Assembly (NCBI GenBank): GCA_963835065.1
Contig: CAWIEK010000059.1
Span: 1 to 51,077, forward strand
Origin: an uncultured Chthonomonadaceae bacterium
GTDB lineage: Bacteria > Armatimonadota > Chthonomonadetes > Chthonomonadales > Chthonomonadaceae
Direction of reading: 5' to 3'
DNA: 51,077 bases
This document shows, piece after piece, positions 1 through 51,077 of this stretch (its first letter is position 1; each line of letters starts with the position of its first letter). Below the pieces are notes generated by a model. It saw only the letters and a list, made by a program, of their open reading frames with translations, did no database searches and was not told the origin of the DNA. The position numbers and the translations under genes are program-made.

Positions 1-1
1 A

Positions 2-409
2 GAGAAGCGAACACGCTGCGGACAAGCCATGTTCTGCTGCTATGATGTGCTGATACGGCGCGAACCGTTTCGTACCCGTCAGCCGAACCTTGCCTTTATG
101 AGCAATCCACGCGCCGAAGAGTATTGGCGCGACCACGAAACGGAACCCGTTCAGCCCGCGCCGGAACGGGTTGTAGAAATTTTGCGGCGCGGCGAGTTTG
201 TGGAAGCGATTTCCGACAAATTAGATGACTACCGGAGCGTAGACGTGCAGGAGTGTTGGGTGGTAAGATTGGATGAGCAAGCCGTTGAAGTTCTGAAACT
301 GACGCCGACAATGGTTACGTCAGTCGCAATGTACCATGCGGGGCAGAATGTGCAGTCCATAGTATTTCCTGATTTGATTGTTCCCGTTGATAGCATTTTT
401 GCGGAGTGA
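2..409 (+). CDS. Uma2 family (DUF820) endonuclease-like protein, probably 5'-truncated by the window edge
   Basis: Frame is open from base 2. Motifs RTRQPNLAF, VVEIL, DKLDDY..VDVQECWVV and C-terminal SIVFPDL match the Uma2 pattern. Confidence 0.8.
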   Translation, partial: EKRTRCGQAMFCCYDVLIRREPFRTRQPNLAFMSNPRAEEYWRDHETEPVQPAPERVVEILRRGEFVEAISDKLDDYRSVDVQECWVVRLDEQAVEVLKLTPTMVTSVAMYHAGQNVQSIVFPDLIVPVDSIFAE

Positions 410-415
410 TTAAAA

Positions 416-2711
416 CTATAGCGTGGGCAGGCGGTAGCAGTAGGCGGTGTAGCGGAACTCCGTCCATGCCGGTTCGGGCAGGGCGCTGCCGGGAAAGAGA
501 GGGCGCGCGATGGGCGTAAACCGTACCTGAACGCGGATTTGCGCGCGTCCCTGCGTGAGCGCGCGGGGCAGCAGAAACTCATCGTCGCGGAAGCGGCGGT
601 TGGAGGTTTGCGCGATATGCTGCGTCACGCCGAGTTCGTCGCGCGGGTTGGAATACACGCACGTATTGGAACCGGCCAGATACCATACCCCCGCCTTCTT
701 CCATTGCCGTTTAGAACCGGAGGCCGATTGCGAACGGCGCGGTTTCTCCCGCGAACATAACGCGCCGCCTTGCCTTATCGCCGCCGCGCCCGCGTTATGT
801 GGCATATCGGCAACATAGATTTCCGCGCGCTGATTGGGATAAGCGTAATCCAATTTGCGGCGCAGCAGAACCCCTGAATTCTTCGGATCAAGCCGCAGGG
901 TAAATTCCGACACGCCTTTCATGGTTCGCCCAACGTCGGTTTGCGCCGGGTAAACCTCCTGCCCGCGCAGGGTATCCACGCCCCATTCGTAGCGCGACGT
1001 AAGCGTATAAGGCATAGAGGCAGTGGGAGAAACGTAATCATGGGCGCGTTCGCTTTCCACATTGCCGACGCGCAGTTCGTCCGTTTGCGCCAGCGAGGGA
1101 TGATTGACGCCGTACCAGTACGTCACGGTTTCGTAGTGTTCCGTTGACTCGTTCGCGCCGCCGTGTTCCAGCCGTATTAAAGCGTTTTTGCCGAACGGCA
1201 TTAAATCGGCCAGCAGAAAACGGTACGCCGATTCGATTTTGTCTTCCTCGTTCTTCGCGGCTTTCGGGTCGGGCGCTCCCGTTGGATGGCCGGCAAGCGG
1301 CAGGGTCATGTTCTGCCCGCCCCAGTAATCGCCGCCCCCGCCCCATTCCTCCGTTCCTGTGCCCTGCGCCTGCGGCGTCTGGCTGTCATCGAAAAAGAAG
1401 CGCGGATCGCCCTCCAGCGTACCTAAATTGGCGTTGTGCGAAAAAATGAACGATGTGCCCACCAGTTGCCCCGACCAATCGCCGCCGCCTTCCGTTTGCT
1501 TTGTGTCCAGCAGAATTAAATCCTGTCCGGGTTCCGGGTGGGGATGATCGCGGTACGTGGCGTGGAAATAAACCCACTTCATCCGGGCGGGCGCGGAGTT
1601 GCTCGTAGCGAACGCTCCACGTCACATTATGCGCGTCCGCATCCTCCGCGCCCACCAATTCAATATGCGCGGCATGGAAGAACGGCATAGGGAAGTAGCA
1701 GGCGCAATGGACCTGCGTGGCATCGTAACGAACGACAGCAGGCAGGCTCTTGACCAGATACTCGCGGTTATCCCGATTGTAGAATGTGCCCGCGCCGAAG
1801 AACAGCGCAACCGGCGCGTCTATGGACGGCATTTTCGCTTTTTTGCCGTCATCGTCCCACGTAACGCGCAGGCGGGCGCGTCCCAATGCAAGCGCCTGTT
1901 CACGGGGCGCGGACAACTCCAAAGCGCGTATCATGCCGGGCGCGTGAACGATTCGGGCCAGCGTGACCGCGCCGTTGCGGGGAATTTTCACATTCCCGCT
2001 GACCACGCGCAATTGCCGCTTTTTGGCGTCGGGCGTACCGGGTTGGGGCGCAATATCGGTTCCGGCGCGGTTAAGCAAGTTCAGAACATCGCGGTCAGGG
2101 ACGGCATTGAGGTTCCAGGCGGAAATCGGGCGCGATAATTTTGCGCCGGGCAGATATTGGTGGTAAATGTAGTAGCCCGTGCCGTAGTGCGTCCGCGAGT
2201 ACGCCATCTGAAAACTGCGCGTAAACCCGATGGGAACCCACGACAGGTCGGCTCCCCGCGTATCCGCCCACGTCCTGGCAAGGGGATTGGGAAACGCGGA
2301 TGCGGGCAGAAAAACGGAGTTGGGAACGGGATGCAGGGGATCGGCGGTGCTGGTTTCCTGTACGAGATTGTCGGCTCCATCCACCACGTAATGCCAGGGG
2401 CTGCCGTGCCAGTGGTTCGTTCGGACGAAATACAGTATGCCCGCGCCCTCGACATCCAGGCTGACGTTGAAATCATCCGCCGTCTGGTACAGAAAGTGGC
2501 TGGCGTCCGCGCCCTCGTTGCCGCCCGCGCGGTCATACGTGCTGCGCATATACGCCCGCGCCCCGATACGCTGGTACGGCCACCGCTCCCACTGCCGGTA
2601 CGCATCCAATCCAACCGGAATAACAGGCGGTTCCTGCGCTACGCCAACAGAGACAATCCGCAATAGCAGCAACACCGCATACAGCGTTTGGAGGCACACT
2701 TTAGATGACAT
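416..2711 (-). CDS. Secreted DUF2961 / GH172-like glycoside hydrolase, split by a 1-nt frameshift near 1572
   Basis: ORF 1386..2711 has a signal peptide plus SIDAPVALFFG and YFPMPF. ORF 416..1582 has YFHATY, LEGDPRFFFD, GTGTEEWGGGG and YRFLLADLMPF. Removing one T in GGTTTAT joins them as DEVGYFHATY. Confidence 0.75.
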
Positions 2712-2857
2712 ACGCAGTTCATTCTACCCGTGAGCAATAAAACAAAACATCCAGGAAATGGTTGTTTATTGTAGACATTCGGATGCGTCGCGTCAAGGGC
2801 TTTCCAGATTAGATTTTACCTGCCAGTACTTACGTCTCTATTATGGCACAAGCGTGT

Positions 2858-3265
2858 TCAACGCACCACATCCAGCATGGAACCGTCTGCCAGGGGATAG
2901 ATGTAGAAGTCGCTGTCAATAGTGAACACACGGCGCAAGTTTCTGCTTTCCGCAACGGCAACAAGCGATGCATCGGCGAAATCTATCGGTACATTCTGAT
3001 AGAGTTTCATCAGCGCGTCCATGCGGTCTGTTTCTTCGGAAGTGATGTCCAGCAGAACCAATCTGTTTTCGCGGCGCATTTTCCAGAGGCGTTCCTGATA
3101 GCGATAGCCTCCTGTCTCGTAAAGAAAATACATCGTTTCCGTGAAACAAGCCCAGGTGGTCAGAAGAGGCGCTCTCGGAAGACCACGCGCCACTTTCAAA
3201 CAGGCGGCATGATGTTTATCCCCTTCATCCAGCAGAGCAATAAGTGGCCCGGTATCCGTCAACAC
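2858..3265 (-). CDS. vapC: PIN-domain (VapC-like) toxin
   Basis: MLTDTGPLIAL...FTE...DFADASLVAVAE...VFTIDSDF is the PIN acidic signature. Confidence 0.9.
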   Translation of the reverse strand: MLTDTGPLIALLDEGDKHHAACLKVARGLPRAPLLTTWACFTETMYFLYETGGYRYQERLWKMRRENRLVLLDITSEETDRMDALMKLYQNVPIDFADASLVAVAESRNLRRVFTIDSDFYIYPLADGSMLDVVR

Positions 3266-3555
3266 TACAGTTTATCTTCCTGATGCTTCTTCCTCAGCAT
3301 CGCGCCGAAGTCGCGCCCGGTGTATTCCGACATATTCGCTCCACCCGGAACCATTTCGCGGCTGTCAATGCAGCCTATAAAGTCTTTGAGAAAGTCTGCC
3401 ATCGTTTCCCCTTCCGAAGTGTTCTCAACAGGCGCAGCCGGAAGAAAATAGGCGTTAAGTTTGTTCAGCGCCAGCATTTCCAGGGTCGTTCCCTGACGGT
3501 GAGCCTGCTCGTTCATAACGTGTTCAAGTTCGGGGGGAAGGGTAATTGTCGCCAT
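3265..3555 (-). CDS. Putative antitoxin (VapB-like)
   Basis: Small acidic ORF (MATITLPPELE...) whose stop overlaps the PIN toxin start by 1 nt. ATG 3555 follows AGGAG. Confidence 0.7.
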   Translation of the reverse strand: MATITLPPELEHVMNEQAHRQGTTLEMLALNKLNAYFLPAAPVENTSEGETMADFLKDFIGCIDSREMVPGGANMSEYTGRDFGAMLRKKHQEDKL

Positions 3556-3820
3556 CACATTGCTCCTGAGAAGGAAATCGCGCAAACGGTTGCGCTCTTT
3601 TTCATTATACACCCGAACCGACAGCGAAAACAAACCTAATTTAAACAGGTCATTACAGCGGGTTCGGCGAAGTCATGGCGTAGGTTCCTCATCGGCGCAC
3701 AACAAAATCACAGGAATAGCCTGTTCCTTTGCATTGGAACACGAACCGCATATTTTCGCAATAAAACCCGCAGCCAAATACAGATAGACTGCCACCCGCT
3801 CGCCAGCCGGAAAAGGCAGC

Positions 3821-3973
3821 ATGGGCGCGAACAGCGTCTACGAGGAAATTCCTGTCGGCGAGGATCACATTTTCCGCAGCCGCGTCCTGCCGGGGTTGTG
3901 GCTGGATGTAAGATGGCTGTGGCAGCGTCCTCTCCCCACAACCCGCGACCTGCTGCGCGCGTGGGGCTTATAG
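3821..3973 (+). pseudogene. C-terminal remnant of a Uma2-family protein (50 aa)
   Basis: Manual translation MGANSVYEEIPVGEDHIFRSRVLPGLWLDVRWLWQRPLP...* resembles Uma2 C-termini (SRVLPGLWLD). The N-terminal part is absent. Confidence 0.6.
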
Positions 3974-4040
3974 AGGAGCTGCGAAACCATTGATACGGCC
4001 TGGTTAGCACAAGGCGGGAGTGGCGCAGAGGAGGGTGAGA

Positions 4041-4514
4041 ATGGAGCGTCCCGATCAACCGCGTTTTGATCATTTCAGTCGTCACTTTGAGGAGATAGAC
4101 GAGCGCTTAGAAGATTTCGGGCGTCAGTTTGGCTGGGAACTGATCAAAAATCCGCTCCGCAAACCGGAACGCGATTTATGTAAAGCCGGTGAAGCGCGTA
4201 TCCTGTTCGGCATTTATCTGGAAGGCAACTGGCTGACACTTGATCCACGCGCTCCCTTTCTGCATACGGCTGGAATGACGGCCATTTACGATCCTGTGCC
4301 GGATATGCGCTTCCTCAAACGCAGCCGCTTCGCGGAACACGAGACATTTGATCACATAAAAGCCAATCTTGATGCGTTTCTACATCGCGCAGTAGAGTTT
4401 GCCTTGAAGTGTACGCTTCCGACCCAAATGGAAGATGGCTGCTACACCGTTCCAGAAGGATGGTGCGTTATATCGCCGGAAGCGCTTGCGAAAAGAGCGC
4501 AAGAGAAGCGTTAA
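4041..4514 (+). CDS. Hypothetical protein
   Basis: ORF with GAGGAGGG RBS before ATG 4041. No recognisable motif. Confidence 0.55.
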   Translation: MERPDQPRFDHFSRHFEEIDERLEDFGRQFGWELIKNPLRKPERDLCKAGEARILFGIYLEGNWLTLDPRAPFLHTAGMTAIYDPVPDMRFLKRSRFAEHETFDHIKANLDAFLHRAVEFALKCTLPTQMEDGCYTVPEGWCVISPEALAKRAQEKR

Positions 4515-4995
4515 AGACTTCGCAAATTTATAAGTTCCCGAACCAGAGGGAAGCCTACCTTTGCCAACAAAAAGTGGGGAAGCGTTGGAAACGGGCAGGC
4601 AGAAAAAGGATATGTAGAGGCATCGTCGAAATCTTGGCAATACAGCGCTTCCAGCCCGATGTCTCGTTGTGTCAGGTTGTAGGAGGGAGGCATCGTGACC
4701 TCGAAAGCGTCAGGGCGGGCGGGAGGGGTGAAACATAGGCTTTGCACCTCCCTTCCTGTGTGGGAGTTAAACATTTTAGCAGTAGACTTATTCTACTGTT
4801 TAGACGACTGGATCAGGCAAAGGGTTCGCTTTTTTTGCGTTGTTTGGCTTCTTTTTTCTGTCTTTTTTGTGGGATGGTTGCTGTTGGCACTGTGTGGGAA
4901 CGGGGAGAAGGCGCTTTCTGGAGGCTGGAAATCTATTCCTCCCGGTGGGCGCAGGAGGCCGCATCATGGTAAAATCTCAGTCGGGAGCCAAAAGA

Positions 4996-5173
4996 ATGCC
5001 CGGTTTAGATCGTTATCACATCCACGTTTGCAATGCGTTGGTCAAAGATGGCTGGATAATTACAAATGACCCATTGGCGTTGGAACTTGACGAGCGTAAA
5101 ACGGATCAAGCGGGTGTTTACGTTTGCGTCAGACACGGAGGCGATTGTTCAATGGATACCCTGGAAAAAATAA
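4996..5173 (+). pseudogene. xisH: XisH-family protein, internally deleted and frameshifted
   Basis: XisH-like N-terminus MPGLDRYHIHVCNALVKDGWIITNDPL is followed in another frame by the XisH-like C-terminus FASDTEAIVQWIP. It sits directly upstream of xisI. Confidence 0.65.
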
Positions 5174-5516
5174 GAGCCAGGCGTCTGCTGTCGAAAATCT
5201 ACGCGGCGCGATTTCCAGAGTGTTTCGCTCGTGGGAGGAGTTTCCAGGCGCGATTTCCAAGTTTTCCATCACCGGCATAATGGACGTAGCGCAGGACAGA
5301 TATACTCTGACCCACGTAGACTTTGAAAACGGACGCTACAAATCGCATCTGCTGGCGCATCTGGAAATACGCGACGGCAAAATCTGGATACTGACCGACA
5401 ACACGGAAGACGGCATTGCTGCCGAATTAGTGGAATCAGGCATAGCAAAGGCGTCTATTGTTCTCGGTTATTATCCGCCGAGCCTACGCGAAATGGGAGA
5501 GTTTGCCGTCGCCTAA
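5152..5516 (+). CDS. xisI: XisI-family protein (frameshift in the A-run at ~5165-5170)
   Basis: HLEIRDGKIWILTDNTEDGIAAELVESGIAKASIVLGYYPP is the XisI signature. ATG 5152 (MDTLE) joins this frame if one A is removed. Confidence 0.8.
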
Positions 5517-5643
5517 AACAACTCTCGAATCAACAGTAACGTTTATCGCGGGCGGTTTGCGGCTTGCGTGACGTTGCTCCTGCGGGACGCGTCGAAAAAC
5601 CATTGTTGCTGCTGCCGTTGCTGCTGTTCGTTGGCTTCTTGTC

Positions 5644-5847
5644 GTGTTAGCCTATCCCACCGTAATCGGCATGAAAACACCCGAACTGCTCAAAAACTTC
5701 GCCTCGGACAGTCTGCCCACGCTGTATGTGATTGACAGACAGGGCACGATTTGCCTGACCGAGCGGGGTTTCGATACAGGAAGCAAGTTATCCAACGCGG
5801 AGGAACTGCTTCAAACCCTCTTAAATGAGCAACGCTTCTGGATATAA
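5644..5847 (+). pseudogene. C-terminal fragment of a TlpA/thioredoxin-fold protein
   Basis: LPTLYVIDRQGTI is the cis-Pro motif of TlpA-like proteins. The CxxC-containing N-terminal part is missing. Confidence 0.45.
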
Positions 5848-6207
5848 CTTTTGTCAAGATGCTACATGGGACCACTGCAGCTACATCGCGAAAATCTGCA
5901 CTAAGCGCAACGCCTCGAAATTGGCTGACATTCTAAAACCACGTTCGGGAGAGCGGCGGGGGCGGGCGGTAGCTTCTGCATCTGCTCAATGAGCGACACG
6001 TATACATATCTCGCTAGCGCGTAGAGGAAAAATAAAACTAAATAGACCGCCCGGAACTTTACCGGTGATAATTACGTTATAGAAACGACGGGAGCCGCAG
6101 TGCTGCCCCTTCCTGTTCTGTCATTCTTTGCGCGGGTACAGCCCGCTCTTTCTCTCTTTCTCTCGCGCTTTATGCGCCTTTCCTGATTTCAGAGAGGAAC
6201 TGCCATC

Positions 6208-8181
6208 ATGTTCCGCCGTATCTTGCCATTCCTAGCCACTCTTGTGTTGCTGACGCTTCACGTCACGGCTTATGCACAAGCAATACAACGGGTTGTGTTG
6301 ACTTACACGGGTAACAATTTCACCATTGTTACTGGAAGTGGGCCTCTAACTAAAAGTAACCATGTAACTGTGTCTCTGACCTATGACGTTACGGAGAATA
6401 GTATTACTCCATTCACACCGCTAAAAGCATGGTCAATAAGCGATGGAGTGCATACGGTAAGTAACGATGGTTCATTGGACATTCAATTATATGCAGATGT
6501 ATCACAGAATAGTGTGAAAATTATTTATTGGGATATTTCAGTGTATCCCAACAACTTACAAAGCCAGCTTCATATCAATACTAATGGTATTCCCGGTGTA
6601 GCCCCTGGCATGGATGAGTCTGATTTTAATTATCCAAACGGTGGGAATACGGCTGTTGCATACGGGGCAGGCACATGGTCAGCAACAGTTGGCTCTACTC
6701 CACCTCCCATAACAATCACCACCACCAGTTTGCCTGACGCTATTAGCGGGCAACCCTACAGTACAACATTGGCGGCTACGGGTGGACAAGGGACAATCAA
6801 ATGGTCACTTGCCTCTGGCAGCACTTTGCCTACTGGCTTTAGCCTAAGTAGCAGTGGCGTGTTGAGCAGCACAGGAAATCCGGCAGCAACGCCAAGCACG
6901 TACACTTTTACTGTAGTTGCAACAGATGGAACCACCACAAAGACACAGCCGTTGAGTTTGACTGTCTTGCCAAACCTCACAGTACGGATTGACGCTGCTC
7001 AGATGTCTAACTCGCACACGCTTGAAGTAGATGTCACAGCGACTTTTAGTAATACTACGTCTACGGCGAAATCTATTGCGATAAGTTTGGACTTGAACGG
7101 CAAACACCTGGACAAGACAATAGATAGCAGCCTGCTGTCTACGTTCTCGGTTGCTGGAACTATAGTCCACCCTTTTTTCATCGACCTGGCAAAAGATGGA
7201 GTGCCGCGTTTCAAGAGCAACCAGGAATTTAGCGTAACCGCTACAGCAAACGAGGCTGGCGCAGTGAAAACAGTGAATGAGTACGCCGCTATTCTGCTTC
7301 CTGTGGTTCTCGTACCGGGCATAGACCCGTTTCAATCTAAACCCCAGGGTGGAGACGGAACCTTCCCTCTGATGGAAAGTTATCTGATGCAGCATTCCCA
7401 AGCGCAACTAGATGCCTTTGACATTTTGGGCGATGGCTATAGTAACGTTTTCCCCTACCGAACTCTGTACACACTATCTTACGACAGAAATAACGCAAGT
7501 CTTGCGCAGGGAAGACAAGCATTGTCTGATTTGTGGGACAGCATTAAGACCTTCACGTATGCCGACTCCGTGAGTTTGGTAGCTCACAGCAAGGGGGGAT
7601 TGGTAGCCCGGCTGTTTGTCGTCTCGCAGCCTTTGGCGGTAAACCGCCTCTTCATGTGTACTACGCCTAATCTTGGTTCAGTATGGGCGAAACTTGACAC
7701 ATTCTCATCCGCCAACTGGAGTGACCTATATCCTACCTACAAGTGGACTCGCAGGAACATACTTAGCCCCTACCTTACGGGACCTAATGATGAGCTTAAC
7801 TATCTCAACAAACAGGTATTGCCGCCATATACTCTCTACACCATTCTATATAGCAAAATACTGCCTACGCCGACTACGTATACACAAACGGATATTTTTC
7901 TGTATCCTCCCAGCTTCTTGCCCAGCATACCAGCCAAAATTCTCAAACCAATAATATCCTTTGTACTCCGTCTTAATTGGACCGACGGTGACGGAATTGT
8001 GCCTGTGTTCAGCCAATTAGGAAACAATTACGATCCCGACAAGCCGCTTACAACGCGCATACCAGCCTTTGTAGGTGTCCCGCTTGACGCCCAAGAAATT
8101 GACCATACTCACTCCGAATACTTTGAAAACGAAGATGTCCAATATGCCATCTTAAGCAGGCTGTTATCGGATCTGAAATGA
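6208..8181 (+). CDS. Secreted protein with a putative Ig (He_PIG-like) domain and a C-terminal alpha/beta-hydrolase (lipase-like) domain
   Basis: Signal peptide ending AYAQA. Ig-like segment ITTTSLPDAISGQPYSTTLAATGG. Hydrolase motifs PVVLVPG, VAHSKGG, TPNLGS, DGIVP and a C-terminal His. Confidence 0.75.
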   Translation: MFRRILPFLATLVLLTLHVTAYAQAIQRVVLTYTGNNFTIVTGSGPLTKSNHVTVSLTYDVTENSITPFTPLKAWSISDGVHTVSNDGSLDIQLYADVSQNSVKIIYWDISVYPNNLQSQLHINTNGIPGVAPGMDESDFNYPNGGNTAVAYGAGTWSATVGSTPPPITITTTSLPDAISGQPYSTTLAATGGQGTIKWSLASGSTLPTGFSLSSSGVLSSTGNPAATPSTYTFTVVATDGTTTKTQPLSLTVLPNLTVRIDAAQMSNSHTLEVDVTATFSNTTSTAKSIAISLDLNGKHLDKTIDSSLLSTFSVAGTIVHPFFIDLAKDGVPRFKSNQEFSVTATANEAGAVKTVNEYAAILLPVVLVPGIDPFQSKPQGGDGTFPLMESYLMQHSQAQLDAFDILGDGYSNVFPYRTLYTLSYDRNNASLAQGRQALSDLWDSIKTFTYADSVSLVAHSKGGLVARLFVVSQPLAVNRLFMCTTPNLGSVWAKLDTFSSANWSDLYPTYKWTRRNILSPYLTGPNDELNYLNKQVLPPYTLYTILYSKILPTPTTYTQTDIFLYPPSFLPSIPAKILKPIISFVLRLNWTDGDGIVPVFSQLGNNYDPDKPLTTRIPAFVGVPLDAQEIDHTHSEYFENEDVQYAILSRLLSDLK

Positions 8182-8268
8182 TCTTGTGCTTGCAACTGGA
8201 CTTCGAAGGTCTACTTTGCTAAATTGCAACGCCTCGCCTGCTGGCTTGAGCGTAAGAGACACGACTAA

Positions 8269-8850
8269 ATGAGAATTTTTACTACGGCTCTTGCTGTATG
8301 TATCTGGCTCTGCTCCGGTTTGTGTACACCGGTTTACGCGCAGGTTCTGGATTTATACTTGTTTACAGCAACCCCCACAAACATCTATGGGCCTGCCGGC
8401 TCAACAATAGGGTGGGGTTACTCCATAACGAATGAGAGTCCAACATATTGGCTGCTCGGTTACGATGTGCATTCGAGCAATCCGTTCCTGTACGGCACAG
8501 CTACTTCTTTCCCATTCGATTACCCAGTACTGTCACCAGGAGCATCTATGACCGTACTTTATGACGGAACCGACGGACTAGCTGATCTGACCTGGGACAC
8601 CGATGCCCCTATAGGATTTACAAATTCCGGGGACTTCGAGCTTACATCGTACTTTTACGACGATGATCCTTTCCTCGGTGGTAATCAGGTAAGTGGGCCT
8701 GTGACGCAAAACTCGCCCTATTCGGCCACCGTAACCGCACCCACAGCCGTACCCGAACCTTCTTCAAAAACCCTTTTTGCAATTTTAATCACCGGCGCAT
8801 GTGCGTTGTTTTTCGGAGTGTGGAGACGGTCACTTCGTCCACAAACATAG
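8269..8850 (+). CDS. PEP-CTERM sorting domain protein
   Basis: Signal peptide, then C-terminal VPEPSS, a hydrophobic helix and an RR basic tail. Confidence 0.85.
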   Translation: MRIFTTALAVCIWLCSGLCTPVYAQVLDLYLFTATPTNIYGPAGSTIGWGYSITNESPTYWLLGYDVHSSNPFLYGTATSFPFDYPVLSPGASMTVLYDGTDGLADLTWDTDAPIGFTNSGDFELTSYFYDDDPFLGGNQVSGPVTQNSPYSATVTAPTAVPEPSSKTLFAILITGACALFFGVWRRSLRPQT

Positions 8851-8890
8851 TTATAGGTTGTCAAGTAGGCTCCTGATTAAAAGGCAATGA

Positions 8891-11800
8891 TTAACTTGAT
8901 GTCGTCGGCATCTTGCGAGATACTTTTCCTGTCGAACGCGGCGAAGAACCGTTGCCGTTGCTTCCATTCCCACTATTGCCGTTCTTGGGCTTCTTGCCGT
9001 GTTCGAGGGCTTTTGCCAGTACGGTGAGCATGTCTTCCACTTGCTGCATCACCTTTGGGCCGGTGAGGGGAACCACAACCCCGTCCGGCGTGAAGCGGTA
9101 GTTCTTGAAGGCGACGGTGAGTATCTTCACGGCATCCACGCTCAGGCGCACGTTCGGGGCAAAGCGCATCTGCACGTCCGTTTGCTCCGTCTTGATGCTC
9201 ATAATGCCCATGTTTTTACACCGTAAACGGAGGCGCAGGATTGCCAGCGCGTCCCACACCGGACGCGGCGGGTCGCCGAAACGGTCTTCGAGTTCCGCCT
9301 GCAAGTTCTCGATGTCGGCAACGCGCCGAACGCCGCTCATGCGCTTGTAAAAGTAGATGCGCTCCGCCTCGCCCGGTATGTAGTCGTTGGGGATGTGGGC
9401 GGTCACGGGCAGGTCTACGGAGGGCAGAATGTCCTCGGTCACTTCCTCGCCCTTGAGTTCCTGCACCGCCTGCGACAACAGTTGCGTGTACAGGTCGAAG
9501 CCCACGCTCATCATCGCCCCCGACTGCTGCGCCCCCAACAGATTGCCCGCGCCCCGGATTTCCAGGTCGCGCATCGCCACCTTGTAGCCGCTTCCCAAAG
9601 AGGAAAACTCTTTGATCGCCGCCAATCGCCGTTCGCTGATTTCCGACAATTGCTTGTTGCGCCGGTACAGGAAATACCCATACGCCTGCCGGCTGCTGCG
9701 CCCCACGCGCCCGCGCAACTGGTACAACTGCGACAGCCCCATGTGGTCGGCGTTGTCAATGATGATCGTGTTGGCGTTGGACACGTCCAAACCGTTTTCG
9801 ATGATCGTGGTACACAGCAGCACGTCCGCCTCGTGGTGGTAAAAGTCGTACATCACCCGTTCCAGATCATCCTCCGACATTTGCCCGTGCCCGATTTGTA
9901 CGCGCAGTTCGGGAATGAGTTTTTTCAGGTGTTCGGCAACATGCGTAATGCTTTCGATCTTGTTGTGAACGAAGAAAACCTGCCCGTCGCGCTCCAATTC
10001 GCGCAGAATGGCGTCCCGGATCATATCATCGTCGTACTCGCGCACATAGGTTAATACGGGGATACGGCCTTCGGGCGGGTCTTCGATCACGCTCATATCG
10101 CGCAGGCCCGACAGCGCCATGCTCATCGTGCGCGGGATGGGCGTAGCGGAAAGCGTGAGAACATCCACCTGCGTTCGCATTTGTTTTAAGCGTTCCTTGT
10201 GACCGACGCCGAAACGCTGCTCCTCGTCCACGATAATCATGCCCAAATCTTTGAAGACAACATCTTTGCTCAACAGCCGGTGCGTCCCGATGACTATATC
10301 AACCGTGCCGTCCTTTAAGCCTTGCAGCGTTTTCTGCTGCTCCTGCCGCGACCGGAACCGCGACAGCAAATCCACCTTGATAGGATACGCGGCCAGACGC
10401 TCCGTAAACGTCTGATGGTGCTGCGCGGCCAGAACCGTTGTCGGGCATAAAACCGCCACCTGCTTGCCCGCCGTAATCACTTTGAACGCGCCCCGCAAGG
10501 CCACTTCGGTTTTGCCAAAGCCCACGTCGCCGCAAATCAGCCGATCCATCGGCTTGTCTTCTTCCAGGTCGTGCTTTACGTCGTTGATGGCGCGGAGTTG
10601 GTCGGGCGTCTCGTTGTAGGGGAACGCTTCCTCCATTTCCACCTGCCAGTTGGTGTCCGGGCCGAACGACATGCGCTGCGCAGCCGAACGCGCGGCATAC
10701 AACTGTATCAGTTCGCCCGCCATTTCCCGCGCCTGATCCCGAACGCGCTTGGTCGTGCGCTGCCATTCGCTTCCGCCGATTTTATTCACCTGCGGCGGCG
10801 CGTTTTCGGCTCCCACATAGCGCTGCAAGCGGTCAATCTGGTCGGCGGGCACGAACAGGCGATCCCCGCCCTGATACTCGACAATCAGGTAGTCGCGCAC
10901 CCCGCCGCCCTCCACTTTGCGCTTGATCAGCCCGCGATACAGGCCGATGCCATGATGGATATGCACCACATGGTCATGGTCGCGCAAATCCAAGACGGAC
11001 GAAATCGCCACGCCGCCCGCCACCCGCCGCCGCGTGACAACCGGACGCGCCGCGCCGAACAATTCCGCGTCCGTCAGCACGTACAGGCGTATATCGGCGA
11101 TCTTAAAGCCCGCCCGCAGCCGCCCCTCCATCACGAACAAGCCCGCGCCCGCCCCGACTTTCTGCTCTTTCGGGCGAACCGGCAAATCCATCTCGGCGCA
11201 GATTTCCCGGACGCGCTGCGGCTGATCTGTGACGAGCAGAACGCGGCAGTCGTTGGCAAGCCATGTCCCGACTTCATCGGCAAGGGTAGGAAAGCGCCCC
11301 CGGTACGAGTCAATGGGCGCGCTGTTGACCGACACGCGCTGCCCGATTTTCACGCCCTCGACATTGCGCCCAAGCAGGGATAAAATCAGGGTCGGATGCT
11401 GCATCAGGTGCGCGAATGTGCCCTCATACGGACACGTATTCAATTCCAAATCCAGCGCTTCGCCCCGATCCCAGCGCCGTTCGCGGCTGCTTAGTATGTC
11501 GCCGCTCAACCGCTCCCAGTGATCCTTGACCTGGTTGGGTTCATCCAGAATCACCACGCTGTCGGGAGAAAGGTAGTTGCAGGCGCACGTTCCCTGCGGA
11601 ACCAGATAGGGGAAATACTGCTCCAGGCCGTCGAAGTACGCGCCCTGCTGCAAGGCCGACACGTCCTTTTCAACCCGCTCGGTCAGCCGCTCAATGGCTT
11701 CCCGCGCTTCCCGCGTCCCTTCCTTGATGAACGCCGCCCGCCGCGCTGCAAACAGGGCGTGGATTTCCGCAAGCGCGGGCGCAATCCGTTCTTTGTCCAG

Positions 11801-12570
11801 CCGGATTTCACGGGCGGGAGCCAGTTCCACGCTGGCCCGTTTGGTAATGCTGCGCTGCGAGGCCACGTCGAACACGCGCATGCTTTCGATCTCATCCCCG
11901 AACAGTTCAATCCGAACCGGCGCGTCACTGGTGGAGGAAAACACGTCCAGAATGCCGCCGCGCCGCGAAAACTCGCCCGGTCGCGTCACGGTATTGGCCG
12001 GCTCATAGCCCATCTGCACCAGGCGATGCAGAACATCGTCCATGTCCATCGAATCGCCCGCCTCGCAGTTCAAAGATGTGCGGCATCAGGTCTTCGCGCG
12101 GGACTGGTGCGCTGCAAAACGGCTTCCACCGTGCCAATCACGATGCAAGGCTCCTGTTTCGCCAGCAATGCCAATGCCCCAATCCGTTCGCCAATCACGC
12201 GAAAATCCGTAATATCGCCTTCCAGAAACTGGCTTTGCGAGGACGGCAGCACGGCCAATTGCTCGCTCGGAACGCCAAACCGCGTCAAATCGTCCCACAA
12301 GCGTTGCGCCTGCTCCTGCTGATACGTCACAACAAGCAGCGGCCGCTCCAGCCGCGCAAACAATCGCGCCAGCACATACCCCTTCGCCGGCCCCGCCAAT
12401 CCTTCGATTTCCACGGCAGGGGGAAATGATGAGTGATGAGTGATGAGTGATGAATTGGATTTAGATTCATCACTCATCATTCCGCGTTCATCACTTCTTT
12501 GTAGCGCTTTGACGAGATCGCCAAAGTCGGGAAGCGCGTCGGCCAAGCGGGGTAAATCGTTCAGTACCAT
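8891..12570 (-). CDS. mfd: Transcription-repair coupling factor Mfd (frameshift near 12070-12100)
   Basis: GEFSRRGGILDVF, CarD-like HIHHGIG, DRLICGDVGFGKTEVA, DEEQRFG, SATPIPRT and QLRGRVGR motifs plus a TRCF C-terminus. The N-terminal part lies in ORF 12070..12597. Confidence 0.95.
12426..12496. repeat. Heptamer tandem repeat (TGATGAG)n with an inverted partner, in-frame within the mfd N-terminus
   Basis: tgatgagtgatgagtgatgagtgatgaat...attcatcactcatca. Translates as SDERGMMSDESKSNSSLITHHSS. Confidence 0.8.
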
Positions 12571-12702
12571 GCAGGTGTGCTTTCGTGTTCGTTGCAAAGG
12601 GCGTATTGCGCCAAGTCTCGATTAGGAGAGAAGACCTTGACGTAAGTACGCGCAAAAATGTATCTGGCAGACGCGCCAATACGCGCCTGATGCAGTCTTT
12701 CC

Positions 12703-12737
12703 TCCTATTTTACTTATTCACTGCGCGAATCGTTCGC
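12703..12737 (+). repeat. Left copy of a 35-bp direct repeat bounding the island
   Basis: tcctattttacttattcactgcgcgaatcgttcgc, 31/35 identical to 21291-21325. Confidence 0.75.
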
Positions 12738-12915
12738 GCAAACAGAGGAAACCACTCTCCTGCGATGGCGTTACGCATTTGGAAGGATTTTCAAACATGC
12801 TTATGGCCTACCGTGTTCAGTTTTAAGCATAAAAAGCGCTCTTATGAGCAGGTTTTTTCGCTGGATGACTGTAATATAGTCCATGACTTTTGGATTAACT
12901 TGTTGGAGCTGATGT

Positions 12916-13982
12916 ATGAAGAGCAACATGAGTATTGAAACCCGCTGGAGAGAATATCTGGATGCGTCTGATAATGAAAGCGCCGGAATTATTTTTGGTC
13001 AACTTTTCACGCAAGCGAGAAAACCGCTGGATGATTTATTGATTAAAATTGGCGTTAAGAATCAGGAAGAACGCGAGGAGCGTTTACAGCAGGTCGGTAT
13101 CAAACTGTGGACGAGGCTGGAAAAACTACGTCAAAGTGGTGATAAAAATGTTGACAACTTCCTTTCGTATGCGTTTGCCGCAACGCGAAATCTCTGCATT
13201 GATATAGATGTTCGCCGCGCGAAACCTATTTGGAGCGATTTATATCTCAGGGTGCGTTGTGTGCTTACAGCGCAACACGAAGACAATCCTTTTTACATTT
13301 CAGGTAAGCGCCCCGCAGTATGCGGGTTGACGACATGGAAACGCAAATGGTTCTGGCACAGAAACTCGGCTGCCTCGCGCCTCGCCGACATTCAGGCTGA
13401 GAACTATCGTGAATTTCAAATGCATTGGGACAGGCAACATGGCAGCGATCTACGATGGGCAGATGCTGCTCTCCTGTTGCCGGACTTGATGCTGGCTGTG
13501 ATGCAATGGATAGAAACGCCGATTGCGGTCAATGAGTTGGTGTTTCATCTCAGCAATCTGATGCAGCATGGCGATGTTGCTGTGATTTCTACAGAAGAAC
13601 TGGCAGCAGATCAGAAACCGATCTTTGAGCCGCGCAGCACAGACGACCCCGCAGGCGAAGTCATAGCGCTTGACGGATTTCGGAAGGAATATGCCGCTTG
13701 GAATGATGCCATGCGCGCCGTAGTCCTGCTCGGCACGACACGGACAATGCTGATTTAGATCACCGAAGGGCATTCACCTGTCAGGGAGTTGACCCAAATA
13801 TTAGAGCGCGTTTTGAAAATTTCCTGCGAACAGGCAGAAAAGAAGGCCATCCAAGCCTGGGCAGATGTGCCCATGAGCAATGAGGATATTGCTGGCTGTT
13901 GCAGACACCCCTCAACAATGTGGAAGTTATGCGCAGTCGCGCATTGAGTTGGCTTTATCGTCGTTATAGCCAACTCGATTAA
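12916..13982 (+). pseudogene. ECF-type RNA polymerase sigma-factor-like protein with an internal TAG (13756) and a frameshift (~13893)
   Basis: Region-2-like EERLQQVGIKLW...NFLSYAFAATRNLCID. The frame continues past the TAG to PMSNEDIAG, then shifts to the region-4-like LLQTPLNNVEVMRSRAL...*. Confidence 0.6.
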
Positions 13983-14121
13983 TTCGGCAAACCCTCACCT
14001 GCCAACTATTTGTTGCTGAAAAGCATGGCTGTTGTAAGAAAATCGCTTCCGGTACGTCTGGCTGGATAGAGAGTATCGACAGCGAGTAACTCGAAAAATC
14101 CAAAAGAGTAATTCCGCTCTC

Positions 14122-15305
14122 GGTAGCACCACATTAAGTGGTGAAGAGCTGTTGTTCCTGTTTTGGTTTCCTGCCCCGCTTCTTTTGGGGCACAAAGGGC
14201 GGGGGCGGCACACGATAACACAGCAGCTCCCCAACGCTCCAGACGTGGTTGGTGAATCCTGCCGCCATTGCCGGCGTACACGGCGCGTCTTTAGACAGGC
14301 TCTGGTGGGGCGTACACCAGTTGTAGAAGCAGCCGAGCAGGTACATGTTGGCGGTCAAGGTTTCTGGCTTGCGCAGCAAGGCGCGTCCTTTGCGCGTCAG
14401 GGCACTCAGTCGCTGCCGAAACGTTGCGTTGAGGCGCTCAATGTAGGCGGTGTTGAGTACCTGTTGGGCAGGCAGCAGACGGGCAATCTGAGACGTGTCG
14501 CCGAACAAACGACATACGCCCACCCCGATACAGCGGCCTCGGTCGTAGGCTTTGACGGTTTGGGCCATCGCCACCTGTTTCCATGCCACCAAGGGCGGGC
14601 GTCCGCGCTTGCCTGTGGGCTGCGGGGTGCGAAACGCTTTGTGCCACGCCTCGGCATACCCGCGCCAGCCATCGGTGACGACGAGCAAAGGCGAGGTTTG
14701 CGCACACGCGGCTACCAGACAGGCAAGCGCGCGCAGGAAAGGCTTGTCCCGATGTTCGCTGACGACACCGCCCAGCCACAGGCGCGTGGGAACACAGATC
14801 GCCATCGCCAGCCAGAGGACCAGACGCTTCGCATCTTGACCGTATCTCGTCGGCTTGGACGTGCGCAAATCCATCGGGACAGACGTGACGAGCGCAGCGT
14901 GAACGGCCTCGGTATGCTGTCCTGCTTTGTGTTGCCAGGAAGCGACCGTGCGTTCATCATAGCCATAGGCGCGAACAATGGCTTGGGGCGGGCAGCCATT
15001 CATGAGTAGGGTCAAAATGAGCATCACGATCTTCGGATCGGTTTTGAGGCCGTGAAACGGCGTCCCTTGTCGGGCAGAAAACGTCTTCTTGCAAGTACGA
15101 CAACGCCAACGGTCGCGCAGACTATCGTGAACGACAATGTTGCCCTGATGTTGCAAGCCTCTTGACGAACATTCAGGATTAGGGCAAAATAGCGGATGTG
15201 GGTTCATGGCAGGTCCTCGTAAGAGTGATGTGGTAATCTTTCTTACGAACTGCCGAACCCACGTTGCGCTTATAACGACTTAGCACCGCTTTCTGCGGTG
15301 CTACC
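14122..15305 (-). mobile_element. IS1-family insertion sequence (1184 bp) with terminal inverted repeats and 8-bp target duplication CCGCTCTC
   Basis: Left IR ggtagcaccacattaagtggtg versus right IR (reverse complement) ggtagcaccgcagaaagcggtg. ccgctctc occurs at 14114-14121 and 15306-15313. Confidence 0.9.
14134..15207 (-). CDS. IS1-family transposase (Zn ribbon-HTH-DDE)
   Basis: CPNPEC...WRCRTC zinc ribbon, HTH, VTDGWRGY, NTAYIERLNATFRQ and TPAMAAG. The first catalytic Asp segment (QADE) is out of frame locally because of compensating indels. Confidence 0.85.
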   Translation of the reverse strand: MNPHPLFCPNPECSSRGLQHQGNIVVHDSLRDRWRCRTCKKTFSARQGTPFHGLKTDPKIVMLILTLLMNGCPPQAIVRAYGYDERTVASWQHKAGQHTEAVHAALVTSVPMDLRTSKPTRYGQDAKRLVLWLAMAICVPTRLWLGGVVSEHRDKPFLRALACLVAACAQTSPLLVVTDGWRGYAEAWHKAFRTPQPTGKRGRPPLVAWKQVAMAQTVKAYDRGRCIGVGVCRLFGDTSQIARLLPAQQVLNTAYIERLNATFRQRLSALTRKGRALLRKPETLTANMYLLGCFYNWCTPHQSLSKDAPCTPAMAAGFTNHVWSVGELLCYRVPPPPFVPQKKRGRKPKQEQQLFTT

Positions 15306-15332
15306 CCGCTCTCGATTAGGATAGGAAATTGC

Positions 15333-16267
15333 ATGGAACCACAAAACCCTTCCGTGACCTCGGAGGAAATCGAAGCCTACTTACAAGGAAAAATAACTTC
15401 CCTTGAAACGTTGCGCCGAATAGAGGCGCACTTAGAACAGTCTGACGAGGCGCGAGCGAATTTGCTGAAATGGTCAGGCGGACAGCAAAAAACAGCCTTC
15501 TGCAGCAAATTGCAGACAGCGCCGCCCTTGAAGACCAACCAATCCCGGATGAATTGGTTCTGAGTTATGTGATGGGAACAGCAACGCCGCTGGAACGCGA
15601 AATAGCAGAAACGCTGGCGGCTGATTCTGCGCGGGATCAGAAAGCAATAAATTTGCTGGCGTCGTTCCATCAGCAAATGCAGACTTATGACTGGCAGGCG
15701 CTCAAACAAACTGCGGAAAGCAAAGGCCGTAAGCCTGCCGCGCAAGCGCAGGGCTATTGGGAGCGGCGCAACAGGGCCGGACTGTTCGGAAGGTCATCCA
15801 TTATGGCGGGAGCCTTTTGCTGTCTTCTAACCGTTACTCTGTTAAATACATGGCTGCTTCTGCGTCCCGTATCTCACAGCGACGCCCAGGCCAAAGGAGG
15901 CATTATCTTGCCGATGGCTGATACGCCAAAAACGCCTGCTTCCGATAAGGATGAACTTTATGCTTCGCGCAGCGCGGCGGAAGACAAGCAGCGCAGCGCC
16001 TATCTTCTTGCCGCTTTGCAACTGGCGCGCGAACAGATGGGGCAGAACAGCCGGGATGCAGCCGAGTGTTATCGCAGCCTGGGGCGTTTCTACATGGAGA
16101 GCGGGCGACAGGCCGAGGCGCGGCAGAACCTCCAAAAGGCGGCAGACATTTTTAGCGCCCAAAAATTGGAGGATAGTCAGGAGTGTATAGACACAAACAT
16201 GCTGTTAAATCGTCTGCCCGACGAACCTGCCTCCCCGAACCACACCGAACGCCCCGAAAAAAAATAA
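15333..16267 (+). CDS. Anti-sigma-like membrane protein with a C-terminal TPR (frameshift ~15465)
   Basis: N-terminal EEIEAYLQG...IEAHLEQS is anti-sigma-like. TM segment AFCCLLTVTLLNTWLLL. TPR-like AAECYRSLGRFYMESGRQAEARQNLQKA. Lies downstream of the sigma factor. Confidence 0.55.
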
Positions 16268-16421
16268 TTTATTTTATCAGCAGCCTGTAAGTTAGCGGCG
16301 TTTCTCTCGTTTCGTGTAAATAAGCGGGGCCGATGAACGGGAAGAAGAAAGAGCGGAGTAACCTGTTCCCTTTGCTGTTCCAGCAAAACGGAGGATGCTC
16401 CCCGCAGAAGGAGAAACGACG

Positions 16422-16796
16422 ATGGCTGATTTGCTGAAGGGTTTGCTGCAATGGGATCGGATGCTTGCGACAAAGCTCATCAAAGGCTTTTACATTTGGG
16501 GGCTTGTCGTATGGGGATTGATCGGGGCCGGCCTGGTGCTGACGAGTTTTGGCCTGTTCGCAACACATGGCGTCATCATGGGGCTGATTGCCTTACTTTT
16601 CACCCTGGGGTTGGTGGTTTGCGCTGTCATTTCTTTGCGCGTAACATGTGAGTTGGCGTTACTATTTTTCCTCATGCACGAGAATCTGGCGGATATTCGC
16701 AACGTTCAGGTGGGTGTGGAGAGGGGAACGTTTCCCGTGAACGTGCCTTCTATCCCGGTGATGCAAGCGCATCTGCCGCCGCTGAGTTCGCGCTGA
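16422..16796 (+). CDS. DUF4282-like membrane protein
   Basis: WDRMLATKLIKGFY...two TM helices...LRVTCELALLFFLMHENL pattern. AAGGAG RBS. Confidence 0.65.
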   Translation: MADLLKGLLQWDRMLATKLIKGFYIWGLVVWGLIGAGLVLTSFGLFATHGVIMGLIALLFTLGLVVCAVISLRVTCELALLFFLMHENLADIRNVQVGVERGTFPVNVPSIPVMQAHLPPLSSR

Positions 16797-16943
16797 CGGA
16801 CTGTGCTGCAAAGGCTGTGCTGCGCGGCAGAAAACGTTCTCACCTTTTCTGACACGCAGCACATCGCCTGCTCGCCCTGATACTTTGCTGACCTGATGCC
16901 TGCCGACGTAACTGCTTCATGGCGGTTCGCTGCAAGGAGGTGT

Positions 16944-17666
16944 ATGATGTTCTTTTATTTTTTGCTGCTCACCAGCGCTGCCGTTGCAATCGCGCGTTAT
17001 CTCATTCTGCAATACAACCAGCTTCAGGCGCTGGCGCAGCAGGTTCACGCGGGCCGCGCTCATGTCATGGCTGCCATGAAGAAAAAAGTGGATTTGATCA
17101 ACAGCCTTCAGGCAACGGTGAAAAACTACGCGGACCATGAAAAACTGACGCACATCACTATCGCCCAAACGAACACGGAAGGTGATCCTACTGCCCTGAT
17201 TGGAGCCGCGCACCTAGCAAGTGACAGGATGCCGATTATCACTCGCATGGCGACTTAACTGCCCGCGCTCCGAGCAGATGGAACCTTCCAAAACCTTATG
17301 GACCAGAACGCGATGGTAGAGCAGGATATTCAAGCCGCCCGAATGCACTTTACCGAGCAGGCGCGGATATACAATACGTTCCGCGCCCAGTTCCCGACGG
17401 TGCTGTTTGCCGCCAACATAGGCTTTCCTGAAGCGCCGATGTTCGACACGGAGGACGAAACCGTTCAAGAGTTCAAAAGCGACGATGGCGCAATGGTTCG
17501 CGCTTTGTTCAATGATGCCGGAAGGGTTGTCGCCACGAAATCTTCGCAACTCGGCAGAGTGGTGGTTTCCAAAGGCCGCGAAATGACGCAGCGGACGCCT
17601 GCGGCGATGCAGCCAACCAGCAGCGCCGCCCCAATGGAGGAATCCCACGTTATTATGACGGAATAA
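16944..17666 (+). pseudogene. lemA: LemA-family protein with an in-frame TAA at 17256-17258
   Basis: N-terminal TM, YNQLQ...KKVDLINSL..VKNYADHE, then *LPALRADGTF...YNTFRAQFPTVLFA continues in the same frame. Confidence 0.75.
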
Positions 17667-17812
17667 AAGACAGCAAAAATGCTGATCTTTTCTCGCAAGC
17701 AAGACCGACGCATTTCAAGCAAGACTGACTTTCTCACGTAAGACTGACTCACTCCGGTTTCCCGCTTGGCGGGAAACCATGCCCAATCGTTCTCAAGAAG
17801 AGGAGTGTCATC

Positions 17813-20800
17813 ATGAGCGGTTTCCTGTCTCCCATCGGCCCCGGACGTTCTCTCGCGTTCCCCGTCCCGAAGGCGTCTCATCCACCGAAGTTTGCCCTGC
17901 TGCTCGCTCTGTTGAGTTTGCTGGCTCCGTTGCGCGCTCACGCTCAGGGCAAGAACACGGATACAAAAGCGAAGGACTACCCTAAAGTTACCGTGCTGCC
18001 GTTCGTGCCGCCGCGTAACTACTGGGTCGGTAACTATTACTGGTACCAGAGCGGCAGCGATATGGCGCTTCGCGTAGAAGACAAACTTCTCAGCCACAAG
18101 CCCTCGGTTCCCATCGTGGAACGTCAGTACATGAAGGACTTGGATCAGGAAAAACTGCTCGGCAGTATCGGCTCCGTCAGGGATGCCGCCCAACTGGGAC
18201 AGGGAAGCGGGGCGAAGCTGATGGTGATCGGCTCCATTGAGGAACTGTCCCATAGCGAACAAACAGTTATCGTTGTGAAGAAGGTGATATTGCGGGCTAA
18301 AATCAAGGCTAGGCTGGTGGATATACGTACCACTGAAGTTCTCGCAAACTTCGAGAATATCGAAGGCAAAGATGACAAGGGCTTCCGCCTCAATGTGAAG
18401 ATCCTAGACAATCCGTTCGATGAGAAGTTGATAGGCCTGGAGCATAACCCTTACCACAAGGCACTGGAAGATGCGGCGGGGAAACTTGCCAATGAGGTCG
18501 AGAAGTTTCTGCAAACCTATACGCCGCCGCCTGGAGGTGGCCCGGTAGTCGGCGATGAGACCAAGCCGATTTGCCGAACGCTGGAGATTACGCAGGAAGC
18601 GCCAATCACCGGGCCTCATGCTGATGCGGTTTCCGCCGCGCAGCGCAAGGCGCTTGTGGACGCGCTGCATCGCGCGGTAGCGCTGTACCTCTCCCCGGAG
18701 GCACGAAAACGACAGGAAGCGCAATTGCAGGAGCGCATTTACAACACCCCGGAGCGTTTCGCTAAGATCGAGGGAAAGCCCATCACCGAGAAAGATGACA
18801 ACGGCGTGTATCGCGCGACCATGCGGACGTCCGTTTTTCTGACCGACCCGAAAGAGGGAAATTGCCGCGCCCTGCCTTCGATGCTCAAGGAAATGGGCCT
18901 GAATCCCCACATCAAGGGACGAGTCGCCGTTGTAATCCCGGAAGCGCATCTACAGCGTCCTCGCGTTCCCGACCCCGCCGTGGAAACAGCAATTGAATCG
19001 AAACTGCAGGAAGCCGGTTTTGATTTGGCCGACTCGCAGCGCGTCATGAAACTCCGCGAGATGGATTGGCACACTCTGATGGCGCAGGGAGCGCTGCCGC
19101 CGAGCGAACTGGAGCGTTTCCGCAGCGACCTGGGAACCGATGTCGAGTACTTGATTTGGGGAGAAGCGTTCAGCCAGCGATTGGAAGTAAATCGACCTGG
19201 CAACGGCTTTGGCAACGGCGCTACGCTACCGAAGTGCGCGGCGCGCGCTGAAGTTAAGATCACGCGGCTTGCCGACGGCGCAAAGATACATTCTGACGCT
19301 GTCACTGATGTGCAGGAGACCGGCTCGACGGAAGAGATTGCGGGCAAGGCGGCGCTGGAAAAGGCAGGGGGCATGCTCGGCTTCCAAAGCCATCAATCAG
19401 TTCATCAACAACCTTCCCGAATGGACGGATGGCTCGGATGCTCCTCCTGGCGCTAATGGAGCGGCTCCTCCTGCCGCGAAAACAACCCATAGCTGGCAGG
19501 TCGTGATCCGAGGCTGGACGGATTACAACGACTCCCAGGATTTTGTGAATAAGTTGAAGGGCGTCGCGGGTATTACCAGCGTCAGCGGTCCGTTTGAAGC
19601 ACCTGTGCGTACCTTGAAGATCGAGACCGAAGGGGACGCGGTGGATAACCTGCCGACAATCATATCCAAAGATGATGCCCTGAAATCCTTTCACATCAAG
19701 GTCAAATCCGTGAATGGATTCAAAATTGAAGCCACCTATGACCCGGATGCGGCAGACGCGCCGCCTGCCACAAAAGCCAGCGACAAGCCCAAAGCCAGCG
19801 ACAAGCCGAAAGGCAGCCCCAAACCCGGCACGAAGCCGATGAAGTCCGCGGCGACGCTCCCCCATTATGGGGGGGCGTCGTTAGTGTGGATGCGCAGGCC
19901 GAGAATACACCGGTGCTATGCGGACGTTCCCACCCGTAACAGAACGTCGTTGGCTTCAAGGCTCGTGGTAGAGAAAGGAGGGACAGACAAAGGCGGGAGA
20001 AGTTTTGCTGTTGTAGTCACAGCATCCCAATACCCGGTAAAGGAGCAGTGCCTGCCATACGCCCGCAAAGATGGAGAGCGTTTTTTGCAGGCATTGGGGG
20101 TTCCAAGCGAACGAACATTGTTTTTATATGACGATAACCCGGATACGCGCCTGCGCCTTACCCATGAAAACATTCTTGCGGCATTAAAGCGCCTTGCCAT
20201 GCAAACGCGCAAGGGAGATACCCTTTGGTTCTACTTCAGCGGGCATGGAATATACGAAAACCGCTCCTCGTATCTGATTTTCCCTCCGCAAGGAACCTTC
20301 CCTAATGCGCTTCGCATCGCCGACATACGCCAAACTCTAAATACTCCACGTGTCTGTGCGGCACAGCGGCGAGTTTTAGTGATAGATGCTTGTCAGTCTG
20401 GTTCGCCAAAATCCCTTCAGGAGGCATCCCTGGACACTGTGTTCGGCAAAAGCGAGTTGACGATTATCATGGCAGCCGCGCAAATCAACCAATCGGCGTG
20501 GACGCTTCCAAATTACGGAAGCGTATTTACTTATGTTCTTGCAAAGGAACTGGCAGGGTACTCGGCTACCGCAGATGCACCCTGGATCACTTATAGCAAA
20601 CTGCGCGACAACGTCCGCGCAAGGGTGCGGGAACTTTGTCAAAAAAATGGCGTTGCTGTGCAGACGCCGGTTTTCTTCCCCTATAGCATCCGCGACGATA
20701 AGCCATTGGCAAAACGCAATGAGGCTCTGCTGACGCAGTTGAGCGACGCCGAGACTGCCGAGTTGGAGGCGCGTCCTGTGCTGAAGCCCGGCCTCATCGT

Positions 20801-21272
20801 ACTGCTTGACGAATTGCGCACTCGGCGCAACGGAACTCAAACAACGAGCCATGACGCACAGACTGTTCTAGAAGGCGTACTTACCCAAAATGAAGTTCCC
20901 GTTCTTGCCGAAGAAGCGGTTGCTCCATTCCTGGCGCGTCTGAAGAATCCGAATGCGGTTGTCGCCGCCAAACAAGCGCAGGCCATGAATGCCTGGCTGC
21001 TGGCGCGCGGCGAGGTGGAGACGGTTGCGGAAGAGTGTTCTTATATGCCGGGAGCCATCTGCGTCAAGGCAACCGCGAACATTCAGTTGATTGATATCGC
21101 GGGAAACGTATTGGCAACTTTTCCTCGTGTTCCCCGCGCCTTTCAGGGGGAAGGTACCGGAGAAGTTGATGCAGCGCAACGCGCTCTGGAAAAACTCAAG
21201 CAAGCGCTGGTGAAAGAACTCTTGCCCACAATTCAAAAGCAACTCACTTTACATTCGGAGTTGAAAAAATAA
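17813..21272 (+). CDS. Large secreted CsgG-like/FlgT-like + caspase (peptidase C14) domain protein (frameshift ~19378)
   Basis: Signal peptide. CsgG-like IVERQYM..LDQE...AAQLG..GAKLMVIGSI...ARLVDIRTTEV. Caspase dyad in WFYFSGHG and VIDACQSG. The two ORFs join on removing one base in ATGCTCGGCTTCC. Confidence 0.65.
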
Positions 21273-21290
21273 TAGATTGAGGACATCTCT

Positions 21291-21325
21291 TCCTATTTTA
21301 CCTGTTCACGGCGCAAATCGTTCGC
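21291..21325 (+). repeat. Right copy of the 35-bp direct repeat bounding the island
   Basis: tcctattttacctgttcacggcgcaaatcgttcgc, 31/35 identical to 12703-12737. Confidence 0.75.
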
Positions 21326-21371
21326 ATTGCGCGGCCATTTGCCTGCGCTCCAAACGTGATTAACAACAACA

Positions 21372-21404
21372 AAGCGTTCGCTGTCGCAGTGACAGCGAAC
21401 GCTT
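21372..21404. terminator. Hairpin, likely terminator between convergent genes
   Basis: aagcgttcgctgtc / gacagcgaacgctt form a perfect 14-bp inverted repeat. Confidence 0.65.
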
Positions 21405-21481
21405 GAAAATAGAACTACAAAAATTAATTACAAACTAAACCAAAAACTTATTTGAATTGGAAAGGCTTGGGAAGGGCCGCG

Positions 21482-21730
21482 TCAGTTACGCGCTTCCTGC
21501 GCCTGAACCTTAATGTTCTCGAGATAGTCCAGAATGTGCCGGCAGTGGAAGGCAACCGAGTCTTCCATGCCGCGCGCTTCAGCCCATTCCATGCGGCGGG
21601 TATGGTACTCGATTTCAATCCATAGGGCATTGATAGGTTCCGTGAGAGTGCGAATATTGCGCGACCGGGTGGCGTACCACTTGTCACAGTCCTTGATAGC
21701 GGCGCGGACTGTGGCGGTTATTGGCTGCAT
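21482..21730 (-). CDS. Small hypothetical protein (82 aa)
   Basis: Strong AAAGGAG RBS before the ATG. Helical-looking sequence. Confidence 0.55.
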   Translation of the reverse strand: MQPITATVRAAIKDCDKWYATRSRNIRTLTEPINALWIEIEYHTRRMEWAEARGMEDSVAFHCRHILDYLENIKVQAQEARN

Positions 21731-21766
21731 TTACGTCTCCTTTTTCCAATGTCTTGATTGAAGCAT

Positions 21767-21831
21767 GGTATTCGGTATTCGGTGTTCGGTGTTCGGTATT
21801 CAGGTGTTCAGATATTCGGGTATTGGGTGTT
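21767..21831. repeat. Heptamer tandem repeat (GGTATTC/GGTGTTC)n
   Basis: ggtattcggtattcggtgttcggtgttcggtattc... degenerates to the right. Confidence 0.75.
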
Positions 21832-22079
21832 TGGCAACTTCGGTTTGTTCCTGCGCCGGGGTTGCGGTATCAAAGCTTGGATACTTCGCGGTATGCCTGC
21901 TTTTGTTGCCTCTGCCACCTGCGAACAATGCCAGTATACTCCTGTGTTCCTTAAAATTCTGTGAGATACGTCACTCCTTTCGTGTGGTTTGCGCAACAGC
22001 CGCTTTTCGGCTCCCTGGCCGTCTCATTCCCCGTCTATAAATTCTGTGCAGAAGGCGCGAAGCGATACCAATAATTCCC

Positions 22080-22178
22080 AACAGGGAACAGGGAACAGGG
22101 AACAGGGAAAAGACAATCCACAATCGGCAATGAGCAATTGACAGTGGATTCATCCTTCATCCTTCATCCTTCATCCTT
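22080..22178 (+). repeat. Composite heptamer cassette (ACAGGGA)n-(CAATCGG-like)-(TTCATCC)n
   Basis: Read directly from the sequence upstream of flgF. The same family order occurs at 39881-39982 (-). Confidence 0.8.
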
Positions 22179-22206
22179 TCCTCATCCCCAACACCGGAGC
22201 AAATTT

Positions 22207-22956
22207 ATGGAACGCGGACTTTACGCCGCCGCCTCGGCGATGCTGGCGCAGCAGGCTATTCAGGAACACTTGGCCCAAAACATTGCCAACACGAACACGG
22301 TGGGCTATAAGCAGGACAATCCGACGTTCAAGGCCTTGCATGGCATGATGCTGCAGCGCAATCTCAATGGTTCCGGGGGTGGCCCGCAGATCGGCGAATT
22401 GGGCATGGGCGTGGAAACCGGCCAGGTGTATACGGAATGGCAGAACGGCGCTTTTGCCGCAACCGGCAACCCGCTCGACGCCAGCCTTGACAGCGGCTTG
22501 TTTTTTGCGGTGCGCGGTCAGCAGGGCGAGCGTTATACCCGCGCGGGCAATTTCAAACTGGACGGCGCAGGCAACCTCCTTACCGCCAATGACGAACCCG
22601 TTTTAGGCATCAACAATCAGCCTATCGTGGCGCGCGGCAACGGCAACGTGTCTATTGAATCAACCGGCAATGTCCGGCTGAACGGCGCTGTAGTCGGCCA
22701 ACTCAAAATCGTGCAGGGCGACCCGGCGCAAATGCGCAAGGAAGGCGACAGCCTGTTTTCCGCCGCGCCCACCGCCGTCCGACCCATTGCCAACGCGAGC
22801 GTCCATGCCGGCACATTGGAACAATCCAACGTCAACGGCGTCCGCTCCCTTGTCGAAATGATGACCGTGTCGCGCGGCTTCGACATGGCGCAGCGCGCCC
22901 TCATCACCCAGGACGAACTGCTGAAACATGCCAGCAGTGAGTTAGGCAAACTTTAG
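22207..22956 (+). CDS. flgF: Flagellar basal-body rod protein FlgF (FlgF/G family)
   Basis: AQNIANTNTVGYK, YTRAGNF and GTLEQSNV motifs. Precedes flgG. Confidence 0.85.
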   Translation: MERGLYAAASAMLAQQAIQEHLAQNIANTNTVGYKQDNPTFKALHGMMLQRNLNGSGGGPQIGELGMGVETGQVYTEWQNGAFAATGNPLDASLDSGLFFAVRGQQGERYTRAGNFKLDGAGNLLTANDEPVLGINNQPIVARGNGNVSIESTGNVRLNGAVVGQLKIVQGDPAQMRKEGDSLFSAAPTAVRPIANASVHAGTLEQSNVNGVRSLVEMMTVSRGFDMAQRALITQDELLKHASSELGKL

Positions 22957-23081
22957 GAAGGTTTCAGGTTTCAGGTGTCAGGTGTCAGGAAATGCCCTGT
23001 TGCTTCAAGGTTTTCTGATATAACGAGAAAGGTGAAGGCATATAGTTCCTGACACCTGAAACCTGAAACCTGAAACCTTCC
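22956..23081. repeat. Palindromic heptamer element: (GGTTTCA/GGTGTCA)n - core - (TGAAACC)n
   Basis: Inverted heptamer arrays flank a ~55-bp core related to the core of 28385-28504. Confidence 0.8.
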
Positions 23082-23321
23082 CCAACGGCTGGTCCGCTCC
23101 CTCCCTCACCGGATACGCGGAAGCCGTCCCGATCCCCGATTGATTGACGGGATCGCGTACCCGAAACCCATACACCCGGAAAACGGCTTTGCGATTATTG
23201 CTATCTTGCGTTCGCAATCGCCCCTGTTTCCGCTCTGATGCGCCGCCTTGCCGCCGCTTGCTTCGCCCGAAGCCGCGAACGCAGGGATCGCATGAGAACC
23301 TTTTTCGGAGGACTGCTTTTT

Positions 23322-24110
23322 ATGACTCGCGCTCTTTTTACCGCCGCTTCCGGGCTTGCCGCCCAGCAAACCAACCTCGACGTTATCGCCAACAACCTTG
23401 CCAACGCCAACACCGTCGGCTTCAAAAAATTACGCGCTGACTTCCACGATCTGGTTTATCAGATCAACCGCGAACCCGGCGGGCAGACCGGCCCGAACTC
23501 GTCCCTGCCAACGGGAATGCAGGTCGGCCTGGGCGTCAGCGCGGGCACAACCAGCGCCTCATTTGTGCAGGGTACTCCGCAAAGCACGGGCGGCGATTAC
23601 GACCTTGCCATTCAGGGACAGGGCTTCTTCAAAGTGCTGATGCCCGACGGCACCCCCGCGTACACCCGCGCCGGAAATTTCGCCATTGACAGCGCGGGCA
23701 AGCTCGTCACATCGGAAGGCTATGCCGTCCAGCCTGAAATCATCATTCCCCCGAACAAAACCAACGTCAGCATCAGCGCGGAAGGCCAGGTCACGGTCAC
23801 GGTTCCCGGCCAGGCCGCCTCGCAGTCGGTGGGTCAGATACAATTGACCACTTTCCCCAACCCCGCCGGCCTGAAAAACCTCGGCGGCAACCTGTTCCAG
23901 GCGAGCAGCGCGTCCGGCCAGGCGGCGGACAGCAACGCGGGCGCGCAGGGCGCAGGCACGCTCCTGCACAAATCCATCGAAGCCTCTAACGTGGACATCG
24001 TGGACGAAATGGTGCGCATGATCGTTTTGCAGCGGGCCTACGACACCAACTCCAAAGTGGTGCAAACCGCCGACGAAATGCTCAGTACGACCAACAACCT
24101 GAAACGGTAG
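23322..24110 (+). CDS. flgG: Flagellar basal-body rod protein FlgG
   Basis: ANNLANANTVGFKK, FHDLVYQ, LPTGMQVGLG and EASNVDIVDEMV..QRAYDTNSK motifs. Confidence 0.95.
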   Translation: MTRALFTAASGLAAQQTNLDVIANNLANANTVGFKKLRADFHDLVYQINREPGGQTGPNSSLPTGMQVGLGVSAGTTSASFVQGTPQSTGGDYDLAIQGQGFFKVLMPDGTPAYTRAGNFAIDSAGKLVTSEGYAVQPEIIIPPNKTNVSISAEGQVTVTVPGQAASQSVGQIQLTTFPNPAGLKNLGGNLFQASSASGQAADSNAGAQGAGTLLHKSIEASNVDIVDEMVRMIVLQRAYDTNSKVVQTADEMLSTTNNLKR

Positions 24111-24249
24111 GAATTGCCTATTTTCGATTGCCGATTATCTGCTTTGCCGGGTTGGAGCAACTTTGTATTCGGAGCAGTTATGTATATTGCTGCTTCTGAA
24201 TTCCGGCAGAATGAGAATAGCCTGCTTGCTGTTCAAGGACAAGGCCACC

Positions 24250-25317
24250 ATGATTTTCCTGTATATTCCACAAGCGCAAATTCCAAATCCGCCATCGAAA
24301 ATCGAAAAGCGAGTGTTATCAATCGGCAATCGGCAATCGAAAATCGGCAATTTCTCAAAGCCTGTAAAGGCTACTCCCGCCAAAAGCGCGGAAGTGGAAA
24401 ACGCGATTACGACAATCACGGTTCGGGCGAACGCGGAAGTGAACGGCGCGCATTTTACATTGGGCGAAATCGCGGAGTTTGACGGCAAGGACAAGGCGCT
24501 GCTGGAAACGCTTTCCAAAGTGGAAATCGGCGCGTCTCCCCTGCCGGGCATGTCGCGCCCCTTGTTTCCCGGCGATATTACGGTTCATTTGCGGGCAGCA
24601 CATCAAGGCAGCCTGCTGGACAGCAAAAGACTGGAAGTCGTGGCGCCTTCGGAAATGCGAGTCACGCGCTTCGGGCATGACATCAGCATGGACGAGATTA
24701 CCAAAGTGGCTCTGGCCGCCGCGCAAGTGGCTGTTAAGGACGTTCCCAACACCACGCTGGAAGCGGTTGCGCCTGTCGGCAAAGTGACATTGCCTTCCGG
24801 CAAGTTCCGGGTGATTGCGGGCGCGCTGCGGGGGCAGCCCGAAAATGGAAACATCGTCGTGCCCGTCAGCCTGCTTGTGGACGGCAGAATCGTGCAGACC
24901 GCCGATGTTACCGTCCGGGTTCAGCGCAAAATGATGGTGGTGGTCGCGTCCCGAACGCTGGAACCGCATGATGTGCTGGAAGCGCAGGACGCGCAATTGC
25001 TGCTCGTTGACCTGCCGCCGGGTTTCGTCAAGCCTATGATCCACATGGAAGACGTCATCGGCAAGCGCGTGACGCGCCGGATCATGGCGGACGCCCCGAT
25101 TTCTGCCGCCGTTTTGGAAACGCCGCCCGATATCGCGGCCAATGCGCGCCTGACCATTGAATATGTGTACGGCAGCATCCACATCACGGCCCCCGGCATG
25201 GCGCGGCAGGCGGGCAAAATCGGCGATACCATTCGCGTTTATGCGCTGGACACCCACAAGGAACTGGAAGCGGTGATCGTAGACGCGCGCACGGTTCAGC
25301 TTCAGGAAGCGGAATAG
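24250..25317 (+). CDS. flgA: Flagellar P-ring formation chaperone FlgA (start uncertain)
   Basis: TLGEIAE...IGASPLPG, SAF-like VVVASRTL, and C-terminal ITAPGMARQAGKIGDTIRV. Lies between flgG and flgH. Confidence 0.85.
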   Translation: MIFLYIPQAQIPNPPSKIEKRVLSIGNRQSKIGNFSKPVKATPAKSAEVENAITTITVRANAEVNGAHFTLGEIAEFDGKDKALLETLSKVEIGASPLPGMSRPLFPGDITVHLRAAHQGSLLDSKRLEVVAPSEMRVTRFGHDISMDEITKVALAAAQVAVKDVPNTTLEAVAPVGKVTLPSGKFRVIAGALRGQPENGNIVVPVSLLVDGRIVQTADVTVRVQRKMMVVVASRTLEPHDVLEAQDAQLLLVDLPPGFVKPMIHMEDVIGKRVTRRIMADAPISAAVLETPPDIAANARLTIEYVYGSIHITAPGMARQAGKIGDTIRVYALDTHKELEAVIVDARTVQLQEAE

Positions 25318-25328
25318 GACACAACTTC

Positions 25329-26006
25329 ATGTACAGCAGCACTGCACAACCTTTAAACAAACTACCGGCAGCCAAAGTTCGCATTTTTACCGGGATTTTG
25401 ATTCTTTGTTCGGCAGGAATTTGTTCCACCGGAGTCAACGCCCAGGCGGACTCGCTTTTCCCCGCGCAGGCATCCACCAAAGCCCTGCGCGGCAGCAGCA
25501 GCGCCAATGCCGCGTCATTGTTCAGCGACACGCGGGCGCACAGCGTTGGCGACATTCTGACCATCACGATTGCGGAAAGCACAACGGCGCAATCTTCGGC
25601 CAACACCAAGACTTCGCAGGATGACTCGGTCAGCGCGTTCGGCGGCACGGGGCTGATACAGCGCTTTTTCCGGGACCTGTCCCTGACAGCCGTAAATACG
25701 CGCTCCGGCAACGGGGCCGGGTCCACAACGCGCTCCGGCACATTGACGACAACCCTTTCCGTGGTTGTCAAGGAAGTTCTGCCCAACAACACGCTCAAAA
25801 TCGAAGGCACACGGCTCGTGGGCATCAACCGCGAAACGCAGCGCGTCACGTTCAGCGGCATCGTGCGCCCCGAAGACATCGGCCCGGACAACACGGTTCC
25901 CTCCAACGTCATCGCGGGCGTGGAAGTCCGCTACGACGGCAAAGGCATCGTCGGCGATACCCAAAAACCGGGCATCCTGTCGCGTATCTTCCGCTTCCTG
26001 TTCTAA
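25329..26006 (+). CDS. flgH: Flagellar L-ring protein FlgH
   Basis: LFSDTRAHSVGDILTITIAE, VKEVLPNNTLKIEG and SGIVRPEDIGPDNTVPS motifs. Confidence 0.95.
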   Translation: MYSSTAQPLNKLPAAKVRIFTGILILCSAGICSTGVNAQADSLFPAQASTKALRGSSSANAASLFSDTRAHSVGDILTITIAESTTAQSSANTKTSQDDSVSAFGGTGLIQRFFRDLSLTAVNTRSGNGAGSTTRSGTLTTTLSVVVKEVLPNNTLKIEGTRLVGINRETQRVTFSGIVRPEDIGPDNTVPSNVIAGVEVRYDGKGIVGDTQKPGILSRIFRFLF

Positions 26007-26031
26007 ACGCCCGAAACCCTGAAAAACTACC

Positions 26032-27307
26032 ATGACCAAATCACGCGCTATTACCTTTATCTTGATGCTTGGATTGCTTGCCGGTGGAAACGGAGTCTGC
26101 CGCGCCGGGGAAGACCCTGTGGAAGCGCCGGGGGGAGCGGAAGCGCTTGCGCCGCCGAAAACCCGCGTACCGCCCGCGTCAACAACGGTCAAAACCCGCG
26201 CCAACAGCAGCCTGCGCCGGAACGCCGGGACACAAGCGGAAGCGGACGCCATTGGGACGGTGGGGCAGGCGCGGATCAAGGACATTGCCACCGTGCAGGG
26301 CGTTCGCAGCAACCAATTGTTCGGGTACGGGCTGGTTGTCGGGCTGGAAGGCACGGGGGACGGCAGTTCGAGCCTGTTCACCGTGTCCAGCATCGTCAAC
26401 ATGCTGCGGCGATTGGGCATCAACGTGCCCATTGACCAGACGCGCGTGAAAAACGTCGCTGCCGTAATGGTGACTGCCGACCTGCCCGCGTTTGCCAAAG
26501 AAGGCAGTCCCATTGACGTTACCGTGTCGTCGCTTGGCGACGCTAAATCGCTTGCAGGGCGGCACGCTGCTGCAAACGCCGCTTATGGCCGGCAACGGCG
26601 AGGTGTACGCGGCGGCGCAGGGCGCGCTTTCCATCGGCGGCTTCAATTTCGAGGCGGGCGGCTCCAAAGTGCAGAAGAACCACGTCAATGTCGGGCGTAT
26701 CCCGCATGGCGGAATCGTAGAGCGCGAAGTGCCCACCACCCTGACGGACGGCGGCACGATCCAGGTCACGCTGCGCGAACCGGACTTCACCACTGCAAGC
26801 CGTATGGCCGCCGCCATCCGCCGTCAGATGCCGGGCGTCAACGCGCTGGCAATGGACGCGGCAACGGTATCGGTGTCCACGCCGCAGTCGCAGGCCGGCG
26901 ACATCATCGGGTTTCTCGCCCAGGTGGAAACGGTACGCCTGACGCCCGATGTGCAGGCCAAAATCGTGGTCAACGAGCGCACCGGAACGGTTGTCATGGG
27001 CGGCAATGTGCGGCTTGCGCCCGGTTCGGTTGCGCATGGCGCGATCAACATCCGCGTTGTCAACACGCCGATTGTGATACCCGCGCCTCCCAATTCCATC
27101 AACGCGCCGCCGCCCGTCGTCGTGCCGCAAAAGGACGTGGCCGTACAGGAACACGCCGCGCAGTTCGCCCCGATTACGGCGACAACAACCGTGACGCAGC
27201 TTGTCGGCGCATTGAACGGCCTGGGCGTGACGCCCCGCGATTTAATCTCCATTTTGCAGGCCATGCACGCGGCGGGAATGATTGCGGCAGAAATCGAGGT
27301 GCAGTAA
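26032..27307 (+). CDS. flgI: Flagellar P-ring protein FlgI (frameshift ~26552)
   Basis: [27 protein letters not shown]...[10 protein letters not shown], then [12 protein letters not shown]...NERTGTVV in the shifted frame. Confidence 0.92.
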
Positions 27308-27308
27308 C

Positions 27309-27761
27309 ATGAGTGGTCAGTGGTCAGGGATCAGTGGTCAGGATTCAGGATTCAGGATTCAGGATTCAGGGGTCAGGGGGCAATACGCGGATACTCTGAA
27401 CGGCGCGCGGAACCTGAACGACGCGGGGAAATCGTTTCCGGTAAGCAAGTCGGAAAACGCAGAGGCTTTGAGCGCGGCGCATAAGGCGGCGAAAGCGGAT
27501 TACAGCGCAAAAGCGGACAAACTGAAAAAAGCCACGCAGGACTTTGAGGCCGTGTTTCTCGGCATGATGCTCAAGCAGATGCGCAAATCCATTGCGGGCG
27601 ACAACGCCCTTTTCGGCAACAGCCACGAAGCCAAAATGTACCAGGATATGGCCGACGACGCAACGGCCAAACAACTCAGCAAGGCCGGCACGTTCGGCCT
27701 TTCCAACCTCCTGTACAAGACGATGGAACGGACGCTGCCGGTAAATCCAGATAAGGAGTAG
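27309..27761 (+). CDS. flgJ: Rod-binding protein FlgJ (short, no muramidase domain)
   Basis: [23 protein letters not shown]...MYQDM Rod-binding motif. The N-terminus is encoded by heptamer repeats (27311-27379). Confidence 0.85.
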
Positions 27762-27863
27762 GTTTCAGGTGTCAGGGCATACGCTGTTGTTCCTAACCTA
27801 CCTGTTATAGTAACAAACGAAAGGGAGTAGAAGGGCATGTCCTGACCCCTGACCCCTGACCCC
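27761..27863. repeat. Heptamer element GGTTTCA/GGTGTCA ... (CCTGACC)n between flgJ and flgN
   Basis: ggtttcaggtgtcaggg ... cctgacccctgacccctgacccc in inverted arrangement. Confidence 0.65.
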
Positions 27864-27876
27864 TTTGGAGTGTGCC

Positions 27877-28380
27877 ATGCCTCGCACCAATACCACCACG
27901 CCCGCCACATTGCGCCGGATTTTGCAGCAGGAATTGACGTTGGGCAATCGCCTGCTGGACTTGGCGCAGGAAGAAAGCGACGTGATTGTCCGCAACGATG
28001 TGGAACGCCTGTTCACGCTGCAAGCGCAGCAGCAGCAGTGCCTGGGGGAGCAGCAGAAATTGGAAGCGGCGCGGACGGCTGCCGCGCGGGACCTGGCCTG
28101 GCAAGCAGGACTGGAGCGCATACCGCCCCTGTCCGGCCTGATTGCCGCGCTGCCGACGCGGGAACAGGAAAGCCTGCGCGACCTGCGCGCCGACCTGCTC
28201 AAACTGCATCAACAACTGGAAATTGTGCAGGCCCGCAACCGCCGCCTGCTCGACAACGCGCTGGAATTCGTGCGCTTCAGTCTGGAAACCCTGACAACCG
28301 CCGCCCTCCAGCCCGCCCGTTACGGAACCAACCTGGCGCGCATTGCCGCGCCGACGTTTTATATTGATAGCAAAGCATAG
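27877..28380 (+). CDS. flgN: Flagellar export chaperone FlgN
   Basis: Helical protein with NRRLLDNALEFV, immediately upstream of flgK. Confidence 0.8.
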   Translation: MPRTNTTTPATLRRILQQELTLGNRLLDLAQEESDVIVRNDVERLFTLQAQQQQCLGEQQKLEAARTAAARDLAWQAGLERIPPLSGLIAALPTREQESLRDLRADLLKLHQQLEIVQARNRRLLDNALEFVRFSLETLTTAALQPARYGTNLARIAAPTFYIDSKA

Positions 28381-28384
28381 GAAG

Positions 28385-28504
28385 AAGGTTTCAGGTGTCA
28401 GGTTTCAGGTGTCAGGGAAAGCCCTGCTGCTCCGAAACTTTCCGGCACAACAAGCAGGCTAAGAGACAAATACCTGAAACCTGAAACCTGAAACCTGAAA
28501 CCTG
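28385..28504. repeat. Palindromic heptamer element, sibling of 22956-23081
   Basis: ggtttcaggtgtcaggtttcaggtgtcagg - core - (cctgaaa)x4. Confidence 0.8.
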
Positions 28505-28513
28505 GAGCTTGTC

Positions 28514-29947
28514 ATGCCTTCCACATTTTTTGGATTGGAAATCGGAACCCGCGCGCTGGCTTCGAGCCAGATCGCGCTGGATGTTGTCAGCAACAACACA
28601 GCCAACATCAACACGCCCGGTTATTCCCGGCAGGTTGTGAATTTTCAGGAGACCGACCCGTATACGCCGCCGGATTCGTCTCCCACTCGCCCCGGAGAAC
28701 TGGGAACGGGCGTCAGCGTGGCGAGCATCAACCGCGTCCGCGACCAGTTCGTGGACAAACGGGTATGGGCGGCGAATTCGCAGGCGGGCGCTGTCAACAC
28801 CCTGCGCGACACGTTGGGTCAGGTGGAAAACGCTTACAACGAACCCGGCGATACGGGCGTCGGGCAGCAGCTGACCAACCTGTACAACAGTTTTTCCGAC
28901 CTATCCGCCAACCCGCAAAGCGCGGCGATCCGCTCTACGGTGCTTAACAAGGCGGAAACGCTGGTCAATTCGTTCCATACCGTCAGCGCTTCGCTGAGCC
29001 AGATTACGCCGCAGCTAACGTCCCAAATCAACAGCGCGGTAGATACCGTGAACCAGATCGCCGGGCAGATCGCCGCCCTGAACAAGTCCATCACCTTGAG
29101 CGTGGCGGCAGGCGATGCGCCCAACGACCTGCTGGACAAGCGGGGGCAACTGCTCGATCAACTCAGCGGCCTTGTGGACGTGCAGATAACGGATCAGAAG
29201 GACGCGCAGACCGGCAAATTGAACGGCAAAATCAGCGTCAACGTGGGCGGATACGCGCTGGTGCAGGACGACACCGCCAATGCCCTGCCGAAAACGGTAA
29301 CAACCGCCAACAATACACTGGGATTGGTTACGGATTCGGGCGATGCCATTCCCCTGCGCGGCGGCCAATTGTACGGTCTGGTGAAAGCGACTACGCTGGT
29401 GAAAGGCTATCAGGCCGACTTAGACACGCTGGCCTATAATGTCGTCACCGCCACCAACCAACGCCATCAACTGGGGTACGGCCTGGATGGTTCGACCAAC
29501 AACGCCTTTTTCGGCGCGCTGACCACCTCGCAGGGCGCGGCATCCGCCATCAGCATTGATTCCGGCGTTGCAGGGGATTTGAACAAGATCGCCGCCGCCG
29601 CCGCGCCCACGCCGCCCAATACGTTCGCGCCGGGCAGCGGCGACAACGCCCGTTCCCTGGCAAGCCTGGCCTCGGATCAGGTCATCGGCAGTTTCAGCCT
29701 GGACAGCTATTACAACGCCAAAGTGGCGGCAGTGGGCGCGGACTCGCAGACATTCCAGCAGGAGGCCGACAACCAGGCCAAAGTGCTGTCGCAGGTGCAA
29801 AATCAGCAGTCGTCGGTGTCCGGCGTCAATCTGGACGAGGAACTGACCAAACTGCTCCAATACCAGCGCGCCTACCAGGCCGCCGCCCGCGTCATCAACA
29901 CAGCAGACGCTTTTCTGGACACGATTATCAATCAGATAGGGAAGTAG
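28514..29947 (+). CDS. flgK: Flagellar hook-associated protein FlgK
   Basis: SNNTANINTPGYSRQ, PNDLLDKR and SGVNLDEE...YQRAYQAAAR motifs. Confidence 0.95.
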   Translation: MPSTFFGLEIGTRALASSQIALDVVSNNTANINTPGYSRQVVNFQETDPYTPPDSSPTRPGELGTGVSVASINRVRDQFVDKRVWAANSQAGAVNTLRDTLGQVENAYNEPGDTGVGQQLTNLYNSFSDLSANPQSAAIRSTVLNKAETLVNSFHTVSASLSQITPQLTSQINSAVDTVNQIAGQIAALNKSITLSVAAGDAPNDLLDKRGQLLDQLSGLVDVQITDQKDAQTGKLNGKISVNVGGYALVQDDTANALPKTVTTANNTLGLVTDSGDAIPLRGGQLYGLVKATTLVKGYQADLDTLAYNVVTATNQRHQLGYGLDGSTNNAFFGALTTSQGAASAISIDSGVAGDLNKIAAAAAPTPPNTFAPGSGDNARSLASLASDQVIGSFSLDSYYNAKVAAVGADSQTFQQEADNQAKVLSQVQNQQSSVSGVNLDEELTKLLQYQRAYQAAARVINTADAFLDTIINQIGK

Positions 29948-29948
29948 C

Positions 29949-30848
29949 ATGTTTTCACGATTAAGCAGTACCCAGATCGCCGACAGTTCCGTGTTCGGCA
30001 TACAGCAGGCGTATGGACGGTTCGATGTGGCGCAGCGCAAAGTCAATACGGGTAAGCAGGTGCAGACGCCTTCGGACAATCCGAGCGGCACGGCGCAGAG
30101 CCTGGAGTTCCGGGAACGGGTTTCGGAACTGGATCAATTCGGGCGTACCATCAGCCAGGCGCAAAACTTCATTTCCACCAGTGAAGCGGCTCTGAACGAT
30201 GTGACCAGCCTGGCGCGGCAGGCGCGCACCATCGGCGTTCAGGGCGCAAGCAGCGACGGCAGCGCGGATTCGCGGGCGGCGCTGGTGGGGCAACTGCAAA
30301 ACATCATCGGCCAGATCGCCACGATTGGCAACACCACGTATGGCCCGCAGTACGTGTTTGGAGGCCAGCGCACGGATACGGCTCCTATTCAGCCGACGTC
30401 TACGGGTTACAAGTATGTCGGCGGCACGGCGGACACCAATGACGGCGATTTGACGCTCGACATCGGGCGCAATGAAACCGTCAAAATCAACGTCAGCGGC
30501 GATCAGGTCTTTACGCCCCTGCTGACCGCGCTGGGCAAACTCCGCGATGATGTGGGCAGCAACGCTTCCAATGCCGTCTCGAACACCGATCTCGCGGAGG
30601 TGGACACGCAGTTAAACAACGTCCTCGCGGTGCGGGCGGATTTAGGTTCCAAAGTGCAGCGTCTGGAACTGACCACGCAGCGCAACGATGTGACGAAGGA
30701 AAACTACACCAAGTTCATCTCCAACATCGAAGACGCGGACATTCCAAGTTCCATTGTGGCACTGCAAACCGCGCAGACCGCGTACCAGGCCGCGCTGGAA
30801 TCCACGTCGCGCACATTCCAAAACAGCCTGCTGGATTTTATCAAGTAG
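29949..30848 (+). CDS. flgL: Flagellar hook-associated protein FlgL
   Basis: TGKQVQTPSDNP, YVFGG, IEDAD...YQAAL...SLLDFIK. Follows flgK. Confidence 0.92.
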   Translation: MFSRLSSTQIADSSVFGIQQAYGRFDVAQRKVNTGKQVQTPSDNPSGTAQSLEFRERVSELDQFGRTISQAQNFISTSEAALNDVTSLARQARTIGVQGASSDGSADSRAALVGQLQNIIGQIATIGNTTYGPQYVFGGQRTDTAPIQPTSTGYKYVGGTADTNDGDLTLDIGRNETVKINVSGDQVFTPLLTALGKLRDDVGSNASNAVSNTDLAEVDTQLNNVLAVRADLGSKVQRLELTTQRNDVTKENYTKFISNIEDADIPSSIVALQTAQTAYQAALESTSRTFQNSLLDFIK

Positions 30849-30946
30849 GCATTAGGCATTAGGCATCAGGCATCAGGCATTAGAGAACAAGAACCAACCT
30901 CTGATGCCTGACGCTCACCTCCTAATGCCTGATGCCTAATGCCTAA
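30846..30946. repeat. Palindromic heptamer element (TAGGCAT)n ... (ATGCCTA)n
   Basis: taggcattaggcattaggcatcaggcatcaggcattag ... ctaatgcctgatgcctaatgcctaa. The first unit supplies the flgL stop. Confidence 0.8.
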
Positions 30947-30961
30947 CGAAGTGAGAAACGA

Positions 30962-31540
30962 ATGGTAATGATTCTCGACAAGACGACGCTGGATGTGTCA
31001 CTGGATGTGCGCCGCAGGCGCAGCCCGCAGCCGGGGGCGCAGGCCGTCGCCGGGATGAAAAAACACATACCCGGGGCCGGGACGACAACGCAGGTGGTTA
31101 CGTCGCGGTTTGGCCTGCTGGACATTGACCCCGAACTGGCGCTGACGTTCCCGGACGGGCTGATCGGCTTTGAGAATTGCCGCCGCTACATCGTGGTGCG
31201 GCATCAGGACAACAGCGCGTTTCGCTGGCTGCAATCCCTGGACGAGCCGACAGTGGCCTTTCCGATTGTGGAACCGGGAGAGTTCTGCGCGTATTACGCG
31301 CCGACGATTTCCGATAGTGATGCCCGCAGCCTGCAATTGGAGCGAGATACGCCCACGATTCTGTTCACAATCATCACCGTGCCGCCAAGCAACCCCCGCG
31401 ACATGACCGCGAACCTGCTGGCTCCCTTAGTTATCAACGGCCTGACGCGCCGGGGCAGGCAAGTAATCGCGCAGGACGAGGGCTATACCACCCGCCACAA
31501 AATCATGGACGAAATCGCGCGGCGCCAGAAAAAGGACTGA
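30962..31540 (+). CDS. fliW: Flagellar assembly factor FliW
   Basis: TSRFG, FPDGLIGFE, FRWLQSLD and TANLLAPLVIN motifs. Confidence 0.93.
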   Translation: MVMILDKTTLDVSLDVRRRRSPQPGAQAVAGMKKHIPGAGTTTQVVTSRFGLLDIDPELALTFPDGLIGFENCRRYIVVRHQDNSAFRWLQSLDEPTVAFPIVEPGEFCAYYAPTISDSDARSLQLERDTPTILFTIITVPPSNPRDMTANLLAPLVINGLTRRGRQVIAQDEGYTTRHKIMDEIARRQKKD

Positions 31541-31615
31541 AGAAGCGTCAGATTGCAGCCGACAATGGAATAAACTCATTTCAGATTCGCATTTAAGCCA
31601 CGGAGGGCCACCCAA

Positions 31616-31857
31616 ATGCTCGTTTTGACACGCAAACCCGATCAAAGCATCATGGTCGGCGCGGACATTGAAATCACCGTTTTGGAAGTGCGCGGAGAAC
31701 AGGTTCGCCTGGGTATCCGCGCCCCCCGTACCGTTTCGGTGCATCGCAAAGAGGTTTTCGAGCAAATCCGCCTGGAAAACCAGAACGCCAGCGCCGCCCC
31801 CCTTGATATTCTTCCCGACTTCGCCGAATTGGTTATCCAGCTCTCTGCGCACAATAA
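31616..31857 (+). CDS. csrA: Carbon storage regulator CsrA (3' end uncertain; as given, the ORF runs to 32083)
   Basis: MLVLTRK...VRLGIRAP..VHRKE is CsrA. The tail beyond ~31830 crosses a repeat and a terminator. A 1-nt insertion would end the gene at TAA 31855-31857. Confidence 0.88.
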
Positions 31858-31897
31858 TTCACCACAGAGGCACAGAGACACAGAGGTTTCACAGAGG
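31856..31897 (+). repeat. ~42-bp CACAGAG-based dispersed repeat, copy 1
   Basis: aattcaccacagaggcacagagacacagaggtttcacagagg. Reverse-complement copies at 32626, 33341 and 34418. Confidence 0.85.
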
Positions 31898-31908
31898 GGA
31901 TACGGAGA

Positions 31909-31954
31909 CAAGAACCGCCAACCATACGAACTTTTGTATGGTTGGCGGTTCTTG
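31909..31954. terminator. Hairpin ending the flagellar operon
   Basis: caagaaccgccaaccatac / gtatggttggcggttcttg form a 19-bp perfect inverted repeat. Confidence 0.65.
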
Positions 31955-32003
31955 CGCGCCATTTTGTGGTATCATAATACTCACCAATTAAAGAGGAGGT
32001 TCT

Positions 32004-32258
32004 ATGTCCGCCACAAACACGCAATCATTGACGGTACGCCTTCAGCCGGAACTCTATACGGCTGCGACCCATCTTGCGCGTAAACGCTCTCTCAGCCTGA
32101 ACGCGCTGGTACAGCAGAGCCTGGCCGCATGGATTAAATCGGAAGAAGATCGGGAATTGTACGAAGCCTTCGAGGAATTGGGCAAAGATAAAGAGGCTTG
32201 TGATGTGGAGTATGCCTTTGCCGCACAGTCGGAGGTCGTGTTAAGTGACAAATACTGA
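32004..32258 (+). CDS. Putative antitoxin (ribbon-helix-helix-like)
   Basis: LTVRLQPELY...SLNALVQQSL RHH pattern. Overlaps the toxin start. Confidence 0.75.
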   Translation: MSATNTQSLTVRLQPELYTAATHLARKRSLSLNALVQQSLAAWIKSEEDRELYEAFEELGKDKEACDVEYAFAAQSEVVLSDKY

Positions 32259-32604
32259 CGTACCGCTAAAGCGCGGACAACTTCATTGGGTGCAATGGGA
32301 ACCCGGCCGTGGCTCCGAGCAGCAGGGACGCAGGCCCGCATTGATTGTGCAGGCCGATCCCATGAACCAGAGCCGTAACTATACCAACACCATTGTTGTC
32401 GCTATCTCCACAAGCCTGCGCAATGTGCCGACGCATGTAGTTGTAGAACCCTCGGAAACAAACGGTCTGCCCCAACAATCCTCTGTTCTTTGTGAACAAT
32501 TGCTGACCATTTCCCGCGAACGTCTTGACGGGCTTATCGGTGAAATAGAAGCAGGCGCGTTGAGGCAAGTAGACCGCGCTTTACGCCGCGCTCTCGGCCT
32601 GTAA
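32245..32604 (+). CDS. mazF: MazF/PemK-family endoribonuclease toxin
   Basis: RGQLHWV..EPGRGSEQQGRRPALIVQ...NGL..S.VLCEQLLTISRERL. Confidence 0.92.
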   Translation: MTNTDVPLKRGQLHWVQWEPGRGSEQQGRRPALIVQADPMNQSRNYTNTIVVAISTSLRNVPTHVVVEPSETNGLPQQSSVLCEQLLTISRERLDGLIGEIEAGALRQVDRALRRALGL

Positions 32605-32625
32605 TTCCTTATATCCTACATTTCT

Positions 32626-32668
32626 CCTCTGTGAAACCTCTGTGTCTCTGTGCCTCTTGTGGTGAATT
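32626..32668 (-). repeat. ~42-bp CACAGAG-based dispersed repeat, copy 2
   Basis: cctctgtgaaacctctgtgtctctgtgcctcttgtggtgaatt. Confidence 0.85.
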
Positions 32669-32691
32669 GTTTCGGTTTCTCCCGCATAGAT

Positions 32692-33288
32692 TCAGCGCAA
32701 CATGGAAAGAACAATGCCCACGATTTTTTCCACATTGTCGAGAAAATACAGGTCGGCGTCAACCGTCACCTGCGTTCCCTGCATTTGCAGGAACTTCCAT
32801 TCCGTTCCCGATGTTACGATGCCGTAGAGCGTCTCCCGTGTGCGCTCCTCCTCCGCGTTAAAGATCTGCGCGGCGATGAGTTCGGCAAGGCACTGCGGAA
32901 TACCGCCATTGATGTCCTCTTTCTTCGCCTCAACAACAGAGACGACAGGAGCCAACAGTTCAATTGCGCGCGGCGCAAGCGTAAACATGAAGTCACAGAA
33001 GCCGGCCAATCCCCGCTGTTCATCTACCTTGAACTCAACGCCGGAAAACAAATTGGCATGGTCGCGCGCCTGTTCATAAATCTCTATCAGAATAGGGGCA
33101 ATGAGCAGTTCGGAACGGGCCTTCTCAGAGCCGCTTCGCAGTGCAGTGTCGTTGTTGCGCTCCAGTATCCGGCGCAGCAAGTCAGACACGATAACCGGCG
33201 GTACATCCGCGAATAAGTTGGATTGCTCCGTGATCACAAGATGATATTCTTTTCGCAACTGCGCCATTGTGAACGCGCTATATGCCAT
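32692..33288 (-). CDS. Hypothetical PD-(D/E)XK nuclease-like protein
   Basis: SEKARSELLIAPIL, GFCDF, VVEAKK, PQCLAEL and YGIVTSGTEWKF form a restriction-endonuclease-like pattern. Confidence 0.7.
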   Translation of the reverse strand: MAYSAFTMAQLRKEYHLVITEQSNLFADVPPVIVSDLLRRILERNNDTALRSGSEKARSELLIAPILIEIYEQARDHANLFSGVEFKVDEQRGLAGFCDFMFTLAPRAIELLAPVVSVVEAKKEDINGGIPQCLAELIAAQIFNAEEERTRETLYGIVTSGTEWKFLQMQGTQVTVDADLYFLDNVEKIVGIVLSMLR

Positions 33289-33340
33289 CGCCTTCTCCCT
33301 CCATGCTCGTTCCTGCCCTGTCTATTACTCTCCTGTTCTT

Positions 33341-33380
33341 CTCTGTGAAACCTCTGTGTCTCTGTGCCTCTGTGGTGAAT
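33341..33380 (-). repeat. ~42-bp CACAGAG-based dispersed repeat, copy 3
   Basis: ctctgtgaaacctctgtgtctctgtgcctctgtggtgaat. Confidence 0.85.
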
Positions 33381-33381
33381 G

Positions 33382-34380
33382 TTACAATGCGGCGATGATG
33401 GCGTCCGTCATGTCGGTTGTTTTCGCACTTCCGCCCAGGTCGCCGGTCAGGGCGCGGCGTTCGGAAAGCACGAGATGTACGGCGTTGCGAACCCGCGTGG
33501 CCGCTTCCGTTTCACCCAGGTGCGCCAGCATCATGGCGGCGGATAAAATTAGCGCAATCGGGTTGGCGATGTTGCGGCCTGCGATATCCGGCGCGCTGCC
33601 GTGAACCGCTTCAAACATGGCGACGCCGTTTTCCCCGATGTTGGCCGATGCCGTCAGCCCCAATCCTCCCACTAACCCGGACGCCAGATCGCTGAGAATA
33701 TCCCCATACAGGTTTTCCATCACCATCACATCGAACTGTTCGGGACGCAGCACCATGTTCATGCACGTCGCGTCCACAATCATCTCGTCGTACTTGATTT
33801 CGGTATATTCGCGGCTGACGCGGCGCAGGCAATCCAGAAACAGGCCGTCCGCCAGTTTCATAATGTTGGCTTTGTGAACGGACGTGACTTTCTTGCGCCC
33901 ATTGTCCCGCGCATACTGAAAGGCATAGTGGCCGATGCGCGTACACGCAGTTTCCGTAATAATCTTCAGGCTTTCCACGACGCCCGGAACCACGATATGT
34001 TCCAACCCGGCGTACAAGTCCTCGCTGTTTTCGCGCACGACCACTAAATCCACATTGTCGTAGCGCGATTTCACGCCCGGCAGAGTTTTGGCGGGGCGCA
34101 CATTCGCGTACAAATTAAGCCGCTTGCGCAGCGTGACGTTCGCGCTGGAAAAACCCGTGCCGATGGGCGTGGCGAGCGGCCCTTTCAGCGCAATGCGGTT
34201 GCGGGCGATGCTGTTGAACACTTCGTCCGGCACGGGTGAGCCGTACTTGGTAAACGCTTCCGCGCCCGCTTCCAATCGCTCCCACGTCACCGCAACGCCC
34301 GTCGCTTCCACCACGCGCACGGCGGCTTCCGACACTTCCGGCCCAATCCCATCGCCCGCAATCAACGTTATCGTATGCAC
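33382..34380 (-). CDS. Isocitrate/isopropylmalate dehydrogenase family, NAD-dependent IDH-like
   Basis: GDGIGPEV, SANVTLRK, VHKANIMK, ENLYGDILSDLASGLVGGLG and FEAVHGSAPDIAG motifs. Confidence 0.9.
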   Translation of the reverse strand: MHTITLIAGDGIGPEVSEAAVRVVEATGVAVTWERLEAGAEAFTKYGSPVPDEVFNSIARNRIALKGPLATPIGTGFSSANVTLRKRLNLYANVRPAKTLPGVKSRYDNVDLVVVRENSEDLYAGLEHIVVPGVVESLKIITETACTRIGHYAFQYARDNGRKKVTSVHKANIMKLADGLFLDCLRRVSREYTEIKYDEMIVDATCMNMVLRPEQFDVMVMENLYGDILSDLASGLVGGLGLTASANIGENGVAMFEAVHGSAPDIAGRNIANPIALILSAAMMLAHLGETEAATRVRNAVHLVLSERRALTGDLGGSAKTTDMTDAIIAAL

Positions 34381-34417
34381 TATGCCACTCCCATTCTTGA
34401 AAAGCTTTTTGTAAAAT

Positions 34418-34458
34418 CCCTCTGTGAAACCTCTGTGTCTCTGTGCCTCTGTGGTGAA
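34418..34458 (-). repeat. ~42-bp CACAGAG-based dispersed repeat, copy 4
   Basis: ccctctgtgaaacctctgtgtctctgtgcctctgtggtgaa. Confidence 0.85.
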
Positions 34459-34693
34459 CCGTATTCCGTTCTTGTTGTTATGGCTAGGTTCACCAGGCAG
34501 GCCGGGGTTTCCTGTACGCGCGCGAAGAACCTGCGAAACATTCCGGGTTTTGCGCTGTCAAACCAGTGACTCGCGTATTTTGCCCCTTTCCGACGCTGTG
34601 ATTGTCTGCCGCCCGATGCCTGTGCGTTGTTCGTCTGCGCAAAACGAAGGAATGTACCCTTTGAACGAAATATTGTCTTTGAACGCCATTTTC

Positions 34694-36160
34694 ATGCCTC
34701 GCAAGTATCTGCCGCGCCTGCTGCCTTCAGGCGTTGTTGTTACTGTCGCCGTTGCTGTGATGCTTTGCCCATTTCGCAGTGATGGAGCCAGTCGTTACAC
34801 CAATGGAACAGCAGTTCTTACGCTCCGCGCGGAACCCCGCCGCGCGCCGAGTGGGAACATGGAAGCGTTGTTCAGCGAGGAGATACAGCAGGCTACCACA
34901 AAACTGAAGTGGCGCGGCGAAACCCTGTCGCCGGATACGGTTTACGCGCTTGCCCTGACGGGTGCGTCCTGGCAATCGGCGTGGGGCAGGGAGCATTTGT
35001 TTTCGCTGGCATGGGGCGAGAGCCGCAAAATTCCCGGCTACAAGCAGCACAGCGCGGAATACGCCAAAGTGCTGCGCGACGTGCAGGCCAGCTATGAGCG
35101 GCGCGATTACAGCCGTGTCGTCGGAATCGCGTCCAACACGTTTTCACCCGATGAGATTTCCTGTGACGCCAATTTGAAAGAGTTGGTGGGGCAATCTTGT
35201 TTGGAACTGCGGCAGCCGGAGCGCGCGTTCCCCATTTTCGCGTCGCCTTTTGAGCCGTCGCGTATCCGGCAGGACAGCGCGGAAGCCAACCGGCATTTCC
35301 GGGAGGGCGCGTTCGAGGCGGCGAAACGGGCGGGACTGCAAAAGGAAGCGGTTGCTTTCGGATTGTCGCTGCTACTGGAACCGGGAACGCAGGAGGGCGG
35401 GGTAAACACGTCCGCGCTGCAATATCTGGAAAGCGCCGGCGTGGACATAGACCGCATCTTGTTAGGCATTTTGCAGGCTCCCGAACGGTTGCGCGGACTG
35501 CCCGCGTATTCCTACGCCGCCGCCGACCTGCTTGTGCCGCGCGCCACGCCGCGCCTGCTGCCGTTTCTGATGCACCTCGCGGGAACCGATGACGTGTACC
35601 TGAAGGGCCGCGCCCTGCTCGGCATGGGCATTGTGGCGTACCGGGCGCGGCGCAATGACGCGCCGGGTTGGTTAGGCCGCGTTATCGCTTCCAGCGCCCT
35701 GCCGAACCTGCGCGAATACGGCGTTTCTTCAGGACAGCGCAAAATGATCGCAGACGAGATCGGCAAGGCTGTTCGCAGCGACAATTACCGCCTGCGGGCA
35801 TCGGGCGCGCTGGCTATGGCCCTGTTGGGCGAGGACGCTGATGTTCCCCTGCTGCAAAAGCTCGCCTTAGATCGCGCTTACGTCCTGTCGCCCCAAAGCG
35901 CGGAGCGTTCGGAGCGCGACCATGCGCGCCGGGTGATGTTTCCCGTTCGCATGGCGGCGGCAGCCGCGCTGTCCCGCTTTGGCATCACAACCGATATGGG
36001 AAGCAGCGAGTTGGCAGGCAAAGACCTGGACAAAGCGCGCCGGGGCGGACAGGACGTGAGCAGCGACCGCCGCAACCTGCGCCGCGAAATCGCCAGCCAG
36101 ATCGTCGTCTCCCCCATAGACGTAGCCACTGCCGCTCCAATAGAAACCACCAAACGCTAA
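34694..36160 (+). CDS. Hypothetical exported helical (HEAT-like) protein, start uncertain
   Basis: Long ORF with a hydrophobic N-terminal segment. HEAT-like LRASGALAMALLGEDADVPLL and VRMAAAAALSR. Confidence 0.6.
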   Translation: MPRKYLPRLLPSGVVVTVAVAVMLCPFRSDGASRYTNGTAVLTLRAEPRRAPSGNMEALFSEEIQQATTKLKWRGETLSPDTVYALALTGASWQSAWGREHLFSLAWGESRKIPGYKQHSAEYAKVLRDVQASYERRDYSRVVGIASNTFSPDEISCDANLKELVGQSCLELRQPERAFPIFASPFEPSRIRQDSAEANRHFREGAFEAAKRAGLQKEAVAFGLSLLLEPGTQEGGVNTSALQYLESAGVDIDRILLGILQAPERLRGLPAYSYAAADLLVPRATPRLLPFLMHLAGTDDVYLKGRALLGMGIVAYRARRNDAPGWLGRVIASSALPNLREYGVSSGQRKMIADEIGKAVRSDNYRLRASGALAMALLGEDADVPLLQKLALDRAYVLSPQSAERSERDHARRVMFPVRMAAAAALSRFGITTDMGSSELAGKDLDKARRGGQDVSSDRRNLRREIASQIVVSPIDVATAAPIETTKR

Positions 36161-36308
36161 AACCTTCCTACAACCTGAAACCGGAACTATCCTCCAACAG
36201 CAACCCCGAAAAATACAGAAAAAGTTTTTTCTGACAGTAAGGAAGCACATTTGCCTCGACTTAGCCGTATCTATTGAAACTGCGCTGTCAGGAAAGACTA
36301 CCACTTAG

Positions 36309-36361
36309 CCTCTCCCCTCTCCTAGCGCGTTGCGCGACAAGGAGAGGGGACGGGGGTGAGG
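36309..36361. repeat. REP-like palindrome CCCCTCTCC...GGAGAGGGG upstream of mdh
   Basis: tcccctctcct ... aggagagggga inverted repeat followed by cgggggtgagg. Confidence 0.55.
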
Positions 36362-36386
36362 TAAAATCAAAAGGAGAAAGGCACTC

Positions 36387-37352
36387 ATGCCGAAGAGTAA
36401 AGTAACGATTGTGGGCGCGGGACAAACGGGGGCGACACTGGCCCATTGGCTGGCCCTGCGCGGCGACGTGGACATTGTGTTGTATGACATCGTGGAGGGC
36501 ATGCCGCAGGGCAAAGCCCTTGACCTGCTGGAAGCCATGCCCGTCATCGGCTCCGACGCCAAAATCACGGGCACGAACGGCTGGAAGGAAACACAGGAGA
36601 GCGACATTATCGTGGTTACGAGCGGACTGCCGCGCAAGCCGGGCATGAGCCGCGACGACCTGCTCAAAGTGAACGCGGGCATCGTGGCGGACGTGACCAA
36701 AAACGCCTGCGCCCTGTCGCCCGATGGCCTTCTCATGCTGCTCACCAACCCGCTCGACGCGATGTGCCATGTCGCGCTGCACAACAGTTCCTATCCCCCG
36801 GAGCGCGTGTTCGGGCAGGCGGGCATTCTGGATACAGCCCGCTTCCGGGCGTTTCTGGCGATGGAAGCGCAGGTCAGCGTGGCGGAAGTCAACGCTTACG
36901 TCCTGGGCGGGCACGGCGACGACATGGTTCCTCTGCTCGGCAGCACCAACATCGGCGGCGTACCCGTCACCAAGATGATTCAGGCGGACAGACTGGCGGC
37001 GATTGTAGAGCGGGCGCGTAAGGGCGGCGGCGAAATCGTTAGCCTGCTCAAAACCGGCAGCGCGTTTTATGCCCCGTCCGCCGCGCTTGCCCAAATGATT
37101 GACGCCGTGCTGAATGACCGTAAACGCATTTTGCCCTGCGCCGTATACACCGGCGATAACGCGGGCAATTACGGCGTCAGCGACCTGTACCTCGGCCTGC
37201 CCGCCATCATCGGGCGCAACGGCGTGGAACAAATCATTCCCATCGAACTCACGAACGAGGAGCGCGATGCCCTGCACAAATCCGCCAACAGCGTGCGCGA
37301 ACTCGTGACGGCGCTGAAAGGCTTCGATCCGCCCATGCTGCCGCAGGATTGA
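36387..37352 (+). CDS. mdh: Malate dehydrogenase (LDH-like)
   Basis: GAGQTG, QGKALD, RKPGMSRDDLL, NPLDAM, LDTARF and GGHGD motifs. Confidence 0.95.
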   Translation: MPKSKVTIVGAGQTGATLAHWLALRGDVDIVLYDIVEGMPQGKALDLLEAMPVIGSDAKITGTNGWKETQESDIIVVTSGLPRKPGMSRDDLLKVNAGIVADVTKNACALSPDGLLMLLTNPLDAMCHVALHNSSYPPERVFGQAGILDTARFRAFLAMEAQVSVAEVNAYVLGGHGDDMVPLLGSTNIGGVPVTKMIQADRLAAIVERARKGGGEIVSLLKTGSAFYAPSAALAQMIDAVLNDRKRILPCAVYTGDNAGNYGVSDLYLGLPAIIGRNGVEQIIPIELTNEERDALHKSANSVRELVTALKGFDPPMLPQD

Positions 37353-37357
37353 GGAAG

Positions 37358-37442
37358 GCATTAGGCATTAGGCATTAGAGACAAGACACAAAGCCGGGAA
37401 GTTCGTCCTTGCTTGTCCTTGCATCTAATGCCTAATGCCTAA
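37358..37442. repeat. Palindromic (TAGGCAT)n element with a conserved core
   Basis: Core aagacacaaagccgggaagttcgtccttgcttgtcct is nearly identical to the core in 38959-39075. Confidence 0.85.
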
Positions 37443-38192
37443 CAAGTACCAATCCGCGCACTTCTGCCCATCCTTGCCGACGAAAAAGCCGATTTCATCC
37501 TTTACCGGGTCAATGACAAGGGCGATTTGCCAGTCGGCGCAGAAGATTTCTTCCTGCGTGTCCAGGTCGGTTTCGGAGAGAAAGACGCCCATGTTGGGGT
37601 GGGAGTGGTAGGAGCCGATAACTGTCCAATCGGGCGGCATTTGCTGCAATTGGGGCGTGAGCGCGCGCCATGAGGCGGTTGTGTAGCCGAAGTAGGTGGG
37701 AGTTTCAACGCCGTCCGGCGCGGGCAAGGCGTCGTGAATCAGCAGCAGGTACGCGCGAATTTCCGGGTCGTAAAACGCCTGGCCGAGCAATAAACCGCCC
37801 TGTTCCACTTCCACATTGCCGCGCAGATGCGCCTGCGCTTTGTCCAAAGCCCCGCGATTGACGAAAATATACGCCTGCTGCGGCAAAATCGCAGGCGGAC
37901 GCGGCAGTCCAAGCGTCTGCACAAAAGCAGCGGCGACAACGACAGCGGGCGCGTACACATCCGCGCTGTCCTGCCATTCAATCGTATCCCCGTTCGCGTC
38001 CTCGGAGTTGGACATTGCAGCATCCTTGGTTTGCTCCGCCAACCCATCGCCTGGATTGGCCTTGATGGAAGCGGCTTTGTCCACAACAAGTTTGTTGGAA
38101 GCGGACTTTGCGGACGCAGAGAACATGCGCGCAACGCCTGCCGCCAACAGCGACACCCCGCCAACCCCCGCCAGCACCACCGCCGCATCCAT
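37425..38192 (-). CDS. JAB/JAMM (Mov34/MPN+) metallopeptidase with an N-terminal hydrophobic segment
   Basis: EQGGLLLG ... IGSYHSHPNMGVFLSETD (E...HxH-x7-S-x2-D) ... LVIDP. Confidence 0.9.
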   Translation of the reverse strand: MDAAVVLAGVGGVSLLAAGVARMFSASAKSASNKLVVDKAASIKANPGDGLAEQTKDAAMSNSEDANGDTIEWQDSADVYAPAVVVAAAFVQTLGLPRPPAILPQQAYIFVNRGALDKAQAHLRGNVEVEQGGLLLGQAFYDPEIRAYLLLIHDALPAPDGVETPTYFGYTTASWRALTPQLQQMPPDWTVIGSYHSHPNMGVFLSETDLDTQEEIFCADWQIALVIDPVKDEIGFFVGKDGQKCADWYLLGIRH

Positions 38193-38301
38193 GTCGTTGA
38201 TCCTTTGTAGGCATTAGGCATTAGGCATTAGATATTAGGGAAGAAGACAGAAGACGGAAGACGGAATGTAGGAATTATGGAATATAGGAAGACGGAATAC
38301 C

Positions 38302-38961
38302 CTACTCCAAGTCTTCCCAAACCAGGGACGTGTCTTCGCGCAGGCTGAAAACTGCGGACGCCTCGCCGGATGGTTCGCGCGTTGGTTCGCCGGTCTGTTC
38401 CCCCGCCTGCCGCATCAGTACCCCGATGTCGGGCAATCCGCCGTCGTTGACAGTCGTGTTTGGCGGAGCGCCGATAGGAGGGTCATCGCCCATAAAGGTA
38501 ATGTTGTCGGTTGGCAGCAGCAGAAGGTTGCGCGTGACCCAAAACATCGCCTGCTCGTTGGCCGGGTCCAGAATATCCATATAGCGGCGGTCAAATTGCA
38601 GCATCGCGCCCAAGCGCAGTATCACGTCTTCCAGATACTCCGTCGTCTGCCAGCTTCCCATACAGACCACGCGATTGACATATACATGCGGATTGAAAAT
38701 CGGCGTCTGCATTTCCACAACCGGCGCGGCGGACGGAGCCGGGTAGCGGGCAGGCAGTTTGACGCGCACCCGATTGACATTACGGTACACGGGCTTGCCA
38801 TCCTTGAGCGCTTCGATGCTCCGGCAATGGTACGTCAAAATGTACTCGTCCGGCGGCTGTCCTTTGGTGGACTCAAGGACAAGCCTGCCGCCACTATTGG
38901 CAGCCAGCGCGCGCGCTTGTTCGTAATCGGCCTGTAGGCGCAGGTCTCTTGCGGTAGACAT
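38302..38961 (-). CDS. Ubiquitin-conjugating enzyme (E2/UBC-like)
   Basis: RLQADY...LPARYP..AP.V...TPIFNPHVYVNRVVC..W...L...DPANEQA is a UBC-fold pattern with the catalytic Cys present. Confidence 0.85.
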   Translation of the reverse strand: MSTARDLRLQADYEQARALAANSGGRLVLESTKGQPPDEYILTYHCRSIEALKDGKPVYRNVNRVRVKLPARYPAPSAAPVVEMQTPIFNPHVYVNRVVCMGSWQTTEYLEDVILRLGAMLQFDRRYMDILDPANEQAMFWVTRNLLLLPTDNITFMGDDPPIGAPPNTTVNDGGLPDIGVLMRQAGEQTGEPTREPSGEASAVFSLREDTSLVWEDLE

Positions 38962-39075
38962 TAGGCATTAGGCATTAGGCATTAGGCATTAGATATCAGA
39001 TAGAAGACACAAAGCCGAGAAGTTCGTCCATGCTTGTCCTTCTATACTAATGCCTAATGCCTAATGCCTAATGCC
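38959..39075. repeat. Palindromic (TAGGCAT)n element with a conserved core, between the Ubl and E2 genes
   Basis: (cattagg)x4... core aagacacaaagccgagaagttcgtccatgcttgtcct ...(ctaatgc)x4. Confidence 0.85.
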
Positions 39076-39338
39076 TCTCCTCCTCCGTGCGTCGGAAACG
39101 GCTGCAGCATCAGCACGTCGCCGTTTTGCGCATTGCTGCTGTTGAGCGTGTCATGTGCCATCAATTGGCGGTTGGTGTTCATGTTGACGATTTGAAAATC
39201 CATGCCCATCGAAAGATGCCACCGGCCCCGGCTGGCTTTAATCACATCCCCGACAGTCATGGTACGCGGAACCGTCACTTGCGCCTTGCGCGTCCGGTCC
39301 GCCGTCTGCAAAATGATCGTTACTTTATGGACGCTCAT
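39054..39338 (-). CDS. Ubiquitin-like (beta-grasp) protein with a C-terminal GGG plus extension
   Basis: VTIILQTAD..K.QVTVPRTMTVGDV...LMAHDTL...QNGDVLML beta-grasp pattern. Ends PTHGGGEALGIRH. Lies between E1 and E2. Confidence 0.75.
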   Translation of the reverse strand: MSVHKVTIILQTADRTRKAQVTVPRTMTVGDVIKASRGRWHLSMGMDFQIVNMNTNRQLMAHDTLNSSNAQNGDVLMLQPFPTHGGGEALGIRH

Positions 39339-40659
39339 GGTTTAACTCCTGCTGCTCCTGCTGATTATTGACGGCTTCACGTTGCCCGGCAAGGGAATTG
39401 CTAAAAGGGGAGCCGCGATACTCGCCGGAAATCTGTACGTAATGCCGTTCGCCATCGTGTTTCAACGCCAGCACCTGATGTTCCGGTATACGCAGGAAAG
39501 CCAGCGAACGATGCGCCCACTCGCTTTTCCCGTCCAGCCAGCTTACCGTTTGCGGCTGACGGGCGAGCGTATGGCAGTGCGGACATTGGTTCAGCGCCAG
39601 CGAACACGTTTCCACCGGCTGAAATACGGCTTCCGTGTGCCCACAGTTCTGGCACTGCATCTGCGTGAGCAAATCAAACCCTAATTCGACAATCCCCTCC
39701 GGCATCCCTGCCTGCGCCAGCAATTCCACGATGCTCAATTCATCCGCGCCCTGTTCCAACACCGTGACCGGTTCCCAACACTCGTGCGCCAGACAATCCG
39801 GGCTGCGCGGCAGCGTCACCGTCTGCAATCCATACGGCGCGACGGTCAGGTACAGTTTTTGGCTGAACGCAAGCCCAGATAAGGATGAAGGATGAAGGAT
39901 GAAGGATGAAGCAATTGGCGATTGCCGATTGCCGATTGCCGATTGCGTTCCTGCTGTTCCCTGTTCCCTGTTCCCTGTTCCCTCCTCTCCCTTCCTTCCA
40001 TGCAGCAGCAGCATAACCTCATTCACGGCATACGCGGCGGCAAGGGACGCGACGACGGCGGTGGTAGGCACGGTATTTTCGGGCAGGTCGCTGTGCAGGC
40101 CGCCGCAGGAGAAACGCTGGTTGCGGCGTTCCCACATGGTTTCCGACATGCCGCACTCAAAGCAGGCTTCCGGTTGTGCGGCGTCACGACCGGCAAACAG
40201 GGCGATTTCGGCGAGAGTGGCTTCGATGCCCGTATTGATCCACGGAACGCCCGCTCGATGGCAGGCGCGATTGAGGGCAAGGCGGGCGTTGATGCTGTCC
40301 AAACAGCCGATTACCACATCCATGCCGCGATACACGCCCAGGCCAACGTCAAATTCCAGATTGCCCTGCACCCCAATCGCTTGTACGTCCGGGTTCAGGT
40401 TTTGCGCCCGTTCCGCCGCCACTTGCGCCTTGCTCCGTCCCACATCGGTTTCGCGGAAAAGGACGCTACGGGTCAGATTGGAAAGTTCGATGGTATCGAA
40501 ATCCACGAGCAATAAATGCCCCACACCCATCAGCGCCAGCAGTTTGACAACCTCGTTGCCCACCGCCCCCACGCCCGCCACCAGGACGCGCGCCCGCGCC
40601 AATCGGTCTTGATCCCATCCTTCCAGCAGATGATGTCGGGCATAGCGGTCTTGATTCAT
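39325..40659 (-). CDS. E1-like (ThiF/UBA) activating enzyme
   Basis: RYARH..., VAGVGAVG, DFDTIELSNLTRSVLF, CFEC, candidate catalytic FSCG, CLAH, and a C-terminal domain with CQNC...CPHC. Confidence 0.9.
   Translation of the reverse strand: MNQDRYARHHLLEGWDQDRLARARVLVAGVGAVGNEVVKLLALMGVGHLLLVDFDTIELSNLTRSVLFRETDVGRSKAQVAAERAQNLNPDVQAIGVQGNLEFDVGLGVYRGMDVVIGCLDSINARLALNRACHRAGVPWINTGIEATLAEIALFAGRDAAQPEACFECGMSETMWERRNQRFSCGGLHSDLPENTVPTTAVVASLAAAYAVNEVMLLLHGRKGEEGTGNREQGTAGTQSAIGNRQSPIASSFILHPSSLSGLAFSQKLYLTVAPYGLQTVTLPRSPDCLAHECWEPVTVLEQGADELSIVELLAQAGMPEGIVELGFDLLTQMQCQNCGHTEAVFQPVETCSLALNQCPHCHTLARQPQTVSWLDGKSEWAHRSLAFLRIPEHQVLALKHDGERHYVQISGEYRGSPFSNSLAGQREAVNNQQEQQELNHERP
39881..39982 (-). 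repeat. Composite heptamer cassette in-frame within E1
   Basis: (GGGAACA)n-(CAATCGG)n-(TTCATCC)n translates as GTGNREQGT...SAIGNRQSP..SSFILHPSS. Confidence 0.85.
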
Positions 40660-40660
40660 C

Positions 40661-41416
40661 TTAACTGCTTACTACTTCCTTAACCGTATTCCGCGCCTGG
40701 CAGTTACAGCAGCAACCACGCGCTTCCTTGCGCAAAAACTCCCAGCCTTCCGGGCTGTAGCACAGGCCGCAATGGGCGCATTGGAACAGCGTTCGGGTCG
40801 GGCTTAACGGCTGCCGGGTGACGGGACACACCAACTTGCCGGAAGCGCGTTTTGCCGAACCACTTTGCGACGGATTGAGGGGCACGGGCGCAGGCATTTG
40901 CAAATACGCCAACAATACGGCGACGACATGGGAGCAGGCCAAAGTTCGGGCAGGTTCCGGCAGGGGTTTGCGGTTGTTGGCATTGGCAGGAGCGGCAGGA
41001 GCGGAAGGGATGGAAGGGGCGGCGCGCTTGCGGCAGGTACACGACGCGGTGAGCGTACCGTCCTGAAACAAAATTTCCTGGTCGTCGTAGTGCCGTTCGC
41101 GCGTGGTTCCTGTCAGGCGCGCGCCGCGCGCGTGGACGCGCGTTACCTGTTTGCGCGTCAACAACTGCTGCCCCTGCGCGAAGATATGGGGGGCGCATTG
41201 CGTGGCGATCCAGGCGGGCGTCAGGTCGGCAAAGGCGCGCGGCATTCCGGGTTTCGCCTTCTGAAATGGATCGAGCGGGATGAACTCAATTTCCGGCACA
41301 TCCGTACTCGTATCGGCAGGGTCATACGCGGCCAGGTTCTGTTCGGCGCGCTGCCGAAAACGCCAGGCCGTAAACCGATCTTTTAATTCATCTACCAGTT
41401 CTCGTACTTCGCTCAC
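40661..41416 (-). CDS. SWIM zinc finger + C-terminal RING/U-box-like domain protein (candidate E3)
   Basis: SWIM motif SCTC...ACSHVVAVL. C-terminal CPVT-x12-CAHC-x7-GW-x9-CCCNC. First gene of the E1/Ubl/E2/JAB operon. Confidence 0.65.
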   Translation of the reverse strand: MSEVRELVDELKDRFTAWRFRQRAEQNLAAYDPADTSTDVPEIEFIPLDPFQKAKPGMPRAFADLTPAWIATQCAPHIFAQGQQLLTRKQVTRVHARGARLTGTTRERHYDDQEILFQDGTLTASCTCRKRAAPSIPSAPAAPANANNRKPLPEPARTLACSHVVAVLLAYLQMPAPVPLNPSQSGSAKRASGKLVCPVTRQPLSPTRTLFQCAHCGLCYSPEGWEFLRKEARGCCCNCQARNTVKEVVSS

Positions 41417-41550
41417 AATTTGCGCCTTCTAAATCTTCTTAAAGCATCTTCTTGAATCAGGCTGCTGCAAACGGCATTTGCGCGGCTGCGTATTAACTTG
41501 GTATCTTTGCCTGTATCTCTATTATAGGCTAGTTTTCGTTTTCTGACAAG

Positions 41551-42270
41551 GTGGGAGCCTTCCTATTATTTTGCAATGCAGCGGGCTACGCCAATCCTTA
41601 CCCTGCAAAGCGCCTGAACGACAATCATGGACAAGACGAATCTACAATCTTCAGCCGCAAAACAGGGATGCCGCCGGTAAAACTAGGCATAGCGCTCTTC
41701 GAAAACGGGCGTTATGAGGAATCGCTACATGTTTGGCAGGAGATGCTTGCGCTTGATATGGCGGATGGCTACGTGCATCTATGGAAGGGAGATACGCTGT
41801 TCCGGTTGCAGCGTTACGAGCAGGCATTGGAAGCCTATCGCGCGGCAGCAGAACACGACCCGCAAGATGTCTTTGCTGTCAACCGACAGGGGATGTGTTT
41901 CAGTGAGCTCAAACGTTGGGAAGAAGCTGTTATAGCTTATCGCCAAGCCTTTGATTTGAACCCACAGCATGAACAGGCGTATAAATGGCTGGTGAACATG
42001 GGCATTGCCCTTGATAACCTTGGACGCTATGCGGAAGCGGAAGCCGCCTACAAACAGGCGCTTTTGCTTTGCCCGGACGATGTGGACGCGAATATCGATC
42101 TGGGAGCGAGTTATGGCTGGCAAGGCCGCCGCGTAGAATCCATAGCCTGCTACAAAAAGGCTGTCAAACTTGATCCTGCCAATACCTTAGCCCGCAGCAA
42201 CTTACAAGGCGCGCGGCACAGACACCGCAGGAAGTACGTCAATACCCGGCGCGCTTCGTCAAACGAGTAG
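41551..42270 (+). CDS. TPR-repeat protein (start uncertain)
   Basis: Repeated G..L..L.RYE.A..AY..A....P TPR units. Confidence 0.85.
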   Translation: MGAFLLFCNAAGYANPYPAKRLNDNHGQDESTIFSRKTGMPPVKLGIALFENGRYEESLHVWQEMLALDMADGYVHLWKGDTLFRLQRYEQALEAYRAAAEHDPQDVFAVNRQGMCFSELKRWEEAVIAYRQAFDLNPQHEQAYKWLVNMGIALDNLGRYAEAEAAYKQALLLCPDDVDANIDLGASYGWQGRRVESIACYKKAVKLDPANTLARSNLQGARHRHRRKYVNTRRASSNE

Positions 42271-42375
42271 GGTTGTCGGTTTCGGCAGTCACAAACACGA
42301 AAAACAGAGGAATTTGTCTTGCGCGTCGGGAATACTACGGCGTCGGCAACTTCAACCACACAGGAGAAACTTCAG

Positions 42376-43224
42376 ATGAAACTTGCATTGCAAAAAACGG
42401 CGGTGGCCGGACTGCTGCTCGTGGTGGGCGCAGGCGTCGGAGCCGCGTTCGCCGGTCAGCAAAAAGACACGCTCGGCCATCAGGATACGCCCCTGCAGGC
42501 CAACGGCAAGTGGCACGTCCACGACGGACTGCGCCCGCAGCCACCGATTATTGATCCCGGCACGGCCAGTACACAAGATGCGCCCGGCAAGCCGCCGTCC
42601 GACGCCATTGTATTGTTCAACGGCACAGACCTGTCGCACTGGAAAGATTCGGGCGGCGGCGCGGCGGCGTGGAAGGTGGAAGACGGCCACATGGAAGTTG
42701 CGCCCAGAACCGGCGGCCTTGTGACCAAAGAGGATATTGGCGACTGCCAGTTTCACGTCGAGTGGAGCGCGCCCACCGAAGTAAAGGGTAACGGGCAGGG
42801 GCGCGGCAACAGCGGCGTTTTGTTCTTCAACGGCAAGTATGAGGTGCAGGTGCTGGACAGCTTCAACAACCCGACGTATCCCGACGGACAGGCGGCGGCG
42901 ATTTACGGCAGCTACCCGCCCATCGTCAACGCGATGCGCAAACCCGGCGAGTGGAACGTTTATGATATTCTGTTCACCGTGCCGCGCTTCGAGGGCGAGA
43001 AACTGGTCAAGCCGGGTTACTTTACGGTCATGCACAACGGCGTGGTGGTTCAAAACCATGTGGAACTGCTCGGCGAAACCACGCACATGAAACGCGCCGC
43101 CTACCACGCGCACCCGCCCGCCGGCCCCGTGATGCTGCAAAATCACGGCAACCCCGTCCGCTACCGCAACATCTGGTACCGCGAACTCAAAGACAACACG
43201 GAGCCGGGGGACAAGGCAATGTAG
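42376..43224 (+). CDS. DUF1080 / 3-keto-disaccharide hydrolase family exported protein
   Basis: Signal peptide. LFNGTDLSHW, GNSGV, YEVQVLDS, GEWN.YDI and LQNHG..VRYRNIW motifs. Confidence 0.88.
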   Translation: MKLALQKTAVAGLLLVVGAGVGAAFAGQQKDTLGHQDTPLQANGKWHVHDGLRPQPPIIDPGTASTQDAPGKPPSDAIVLFNGTDLSHWKDSGGGAAAWKVEDGHMEVAPRTGGLVTKEDIGDCQFHVEWSAPTEVKGNGQGRGNSGVLFFNGKYEVQVLDSFNNPTYPDGQAAAIYGSYPPIVNAMRKPGEWNVYDILFTVPRFEGEKLVKPGYFTVMHNGVVVQNHVELLGETTHMKRAAYHAHPPAGPVMLQNHGNPVRYRNIWYRELKDNTEPGDKAM

Positions 43225-43237
43225 AGTTTTAGGGTTT

Positions 43238-45411
43238 TTAGGTCAGTTGAAACGTGGGGGCGGCAGGCGCTTCGATGAGAGTGGGCATATCCGTGTTCCC
43301 TTCGCGCATGGTCGCGTAATTGTAAAGCTGGTGAATGATCTGCTTCACGCCATACCCGCTAGGCAGCAAAATGAAATGCTTGCCCTGCGCCCGCGTCCAT
43401 GCGCGGCCTTTTTCCGTCATGTCGTGGCTGGCAAAGTTTTTCACGACGATGAGAATGTCGGCGCGATTGATGTCGCCCTGAAACTTGCCGGCCCGGTCGC
43501 TCTTTTTGCTGTCCGGCCACTTTACTTCCACACAGGCAAGCTGCTGTTCCAGTTCCTCGCACACGCGCTGCCGGGGAACGCCGCCTAAAATCAGTATTTT
43601 CTGGCCTTCGGTGAACAGCGAAACGTACTGACGGTACGCTTCAATCTGGCTGTCGGCCGGCTCATTGTCCACGTCGTCGGGCGCGTCCTCCCCCGCCTCT
43701 TTATCGGGCGCGTCCAGACCCTTGCGCTTGCGCTCTGTGACAATAGCATCCAGAAACTTGCGGTACTTCGCCTGATTATCCAGCAGCATCGGCCCGATTT
43801 CCAGCAGCGCGCTGCGTACCTGCAAATGGGTTGGCGGCACACCCGCCGCGAGGCACTCGTCCAGCAGGCGGCTCAGTTCCGCCCGCTGCTTGTCCAGCGT
43901 GTACTTGGAAAGCGCCTGCGTTTTGCGCTCCGCGCTCCATTCCAGCACACCCGCGATGGCAGCCGCTTTACGCGCTTCCTTTGCCTTGCGCTCCGCATTG
44001 GCGATGTAAGCGCGCTGCGCGTTTTGCAGCAAGGTTGGAAGCTGCGCGGCGATGGCTTCCCGGTCGTGCCACGCCATATCAGGGTTCATGGCAGTAAGAT
44101 ACCCCTCCGTATCGGCTGCGGCGCGAAGATACAGATACATATCCGTTTGCAGCCGATCCTTGCTGTCGAACTCCTCCAAAACCCGAAACAAGCGCTGCTG
44201 TACGGCGGCAATGGCGTTGAGCAGCGTCCACCGCTGCCCGTCTTCCAGGGCTTCCTTGTGTTCCCCGTACCATTCAAACGCGCTTTGCGCTTCAGCAGTG
44301 GCGGCATACAAGCCCGCCAGTTCTTCCCAATCTTCGGGCGTTAGCTGCGCGGCCACATTGCTCCAAAAGGTCGGCTCGAACGGCAGGCAGGGCGTATTGT
44401 CCCCGGCGTAACCGCGCGCCAGTTCCATGCGCTCGCGGACGCGGACAATTGCGCCCCGCATTTCTTTGCCCACGCCCTGCTGATGCGCAAGGGCGTTCAG
44501 CCCGCCCAACTCGCAGGCCAGGGCGCGGGTTTGCAGGCAGCGCGGACGATCTAAGCCGCCTTCCGGTCGTCTCAAACTCTGGTTATCAATTTCGCGCCAG
44601 CGCGCGTCCAGGGCTTCCAGTTCAAGGGTAAGCGCGGCCACATACGCCTGGCGCTCTTCCTCAGAAAGCGGCAAGGGTTCCGGCACAGCAGCCGTTTCAA
44701 GAACCGTTTCAACGGGACGGTAACGGGAACCATTTTAGCAGCAGGGGCAGTATCGGGTTCAAGTTTGGCGTAAGGTTCTGCCGATAGCTCTGCCGCCGTG
44801 TTTGGGTCTTCCCTGCTAACAACATCTACGCGCTCGGCGTTCGTTCCCCCCGGTTTTGAAGGTGCCTGCGTCTGCTGCGAAAGAGGTTCGGGCGGCGCGT
44901 CCTGAATCACAGAGGAGACAATCACAGGGGAAACAGGCGGCGCAAATACCGGCGTTGGCTGCGAAGAAACAGGCTGCAAAGCAACTGGCGGAACAGGAAC
45001 AGGCAGGGGAGAAGAAATCGTTGGCGGCGAAGAACTTGTTTCCTGCAACGAACCGGGCTGAGAAACCGTCGTGTCCGTATCCGCCCGCCGGAAAGTGACC
45101 GCATCCGCCAAAGGAGCGCGGACGGCTACGACAGCGCGCTGCGTGTCTGTGAGCCGCAGCAGACGCTGCGTAAACTGTTCCAAAACCGCTTCCAATTCGG
45201 CAATAATCTCCGTATCCGCGTCTTGTTTCGCGGCCTCCAGTTCCACGTTGACAAGGGCTATCGCTTCCTGTAACCGTTCCCTCTCCTGCCGCGTAAACCG
45301 CCGCTGTTCCCGCCGTTGACGCAAATCCTGTAGGTACGTTTTCAGAGCGTCGTTGGACTCGAAGATACTGCTGTTGTTAGACGGGCAAGCAAGAGGTGGA
45401 TTCGATAGCAT
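43238..45411 (-). CDS. Large hypothetical protein with a C-terminal DUF2325-like domain (frameshift ~44714)
   Basis: Two ORFs join on adding one C (VPVETVLETAAVPEPL). C-terminal ILILGG...ADILIVVKNFASH pattern. Confidence 0.55.
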
Positions 45412-45538
45412 GATTTTCTCCTTTTCGCGTTACGATGGATAAGCGCAACGAAATAGATTTCTTTGCTGTAGGGCCTGCGGCCAAATGTCCGCCTGCGCGG
45501 ACACATCAGGACTGCGCGAACATTTAGCCAAAGTCGCA

Positions 45539-46532
45539 TTAGTGACGGGCGTAAAGCCACACATCTTGCCACGCGGATTCTGCATCGCCTGCGCGGTATT
45601 GCGCGGGCAGAACCGCCATGCGCTGAAAACCCGCGTCTTGCAGCGCCCTGATTTTCTGAGCGTCGTCGGCATCCGCATAGCAATGGGTTTTGCCGGCGGG
45701 AAGGGGCAGCGATTCCAGCAAGTTTATCAGGGATGGGGTGGCAACTGCCGGATGAGCAAACAAGTCCAGCAGCGAAATGCCCGGCCAGCGGTTATCGGGA
45801 ACGCAGGTGGCGAACGCGACTACCGCGCCCTGTTGGTTTTCCAGTACGCCTGCCCGCACATTCGCGCGCTTGCTGTCCGAAGCCATGAATTGACAGTAGG
45901 GGCCTTCCAGCAGGGCTGCGCCCCACACGTTCAGCGCCACATTGCGCAGAAAGGGCGGGGCAGGCAGGGCGGCAAGCAAGGCGACAAGCGGCCAATGTTT
46001 CCATCGCGCAGGGACAGGACAACAGGCATCGGACGCGAAAAAGCGGGTTTCAAATATGTCCTGCGGTTCCCGGTCATAGCGCATCAATCCTGGTCTGCCA
46101 CCCGGCCAATCGCAAAAGCCGTGACGGGCATAGATGTGGTAGGCCGCGACTTTGATACCCTGTGCCGAGAAGCAAAACCTGCCCGTTCCGTCTGCGAAAA
46201 TCCTCCATTTGATGCCACATGATGGCGTCGCAAATGCCCTTGCGCCGCTGTGTGTCGCGGGTATGCACATGGCCTAAAATGCCGATCCCGTTGGCTTCCA
46301 CCGTCATAATGTTGCCGACAATTTCGTCTTGCAGCAGGCCGACATAAAAGCGCGTTTCCAGATCATCACAGCCTCCGGCAAGCGCCGTTTCGATGTGTTC
46401 GCGGTAGTGGGGCGGCTTGTGCGCCAGAAAGGGGCGTATCTGCGCTTCCCGGCTCGTTTCAGGCGGCAGGACACACTCGATAGTCAACTGTTCGCCGGTT
46501 TTCAGCGTTTCCACTGCAAGCGTTGTTCGCAT
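45539..46532 (-). CDS. GNAT-family acetyltransferase (frameshift ~46148)
   Basis: GHVHTRDTQRRKGIC motif A, then LLLGTGYQS and AAYHIYARHGF in the shifted frame. Confidence 0.75.
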
Positions 46533-46720
46533 GTGCTTGGTCTCGGAAGATATTAGATACAAGGTACAAGATATTAGATATTAGTGGTCATGCGCTGTGT
46601 GGGCGTTAGCGCGTTAAGACAATTCGCTTAGGGACTTTGAACAAAAGTCGTATTCCGGTTGCAGACCGGGTGGCGGAACGCCCCTCCTGTGTGGCGTTCA
46701 CGACTCGATCTTATTCGCGT

Positions 46721-48158
46721 TCATTCGCGGCTAAATTCGGAGGACACATTCAGCATAGCGCGCGGCCAGGCGGGTTTGAGCGTCCAGCATTGGAGACGGG
46801 TTTGTTCCAGCAGGTTCGTCAGGTCCATGTTATCGGGATGAATCGGCCATTCGGGAATTACCCGCGCCACTTCTGCGGCAATCGCTTCTGCGGCGGCGGG
46901 ATAGGGCGTTACGGGAGAGCCGGAAATTGGCGCGATCACTCAGGAACGCTTCGGCAAGCGCGACAAAGTAGGTTCCCAGGCCAACTGCCTGCCCCGCCAC
47001 TTGCACTGAAGCGGGCAAGTACCCGGATTGCGCGGCTTGCAGAACGCTTCCTGCCGCCGCCTTTATTTCCCGCGCCTCCAGCAGTCCCACATCGGTGACG
47101 GGCGGCATCGTCAACGGCCCGGACACAGTGGGACGCGCATACCGTTCGCGGGGCGCGAGGACGGCGCGGCACAGCATCAGCAGGATTTCCCCGGCACTAA
47201 AGAAGTCGGTGAACAAGACCTGACGTTGCGCCGCAATGTTTTGCGCAATGGCTTCCAACTCGCTATGACTTGCCGTTGGGCGCTGCCCGTCGTAACGGGC
47301 AATCATCTCGCCCCACCCGATGATTTCCAATTGTCCGTTGCCGCGCAGGTATTCGCATAGCCGCCGTAAGTTCGCCTGCATGGTGGGTATCAGGGCGCGA
47401 TCATGCTGTAGCGCGGGCTTCCATTCCTTGCGGGGCGGGTTGGCTCCCTTTGCGAAATTCACGCCGTCCCAAAACTCCGTGCTGATCGCCCGCGTCGGAT
47501 GGCAGATAAAGAAATTCAGCCACTCGGCCCCGCGCCGCTCGGAAGCAACGTAATCCCGTAACTGGCGCTGAACCCGCTCCAAACGACCGGCAAAAATGGC
47601 ATCGTCATAAAAGGCGGTATCAAAGCCGCCGAAACCGCCGTCAAAGTAGAAGTTCAGGCAGCCGCCATACCAGCAGACGTTGTGGCCGGGCAGGCGCACC
47701 TGGCTGTAGGCATACGCGCTTCCCATGCGCCCCATCAGGCCGACGACGGACGGCGACCAACTGTTGCCCGTCCGCGCCCATCCGAGCAGAGGCCGGCCCA
47801 AAATGCGCTCCGTATCCGCCCATCCCTGACGGTCCCATGCCCATACCGCATCCATGCCCTGCGCGAAATCTTTGTCCAGGCAAATCTCCGTCGTTGTCGG
47901 ATGCGTGGAATGCCAGGTGGAATGAAACGCGAGATGGTGACTTTTCAGCGCTTCAATCACGTCCTGCCGTTCCCGTCGTTCCCACAACCGCGCGTTCTCG
48001 CCCACAATCATAAACGAGCCGGTCAGCCCGTACTCGCGCAGAATTTCGGCCATCCACAAAACCGCGTCATCGGCTTCCGGCGCAATCAAATCCTCCACAT
48101 CAAAGCACAGCGCCGTTGGTATGCGGCCCGCATCCGACGCAAACTTTTCTTCAGGCAT
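46721..48158 (-). CDS. Polysaccharide-deacetylase-like (NodB-type) protein (frameshift ~46935)
   Basis: LCFDVED, SFMIVG and HLAFHSTWH metal-binding pattern. The C-terminus continues in ORF 46721..46939. Confidence 0.6.
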
Positions 48159-48181
48159 GATGGCTTCCTTATACCTACTGA

Positions 48182-48931
48182 CTACTGACTACTTCCTGCT
48201 TTGAATATCGGTTCTTTCTTGCCCAATCGCAAAGGGCGCGGGTGGGTAATATGCGCTTCCAGCCAGGCGTTTTCGATGGCGAGGAATTCGCGCGTCTCGT
48301 AACGGGGCATGACCCCGCCATAATCGCGGCGGTCAGCGGGAACGCCGATTACGTCCATGCCGAGCGCGCGGGCGGTGTACAGGGCGCGGGGCAGATGGTA
48401 CGCTTGTGTCACCAGAATGGCCTGCTGCGCGCCAAAGATGTCGCGCGCGCGGTACAGGCTGTCGTAGGTGCGAAAACCGGCATAATCCAGCACAATATCG
48501 CGGCGTGGTACACCCATTTTCATGGCCGCCTGCCGCATGGCTTCCGGCTCGTTGTGTTCCACGCTGCCGTTGTCGCCGGTCAGCAGCAATTTGCGCACCT
48601 TCCCGGCTTTGTACAATTGCGCGGCGGTGAACACGCGATCATAAAGGATGGGTGACAGGCCGCTGCGCGTATACCCGGCTCCGAACACAATCGCAACCGG
48701 GCGGGCAGGAACGGCCTGTAAGTTGGCAATGATGGGGGCGCCACTAATTAACACATCCGCATAGATCAATCCCAGACAGAGCATGACTAACAGCGCGATG
48801 CCTCCCAACCGCAATCCCCACCGGCGAAAACGGCGCAGGCGTGGGGAAGCGGAAGGCTGCGTAACGCGGACTTGCGCTGATTCAGGCAGGGTGACAACAG
48901 CCACGAGACAACAACCTTCCAAAAGAAACAC
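48182..48931 (-). CDS. SanA/YdcF (DUF218) family membrane protein
   Basis: AIVFGAG, LLTGDNG, DYAGFRTYDS and VTQAYHLPRA motifs. Confidence 0.88.
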   Translation of the reverse strand: MFLLEGCCLVAVVTLPESAQVRVTQPSASPRLRRFRRWGLRLGGIALLVMLCLGLIYADVLISGAPIIANLQAVPARPVAIVFGAGYTRSGLSPILYDRVFTAAQLYKAGKVRKLLLTGDNGSVEHNEPEAMRQAAMKMGVPRRDIVLDYAGFRTYDSLYRARDIFGAQQAILVTQAYHLPRALYTARALGMDVIGVPADRRDYGGVMPRYETREFLAIENAWLEAHITHPRPLRLGKKEPIFKAGSSQ

Positions 48932-48990
48932 GCGCTAAGAAACAATTGATTCAGAAATGCTCGTTGAGAAACAGGCGGCAGCGTTCACGC

Positions 48991-49461
48991 TTACTTTCCC
49001 GCTTGTTTTCCCGTGTCGGAAGCGTTATCCCCATATAATTTACCGCCGATGCGAATCACGGCTTCGGGAATATCGCGAGGTCCTATACTACTCCCACCCC
49101 ATTCCTGCGGGCCACCCTGATTAGGATAGCGCTGCACAATATGGCCGCACACGGCGTCTAAGAGTTGGTAGACATTCTCTATGCTCATCTCCAGGTTATG
49201 ATGTACCACAAGATGCAGGTTCGCGCCGGCTGCGCCAATCACCTGCGGCGGCGACTGCGCGGCCATCAATGCTTCGGCGAATTCATCGTAAATCCGCTCT
49301 TTTTCCGCGTCTGTAAGCTGCGTAAGCAGGGGCCAGTCTTCCAGCACATACTCAATGTAGCAGGCATTGTATACCACATCGCCCATCGCAAAGAACGCTT
49401 CCTCGTCCTCCATCATTTCTCGAATAAAGTCTTCGTCCGATTCTTCATCGCGCGGTTCCAC
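48991..49461 (-). CDS. Acidic hypothetical protein
   Basis: AAGGGAG RBS before GTG 49461. Lies directly downstream of the HNH gene. Confidence 0.5.
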   Translation of the reverse strand: MEPRDEESDEDFIREMMEDEEAFFAMGDVVYNACYIEYVLEDWPLLTQLTDAEKERIYDEFAEALMAAQSPPQVIGAAGANLHLVVHHNLEMSIENVYQLLDAVCGHIVQRYPNQGGPQEWGGSSIGPRDIPEAVIRIGGKLYGDNASDTGKQAGK

Positions 49462-49501
49462 AGGGCTTCTCCCTTCACAGGTGGGTGTATTTTGCTGCGT
49501 A

Positions 49502-50311
49502 CTACCAATGCAGGGCTTCGGGCGCCTCCACAAACATCACCTGTAAATCAGGTATAAGCATATGCTGTCGCTTCATCTCCGCCCATATAGTAGGATGTTG
49601 TTCATTCTGGATGGCCTGAATAGGTTCATGCAAGCGTTCGGAAAACTCCGTCCTTTCACGCCAGCGAAGGTAGCGATGTAAATGCGAAAGATAACCTTGA
49701 TACGCTTGTTTCCGCGCCAATGGAAGGTACGGGCGAGCATTTAGCTGCAAAGCGTCTATGGTATACCTTGCCCGTTGGTAGTTCCTCGATGTCGGCGATC
49801 CAATCGGCAGGAAACGAAATGTATCCAGCAGATCAAGACGCATAAACTCCAGAGGATTTTCGTGTCTCGGATCAATCAGTACAACGTCGCCTGTTTCGGG
49901 ACGAACGATTGACGGTTGCCCAACACGCGCAACCGATATTATTTCTCCAGTGATGGCTGAAAAGACCGCGTATTTGTCACTTTTGCACCTGTTGCAGCCG
50001 CCACACGAGTATACATAGTTCTCCCAAAGAAAAACAGCCTCAGGATAGAGCGATTTGGGTTTGTGATGATCAATCTCAATGGCAGCGCTGTCTTCACAAT
50101 ATCCACAACGCTGCACACCCGAACACATGTCCGTGGGCGTTCTGCGCACGTCCCGAAATGTTGCGGAACTTACGCGATTACGCGCTGTAAACCTTCTGTC
50201 CGCTTGGATGACCTGTTGCGCATACTCAGGAATAGCGTCTATTTGTTGTTGGTAGCTTTGTAAACGCCGCGCTGTTGCTGCGGGAAGGGCGCGATCAGGT
50301 AACTGGCGCAA
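49502..50311 (-). CDS. HNH endonuclease (PtuB-like)
   Basis: CGYCE...IDHHKPK..YP....WEN...SCGGCN..K, followed by LIDP. Confidence 0.85.
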   Translation of the reverse strand: MRQLPDRALPAATARRLQSYQQQIDAIPEYAQQVIQADRRFTARNRVSSATFRDVRRTPTDMCSGVQRCGYCEDSAAIEIDHHKPKSLYPEAVFLWENYVYSCGGCNRCKSDKYAVFSAITGEIISVARVGQPSIVRPETGDVVLIDPRHENPLEFMRLDLLDTFRFLPIGSPTSRNYQRARYTIDALQLNARPYLPLARKQAYQGYLSHLHRYLRWRERTEFSERLHEPIQAIQNEQHPTIWAEMKRQHMLIPDLQVMFVEAPEALHW

Positions 50312-51077
50312 CTAGACGACTCCTGCCGTATCGGGTTTGATAATGTGCGAAGTTGTCGGCATCATGGCGCGCAGTTGCTCTTGTTCGCGTCGTTCTTCAT
50401 TGTTAAGCGTACCGTCCAATTCCTTAAAGTTTAATTCAGCTAGCCGGTCCAACTTCTGTTCACCTTCCTCGGAGCGTCCAACTTCGTTGCCGAATGCACC
50501 TGTGCTGTAAGCATCCAGAATATTGCCGTAAAGCAGTCGGTTTAGCTCCTCCCCGCAAATCATTTGCCCCTGTTCATCCGTTTCCGGCGTCGGCAACTTG
50601 AAAACCGTGCCATGTGTCGCGGCTTGACAGACGAGCGGGCTGTGTGTCGTGACAATGAATTGCATATTCGGAAAATGCTTACGAAACCACACGCCAATAC
50701 GTCTTTGCCATGTTGAGTGCAGGTGCGCGTCCACTTCGTCAATCAGCACCACGCCTGGCACGACAATCTTTGTCTGCCCGGCAGGATCAAAAACCCTGTC
50801 GGAGCCGTAGCAGGCGATCAACTGTCGTATCAAATCAAGCGTCATGCTTAACACCGAACGATACCCGTTGCTGAGTTCTTCGGCGGGAATGGGCAAGTCG
50901 TTGCCGTCCACAAATTCCACGCCTTTAGAAGAAACGCTTTTCAAGCACACGCCAAACGGCAGAAAATCATCCTGATTGACAAAGGCTTTCACCAAATCAA
51001 GCAATTTGCCTTCCGGTTCCTCTTCCAGTTGCTTGAAGCGCAGTTCGCGCAGCCACCTCAAACCTTCCGACAATCCA
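50312..51077 (-). CDS. ABC/AAA ATPase (PtuA-like), 5'-truncated by the window edge
   Basis: LSNGY signature, VLIDEVDAHLH Walker B/D-loop and FIVTTHSP H-loop. Abuts the HNH gene. Confidence 0.85.
   Translation of the reverse strand, partial: GLSEGLRWLRELRFKQLEEEPEGKLLDLVKAFVNQDDFLPFGVCLKSVSSKGVEFVDGNDLPIPAEELSNGYRSVLSMTLDLIRQLIACYGSDRVFDPAGQTKIVVPGVVLIDEVDAHLHSTWQRRIGVWFRKHFPNMQFIVTTHSPLVCQAATHGTVFKLPTPETDEQGQMICGEELNRLLYGNILDAYSTGAFGNEVGRSEEGEQKLDRLAELNFKELDGTLNNEERREQEQLRAMMPTTSHIIKPDTAGVV

Follow-up and report, generated by a model that had tools for sequence, protein, structure and literature searches.

Tri-ligase ubiquitin-like protein (Ubl) systems with a Prok-RING_1 domain (PF14446) were predicted in bacteria by Burroughs, Iyer and Aravind in 2011, a prediction known to us through excerpts of citing papers (PMC7159879, PMC4197634, PMC3417536, bioRxiv 2023.09.26.559546). 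The initial annotation of the DNA studied here had noted that RING-linked ubiquitin operons of prokaryotes were predicted computationally, and this class is indeed in print as predictions. Our literature search found no bacterial test of an E1/E2/RING/JAB/Ubl operon and, within these excerpts, no account of a one-zinc RING variant. As excerpted, the class has Ubl, E1, E2, RING and JAB in a single operon. The Caldiarchaeum subterraneum operon (Ub/E1/E2/srfp/Rpn11) has a two-zinc RING-H2 (C3H2C3), a di-Gly tag and a pro-Ubl trimmed by the JAB (PMC5654768, in the part available). The accessible descriptions of Bil (BilABCD) give it separate E1, E2, Ubl and JAB genes without a RING, a Ubl with one conserved Gly and a variable tail, and an E1, BilD, composed of IAD-AAD-CYS without a UFD. 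In the same kind of excerpts, E1, E2 and JAB chemistry is found in Bub (6E/DUF6527), with its gene fusions, Tyr/Ser oxyesters and DUF6527, and in type II CBASS (Cap2/Cap3), in which E2 is fused to E1 and tagging is done with the cyclase. SP-RING ligases (Siz/PIAS, Nse2/Mms21) are described, again in partial texts, as having one zinc and retaining the distal site (PMC10873205), and SUMO E3s as gripping the donor SUMO via a SIM (PMC12751080).

We analysed a 51,077-nucleotide stretch (the window) of a Chthonomonadaceae-related bacterium. The five minus-strand ORFs for a RING protein, E1, Ubl, E2 and JAB were confirmed (Table 1), and their coordinates agree with the co-orientation, the 1-nt gap before E1 and the 14-nt E1/Ubl overlap that had been noticed at the outset. 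By consensus match, a sigma70-like promoter lies some 105 nt ahead of the first gene; it is the sole 11/12 site among five sigma70-like sites observed, versus 2.4 +/- 1.7 in shuffles. The five genes are conserved as one unit in Chthonomonadales (Armatimonadota). We ran the proposed synteny check and found the order RING>E1>Ubl>E2>JAB contiguous in 10 of the 16 related genomes fetched, while in the others the operon is cut by contig ends, split, or has neither RING nor JAB alongside (G010). The RING gene was upstream of E1 in all eight metagenome loci extending far enough (28 loci in total), at least two of the eight being duplicates of genome loci. The position next to mdh is true of this locus, but as a conserved trait it failed, recurring in one same-genus genome only (17 loci).

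Table 1. Coordinates of the operon features in the window.
Feature	Position	Strand	Remark
Sigma70-like promoter TTGTCA-17-TATAAT	41521..41549	-	11/12 consensus match only
Candidate E3, 251 aa	40661..41416	-	N-terminal arm + SWIM domain + one-zinc RING
RING-protein docking-type motif IEFIPLDP, residues 43-50	41267..41290	-	
SWIM zinc site C126-x-C128 ... C161-x-H163	40928..41041	-	
Degenerate RING, residues 196-245	40682..40831	-	
E1, 444 aa	39325..40659	-	Single ThiF adenylation domain
E1 candidate catalytic Cys185	40105-40107		
In-frame E1 insertion, ~35-40 codons	39881..39983	-	Heptamer repeat arrays
SUMO/ubiquitin-like protein (Ubl), 94 aa	39054..39338	-	
Predicted mature Ubl end His84-Gly85	39084-39086	-	Gly codon
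TAGGCAT array	39047-39076		Encodes part of the Ubl tail
E2, 219 aa	38302..38961	-	UBC core
E2 Cys100	38662-38664		
E2 C-terminal motif LVWEDL	38308-38325	-	
JAB/JAMM peptidase, 255 aa	37425..38192	-	
JAB N-terminal hydrophobic segment	38130-38186		Membrane-type helix
JAB arm motif IEWQDS	37965-37982	-	

The five components are the same as in the tri-ligase class and in Caldiarchaeum, in a minimal form with a single copy each of E2, JAB and RING. Extended operons hold one E2 or two, along with several each of JABs and RINGs, a gene of trypsin-like protease type and further membrane proteins. A transmembrane helix was found in 42 of 42 of their RINGs and in none of 13 RING proteins of the type described here, and four of the five proteins encoded here have no clear membrane anchor. 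In other Armatimonadota families, related E1/E2/Ubl genes accompany canonical Prok-RING_1 proteins. The genes are separate as in Bil, from which the operon differs by its RING-fold protein. Compared with Bub, the genes are unfused, E1 Cys185 and E2 Cys100 are intact and none of the five matches DUF6527; compared with type II CBASS, the genes are separate, the Ubl is dedicated and there is no cyclase among the five.

The RING retains five of eight canonical ligands (C197, C213, C216, C236 and C239). Ligands 2, 5 and 6 are replaced by T200, S221 and G224, so the eight-ligand two-zinc cross-brace of the Prok-RING_1 class is lost. Nevertheless, the domain is in register with Prok-RING_1 members, to which it aligns gap-free (HHalign 93%, E 2.8e-7, 34 columns), and 21 of 21 template rows were Prok-RING_1. 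PF14446 itself was matched directly, weakly, by two of 13 orthologs and gave zero matches in a search of the genome. Seven of 13 orthologs matched Rtf2 RING-finger, and SP-RING families were not among the Pfam matches listed for the 13. As judged from these alignments, the domain is a degenerate Prok-RING_1 that lacks three of the four ligands of the E2-proximal zinc site, with the distal site kept by sequence register as in SP-RING ligases. Since it descends from Prok-RING_1 (four-Cys distal site), the likeness to SP-RING is most likely convergent. The model (pLDDT 88) resembles RING/U-box domains (Foldseek best E 0.011, and VIA Z 6.7 with rmsd 2.8 and 60 aligned); the Mms21 SP-RING is among its fold matches, weakly, at rank 22. 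These fold scores are middling, with no Foldseek match at E<=0.001 and Z under 8. The one-zinc RING profile had no match in Chloroflexota- and Laspinema-labelled MAGs, possibly incomplete, that bear related E1s.

The same protein contains a SWIM-type site, and all of its ligands (C126/C128/C161/H163) are conserved without change in 13 of 13 close homologs. The Pfam SWIM model did not match this copy and matched three of 13 orthologs, and the SWIM-type pattern is present in 19 of 55 representatives of the family. By these counts the SWIM domain is optional and appears dispensable; its occasional fusion to the RING is unlike the tri-ligase class.

Most enzyme assignments made from the sequence held on closer inspection. 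E1 matches ThiF at 2e-50 with one domain at residues 16-213, the best PDB sequence matches of its profile are the eukaryotic conjugation enzymes UBA7/UBA1/SAE2, ahead of MoeB, and its candidate Cys185 is invariant in 16 aligned orthologs. C166/C169/C289/H292 likely form a zinc site. In contrast to BilD, this E1 combines one adenylation domain with an extra C-terminal domain that holds a four-Cys zinc ribbon. This domain is possibly a UFD, as a lead only: the look-alikes (Atlas E2_bind 0.78, UAE_UbL 0.76) are leads, HHalign to the Ubl gave just 1% and the PDB sequence search had no UFD match. The repeat-made E1 insertion occupies a loop that varies among orthologs. The E2 was likewise correctly read as UBC-like with its Cys: its UQ_con match, at 1.5e-5, falls just below the cut-off, the best PDB sequence matches of its profile are the likewise eukaryotic UBE2L3 and UBC9, and Cys100 is invariant in 13 aligned orthologs. 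It has NPH replacing HPN (NPH/HPH) and a diverged loop 7 (WQTTE), both of which speak against the cascade proposed below, and an unaligned linker between the UBC core and the C-terminal motif. The JAB matches Prok-JAB at 5e-8, and the full metal site anticipated for it (E130/H196/H198/S206/D209) is invariant in 11 aligned orthologs.

The Ubl had been described as a single beta-grasp protein with a GG motif. The fold stood: sequence matches are weak (Rad60-SLD/YukD, E 0.03-0.04), and the model is a beta-grasp (pLDDT 86) with SUMO and ubiquitin as top structural matches and the Caldiarchaeum Ub:Rpn11 structure among the top ten. The GG motif did not stand, as Gly85 is invariant and Gly86 variable. 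The conserved end is QPxxxHG with the single Gly85, after which, among 20 distinct orthologous Ubls, six stop, six have a second Gly and eight another residue; one conserved Gly and a variable tail are also described for the Bil Ubl. Here, nine residues follow Gly85, partly encoded by the TAGGCAT array. With such a mono-Gly (HG) terminus, GG-remnant mapping would miss the conjugates.

A short hydrophobic-acidic strand is common to the RING protein, E2 and JAB. In the RING protein F45 is nearly invariant, and 43 of 53 representatives have the arm pattern ahead of the RING (background 3-7%). Compact E2s have a Trp within the last 10 residues in 22 of 22 and the strict pattern in 19 of 22 (background 0.16%), and the JAB arm has its pattern in 16 of 16 (background 1.4%); all patterns were defined only after the alignments were inspected. 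The motif is of Trp/Phe type here versus DDLEIEL type in extended operons. Of 22 compact-type rows, 20 carry a charge of +2 to +4 on Ubl beta2, and in three loci (L036, L059, L060) the groove is near neutral and the E2-tail motif has no acidic residue. The predicted complex of the Ubl with RING-protein residues 28-62 scored 0.34 versus 0.02 for the best control, which is weak support and gives no interface: among solved complexes 116 of 157 reach this mark, among mismatches 2 of 215, and the band of 0.60 or under holds only 18 of the 157 but both mismatches. At least 80% of contacts agreed between runs, with partner pLDDT 50-52, and the pass may reflect resemblance to solved SUMO-SIM complexes. 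Taken from the models, the strand is probably a SIM-like Ubl-docking motif. We lean slightly towards binding in the Ubl groove, and the target could instead be E1 or the E2 backside. SP-RING ligases, as excerpted, use a SIM-type grip on a SUMO-fold donor; the candidate motif here lies upstream of the RING.

We are confident that the operon encodes a conjugation pathway, and we think it probable that the five genes form a three-enzyme cascade reversibly tagging the cell's own proteins with SUMO-like logic. The JAB would cut the tail off the Ubl after Gly85, as in Caldiarchaeum. E1 would adenylate Gly85, load the Ubl onto Cys185 and hand it over to E2 Cys100. The RING, stabilised by the remaining distal zinc site, would dock E2 via V199 and W225, which occupy its E2-facing positions, and the IEFIPLDP strand would join the basic beta2/alpha1 groove of the donor Ubl, keeping E2~Ubl closed. 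SWIM, where present, would aid substrate selection. From E2, the Ubl would pass to a lysine of the target. On the E2 tail and the JAB arm, the same strand would recruit both enzymes to the Ubl, and the JAB, with its membrane-type helix, would take the tag off. A eukaryote- or archaea-style cascade had been proposed for the locus: the E1/E2/Ubl/JAB/RING-fold set agrees with it, but the RING is nearer in pattern to SP-RING/U-box than to the Caldiarchaeum RING-H2, and the locus further departs from Caldiarchaeum in its single Gly, optional SWIM and docking motifs.

The RING E3 claimed initially is a RING-fold partner in the operon but a one-zinc variant. An alternative is a two-enzyme E1-E2 pathway in which E2 selects the targets directly and the degenerate RING protein, with no E3 activity, serves as a scaffold or as an adaptor that binds the Ubl. 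The three replaced ligands of the E2-proximal site speak for it, as do the 5.7-kb G010 contig with E1-Ubl-E2 and no adjacent RING, and Bil, which according to the excerpt operates with E1, E2, Ubl and DUB alone (bioRxiv 2023.09.26.559546). However, 61 rows preserve the RING fold together with Val/Ile and Trp at the E2-facing positions, and the equivalent I30 and W58 are required in the archaeal RING (PMC5654768, part available). The one-zinc RING profile also matches 15 of 401 phylum genomes, exactly the 15 carrying the compact E2, although the profile itself included 12 of them and related genomes do not count as independent; in genus g5 both are present though the operon genes sit on three contigs. 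The zinc site lost here is, in the available texts, the E2-engaging site of canonical RINGs. SP-RINGs are described as binding their E2 without that site. We consider the two-enzyme pathway quite unlikely and the RING a likely E3. A sulfur-carrier or other small-molecule pathway (ThiS/MoaD or cysteine-synthase type, the JAB maturing the carrier) would fit the E1 matches to ThiF/MoeB families, which are below curated cut-offs. It is highly improbable, since the operon has an E2 with an invariant Cys, the tag is SUMO/Ub-like with no conserved GG, and no sulfurtransferase or synthase gene is conserved alongside, in line with the early preference for protein conjugation. Three ThiS-family genes are elsewhere in the genome, one beside a separate ThiF/MoeB-like match on C42.

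Defence or regulation had been left as alternatives for the conjugation. Anti-phage defence would use the same chemistry, with the Ubl attached to phage proteins as in Bil. CBASS and Bil, the experimentally studied bacterial relatives, are anti-phage systems (PMC11601603), and tri-ligase Ubl systems are reported within conflict systems (PMC7159879), both in partial texts. Within the family, 13 of 31 genomes have the system, a patchy distribution that is common in defence genes, and an ATPase + HNH-type gene pair lies 8 kb off in the window. Yet the PADLOC check, once run, matched five of 105 neighbouring ORFs at E<=1e-10, each an isolated gene. The PADLOC Bil models left Ubl, E2 and JAB unmatched, and BilD matched E1 residues 24-136 only, the shared adenylation core. 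In the E1 tree, five of the six Chthonomonadaceae genera with more than one genome form groups (the exception is g8), so inheritance looks vertical, and the genes persist in g5 and g7, where they have been dispersed to separate loci. Among the neighbours, ATP-grasp/Alpha-E/transglutaminase genes and Leu/Phe transferase recur. With this vertical-looking inheritance and mostly non-defence neighbours, a role in regulation or proteostasis is more probable than one in phage defence, which we regard as rather unlikely. Since the genome also has a UBact-proteasome set, a regulatory or quality-control tag is likelier than one that serves as a weapon against phages or signals directly to the proteasome. 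A housekeeping role is thus what we favour.

Whether bacteria have a RING-dependent three-enzyme Ubl cascade is a question standing since the 2011 prediction. In their accessible descriptions the tested bacterial pathways CBASS, Bil and Bub have no RING E3, and the sole reconstituted RING cascade found in the literature is archaeal. A doubtful but possible reading is that a bacterial lineage independently evolved the SUMO-ligase design: an SP-RING-like one-zinc E3 from Prok-RING_1, a SIM-like strand that E3, E2 and protease have in common and whose charge changes together with that of the groove on a SUMO-fold tag, and a vertically inherited, non-defence regulatory modification, with a SWIM-RING fusion as a parallel to the SWIM-RING proteins of eukaryotes and giant viruses. 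Should the docking strand truly be equivalent to a SIM, short motifs read a Ubl non-covalently in bacteria, and a one-zinc RING emerged in them independently of SP-RING. The related RING operons of Armatimonadota are larger and anchored in the membrane. Since the five proteins encoded here are small and four of them show no clear membrane anchor, this operon should be reconstitutable, and the compact form would make a long-predicted operon class testable.

The five genes RING protein, E1, Ubl, E2 and JAB are a real, conserved and minimal Ubl-conjugation operon, and its conjugation chemistry is likely. All five ORFs were recovered where the initial annotation had placed them, and the 1-nt gap before the E1 and the 14-nt overlap of E1 and Ubl were reproduced. 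The gaps before the E2 (92 nt) and the JAB (109 nt) both contain heptamer repeat arrays. Such arrays are plentiful genome-wide (200 TAGGCAT arrays) and enter coding sequence in frame. A sigma70-like promoter lies about 105 nt upstream of the first gene, as a consensus match only (11/12 positions). In Pfam, the E1 matched ThiF (2e-50), the JAB Prok-JAB (5e-8) and the E2 UQ_con (1.5e-5), while weak matches only were obtained for the Ubl (Rad60-SLD 0.03, YukD 0.04) and for the first gene (Rtf2 RING-finger 0.07). The nearby mdh and the divergent TPR gene were rejected as members of the system, adjoining the operon in 1/17 and 0/17 loci, respectively.

The operon is a new variant within a previously predicted class. 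Bil, Bub and CBASS each differ from it in defining features. In the open-licence literature we found neither a bacterial experimental test of a RING-type operon nor a one-zinc or SWIM variant of such operons.

Coordinates of the operon and other features mentioned in the text
Feature	Location	Strand	Content
Five-gene operon	window 37425..41416	minus	RING protein, E1, Ubl, E2, JAB
About 40-nt element between inverted TAGGCAT/ATGCCTA arrays	window 37356-37442
Same element	window 38955-39076
Same element, one further genome copy	C16:72496-72537
Small gene pair	window 32004-32604	plus	Resembles MazE/MazF-type toxin-antitoxin module (by eye)
ATPase-like gene, then HNH-type nuclease gene	window 49502-51076	minus	ATPase-like gene clipped by contig end; 8 kb from operon; possible defence pair (by eye)
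UBact-proteasome locus (L156)	G000:C49:30200-41500		Proteasomal ATPase, UBact, proteasome subunits, two Pup-ligase-family genes
Related operon (also L185)	L060:5396-7789		Two E2s, Ubl ending EGG
RING variant starting DPVT (also P0119)	L036:8630-8809		Equivalents of C197 and C237 both gone

The closest named relatives are Chthonomonadaceae/Chthonomonadales MAGs (Armatimonadota). E1 orthologues were present in 17 of the 61 genomes searched, own genome counted (E<=1e-40). Of the 16 related genomes retrieved, 10 have the contiguous order RING>E1>Ubl>E2>JAB. The operon of G003 is interrupted by contig ends. In genus g7, RING-E1 lies apart from Ubl-E2-JAB, and in genus g5 the E1 is on one contig, Ubl-E2 on a second and a divergent JAB/RING pair on a third. 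G010 has E1-Ubl-E2 only, on a 5.7-kb contig. When 401 phylum genomes were searched, the E2 profile matched 61, 15 of them strongly (E<=7e-69) and 46 weakly. The RING profile matched exactly those 15 strong-E2 genomes; 12 of these had contributed to the profile and three had not, and related genomes do not count as independent. Out of 28 metagenome loci, eight reach far enough upstream and the RING gene precedes the E1 in all of them; at least two of the eight duplicate genome loci.

In most of the weak-E2 genomes that we fetched, the match belongs to a bigger operon encoding one or two E2s, multiple JABs and a Ubl ending TAG, and these extended operons also encode transmembrane proteins with a canonical Prok-RING_1. 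Loci L091-L125 are extended membrane-anchored Ubl operons from other families of the Armatimonadota, and a single locus can encode as many as five Prok-RING_1 proteins. An E1 tree of 40 rows split the compact type (98/95) from the extended-operon E1s. In the family to which the window belongs, it grouped five of the six genera represented by more than one genome. It has several long branches, and its compact branch also holds one Chloroflexota-labelled and one Laspinema-labelled MAG.

The E1 has a single adenylation domain; its C166/C169/C289/H292 and C185 are invariant across the ortholog alignment, and its profile ranks UBA7, UBA1 and SAE2 over MoeB. Its C-terminal region carries a four-Cys ribbon. 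This region may be a UFD, which is a lead only; we tried to establish this identity and could not. The UBC-like nature of the E2 was borne out, with an invariant Cys100 and best PDB matches to UBE2L3-type enzymes and UBC9. P91 and H92 are also invariant, and therefore (H/N)PH stands for HPN. UFC1 is an E2 able to function without HPN (PMC12032130). The JAB keeps its full set of catalytic residues. An N-terminal membrane anchor on the JAB is a soft prediction: hydropathy rises to 1.8 in 4/11 orthologs, but internal E1 helices attain that value too.

The predicted model of the Ubl is indeed a beta-grasp (pLDDT 86), and in a fold search SUMO ranked first and the Caldiarchaeum Ub:Rpn11 complex ninth. 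The initial annotation had taken a GG motif as its functional end, which we reject. Of 20 distinct Ubls of the compact type with the ending QPxxxHG, 6 terminate at that point, 6 go on with Gly and 8 with another residue. We predict that the mature end is His-Gly, because Gly85 is invariant (39/39 aligned Ubls), the following residues vary and the final tail residues of the window Ubl are encoded by a TAGGCAT array. A single conserved Gly is likewise described for BilA (bioRxiv 2023.09.26.559546).

The RING protein is a probable E3. Its C-terminal domain aligns gap-free to Prok-RING_1 members (93%, E 2.8e-7). Since CPVT, YS and GW stand opposite CPYC, HH and CW in this register, ligands 2, 5 and 6 are replaced (T200, S221, G224), and ligands 3, 4, 7 and 8 (C213/C216/C236/C239) are invariant in 61/61 rows. 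These alignments were used instead of ligand counts over the RING-profile family, which are partly circular as the search pattern demanded Thr/Ser at ligand 2. The RING model (pLDDT 88) matches the folds of Ring1b, RNF4, U-box and Mms21, scoring in the middle range (best Foldseek E 0.011; Z 6.7). When PDB sequences were searched with the RING profile, most matches were C2H2 arrays, and those to the NOT4 RING (E 0.028) and NOSIP (E 0.036) were too weak to rely on. From general RING anatomy, we take Trp225 and the Val/Ile that follows the first Cys to be at the positions of the residues required in archaeal srfp. The srfp RING requires I30 and W58 (PMC5654768). SP-RING keeps the distal zinc site and has lost the proximal one, which is the pattern of the window RING, whereas the UBR4 hemiRING shows the opposite loss (PMC10873205).

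C197 and C237 are lost together in L036 and P0119, which suggests that the two residues would act as a pair. The DPVT-type RINGs of these two are nearer still to the U-box start. The RING-profile family was drawn from the best 150 library matches: 95 that matched in several stretches, apparently proteins with tandem zinc fingers, were set aside, leaving 55. SWIM is accessory, because it occurs in 19 of these 55 representatives. In the ESM Atlas, SWIM+RING clusters of giant viruses and eukaryotes resemble the SWIM-RING protein (0.78-0.84), which are leads only.

A docking strand recurs in three of the proteins: LVWEDL at the E2 C-terminus, IEWQDS in the JAB N-arm and IEFIPLDP in the RING N-arm. 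In all three, a hydrophobic-x-aromatic core is flanked by acidic residues, inside segments that cannot otherwise be aligned. With patterns set after inspecting the sequences, the strict E2 motif was found in 19/22 (background 0.16%), the JAB motif in 16/16 (1.4%) and the RING-protein motif in 43/53 (3-7%; two of the 55 representatives were dropped), backgrounds being the genome's ORFs. At the corresponding positions, extended operons have strands of the DDLEIEL type, which are similar to SIMs (PMC12751080). Compact-type Ubls have a basic beta2/alpha1 surface; it is close to neutral in loci L036, L059 and L060, whose E2-tail motifs are without the acidic residue. In L060, a strand LNWR(D) recurs in the E2, in the JAB and in a pair of downstream proteins, of which one has a P-loop; the downstream proteins may be Ubl-binding partners or targets. 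When the Ubl was modelled in complex with residues 28-62 of the RING protein, the prediction scored 0.34 vs 0.02 for the best control, where the mark was reached by 116/157 solved complexes and 2/215 mismatches, and at <=0.60 by only 18/157 solved complexes and both mismatches. Contact agreement between runs was at least 80%, the partner pLDDT was 50-52, and the prediction came with no interface. This pass could also stem from a resemblance to SUMO-SIM complexes already solved. The modelling weakly supports a docking logic in which the shared strand would bind the Ubl.

Recurring neighbours of the operon are ATP-grasp/Alpha-E/transglutaminase genes (three genera) and a Leu/Phe transferase (one genus). 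At six loci (L025, L026, L027, L031, L032, L116) a circularly permuted ATP-grasp, Alpha-E, transglutaminase and GlnB-like gene stand directly upstream of the RING gene; this set is predicted to be a second protein-modification module.

Anti-phage defence is an unlikely role for the operon, although its presence is patchy and CBASS and Bil, the relatives that have been tested, serve immunity. The defence context is thin: of 105 neighbouring ORFs picked by a mechanical rule, 5 matched PADLOC, and E2 relatives in viral contigs came to 0 confirmed among 57 pattern matches. A functional tie to the Pup/UBact proteasome could not be read from co-occurrence, which is uninformative as the Pup-ligase family occurs in 60/61 relatives. 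Given these genes and the UBact-proteasome locus, a degradation tag already exists in the genome. On balance, we lean towards regulation or proteostasis as the role of the operon.
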